From Candidatus Hydrogenedentota bacterium (GTDB lineage: Bacteria > Hydrogenedentota > Hydrogenedentia > Hydrogenedentales > SLHB01), in the NCBI GenBank assembly GCA_034408725.1, contig JAWXCN010000120.1, positions 1-18,505 of the forward strand: a stretch of 18,505 nt of DNA. The letters are read 5' to 3'. Of the stretch, positions 1-18,505 are shown piece after piece. How positions within the stretch are numbered: the stretch's first letter is position 1; each line of letters begins with the position of its first letter. Under the pieces are notes generated by a model that saw only the letters and a program-made list of their open reading frames with translations, ran no database searches and had not been told where the DNA came from. A program made the position numbers and the translations under genes.

Positions 1-99
1 AAAGCCGACAACGTCGCCAACTGCATCCCCCGCGCACCAGCCCCCTTCGCCGGCATGTTCACCTCCTGGTCCCACTGCAACACGGACACCGCCGCATGA
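1..99 (+). CDS. 3' end of a hypothetical protein (partial, runs off the left edge)
   Basis: Open frame from base 1 (KADNVANCIPRAPAPFAGMFTSWSHCNTDTAA*) with GC-rich third positions. Its TGA overlaps the next ATG (ATGA at 96-99). Confidence 0.4.
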   Translation, partial: KADNVANCIPRAPAPFAGMFTSWSHCNTDTAA

Positions 100-148
100 A
101 TATCAGCAACCGCGCCAAGGCGCTCGCGGAGTTTCGTAGCGGAGGTAG

Positions 149-409
149 ATGATGATGACTCTGTGCTCATTACGTCAGTCCTCATTGAAGTGTCAAAGAA
201 CGGGCAGGGTACCGCATCCCCAAGCCGAGGGACAATTCACCAACGCAACACCCCGCATCCGCGCGCAACGGAACCGCCGACCAGGTAGCGCCCGGCTCAT
301 GCCGGGCGGCTTCTTCCACCTCTATCCGTTGTCCCGCGACACGAAATCGGAGACCACCGCCACAACTAACGCCACGACGTTGCACCCCGGAGGCGACTAC
401 GCAAGGTAG
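149..409 (+). CDS. hypothetical protein (86 aa)
   Basis: GGAGG at 141-145 precedes tandem ATGs. ATGA-coupled to an 18-aa ORF at 96-152. No recognisable domain. Confidence 0.3.
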   Translation: MMMTLCSLRQSSLKCQRTGRVPHPQAEGQFTNATPRIRAQRNRRPGSARLMPGGFFHLYPLSRDTKSETTATTNATTLHPGGDYAR

Positions 410-415
410 TCACGC

Positions 416-423
416 GAAACGAA
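416..423. repeat. target site duplication, left copy (GAAACGAA)
   Basis: Identical to 3651-3658. An 8-bp duplication is typical of the IS1595 family. Confidence 0.9.
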
Positions 424-449
424 GGTAAAAATATACTTGACTCATCACA
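424..449 (+). repeat. terminal inverted repeat, distal to the transposase start
   Basis: GGTAAAAATATACTTGACTCATCACA is the exact reverse complement of 3625-3650. Confidence 0.95.
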
Positions 450-669
450 ATGTTGTAATCCATTTACCTCCATCACCAATGTTCATAATCACTCCGGATA
501 ATTGATTTGCCAGGGGGAGCCCTGGGTATTTGAGCATATTTGGGAGTCCTAGAGAATTTTGACATATTACTGATAGGGTATTTAGTTGATTGACGATGAC
601 GGACGTAAGTTGCGACGGAACATTACATTCGTAAGCGGCTTGCTGGTCTGAGCATATCAATGTTTTATA

Positions 670-698
670 TTGACTTTTTCCTTCATCTCCCCTAAAAT
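670..698 (+). promoter_or_regulatory. candidate sigma70 promoter for the 804-1238 gene
   Basis: TTGACT-17 nt-TAAAAT. A second candidate, TTGATC-18 nt-TATAGT, lies at 743-772. Confidence 0.55.
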
Positions 699-803
699 TC
701 CCTCAGCTTGCTCAGTCATGATGTTCCTAACTAACGGAGTGGTTGATCCGAATCTACCTGAGAGTGTATAGTTCAATTGTAACCCCAATCTAAGGGAGGT
801 AAA

Positions 804-1238
804 ATGAACGCGCAGAGCATACGAGACGAGATTGAGAAGATTGAGCGAAAGCTTTCTTTACTTCGGGATTTATTGGCTATTGAGACAGACGAGCCCATTG
901 CTCAGCAAATGCTTTTCACTCAGAAAGAGGATGATTCTACCCAGGGGGAATCTATAGAAGTTGCTACCGCCCGGTATATGGCAGAACGCGGAAATCAGGC
1001 CGTGCTGGCCGATGCTCTCGTAGAATATTTGCAAGGTTTTGGCTTCCTCGCTAACACCAAGGCGGCAACCACTTCAGTTAATACTGCTCTTACAAGACGC
1101 TCAACGCTCTGGGTCAAGAGTTTGGTTCAAGCAAGGGGACGCATGATGAATGCTTATAAAATGCATCCGGACGCTTTCGCTTCGTTCAGAAATGGGCGAA
1201 GCCTTCAATCACTACGTGAGGAATACAAAGACCATTAA
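804..1238 (+). CDS. IS passenger hypothetical protein with an N-terminal coiled coil and a probable winged-helix DNA-binding domain (144 aa)
   Basis: Strong RBS (AAGGGAGGT) before the ATG. Heptad-like N-terminus IRDEIEKIERKLSLLRDLL, then a helix-helix-helix-beta-hairpin pattern (SVNTALTRRSTLWVK...AYKM). The fold is inferred by eye. Confidence 0.7.
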   Translation: MNAQSIRDEIEKIERKLSLLRDLLAIETDEPIAQQMLFTQKEDDSTQGESIEVATARYMAERGNQAVLADALVEYLQGFGFLANTKAATTSVNTALTRRSTLWVKSLVQARGRMMNAYKMHPDAFASFRNGRSLQSLREEYKDH

Positions 1239-1345
1239 TAAATAGGTTGAGCCGCAGCGATTGCAGTCGCTGCGGCTCACGAAATCGTAACCTCCCACGA
1301 CAGGAGATTGACCGATGCACCTAATTGTGGTGCGGTTCGGCCACG
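1237..1345 (-). ncRNA. candidate ~105-nt three-hairpin small RNA
   Basis: Lies between a near-consensus minus-strand promoter (1351-1379) and the 1248-1279 hairpin. The hairpins at 1310-1342 and 1289-1309 contain G-U pairs that form only on the minus strand. Confidence 0.55.
1248..1279. terminator. 13-bp GC-rich hairpin, probable terminator (T-rich tail on the minus strand)
   Basis: TGAGCCGCAGCGA-TTGCAG-TCGCTGCGGCTCA. On the minus strand it is followed by ACCTATTTATT. Confidence 0.65.
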
Positions 1346-1350
1346 TTGTT

Positions 1351-1379
1351 ATTCTAGACCGTGGACCACCGCAAGTCAA
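1351..1379 (-). promoter_or_regulatory. sigma70 promoter, minus strand
   Basis: TTGACT (1379-1374)-17 nt-TAGAAT (1356-1351). Confidence 0.7.
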
Positions 1380-1391
1380 CAAAATTGAAGC

Positions 1392-1421
1392 GGCATGTAG
1401 CTGTTCGAGCAGCTACATGCC
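1392..1421 (+). other. 12-bp perfect hairpin upstream of the 30-aa ORF
   Basis: GGCATGTAGCTG-TTCGAG-CAGCTACATGCC. Confidence 0.7.
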
Positions 1422-1452
1422 TAAACCGCAACGACTTAAGCAGGAGGCTGTC

Positions 1453-1545
1453 ATGCCCACTTATAAGCAATGCGTTGACCGAGATGGCAACATTGGCCAC
1501 TGGGTCACGTTGAAGGACGGTCGTAAAATCTTCATAAAAGACTAA
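1453..1545 (+). CDS. small protein, 30 aa (MPTYKQCVDRDGNIGHWVTLKDGRKIFIKD)
   Basis: AGGAGG RBS at 1442-1447 and ATG at 1453, followed by a terminator-like hairpin. An in-frame upstream ATG at 1315, with CAGGAG, would give a 76-aa form. Confidence 0.6.
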   Translation: MPTYKQCVDRDGNIGHWVTLKDGRKIFIKD

Positions 1546-1551
1546 CGGCCC

Positions 1552-1592
1552 GTAGCGGCGGGCCTTGTGGCCCGTCGCTACTTTCCAATTTT
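1552..1592 (+). terminator. intrinsic terminator-like hairpin
   Basis: GTAGCGGCGGGCC-TTGT-GGCCCGTCGCTAC (13 bp, one G-U) followed by TTTCCAATTTT. Confidence 0.65.
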
Positions 1593-1662
1593 GGGGCGCG
1601 TCTTGGTGTCCACGACGTTTTTTGGAGACGGCTCGTGCGGGGTCCGATCCCCCGGCGCTCCA
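1593..1662 (+). ncRNA. 70-nt tRNA-like RNA resembling an isolated tmRNA tRNA-like domain
   Basis: Acceptor stem GGGGCGC (1593-1599)/GCGCTCC (1655-1661) with G3-U70 and discriminator A1662. T-arm CGGGG-TCCGATC-CCCCG (1638-1654). No canonical D-stem. Central hairpin at 1611-1637. Confidence 0.55.
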
Positions 1663-1669
1663 CTCTTAT

Positions 1670-1945
1670 TCAATCTTTTTTAAGCTTATATGCTTTCAGT
1701 AACTGTGAAGGGTCCACTTTCAGTCGAGCACAGTAGGACCGCACTACGTGCCAACTCATATGCTGGCTTCCCAAGTCCTGCATCCTTACGCGACCAAGTT
1801 CCTTGCCCGCCGCGGAATCGTGTTTGATTGCGTATGTCCGATCTTGATTGGAGCCTTCTACTATTTCGCAACCGTTACTAATTAAAAACGACCTAAATTC
1901 GTTCACCGTTATAGGTTCTAGGCCAGTCCAATCTTCAAATTCCAT
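1670..1945 (-). CDS. HicA-like (dsRBD-fold) putative toxin, 91 aa
   Basis: Alpha-beta-beta-beta-alpha pattern (EFRSFLISNGCEIVEGS...VVRSYCARLKVDP). Translationally coupled (TAATG) to a HicB-like gene. The usual GSH His is not evident. Confidence 0.55.
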   Translation of the reverse strand: MEFEDWTGLEPITVNEFRSFLISNGCEIVEGSNQDRTYAIKHDSAAGKELGRVRMQDLGSQHMSWHVVRSYCARLKVDPSQLLKAYKLKKD

Positions 1946-2295
1946 TAAGCAGGACAGCCAACATACATCTTAGATTTCAAATCCCGGAACAAGCGAGCGA
2001 CAAGTTCATCCGGGGAACCTATCGGTGCCTCCTGTACGGTTTGAGCATCAATGGGCACTGCATGTTCATCGTTAAATTTTTCAGTGTACATATGTGGCGC
2101 TGCCGGGGTGTCCGACAACGGCTGCTTTCCCACTTCGATGTCTAGCTGTACCTGCTCAATTATCGCGAGCTTAAATGCGCTAATTGCATCGAGCCACGTT
2201 CGTGCCTGGACGGCAATGTCATATTCGAGACATTGAGCAACCGTTAGATCGCCATCACTAAATATAAGCACGTTCAGTGAGGGAATTGCGCTCAT
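1945..2295 (-). CDS. HicB-like putative antitoxin, 116 aa
   Basis: LNVLIFSDGDLTVAQCLEYDIAVQARTWLDAISAF matches the HicB N-terminal partial RNase H fold pattern. AAGGAG RBS supports a start at 2295 rather than 2400. Confidence 0.7.
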   Translation of the reverse strand: MSAIPSLNVLIFSDGDLTVAQCLEYDIAVQARTWLDAISAFKLAIIEQVQLDIEVGKQPLSDTPAAPHMYTEKFNDEHAVPIDAQTVQEAPIGSPDELVARLFRDLKSKMYVGCPA

Positions 2296-2467
2296 AAGAC
2301 TCTCCTTTATATACATAAGCCCCGAAAGTAAACATAAAAGACCATAAGAATAACAATTTGTCAAGCAAAAAACAATCCCAATATACTTAATCTTATGCAT
2401 ATCAATGATTTACGCATAATACAAGATATTGGGGTCAACTTTTGCCTACTACACGATATAGTATGGC

Positions 2468-2611
2468 CTACTTTTCCACGGTGGATTTAGTTTTTTTCTC
2501 CAGCTTGGCTTGTTTGCCTGTATCTGACTTTTTGACAGCAAATAGTCGCTTTGCAACATCCTCGAAGCGGTCAAATGGCGTGGGCTTAGACTTCTTTTTT
2601 GCCTTTTCCAC
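2468..2611 (-). CDS. small basic protein immediately downstream of the transposase, 47 aa (not in the ORF track)
   Basis: GAAAGG then GTG, 17 nt after the transposase stop: MEKAKKKSKPTPFDRFEDVAKRLFAVKKSDTGKQAKLEKKTKSTVEK. Confidence 0.55.
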   Translation of the reverse strand: MEKAKKKSKPTPFDRFEDVAKRLFAVKKSDTGKQAKLEKKTKSTVEK

Positions 2612-2628
2612 GTTTCTGCCTTTCAAAC

Positions 2629-3579
2629 TCAATGGATCGCTTTTGGGGTCTCTCCAGTGAGTTTAGCATAGGTCAGGCGCTTTCCGGCAACTGTGCTCAC
2701 AACGGATTGAAAACGCTCCGCGTCATTCAGCTTGCGATTGTTGAAGCGGTGGGCCTGCTCATCCAAGTAGCGAAACAAGTGAAAAGGCTCAACTGATACG
2801 TAAGTCCCTTTAATAGAACGCTTTAGGCACGACCAGAAGTTTTCCATGCAATTTGTGTGAATGTTGCCGTCCACGTATCGGATTGCATGATCGATAACCT
2901 TGTGATCGTACTCATCGGCGAGGCTCTCGTATGACGCAAGGGCGTCTGTGTGGATTTCTGAGCCTTTTTCCACATGCTTGCGTACTTCGGGGTCAAGTTT
3001 GCTGCGCTTCACGCTCTCGATAACCCGAGTGCGCACCTTGCCCTCGGTGCGGGATAGTGCGCCCATGACAATCACTTTACCGGATGAGCCGCGCCCACCC
3101 TTTTTGAGCTTGGCTTTTTTCTTCTTATGCATGAAGCGGGCTTTACCGCCGATGAGGGTTTCGTCCACTTCCACGATACCGGTTAATTTTTGGAATGACT
3201 CGTCCTGCATTGCAAGGCGAATGCGGTGGAGCATGAACCATGCACTTTTTTGAGTGACGCCCAAGTCCCGCGCAACCTCATAGGACGATACGCCATTCTT
3301 GCAGTTCGCAACCAGCCACATAGCCGCAAGCCACTTTTCGAGGGCAATGGGTGAATCTTCAAATATCGTCCCGCGCTTGACCGAGAATTGCTTACGGCAA
3401 GTCTTACACTGGTACATGCGACGGGATGCTATACGGCCAATCGCTTTTGACTGGCAGTGAGGGCACTCGACACCATCAGGCCAACGCAGACTTGCAACAA
3501 ACGAATCGCATACTTCTGCATTTGAGAAGTAGCGCATTGCCTGTATAAGTGTCTGTGGCGTAAAGTTTTCCGTGCTCAT
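2629..3579 (-). CDS. IS1595-family (ISXO2-like) DDE transposase, 316 aa
   Basis: N-terminal Zn ribbon CPHC...CKTC, HTH region (SSYEVARDLGVTQKSAW), and catalytic motifs VEVDET, IHTD and HTNCMENFWS...YLDE..RFN. Confidence 0.96.
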   Translation of the reverse strand: MSTENFTPQTLIQAMRYFSNAEVCDSFVASLRWPDGVECPHCQSKAIGRIASRRMYQCKTCRKQFSVKRGTIFEDSPIALEKWLAAMWLVANCKNGVSSYEVARDLGVTQKSAWFMLHRIRLAMQDESFQKLTGIVEVDETLIGGKARFMHKKKKAKLKKGGRGSSGKVIVMGALSRTEGKVRTRVIESVKRSKLDPEVRKHVEKGSEIHTDALASYESLADEYDHKVIDHAIRYVDGNIHTNCMENFWSCLKRSIKGTYVSVEPFHLFRYLDEQAHRFNNRKLNDAERFQSVVSTVAGKRLTYAKLTGETPKAIH

Positions 3580-3624
3580 CGCGAGTACCCCTTGATTTAA
3601 CTGAGTCCATTATATCAAGAATAC

Positions 3625-3650
3625 TGTGATGAGTCAAGTATATTTTTACC
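3625..3650 (-). repeat. terminal inverted repeat, proximal to the transposase start
   Basis: TGTGATGAGTCAAGTATATTTTTACC, the reverse complement of 424-449. Confidence 0.95.
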
Positions 3651-3658
3651 GAAACGAA
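3651..3658. repeat. target site duplication, right copy (GAAACGAA)
   Basis: Identical to 416-423. Confidence 0.9.
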
Positions 3659-3953
3659 GGGTATTTGATTGGCAAATAACGAGATTAACTTCCTGAGCGT
3701 CACGTATTAAGTTCTGTAGCCAAGCGAGCCCACATATACGCGTGCTCTAGCTCGCGAGGTTATGACCGTTCTCTCGACTGCGGATACACACTAAGACGGA
3801 TTGGCTGCGGGCGTGAACCAAATCAAATACAGAACGCGAAGTCAATTGGAGCTTATAAAGGCAAACTGCATTCCATTTGACGCTGCGTTGTGCAATAGTG
3901 CAGCCTCACTTTTGCATAATCCGGACCTAAGCCCACGATTGAGGACTCTCCTT

Positions 3954-4877
3954 ATGTTAGATTCCACCCGACTGCGAGACGTTCAAAGGGCTACAGACAC
4001 ACTTAAGGGAATTCTCGCTGGAATTTCGTGTGACTATGAGTTGTCGGACGTTGAAATCGGACGGCTGTACGACTGGCTCCATATTCATGCTCACCTATTG
4101 AATATCGAACCCTTTCAATCTGCAAAGAAATTGATCGAATCGGCCTTGGCCGATTCAGTTATCACTGACGATGAACGCGAAGACCTCTTGGTTTTTTGCC
4201 AAAAATGGAGCGATTTCCAATCTGAAGAATTCAATGTTCAAACCGTAGCCATGCGGCATCTACATGGATTTTTAGAGGGATTATCGGCAGATGGAGATGT
4301 TTCTGACTCCGAAATTTTAGATTTCCATGATTGGCTGCATTCATTCGAAGACCTTCACGAAACCTGGCCTTTTTCCAATGCTGTAAAACTGATCAAGAAA
4401 ATCCTAAAGGACAACAAAGTTTCGACGGCCGAAAGAGCTAGAATGTTGGATTTCTGTCTAGATTTTCGCCCAGAGCTTGCCCTCGACAAATCACCGGAAA
4501 CGTACGATCCCGTTTCCGAAGGCTACATGATTACGAATGCCCCTGTGCTGAAGACCGTGAAATCAATTTTCGATGCGGACCAACCCATTGAATTCAGAGA
4601 ACGTATTTTCTGCTTCACCGGGCAAGCAAGGTACGGTAAGCGAAAAGATCTCGAAGCGGTGGTGCAGGAAGTCGGTGGGCGGACACACCCTAGGATTGTT
4701 GCGGATCTTGACTATCTCGTAGTTGGCGCCCTCAGCCAGCCATGTTGGGCTTACGAAGTGTACGGTCGAAAAATCGAGAATGTGATGGAACTTCGCAAGC
4801 GTGGTTGCCAGATTTGGATCATTCACGAGGATAGATTCTTGAATGCATTGCAGGACCTCGCAAGGACTCTTCGGTAA
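3954..4877 (+). CDS. BRCT-domain protein with two tandem helical (TerB-like) repeats, 307 aa
   Basis: C-terminal FCFTG...R.DLEAVVQEVGG...LDYLVVG...W....YGRKIE...IIHE is a BRCT pattern. Two ~70-aa repeats LxGxLxGxSxD...EI...DWL...PF precede it. GAGGA RBS supports the ATG at 3954. Confidence 0.8.
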   Translation: MLDSTRLRDVQRATDTLKGILAGISCDYELSDVEIGRLYDWLHIHAHLLNIEPFQSAKKLIESALADSVITDDEREDLLVFCQKWSDFQSEEFNVQTVAMRHLHGFLEGLSADGDVSDSEILDFHDWLHSFEDLHETWPFSNAVKLIKKILKDNKVSTAERARMLDFCLDFRPELALDKSPETYDPVSEGYMITNAPVLKTVKSIFDADQPIEFRERIFCFTGQARYGKRKDLEAVVQEVGGRTHPRIVADLDYLVVGALSQPCWAYEVYGRKIENVMELRKRGCQIWIIHEDRFLNALQDLARTLR

Positions 4878-4923
4878 ATCTATGTACCAGACCGACCCCA
4901 ATAAAGGATAGATATATAGTCAT

Positions 4924-6090
4924 ATGAACGATGCTTTGTTTGAACAACTATTATATGAGGAGGAGAGCACCACACTCGATTTTAAGCAAGATCAATATCC
5001 TTTCGCCAAAGAAAACGAAGATGAAAAATCTGAACTTCTCAAAGACATTCTTGGATTCGCGAACGCTTGGAGACGAACTGAAGCGTACATTCTAATTGGA
5101 GTCGAAGACGTTCGAGGCGGGCGGGCCGATGTTCTTGGCATTCCGAACAATGCACATCTCGCCGACCATTCGCTGCAACAGTTTGTATATAATTTAACGA
5201 ATCGGCCAATTCATTTTCACTATGAAGCTTTTTGCTTCGAGGGGAAGCAGGTAGGCGTCATTAGTATTGAAGTGCAAGAGCGACCAATCTATCTCTTAAG
5301 GAATTACGGCAGGCTTAAAAAGGGTGAGGTATACATTCGTCGCGGCAGTTCGATCGATCCATCAAAACCAGCCACGCCCGATGAGATTATGCGAATGGGA
5401 ATGTCGGCCGCTCCAACAACCAAACCAACGCTGACAGTAGAGTTTGGCGCATTAGATCGCTATAGAATCCTTGGCAGACATTATCAATTCTCGGCCACTT
5501 TGTGCCAGATGCCCGATAGCAAGACTTTGCCCAAACTCAGAGCAGACAACATCTTTACAGGTTTGAGTAATCCAGTCAATACCAATTATTACGAGGAGTT
5601 TGCACAATTTATTTTTTGCACTCTGTTCTTCAAAAAATTGTACTTAGTTGTCAGTAATACCGGAGAGTGCGCCGCCACGGACGTTTATCTTGAAATTTCA
5701 ATTCCAAAAAATAAAGATTTTGGTGTAATTGTTCCCTCGGAACTGCCAAGACCGCCCAGAAAAAGCCTGGATATCTTTAATACACCAATTACGGCGTCGA
5801 TATCTCATTTTCAAAACCCGGGGGATGTGCAGATTATTGCAAATGCAGATGAATCTAAAATCGAGATAGATTGCGGAAATATGCAGCCTGGACGAAAAGT
5901 TTGGACAGAAGGCATTTTTTTGTGGATTCGTCAGGACGGCGAAATCGAGGTAAAAGGCCACATTTTTGCGGCGAACCTTTCCTCTCCAGTGGAATTCTCC
6001 CTTTTCATCAATGCAACGATTACCGAAACGATGATGACCGTAAACGAGCTGCTCTCCCGTGATGAGCCGACTGGGGCGGAGTGGGACTAG
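4924..6090 (+). CDS. Schlafen/AlbA_2-domain protein with a C-terminal beta-rich (Ig-like) domain, 388 aa
   Basis: EESTTLDFK...ELLKDILGFANA...YILIGVED...YIRRGS is the AlbA_2/Schlafen core. LVVSNTGECAATDVYLEISIP and the following strands resemble an Ig/CARDB-like sandwich. Confidence 0.85.
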   Translation: MNDALFEQLLYEEESTTLDFKQDQYPFAKENEDEKSELLKDILGFANAWRRTEAYILIGVEDVRGGRADVLGIPNNAHLADHSLQQFVYNLTNRPIHFHYEAFCFEGKQVGVISIEVQERPIYLLRNYGRLKKGEVYIRRGSSIDPSKPATPDEIMRMGMSAAPTTKPTLTVEFGALDRYRILGRHYQFSATLCQMPDSKTLPKLRADNIFTGLSNPVNTNYYEEFAQFIFCTLFFKKLYLVVSNTGECAATDVYLEISIPKNKDFGVIVPSELPRPPRKSLDIFNTPITASISHFQNPGDVQIIANADESKIEIDCGNMQPGRKVWTEGIFLWIRQDGEIEVKGHIFAANLSSPVEFSLFINATITETMMTVNELLSRDEPTGAEWD

Positions 6091-6289
6091 CGAAGACATA
6101 CGGTATCGAATTGGTAGAAACTAAGCTAATTTCATGGAAGGCAATGGCGCATGGATACACTCTTTGCCATACAAATACGCTCAAAGCATGATGACTACAG
6201 CGACGACGATTACAGAGCCAATGACTGGGCAGTCTCCTTCAAATGACTATAACGTAAAGTTTCAGCGTATTCTTAGCTAGCGAAGCCGA

Positions 6290-7303
6290 CTATCTAATAC
6301 TATCGGTCCTTAATGAATCCAACCATCCTCGATCTACGTTCACCCAGCATATTCCGTCGACCGTTTTTTGAAAGGTAATACCAATTTTAGCGAGAAAGCT
6401 GCGGAGAATTGTTACGATTTCATCCAGAGCCGGCTCGGTTTCGCGAAGACCAGTATCAATCGTCCTTTCCAACTGCACCCTAATGCCATTCCAGTATTCG
6501 GAGAAAATTTGGCTAAAGAACGGGCTTTGCAGAGCTATCGTTTCAGTACGGGGAACTTCTTCATTTCCGTAACGACAGGCGCTGTCTCGACCAAGCGGCT
6601 CAAGAATATCTCGATACATAATATTTGTCAATTGATTCCAGGTATCGGATTTCGATATAGCGCCCAAACTCGCATTGGATATAGTTCTGTACAACCCGCC
6701 GAAGGCATTCTCCAGCCTTATATCCACTTTATCCCCATACATTATGCGGACAGTCGTCGCGTCATCTGCGTTGTCAACAAGAGGTACTGTCGCAAGAATT
6801 TCTGACTTTATTCTTCCAACAACGTATTCGTCGTGCATTTTAGAACTTAACACAAACAGGTCGGCCGTGCATAAGTCTGTTCCATCCCGAGATGGCTGGA
6901 TGTAGCCGCGCCGATCCCATATTTCAGAGTAGTGCCAAACGTGCAAAAACTCCTCCAGTACCGCAGATACAGCATCGCTCGTATGGTAGCGAGCGACGCT
7001 TAAGCCCTGCACTATACTCTCTGCGATTACTATGAAGCAGAATAGTTCGCCGTATAGCTCCAATGGAATCGTTATCGCCTGTGCGGCGTAGCTGCCAGGA
7101 GCGTAGGGATTGGCACGAGTAGTGGCGAGCTCTAATAGCGCGTTCACCGTTTCGGCGACCTGATGGTCCGGTACGACTATTATTTTCGTAAGTCTCTGCA
7201 GCTTAACCAATCCACAAAGCTCACCGAGCAGAGTCTTGAAAGCTTGTATTTTCATTGGGTCAATTCGACAACAAACTTCCACTGTGAGCTCACTATTCCC
7301 CAT
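6290..7303 (-). CDS. hypothetical protein with a zincin-like EExxH motif, 337 aa
   Basis: Long ORF. AVLEEFLHVWHY with a downstream DEY resembles an HExxH...E metallopeptidase site with an H-to-E change. Confidence 0.65.
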   Translation of the reverse strand: MGNSELTVEVCCRIDPMKIQAFKTLLGELCGLVKLQRLTKIIVVPDHQVAETVNALLELATTRANPYAPGSYAAQAITIPLELYGELFCFIVIAESIVQGLSVARYHTSDAVSAVLEEFLHVWHYSEIWDRRGYIQPSRDGTDLCTADLFVLSSKMHDEYVVGRIKSEILATVPLVDNADDATTVRIMYGDKVDIRLENAFGGLYRTISNASLGAISKSDTWNQLTNIMYRDILEPLGRDSACRYGNEEVPRTETIALQSPFFSQIFSEYWNGIRVQLERTIDTGLRETEPALDEIVTILRSFLAKIGITFQKTVDGICWVNVDRGWLDSLRTDSIR

Positions 7304-7356
7304 CCTTTGATTCCACCTTGTCGGTAAATTTTAGTTGATACAGGGTAGCGCACGCT

Positions 7357-7689
7357 TTAATTCACAGGCACCCATTCCCCCACAAACGGAAACGTAGTCT
7401 CGAACTCCACGCGACGATTCAGTCTTCGGTTGGCCTCGCTATCGTGTGGGAGGGCAGGGTCGGATTCGCCCCAGGGATTTGTCGTGAGCCGCTCGCCGTC
7501 GATCCCGTGTTCGACCATGTACCGCTTGACGGTATCTGCGCGGCGTTCCGCCAATGCCAGATTGGCTTGCGCCGGTCCCGCGTCGCACGTGTGGCCGTGA
7601 ATCACCACGGTAACGTCCGGCTGCTCTTTCAGCGCCGCGACCAACGCATCGATGGCCGCCGTGCCCTTCGGATGTACAGTTTCCCTCGG
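7357..7689 (-). pseudogene. 5'-truncated OmpA-like peptidoglycan-binding domain (duplicate of 8783-9098)
   Basis: HGHTC...NLALAERRADTV...GES.P...NRRVEF. It lacks the first strand and any signal peptide, and is in frame with 7690-8703 beyond a single TGA. Confidence 0.7.
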
Positions 7690-8703
7690 TCATTTCTGTG
7701 GCTGCGTTCCCTGCTCGACGGTTTCACTCGTGCCACCTTCTTTCACCGTGAAAGCCACGGGCCTTTGCAACCTATAGTCAACGATGTGAGTGCCTGTTGG
7801 ATAATTGCCGGCAAAATTCTCTTTTGCTTCCAGGATCAGAGGCTCATCCGAACTGCTCGCATAGCTTGTGTACACGATGCGGGTCGTGCCATCGCCCACA
7901 TACACTAGAGTCCTCATCTCTTCTCCAAGGCCTCGGTAACACCCTTTTAATGCGATCACGCCATCTGCCAGAATACCTGACGTTTCAAACTCACCAATAC
8001 CCTGTGCGACGGCTCTTCTGACCAGATGTGTCTCGTTATCAAGGGCTATGTTCCACTGGCATCGCACTACGGACTCGGCCGGAAAACGCCCGGCGGCGAG
8101 TATGCGGGTTTGCCCATCTTCCAAGGGGGTTTCTGATACCACACGGTCAATGTAGGCAGCAAAGCCTCTTCCAGTGGCCAATACGATTTGGTACAACTGG
8201 TAGTGTTGGAGTGGGTCCGAAGGCTTATAGCGTAACACTACGTCCTCTATTTCCCCCTCACCAACGATCCCGTCTTGCGGTGAAATTTCGTACGACTTTA
8301 ACGAATAACGCGTTCCAGCGGTATTACTGTCCCAAAATTGAATGGTTCGCGGGCGTCGCGAAATAATTGCGTGGCCTGCCGCCTCCGCGAATGCGGACAT
8401 ATTAGCGTTTCTTCTATCATAAACCGCTGGATACTTCGGCAAGTTGGTTCCCGGATCCATTTCGGCCTTGTACGCTAACGTGTCCGCTTTCCGGGTGACG
8501 ATAACGTTTTCCTTCACTATCTCGGAATCCGGGCTGGTCTTCGTCATTCGCCATACGACGACTGCCTCAAACGTACAATGTTCAAGTACGGCTTTGTCCT
8601 TTGCTCGCAAATCCTCCAATATATCGCTGTGCGCCCGTCCGCAAATTGCCAGATTAAAAGCAAAGAGTATTATCAGCCAGCAGTTTGCGCGTCGTATGAC
8701 CAT
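7690..8703 (-). CDS. secreted hypothetical protein, 337 aa
   Basis: GGGAGA RBS. Sec-type signal MVIRRANCWLIILFAFNLAICGRAHS, followed by a beta-rich mature region. Confidence 0.75.
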   Translation of the reverse strand: MVIRRANCWLIILFAFNLAICGRAHSDILEDLRAKDKAVLEHCTFEAVVVWRMTKTSPDSEIVKENVIVTRKADTLAYKAEMDPGTNLPKYPAVYDRRNANMSAFAEAAGHAIISRRPRTIQFWDSNTAGTRYSLKSYEISPQDGIVGEGEIEDVVLRYKPSDPLQHYQLYQIVLATGRGFAAYIDRVVSETPLEDGQTRILAAGRFPAESVVRCQWNIALDNETHLVRRAVAQGIGEFETSGILADGVIALKGCYRGLGEEMRTLVYVGDGTTRIVYTSYASSSDEPLILEAKENFAGNYPTGTHIVDYRLQRPVAFTVKEGGTSETVEQGTQPQK

Positions 8704-9326
8704 CAATCTCTCCCAATTTTTCCCGCACTCGCTACCATTCCCCAGCGCTGCCTCCAGCGGCCTTGGTGTGCCTCCCGTCTATTTAATGCACCGGCGCCCC
8801 ATTCCCCTACAAACGGAAACGTCGTCTCGAACTCCACGCGACGATTCAGTCTTCGGTTGGCCTCGCTGTCGTTTGGCAGGGCAGGGTCTGATTCGCCGCA
8901 GGAGTTTATTGTGAGCCGCTTGCCGTTGATCCGGTTTTCGACCATGTACCGCTTGACGGCATCCGCGCGGCGTTGCGCCAATTCCAGATTGGCTTGCGCC
9001 GGGCCCAGGTCGCATGTGTGGCTGTGAATTACCACGGTGACATCCCGCTGTTCTTTCAGCGCCGCGACCAACTCATTGATGACCGCCATTCCCTTCGGCG
9101 TTAGATCGGTTTTGTTGAATTCGAACACAACGATGTCGAATATCGGCTTGGAACAGGCAAGCGCCATGGGTTGCGCCGGTTCCGCCGCGTTCGACGCCGC
9201 CACTGCCGGCGAATCCACCCCCTGCGACGAACGTGCCGGTTCGAGCTGAGTTCGCGTTGCGCAACCCACCGCCGCCAATGCTACGCACGCGATCAAACAA
9301 ATCGGCACTCGTACACAGGTCGTCAC
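8703..9326 (-). CDS. OmpA-family lipoprotein, 207 aa (C-terminus extended by a frameshift)
   Basis: CAGGAG RBS before GTG at 9326. Lipobox LAAVG-C, an Ala/Pro linker, then an OmpA-like domain VFEFNKTDL...RRADAV...NRRVEF. Confidence 0.8.
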   Translation of the reverse strand: MTTCVRVPICLIACVALAAVGCATRTQLEPARSSQGVDSPAVAASNAAEPAQPMALACSKPIFDIVVFEFNKTDLTPKGMAVINELVAALKEQRDVTVVIHSHTCDLGPAQANLELAQRRADAVKRYMVENRINGKRLTINSCGESDPALPNDSEANRRLNRRVEFETTFPFVGEWGAGALNRREAHQGRWRQRWGMVASAGKIGRD

Positions 9327-9390
9327 GAAGGTCTCCTGGACACACACACTTATCATACGCGCCCGCACCCGCAAGTTGCTGCGTTGTCGC

Positions 9391-9520
9391 CCCAATTTCC
9401 GTTGCGGCCGGTCTCCCAACTCCCGTTGCGGCCGGTCTTCCAACTTCCGTTGTGGCCGGTCTTCCAACTTCCGTTGTGGCCGGTCTCACGACCGCGCCAC
9501 GCCGCCGACCGAAGGTCTCC
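9391..9520. repeat. 4 x 24-bp tandem repeat merging into a REP-like element
   Basis: Units at 9391, 9415, 9439 and 9463 (consensus YCCAACTTCCGTTGYGGCCGGTCT), then CACGACCGCGCCAC...CCGACCGAAGGTCTCC. Confidence 0.85.
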
Positions 9521-9696
9521 TTCCCCGCTCACCGCACTACTTTCTGGCGATTCTGTCACCGCTTGTCAACCAAATACCGGTTAAATCGCGAAGGGAAGTT
9601 ACACGCACGCTGAGGGACTGGTGCGCCTACTGCAACGCGTTGGGCCAGTTAATAACGGGATCGATGCTGGAAATGCATAGCGCATTGGACTGGATG

Positions 9697-9780
9697 CGAA
9701 GCCGGAGCTTCGAGCACTGCATTACCAAGCCGGAGCTTGGTAACGAGGTAAAACAGATTCCTCACTCCGTTCGGAATGAC
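9697..9780. repeat. REP-like palindromes
   Basis: CGAAGC-CGGA-GCTTCG (9697-9712), TTACCAAGC-CGGA-GCTTGGTAA (9722-9743) and AGATTCCTCACTCCGTTCGGAATGAC (9755-9780). Confidence 0.65.
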
Positions 9781-9900
9781 AGTGAGGTGCAAACCACGGA
9801 GAACACGTGAAAGTGAAGAAGTGAGGAAGGCAGGAAGTGAGAAACGATATGTCTGCGAAACCCGAGACCCTAGACCCGAGCCCCGTCAATCAGGGCGCAA

Positions 9901-10347
9901 TCACTCCACCACTTGCACGTAATCCCCCACCGCGAAGGCGCCACCCTGAATGACCTGTCCGTGTACGCCGCCGCGCATATCGGGTTTGAGCGCGGCCTGG
10001 AGTCCGTCGAAGAGTTGGTCCATGAGGCCGCACGGTTCGGTTTCGCCGTGGATGTGTACTTCGACGCCGCCCATGCGCACCACGAGCCCGATGAGGTTCG
10101 AGAGATCAATGCCTTCAACGAGCACATTCGCGCGGCGTGTGTGCCACGGCAGGTCCGCATCGAGTTCCTGCATGGCGTCGTCCCATTGTTCGCGGGAAAT
10201 GAAGGTGATTCCGCGTTGCGCCTTCACGGCGACATCGCCATCGATGCCCGCGCCAAATGCCGCGGTCGCGTGCGGAATCTCGCGCATCGGGCCAAGTTTT
10301 TCCGTGCGCACGGCAATCGCCGCAACACGGCCGGTGGTGGAACTCAT
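9901..10347 (-). CDS. MOSC domain-containing protein, 148 aa
   Basis: GIDGD...R.IT...RRANVLVEGIDL...TEPCGLM...RGGV...VIQGG.F.VGD with the conserved Cys. GGAGGG RBS. Confidence 0.88.
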   Translation of the reverse strand: MSSTTGRVAAIAVRTEKLGPMREIPHATAAFGAGIDGDVAVKAQRGITFISREQWDDAMQELDADLPWHTRRANVLVEGIDLSNLIGLVVRMGGVEVHIHGETEPCGLMDQLFDGLQAALKPDMRGGVHGQVIQGGAFAVGDYVQVVE

Positions 10348-10441
10348 GAGATGCCCTCCGGGAAGTTTTTATGAACTGCGGAAACCGGCTACGAACTTAC
10401 GCCTACGCACCAGTATGCGCACGTCCATGGAAATCCGGATT

Positions 10442-10473
10442 CAATCCAAAATCCAAAATCTAAAATCCAAAAT
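10442..10473. repeat. heptamer tandem repeat (AAAATCY)
   Basis: CAATCCAAAATCCAAAATCTAAAATCCAAAAT immediately after the kinase stop codon. Confidence 0.8.
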
Positions 10474-10476
10474 TCC

Positions 10477-12804
10477 CTACTGCACGGCGCGCAACGCGGT
10501 GATCAATTCGCGGACCGTTTGGAACCGGTCTTCAGGTTTCTTGTCGATGCATTTCATCACGATGTCATTCAATGCCGGCGGCACGCCTTCGACTTTCTGG
10601 CTCGGCGGCGGCGGGGTTTCTTTCAGTTGACGTTCAATCACGTCTTGCCCCATAAACACGGTTTCACCCGAAAGGCATTCGTACATGACCAGACCCATCG
10701 AATAGATGTCGCTGCGCGCGTCCGCCTCTTTGCCCAGCACCTGCTCGGGCGCCATGTAGCTCGGCGTGCCCATGACGACGCCCGTGCGCGTCATGCGCGA
10801 ATCCTCCGCCTTGGCGAGTCCAAAGTCGGTCAGCTTGATGAGTCCGCCTTTGGCAATGAGAATGTTATCGGGTTTGATGTCGCGGTGTACGATGCCAGCT
10901 TCGTGGATCGCCGCAAGCGCGTTGCACGCCTGGACAATGACGTTGATCGTTTCGCGCGCCTTGAGACCGCCTTTGCTCGTCAGGTATTTGTGCAGGCTCG
11001 GCCCATCGACGTATTCCATCGCGATGTACGCCTTGCCGACGCTCGCGCTGATGTCGTAGATCGCGATGATGTTCGGGTGCGATATTTTCGCAGCCGTTCG
11101 CGCCTCGCGCACAAACCGTTGGCGGAACTCTTCGGAGCTGTCGACAAGGTTGCCGAGAAACTTCAACGCCACGGGCCGGTCCAACTGCGAGTCGCGCGCG
11201 AGATACACCACGCCCATCCCGCCGCGGCCAAGCTCTTGCTCGAGCACGTAGCGGCCGCCAAGATTCGACTCGACCGATTCCATCACCTGCGTGGCGACCG
11301 TTGCCGCCGCGCCTTGTCCCATGCCGGGTTGCGGCGTGTACACCGTGGCTGCGCCAGCAGGCGCGGCGTGCGCCATGGAAATGCGGGATGAAATGTTGGA
11401 GAGACGCGTGGACACGTCCTTGAAGCCGACGTTGACGGTCCTTATTTTCAACAGGATGTCGCGCGATTCGTCGAGCTTGCCCAACTGTTCAAGCGCAAGC
11501 GCCCACATGTAGAAGTATTCCGTGTTGCCGGTATCGACGCGTTTGCCCAAGAGATGGTTCTCGAGCGCGGCGGCGCAATGCGCGTAGTCGTGCAGCTCGT
11601 AGAAACAACGGCCAAGCAGGGCGCGGGACTGCTCGAAGTTCGCGTGGTTCTCCGGAATCTTTTGCAGCGCTTTTATCGCCGGCTCGAATCGCGCCGCATG
11701 CGCGTACGCCAGCCCGGCGCGATAAAACTCGCCCGCGCGCTCGAAACATTCACCCGCGCGCACCGCGTCCGACGCGCGCGCAAACATCTCGCCCGCGCTC
11801 ATGAAATCGCCCGCCTGCGCGAATGCTGTCGCCGCTTCGCGCCAGTTGCCTTTGGCCTGATGGAATCGCCCCGCGATCTGCGCGGCTTCCTTTTCTTTTC
11901 CCGCCTGCCGTTTGCACGCCGCGGCTTCTTCAAGCTTGCCTGCCAGCAGACAAACTTCCCCCGCGCGATCGAAATTACCAAGTTCCTTGTACAACGCGGC
12001 AGCGTGATCGTAGCGCTTCGCGCTTTCAAATTGGCCCGCGAGATATGGCAACAACGCTTTGCGTTGCTCCGCGCTTATCTTGGATTTGCCGGGTTCAGTA
12101 TCCAGCATCCGCGCGCACTCATCGGCGGAAACGAGCTGTGCCTCCGCCGTGTCCTTCGGGCTCTCGAAATAACTCTTGTATGCCTCCGTCGCCGGGCCGT
12201 AGCTGCCCGCCTGCGCGTAACAACTCGCCGCCTTCGCGAGGAAGCCGGACCGTTCGTAGGCTTTCGCCGCGTCAACGAACTTGCCCTTGTCCGCGAAGAA
12301 GCTGGCCGCGTTGCCGTAGTCTCCTTCTTTCATCAGGATTTTTGCGGCTTTGAGCGTATTGCCCATCTTCGCCATTTCCATCGCGCTGCGTTTGCGGTCG
12401 CCGGCTTTGCCGAACCATTTGGCGGCTTCCTTGTGCCGGTTTATCGAAGCGTACACCTCGCCCATGCGCTGGTAGTTGCGGGCTTTCTTCAACGGCGCAA
12501 TGGTCGCGTCAATGTCGCGCGCAGCCATCAAAGTTTGCTGGAAATCGGTGGGGCCGCCCTGGTTCTGCAATGCGCGCACGTCCGCGGAATCAGCAAGGGT
12601 GTCGCGGCGAAACACGTTGCGCAGCATCTTGCGCGCAGTTTTAGCGATGTAGAACAGGAAATAAATCAGAAAGAGGGTGATGACAATCTTGATGAGCGGA
12701 AAAACAATGGCAGGCGCGGGAACGGCGGTGATGTTGTCTCCGAGAATGCGAATTAAAATCATTTCGCCAAGGAAAACATTCCAATACCAGTAGACGATGC
12801 CCAT
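10477..12804 (-). CDS. membrane-anchored Hanks-type Ser/Thr protein kinase with TPR-like repeats and a C-terminal kinase domain
   Basis: GRGGMGVVY, VALK, HRDIKPDN, DFG and GTPSYMAPE motifs. N-terminal TM segment (IVFPLIKIVITLFLIYFLFYIA) and Ala-rich helical repeats. The start is uncertain (12804 or 12876). Confidence 0.92.
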   Translation of the reverse strand: MGIVYWYWNVFLGEMILIRILGDNITAVPAPAIVFPLIKIVITLFLIYFLFYIAKTARKMLRNVFRRDTLADSADVRALQNQGGPTDFQQTLMAARDIDATIAPLKKARNYQRMGEVYASINRHKEAAKWFGKAGDRKRSAMEMAKMGNTLKAAKILMKEGDYGNAASFFADKGKFVDAAKAYERSGFLAKAASCYAQAGSYGPATEAYKSYFESPKDTAEAQLVSADECARMLDTEPGKSKISAEQRKALLPYLAGQFESAKRYDHAAALYKELGNFDRAGEVCLLAGKLEEAAACKRQAGKEKEAAQIAGRFHQAKGNWREAATAFAQAGDFMSAGEMFARASDAVRAGECFERAGEFYRAGLAYAHAARFEPAIKALQKIPENHANFEQSRALLGRCFYELHDYAHCAAALENHLLGKRVDTGNTEYFYMWALALEQLGKLDESRDILLKIRTVNVGFKDVSTRLSNISSRISMAHAAPAGAATVYTPQPGMGQGAAATVATQVMESVESNLGGRYVLEQELGRGGMGVVYLARDSQLDRPVALKFLGNLVDSSEEFRQRFVREARTAAKISHPNIIAIYDISASVGKAYIAMEYVDGPSLHKYLTSKGGLKARETINVIVQACNALAAIHEAGIVHRDIKPDNILIAKGGLIKLTDFGLAKAEDSRMTRTGVVMGTPSYMAPEQVLGKEADARSDIYSMGLVMYECLSGETVFMGQDVIERQLKETPPPPSQKVEGVPPALNDIVMKCIDKKPEDRFQTVRELITALRAVQ

Positions 12805-12883
12805 CAATTCATCCCCATCGCGCACCCCGCCAAGGTTCGTGGGGGCAATGATACTACGCGAAGGGATCGATCTCACAATCCCC

Positions 12884-13100
12884 GGGGACTGTCACCCGTA
12901 GCGCAGGGGGCTGTCACCCGCGCCAAGAAGACGACTGCTATTCAAATGACGTCTCGCGCGGGTGGCTGTCCCCGAACCTTCAAACCTTCAGATATCGTAA
13001 TCGAATTTTCTACTTGTCTGCGATGGATCGGGGACAGCCACCCCGCGCAGGAAAGTCTTTAAGAATAGGAAAGGGGTTGTGTGCGCGGGTGACAGTCCCC
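12884..13100. repeat. cluster of five REP-like units GGGGACWGYCACCCGCGC in mixed orientation
   Basis: Forward copies at 12884, 12906 and 13030. Reverse copies at 12956-12973 and 13082-13100. Confidence 0.85.
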
Positions 13101-13126
13101 TATGTTTCGTGCGTGCGTCTTCATTG

Positions 13127-13286
13127 GTGCTCGTGCTCGTCACCCGTCCTCGTGATTACTTGGGCCTGTATCAATAGGACTTACAGGCAACGAGTGTACG
13201 ATGACGCGCGCGAAAGGGATTCGCGTTGTCCATTGTCAACTGTCCATTTTCAATTGTTCGATTACGATTACGAGCACGAGCACGAC
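13127..13286. repeat. inverted hexamer tracts (GTGCTC / GAGCAC, GATTAC) around a heptamer tract
   Basis: GTGCTCGTGCTCGT near 13127-13140, TTGTCCATTGTCAACTGTCCATTTTCAATTGT at 13226-13257 and GATTACGATTACGAGCACGAGCACGAC at 13260-13286. Confidence 0.7.
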
Positions 13287-13315
13287 TGAAGGCTCGCGCC
13301 AGAGGGTAGGAGTGC

Positions 13316-15010
13316 TTATTGCGCGATACCCAACAACGTCTCGAGCATTCTGTCCGCAACTGTCATCAGCCTCGCGGAGGCTTCGTACGCGCGTTGGAAG
13401 AGCATGAGGCTGGTGACTTCTTCGTCGAGATTCACGCCGGAGACTTCCTGGCGGCGTTCGTCGAGGTTTTGCACGAACTGTTGCTCGACTTGAACGATAT
13501 CGTTAATCGCGCGCGCGTCGACGCCAAGACCCGCGACGGTCGATTGGTAGTAATCACTGATCGTCGCCGCGCCGCTGTCCAGCACGAGCGCGGAGCGCAG
13601 CGCGGCCATTTGCAATGCCGCGCCGTTGTCGCCGGTGTTGAGGATGTCGTCGCTGAAGGACGACGTGATCCAGCCGGGGTTGTCTTGCAGGTCTTCGTTG
13701 ACCGCGATGGACCGCGCGTCGCGGCCAGTGAAGAAACCGTTTACACCGAGTGCAGTCAATGCGCCACTTGAATCATTTGCAAACGAGAAGGTGAAACCGG
13801 CGTTCGCGCCAAAGTTGATGGTGTCGCCGGAGACGGATGCGGAGAAGTTGCCCACGCCGTTGAGTGCGGTGGCGAGATCATTGAGTGTGGTCGCCGCGGT
13901 GATATTGATAGTAGTGGTCGTCGGCACGCCGGCGCTGTCATACACCACAAGGTCGAACGTGCCGGGCGTGATCGGAAATGGAAGGCCCGCGGAAACCAGT
14001 GCCGTGCCCGCGCCGTTCACAGCGTTCGAGCTCGAGAGCGTGCCGGACAGGTTTATCGTGCCGTTGCCCTGGTTGTGGATCGCGTTCAACTGCTGGATTA
14101 ATGCGGCGGCGATGGTGTCGATTTCCGCGTCAAGTTCAGGAATGACGGTGTCGCGAATTTGCAACGCACCGTAGACTTCGCCGCCGGTCACGTCTACCAG
14201 CGAGTTATCGTCCGCGAACCGCAACTCGACTAGGTCATTGCGTTCGGTATCGAGCGCGGGGTTGCGGAACGCAATGATATCGCGCGCGCCGGATGCGTCA
14301 ACCAAAGTGGCGGAACCGATCTGGATGATCGTCTGCCCCGCGCCGTCCGTGCGGACGTTGATCTCGACTAGCCGCGACAATTCGTCCACCAGCACACCGC
14401 GCTGATCGCGCAACTGGCTGGCGTTCGATCCGCCTCCTTCGGACAACCGGATCTCGCGGTTCAGCACCGCGATGCGGTCGGCAATGGAATTGATCTCCGG
14501 CACGAGGTTGCGCACTTCCTCGTTCGCGTTCGTGCGCAACTGATCGAACCGTTGAATGAGGCCATTCAGGCTGCCGGCCATGGCCTGGCCCTCGGACAGC
14601 AACGCCTCGCGGACCGGAAGCGATTCGACGTTGTTCGAGAAATCGTTCAGCGCGTCGAAGAACCGGTCCAGCCGCGTCCCAAACCCGTTTTCGCTGGGTT
14701 CGAGGAACACGTCTTCGATCAGATTGTAATACTGCGCCTGCACCTCGGAACTGCCCAAACCCTGCACCTGCCGGCTGAACGCTTCGTCCAAAAACTCGTC
14801 GCGGATGCGTTCGATGCCCGCAATTCCCACGCCGCGGCCCAACGGGCCAAAAGGCGTCAGCGAGGGGAACCGTTCCTCCAGCAATGCCCGTTGCCGCGAA
14901 TACCCGGGGGTGTTCACGTTGGCAATGTTGTTGCCGGTGACGTTGAGTTGGTATTGCGCCGCGGACAACCCCGACCGCGCAATGTCCAACGCGCTAAACA
15001 AACTTCCCAC
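13316..15010 (-). CDS. flgK: flagellar hook-associated protein 1, 564 aa
   Basis: LDIARSGL.AAQYQLNVTGNNIANVNTPGYSRQ at the N-terminus and SGVNLDEEVTSLMLFQRAYEASAR at the C-terminus. GGAGG RBS before GTG at 15010. Confidence 0.95.
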   Translation of the reverse strand: MGSLFSALDIARSGLSAAQYQLNVTGNNIANVNTPGYSRQRALLEERFPSLTPFGPLGRGVGIAGIERIRDEFLDEAFSRQVQGLGSSEVQAQYYNLIEDVFLEPSENGFGTRLDRFFDALNDFSNNVESLPVREALLSEGQAMAGSLNGLIQRFDQLRTNANEEVRNLVPEINSIADRIAVLNREIRLSEGGGSNASQLRDQRGVLVDELSRLVEINVRTDGAGQTIIQIGSATLVDASGARDIIAFRNPALDTERNDLVELRFADDNSLVDVTGGEVYGALQIRDTVIPELDAEIDTIAAALIQQLNAIHNQGNGTINLSGTLSSSNAVNGAGTALVSAGLPFPITPGTFDLVVYDSAGVPTTTTINITAATTLNDLATALNGVGNFSASVSGDTINFGANAGFTFSFANDSSGALTALGVNGFFTGRDARSIAVNEDLQDNPGWITSSFSDDILNTGDNGAALQMAALRSALVLDSGAATISDYYQSTVAGLGVDARAINDIVQVEQQFVQNLDERRQEVSGVNLDEEVTSLMLFQRAYEASARLMTVADRMLETLLGIAQ

Positions 15011-15100
15011 TCGATTCCTCCAAGTTCCGGCCAGTGCGCCGCGGGTCCGGATGCGCGGGGGGCTAACCACCCGCGCAGACCGCGTCGTGGCCAACAGGGA

Positions 15101-15116
15101 TGCAACCTGCATACCC
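15101..15116 (-). promoter_or_regulatory. candidate sigma54 (-24/-12) promoter for flgK
   Basis: GGGTATGCAGGTTGCA has GG-N10-GC spacing and resembles TGGCACG-N4-TTGCW. It lies about 90 bp upstream of the start. Confidence 0.55.
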
Positions 15117-15286
15117 ATTATCGGCGGAAGGGAGGGTGGGCTTTAGACTGGGCGCAAGAGACGCCCGCAACCAGTGACGGAATAAGAGCTTGCGCCATCG
15201 GCAACACTTTTCCCGAAGAAGCGTCTTGACCCTTGCGACAAAGTGACAATGGGAAATCCATGCCGCAGCGAGGAAAAGAAGTCCCG

Positions 15287-17185
15287 TTACTCAATCGTTA
15301 TGTTGATGGTGCCCGTCTCGAAGATGCTGCGGCTAATTGCAAGTTCAATGGCTTCCACTTCGCCGCTCCTGACGCCGGCCACGAGCTGATCCAGTTTTTC
15401 CTGTACCTGCGCAACACTCGTGACGGGTTCGCCGTTGAGACTTCGAATGCGGTCCCCAGATTGAAGCCCTAAGCCAAGATTCATGGCATTCAATGCCTGA
15501 TCCCCTTTCGATTCAACCACGGTAATACTGGAGATAGATTCGGTAGGTCCTGATTTTTCCTCGTATACACGTTCGAAAGCGAGTTGCTGTTCCAGTGTAT
15601 TTCCACTGAGGTATTTGAGTTGTTCGATATGTTTGACGAGATACTGTTCGATCTGGGCTCGTTTGGCAACCCGAGTGATGGTAGATGTGGCGGGTTCCAC
15701 GAGCGCGAATCGAATGGTCTTGGTATTCTCGCCTTCGAGGACACTCAATTCGGGTAATTCTTCCCCAGCTTCCACGGCTGCAGCAGCTTGCGACAAAGTA
15801 TCGGATAATTTCGACGTCGATGGGTCTGTTCCGTTTACACTTGCTAACCGCGTGCCCTCGCGGACACCCAATGCCGCCAGCGATTCATACAGCGGTCCCG
15901 ATAATAACGCCGGTTGCTTTGCGTCTTCGGGTGTAAGGTTCTTCAGCAGTCCCGCCGCATTAGTAAGTCGATGAGCCAAAGCTGCGCGAGTAACAGCAAC
16001 GGTATACGTTTTGGACACGGGAGCCGAAGAAGGGCGAAGCGACGCCAATGCCTGTTGCCGATAGATGGAATACCGGTTCTCGACAGAAAGAGACGGATTT
16101 CCTGGAAGGGCGTCTTTTCCCCAAGGTACTGCATTCAAGATGAGAAATTCAGTGGAATGAGCTCGGGTTATGACATTCGTGTTCGGCGAGAACATGGCAA
16201 ATGAGCTCCCCGGGATCTTTGCAAGTTCATTTCCAGACCTTACGTCCCATATTAGAGCCTGCTCCTTTTCGGATGCTGTCGCCAATCGTTCAGCGTTGCC
16301 GTCGAAGGAGATCGTCAATACTTTTTCGGAATGGCCTTCAAGCACTCGGAGCAGATTATGGGAAGTCGCGTCCCACAGTCGGATGTCCGCGTCGACGCCG
16401 CCGGATGCCAATAGGTTTCCATCCTTACTGTAGGCCAGACAGCTAACCGCGCCTTGATGACCGTCGAGCACTGCAAGGGGCATATCTGAATCAATATTCC
16501 AAAGGCGTGTTGTCCCGTCCAACGATGCAGACGCAAAATCATTTGTATTTGGTCTGGCCGCGACGGCCACTACCGTGCCCGTGTGACCTTCAAGTGTTTT
16601 TTCCAATTCACCGCTAGTGACGGAATACAATCGCAGACGCGAGTCGGCGCATCCGGCAATGAGGTACTCGCCCGCTGGACTAAATGCCAACGATGTGATT
16701 GCCACATCCGGGCTGCGCATCACGGAGAAAATTTTTGCCGGTTCGATTTCCCATACCGCAACAGTTGACGCGCTAAGTTCAATCGCCACACGTTTGTTGT
16801 CAGCACTAAACGCCGCCACTTTGGCGCCGGGACAGAAAGTGCCGAATTGCACCGGGTCGCGTTCGAAATCGGACGCGAAGACCGTCCAAGTGTTATTCTG
16901 AAGACTCGCAAGATGGCTGGCATCCGGTGAGGCAACAGCCAAAACAGCAGCATCTGGACTTTTTACCGATCGCATTCCTGGCTTGCTTAACGTTGCCCGC
17001 ATTGTCACTCTTCCACGAAGAGCAGTACTCAAATACTTTGAACTATCCGGGCTGAATTCCAAAACCTGATCAGCTCCGCCGCGTAGCTCATCAACAGACG
17101 AACGCTCTTCAGTTAAGTTCCACAATCCAGCGCTTCCCGAAGTAGGTCCGCGACGTTCCAGATACAGATATCGTTGGGTTGCCAT
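15287..17185 (-). CDS. WD40-repeat region with C-terminal PDZ-like domains (distal part of a frameshifted kinase gene)
   Basis: Repeated LEGH...ASASLDGTTRLWN / LASGGVDADIRLWD. GLQSGDRIRSLNGEPV and GVREGTRLASVNG are PDZ-like. It overlaps the upstream ORF out of frame. Confidence 0.8.
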   Translation of the reverse strand: MATQRYLYLERRGPTSGSAGLWNLTEERSSVDELRGGADQVLEFSPDSSKYLSTALRGRVTMRATLSKPGMRSVKSPDAAVLAVASPDASHLASLQNNTWTVFASDFERDPVQFGTFCPGAKVAAFSADNKRVAIELSASTVAVWEIEPAKIFSVMRSPDVAITSLAFSPAGEYLIAGCADSRLRLYSVTSGELEKTLEGHTGTVVAVAARPNTNDFASASLDGTTRLWNIDSDMPLAVLDGHQGAVSCLAYSKDGNLLASGGVDADIRLWDATSHNLLRVLEGHSEKVLTISFDGNAERLATASEKEQALIWDVRSGNELAKIPGSSFAMFSPNTNVITRAHSTEFLILNAVPWGKDALPGNPSLSVENRYSIYRQQALASLRPSSAPVSKTYTVAVTRAALAHRLTNAAGLLKNLTPEDAKQPALLSGPLYESLAALGVREGTRLASVNGTDPSTSKLSDTLSQAAAAVEAGEELPELSVLEGENTKTIRFALVEPATSTITRVAKRAQIEQYLVKHIEQLKYLSGNTLEQQLAFERVYEEKSGPTESISSITVVESKGDQALNAMNLGLGLQSGDRIRSLNGEPVTSVAQVQEKLDQLVAGVRSGEVEAIELAISRSIFETGTINITIE

Positions 17186-18504
17186 GGGGCCTTAGATTCT
17201 GTCGTGGGGGCAGACCTGCTTAAGGCGTACTGCCCATTCTTGCTGACGACGATCATACCAACAGGTCCAGTGTGTACCTGAAACGCGGCTGTTTCGTTTC
17301 CTGTAGCGACATCCAACTTACGGACCGCGCCATCACCGCAACCTACGAAAAGGTATTTGCCGGTTGCATCAAATAGCAGGGCAAGTCCGCTGCCACCGTT
17401 TGGGATGGAAAATTCCAAGATTCTTTTGCCCGTCGCCGTATCCCAAACACCAGCACGAACGTTAAAGATATGTATTGCCGCGAACTTCGTCCCGTCGTGC
17501 GAAAAACTACCCATATAAAGATTCCGGGCGGTGTCGTCAAAGGTAACTAGGGGTTGACCGTCGATTGCAGAATAGATTACCGCAGGTTCTTCTCTGGAAA
17601 CGGCGACGAATCGGCTTCCATCAGGCGTGAACTTTGCCCAGGTTCGACCCGTGATTGTAAATAAATCCGGATTGGCTTCGTTAAGCAAGTAACCCCATTC
17701 GAAATTACGCAGGTCTTCCTTAGTCTCCAATAGCGTGTCTTTCGCTAACTTCATATTGTTGTTTTCAATAGCAGACTGGGCCAATCGAATTTGCGCGACG
17801 TATTTCTGTTTTTCGGCTTCGTCCCAGGCTACGACGGCATCGTCGCGCGCGTCGACGACGCTGATGTAGGAATAGATCGCGAATCCGAGCAGGACCAGCG
17901 CGGCAGCGGCGCCGAGGTTGATCATGGGTTTGTAGCGGCGATAGTAGTGCCGCGAGATTTCGCTGATCTTGTATGTGTGCGCCTTGACGAGTGCGCCGGA
18001 CATGAACCGTTGCACGTCTTCCGCGAGTTCGCGGGCGGACTGGTAGCGGTCGCGGGGTTTGGGTTTGATGCAGCGCTGGACGATTGCGGCGAGCGCGGCG
18101 GGCACTTCGGGTTCACGGATTGCCACGGGTTCCGGCGTTTTGGATATGACCTGGTCGAGCACGTCTCTCGCGGACCGGCCCGTGAACGGGGGGTCGCCAG
18201 TAATCATCTGATAGAGGATGATGCCAAGCGAATAGACGTCCGAGCGTTCGTCGATATCCTCGAGTTCGCCGCGGGCCTGTTCGGGGGCCATGTACGCGGG
18301 CGTGCCGAGGACTGCGCCGTCGTTGGTGAGCGCGAGGTCTTCGTTCAGTTGCAATTGGCTCAGGGTGCGGGCCATCTCTTCGCTGTGGACATCTGGGCGG
18401 CCTTTTACTTTCGCAAGGCCCCAATCGAGGATAACGGTTTCGCCGAACTGACCCACCATGACGTTGTTCGGCTTGAGGTCGCGGTGGATGATGCCGCGGC
18501 TGTG
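17113..18504 (-). CDS. Ser/Thr protein kinase with a hydrophobic helix and first WD40 repeats (5' partial, frameshifted near 17140)
   Basis: Frame open to the window edge: IIHRDLKPNNVM...LDWGLAK...GTPAYMAPEQARG...SDVYSLG, then LGAAAALVLLGFAIYSYI, RNFEWGYL and WD repeats. Confidence 0.9.
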   Translation of the reverse strand, partial: HSRGIIHRDLKPNNVMVGQFGETVILDWGLAKVKGRPDVHSEEMARTLSQLQLNEDLALTNDGAVLGTPAYMAPEQARGELEDIDERSDVYSLGIILYQMITGDPPFTGRSARDVLDQVISKTPEPVAIREPEVPAALAAIVQRCIKPKPRDRYQSARELAEDVQRFMSGALVKAHTYKISEISRHYYRRYKPMINLGAAAALVLLGFAIYSYISVVDARDDAVVAWDEAEKQKYVAQIRLAQSAIENNNMKLAKDTLLETKEDLRNFEWGYLLNEANPDLFTITGRTWAKFTPDGSRFVAVSREEPAVIYSAIDGQPLVTFDDTARNLYMGSFSHDGTKFAAIHIFNVRAGVWDTATGKRILEFSIPNGGSGLALLFDATGKYLFVGCGDGAVRKLDVATGNETAAFQVHTGPVGMIVVSKNGQYALSRSAPTTESKAPWQPNDICIWNVADLLREALDCGT

Positions 18505-18505
18505 G

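Follow-up and report, generated by a model that had tools for sequence, protein, structure and literature searches.

Positions 1593-1662 (plus strand) of the 18,505-nt stretch of Candidatus Hydrogenedentota DNA analyzed here (in the following called the window) hold a 70-nt element that can be drawn as a tRNA-like molecule bearing the alanine marks G3-U70 and A73, and that is part of the cargo of an intact transposon of the IS1595 family (424-3650). Judged from its sequence, the element could well be a real, or recently crippled, transposon-borne look-alike of an alanine-type tRNA, a reading to which we give slightly less than an even chance. By analogy, the best explanation of its form would be an acceptor/T-arm minihelix with a non-standard body, akin loosely to the alanine-type RNAs of phages.

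The tRNA-like geometry and the alanine marks, which an earlier note on this DNA had claimed, are present letter for letter by direct reading. The acceptor stem is formed by seven pairs between GGGGCGC (1593-1599, plus strand) and GCGCTCC (1655-1661); the 3' strand together with the discriminator A1662 occupies 1655-1662 and is followed by CTC, so that no CCA is encoded. The T arm, CGGGG-TCCGATC-CCCCG (1638-1654, plus strand), abuts the acceptor 3' strand. The sole G-U among the acceptor and T-stem pairs is G1595-T1659, i.e., G3-U70. An interior of 38 nt, which contains neither a tag reading frame nor pseudoknots, separates the T arm from the acceptor 5' strand. By reading and folding, it consists of an unpaired 11-nt linker (GTCTTGGTGTC, 1600-1610, plus strand) at the position of a D arm, with GG at 1605-1606, and of a central hairpin (1611-1637, plus strand; 27 nt) with 10 pairs and a 2-nt bulge. 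All 12 acceptor and T-stem pairs, and all 22 drawn pairs, are intact. The element accordingly shares with tRNAs the 7-bp acceptor stem on a 5-bp T stem, the 7-nt loop and the discriminator, and with RNAs of the type found in mycobacteriophage DS6A the G3-U70 pair, A73, the acceptor/T stack, the GG linker and the one capped helix. Regarding the T loop, TCCGATC has C at position 55 and departs from T54-T55-C56-R57-A58; a TTC[GA]A loop is found in all 45 host tRNAs, and C55 in none of the 45. The C55 loop may mean that the element is weakened or already dead.

The location inside an IS1595 transposon, likewise proposed from the first reading of the letters, is borne out by the transposase domains, the 31-nt inverted repeats and the 8-bp duplication. 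All characters of the family are present, i.e., a DDE transposase, an N-terminal zinc ribbon, inverted repeats and the 8-bp duplication. The left terminal inverted repeat (424-454; 31 nt) is 94% complementary to the right one (3620-3650, located by repeat comparison), and the target-site duplication, GAAACGAA, is present in two perfectly matching 8-bp copies (416-423 and 3651-3658). The transposase (2629-3579, minus strand; 316 aa) matches Pfam DDE_Tnp_IS1595 (3.6e-41) and Zn_ribbon_IS1595 (4.1e-12) as well as NCBIfam transpos_IS1595 (1.3e-57). It is followed by a lysine-rich 54-aa ORF (2468-2632, minus strand) taken from the ORF list; by eye, the related insertion sequence in locus L003 bears a similar ORF at its far end. 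Upstream of the element, the cargo contains a 144-aa ORF (804-1238, plus strand), which matches no family at the curated cut-off, and, just before the element, a 30-aa ORF (1453-1545, plus strand) with a strong AGGAGG at 1442-1447, for which tblastn yielded no match in phages or plasmids. The element sits exactly in the intergenic gap of the cargo, a 124-nt spacer between convergent genes, and has a GC content of 69%, compared to 47% in the transposon and 57% in the genome.

The convergent gene (1670-1945, minus strand) encodes 91 aa, and its stop codon (1672-1670) lies 7 nt past A1662. The previous suggestion that it is HicA-like is supported by its predicted fold; Pfam gives no HicA match. 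With the AlphaFold model (pLDDT 83.5), the best four VIA-align rows were HicA chains covered over the whole chain (1whz, Z = 7.8; 6hpb_A, 7.0; 6g26_F, 6.2; 5yrz_B, 5.2), and the next row followed at Z = 4.0; the Foldseek E-values were weak (0.47-1.4). The protein matched no entry of Pfam (including HicA_toxin), NCBIfam or PADLOC. HMMER found one small relative among 1.84 billion representatives (33% identity, E = 5.9e-8), a word-based search returned the protein itself only, and the gene was found in none of 134 other genomes of the phylum. The gene is therefore called HicA-like here at the level of the predicted fold only. The next gene (1945-2295, minus strand; 116 aa; from the ORF list and the gene call) has a one-base overlap with the beginning of the 91-aa gene and is presumed, by position only, to be its antitoxin partner. 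Its fold model was unusable (pLDDT 43.6), and a search with the 116/151-aa protein returned itself only. Reversed hicBA gene orders are described in the available part of PMC10865869. According to the accessible text of PMC11594946, which also covers the catalytic histidine of HicA, HicA of E. coli cuts tmRNA as well as mRNAs, which by analogy makes a HicA-fold neighbour an attractive partner for the element.

When the element was compared with the usual models, as the earlier note had advised, no tRNA or tmRNA was called by either ARAGORN or Rfam. ARAGORN reported 0 genes in the window, no Rfam family reached its gathering score on the element, and the tRNA model RF00005 gave no match up to E = 10, whether 401 nt or 83 nt around it were searched; by both ARAGORN and RF00005, the element is not a tRNA cloverleaf, which would have a D arm and an anticodon arm of 5 bp with a 7-nt loop. 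The best Rfam row (83-nt search, E <= 10) was mascRNA-menRNA (RF01684), with 20.2 bits and an E-value of 0.024 over the full length (1-56), below the gathering score of 42.5. Because the true tRNAs of the genome score 15-25 bits on the mascRNA model, this match means generic tRNA shape only. The mascRNA and menRNA molecules resemble the element in that their D and anticodon parts are reduced while an acceptor and a T arm are present, whereas they form a vertebrate family cut from long non-coding RNAs, and no relationship is implied. Within the tRNA/tmRNA clan, no row of the 83-nt search exceeded 9.1 bits, the score of a partial match to cyano_tmRNA. When the tmRNA model was run over the whole genome, it yielded 15 matches: the host tmRNA (197.6 bits) and three tRNA-Ala genes (44.3, 32.9 and 24.3 bits), followed by 11 weaker sites. 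By eye, an encoded CCA is missing from at least three tRNA genes of the host, from which it follows that CCA addition must exist in the host.

The strongest alternative is coincidence, in which the GC-rich hairpins of the 124-nt convergent spacer would serve to end or stabilise both transcripts and the G3-U70 drawing would be accidental; we rate this as quite possible, at a probability distinctly below one half. The minimum free energy (MFE) fold of the 70-mer is exactly the drawn structure (-29.9 kcal/mol, RNAfold), with a pair probability of 0.95-0.98 for the acceptor stem in the isolated RNA or with the 3' flank, and of about 0.4 for the central hairpin. The stability is ordinary (z = -0.66; 45 of 200 dinucleotide shuffles were at least as stable), which counts toward coincidence. 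Immediately upstream of the element lies a hairpin with a 13-pair stem (1552-1564/1569-1581) and an interrupted U tract (TTTCCAATTTT, 1552-1592, plus strand), which is terminator-like by eye and absent from the list of the terminator scan. The hairpin 1552-1581 is retained in the MFE and centroid folds, and when it is included the MFE switches to other pairings, the acceptor stem is lost and its pair probability falls to about 0.25, again in favor of coincidence. The U-rich leader formerly assigned to the element is thus there as a U tract, but belongs to this upstream hairpin. A scan for a sigma-70-like promoter of the element found none, and a terminator-like site on the minus strand (1564-1547) places the element's complement within the 3' untranslated region of the 91-aa gene, both of which also fit an accidental drawing. 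Against coincidence, the terminator scan flagged no site in 1593-1662 on either strand, and thus none of the element's own hairpins; the hairpin 1601-1617 is followed by T6 but has only 4+3 interrupted pairs.

Chance was estimated with a strict motif, defined as a 7-bp acceptor stem (at most one G-U) abutting five Watson-Crick T pairs, with the loop T.CRA.. and G53-C61. On both strands of the 5.17-Mb genome this motif occurs at 25 sites, namely the 24 ARAGORN tRNAs and the element, which as the sole non-tRNA site of the scan argues for a real RNA. Six first-order Markov shuffled genomes contained 1, 2, 0, 1, 0 and 0 strict matches (mean 0.67), so that one extra site per genome is expected by chance, which favors coincidence; per 18.5-kb window, the chance rate is about 0.002. 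Accordingly, chance can hardly account for the motif in a single window, but it can in a whole genome or a large scan. Similarly, 20.2 bits on the mascRNA model correspond to about 0.4-0.7 expected matches per genome (as judged by the E-values that go with 19.1 and 25.4 bits). Coincidence is harder to sustain at the composition of the low-GC island, for which one strict match was found in 40 Mb. The combination of G3-U70 and A73 was present in 7 of 405 strict-stem matches, true tRNA-Ala genes included; local composition, alanine marks and intergenic position together give about 1e-3 per genome, a figure obtained by multiplication and not from a run. With the alanine marks, a chance drawing would appear about once per hundred genomes of like GC (0.67 x ~0.01), and a scan of very many windows can still be expected to meet about one such case. 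If the element is a coincidence, its value would lie in calibration: a perfect acceptor/T-arm drawing would occur about once per bacterial genome, the alanine marks ignored. Given such chance rates, tRNA-like drawings need conservation or expression data before belief.

The searches for relatives are also on the side of coincidence, as no homologue was found in any search made. Within its own genome the element is a single copy, with no half copies. Its DNA was present in 0 of 60 relatives and had no match in plasmids, and the DNA search of phages yielded no homologue, only matches of T-arm length to real tRNAs. The same phage search gave one chance hairpin match in Brevundimonas phage Domovoi. 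Related transposases were found at 24 loci (73% to 29% identity), none of which shares the cargo or shows a tRNA-like site within the transposon. What is shared with these loci is the transposase only, plus the inverted repeats in the case of L003, the cargo of which differs (ORFs of 216 aa and 97 aa). In viral contigs, two patterns with the exact C55 T arm and GCTCCA had no match. In metagenomes, a pattern with the exact C55 T arm, which diverged relatives would escape, yielded four sites. These were rejected as homologues: two lie in coding DNA, and the other two (L029 and L030) are tmRNA 3'-end-like pieces with a different acceptor stem. Contigs of four further microbial-mat DNA runs were identical over the region, with no variant and no empty site; no RNA run was among those matching the region. 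The element is thus without a detectable homologue in the collections and patterns searched.

For comparison, a looser pattern was applied to viral contigs, in which the acceptor stem of the element and T.CGA..C were fixed and position 55, T-stem pairing, position 74 and position -1 were left free. It yielded 23 sites of 67-80 nt, of which ARAGORN called seven as tRNA-Ala, one as an amber-type tRNA and one as something else with different borders, and left 14 uncalled. Some of the uncalled RNAs show a tmRNA 5' signature, either within the tRNA clusters of large phages (L042, L054) or alone (L043, L045), and others have unrelated bodies (L035, L037, L040, L044, L050 and more); sites of the latter type lie in phage replication or recombination modules. 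That TLD-only or anticodon-less alanine-type RNAs exist as a kind holds for phages, judging from these viral sites and from the accessible part of PMC4131195. The viral class has the identical acceptor stem, A73, a paired T stem (the halves read as complementary, unscored), C74 in 21/23 and, often, T at -1 (13/23). It differs from the element in having U55 (TTCGA in 23/23) instead of C55, in its bodies, which show no similarity to that of the element (best global score 0 versus a shuffle maximum of -0.9 +/- 2.2), and in its location in phage replication or recombination modules instead of IS1595 cargo. L040 matches the element in length (70 nt), T stem and CTC trailer, and also in its kind of Rfam result (mascRNA best with 22.8 bits, no full tRNA or tmRNA match). 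Because L040 also fails the tRNA and tmRNA models, such failure is normal for the viral alanine-type class.

Weighing against coincidence and for a real RNA, the element agrees with the viral set at two positions that were not selected, C74 and T at -1. Its intact stems, the lone G-U at the identity position, the local GC enrichment and the intergenic placement in mobile cargo point in the same direction. Against a real RNA stand C55, the most conserved T-loop position being broken (0/23 viral, 0/45 host), together with the ordinary stability, the lack of a relative, the lack of a promoter-like site, the terminator-like hairpin upstream and the non-negligible chance over the whole scan.

Regarding tmRNA, the available part of the report by Hudson, Lau and Williams (2014, PMC4131195) describes an RNA of mycobacteriophage DS6A that is little more than a TLD, and a similar molecule that strongly inhibits tmRNA, perhaps via SmpB titration. 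With this precedent, the element might be a true TLD-only tmRNA derivative that binds SmpB and blocks trans-translation of the host; we consider this very unlikely. The layout is that of the tmRNA consensus (7-bp stem, 5 nt, GG, 4 nt, helix to the T arm), with the linker 1600-1610 receiving no score from the tmRNA model, and G3-U70 and A73 are present. The DS6A RNA is similarly short (83 versus 70 nt), with a G3-U70/A73 acceptor stacked on the T arm, an unpaired linker with GG where a D arm would be, and a single capped helix instead of the tag and pseudoknots; it too has no encoded CCA, a trailer starting with CT and a place on mobile DNA, and ARAGORN misses it as well. However, this RNA, used as a positive control, scored 34.7 bits (E = 4e-13) on the tmRNA model, whereas the element remained below 9.1 bits in the equivalent short search and is absent from the whole-genome list of tmRNA-model matches. 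The T loop of the DS6A RNA is TTCGATT, in contrast to TCCGATC with C55 in the element, and its gene lies in a phage beside replication genes, not in an IS1595 transposon beside a HicA-fold gene. The acceptor and T-arm sequences of the element also differ from those of the host tmRNA, and by our own reading the element lacks the junction letters that the model has ahead of the T arm (consensus GGAC). Because the element fails the tmRNA-model test that the DS6A RNA passes, it is not filed as a tmRNA derivative, and the specific tmRNA relationship put forward at first was not supported.

Slightly less probable still, and likewise very unlikely, is a compact decoding tRNA without a D arm that would carry the anticodon UUG, be charged with alanine via G3-U70, and act in mistranslation or recoding. 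The loop of the central hairpin is readable as the 7-nt TTTTGGA, with U33, UUG at the anticodon position and a purine at 37, and compact tRNAs do occur among the viral sites: the phage tRNA-Ala genes L048 and L049 (70 nt, very short D arms, 7-bp anticodon stems) and the amber-type L041, which has the same acceptor stem as the element, were all called by ARAGORN. At the element, in contrast, ARAGORN calls nothing and RF00005 has no match at E <= 10 in the 83-nt search; moreover, the predicted loop closes to 5 nt, the stem is bulged, there is no spacer between the central arm and the T arm, and C55 counts against this reading too. An old decayed pseudogene was rejected because no stem pair is broken (22 of 22 drawn pairs intact). 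A remnant of a tRNA or tmRNA gene left at an integration site was likewise set aside as the main reading: the element retains both acceptor strands, neither of its halves has a repeat partner (no second copy was found in the genome or elsewhere in the window), and it does not match the tmRNA or the tRNA-Ala genes of the host, whose acceptor and T-arm sequences are different.

A G3-U70 pair in a 12-bp acceptor/T minihelix suffices for charging by bacterial AlaRS. The element has such a 12-bp coaxial acceptor/T stack with G3-U70; unlike the minihelices, which are laboratory constructs, it occurs naturally and has a body of 38 nt in addition. tRNA-Ala minihelices as AlaRS substrates are described in the accessible part of PMC11392972. 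If the element is a real alanine-type look-alike, we infer all steps of its working as follows. A plus-strand transcript would originate from a promoter not seen or from read-through of the weak upstream terminator; because the U tract is interrupted, read-through from the transcript of the 30-aa ORF is plausible. RNase P would cut the precursor before G1593, the CTC trailer would be trimmed and CCA be added by the host, and AlaRS would charge the RNA via G3-U70 and A73. Lacking a normal arm for decoding, the RNA could serve only as a decoy, which, charged or uncharged, would titrate factors that act on tRNA-Ala or tmRNA. Alternatively, it would be the HicA-fold protein of the adjacent gene for which the RNA is a target or a decoy.

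An extension of the latter idea is a three-part module, in which a hicBA-like pair would be accompanied by an alanine-chargeable, non-decoding RNA. By analogy with the systems cited above this can be conceived, and we regard it as unlikely. In one role, the RNA would tune the HicA-fold RNase, as its preferred substrate or as a decoy; in the other, it would block tmRNA-SmpB rescue in the host. If true, the element would be the first RNA of its kind to be carried by an insertion sequence instead of a phage. If the RNA itself is real, non-decoding alanine-type tRNA mimics would travel also as cargo of simple transposons, beyond phages and in this case next to a HicA-fold toxin, and it would become directly testable whether mimicry of tRNA or tmRNA is linked to toxin-antitoxin or defence modules.

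The IS1595-family transposon is complete, measures 3,227 bp within positions 416-3658 of the window and is flanked by a perfect target duplication of 8 bp. Orphan cargo takes up about 2 kb of this length and consists of a 144-aa ORF, a 30-aa ORF, the alanine-type tRNA-like element (1593-1662, plus strand) and the hicBA-like pair (1670-1945 and 1945-2295, both minus strand). The cargo also holds two near-perfect palindromes, one (1248-1279, 16+16 nt) placed after the 144-aa ORF and the other (1392-1421, 15+15 nt) closely preceding the 30-aa ORF's ribosome-binding site. Both were scored as terminator-like on the minus strand in a terminator scan.

A related element at locus L003 has the same inverted repeats and a transposase 73% identical to that of the window transposon, whereas its cargo differs and comprises two genes (216 aa and 97 aa). 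Each element has a lysine-rich small ORF, which in the window (54 aa, 2468-2632, minus strand) directly follows the transposase and in L003 (47 aa, 6835-6978, plus strand) follows the cargo and adjoins the far inverted repeat; the resemblance of the two was judged by eye only.

Low GC content extends past the transposon to about position 7500. Two proteins of 388 aa and 358 aa are encoded in this stretch, within 3801-7303. The former, a Schlafen/AlbA_2 protein, matched the PADLOC candidate PDC-S50 (3.4e-18), and the latter yielded weak matches, confined to the C-terminal ~100 residues, to DNA polymerase III epsilon and DNA ligase (LigA) models. A defence island around 3801-7303 seems likely. 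A direct repeat of 203 nt (D1, 91% identical) occupies 7371-7573 and 8798-9000, the copies lying 1,427 nt apart.

The metagenome site L030 carries a tmRNA 3'-end-like sequence of roughly 40 nt in two copies ~4.5 kb apart. A permuted-tmRNA-like match (24.8 bits) includes the first, within 2919-3146, and the second, at 7443-7465, has the loop TCCGATC. The arrangement resembles a two-piece tmRNA gene into which an island has integrated. A similar piece in a second metagenome site (L029, 843-906) has the same C55 loop as the second copy.

On contig C35 of the host genome (71300-71394), ARAGORN reported a 'tRNA-???' of 95 nt whose anticodon has four letters (tcta). Of the 23 viral-contig RNAs (L034-L056) that share A73 and the acceptor stem GGGGCGC/GCGCTCC, the program left 14 uncalled. 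Some of these RNAs (L042 and L054) are TLD-only mini-tmRNAs (TLD, tRNA-like domain) within phage tRNA clusters. The loops of four others (L035, L039, L045 and L050) contain CTAG or TTAG, and these RNAs may be odd suppressor-type tRNAs. This viral RNA population seems to be under-annotated.
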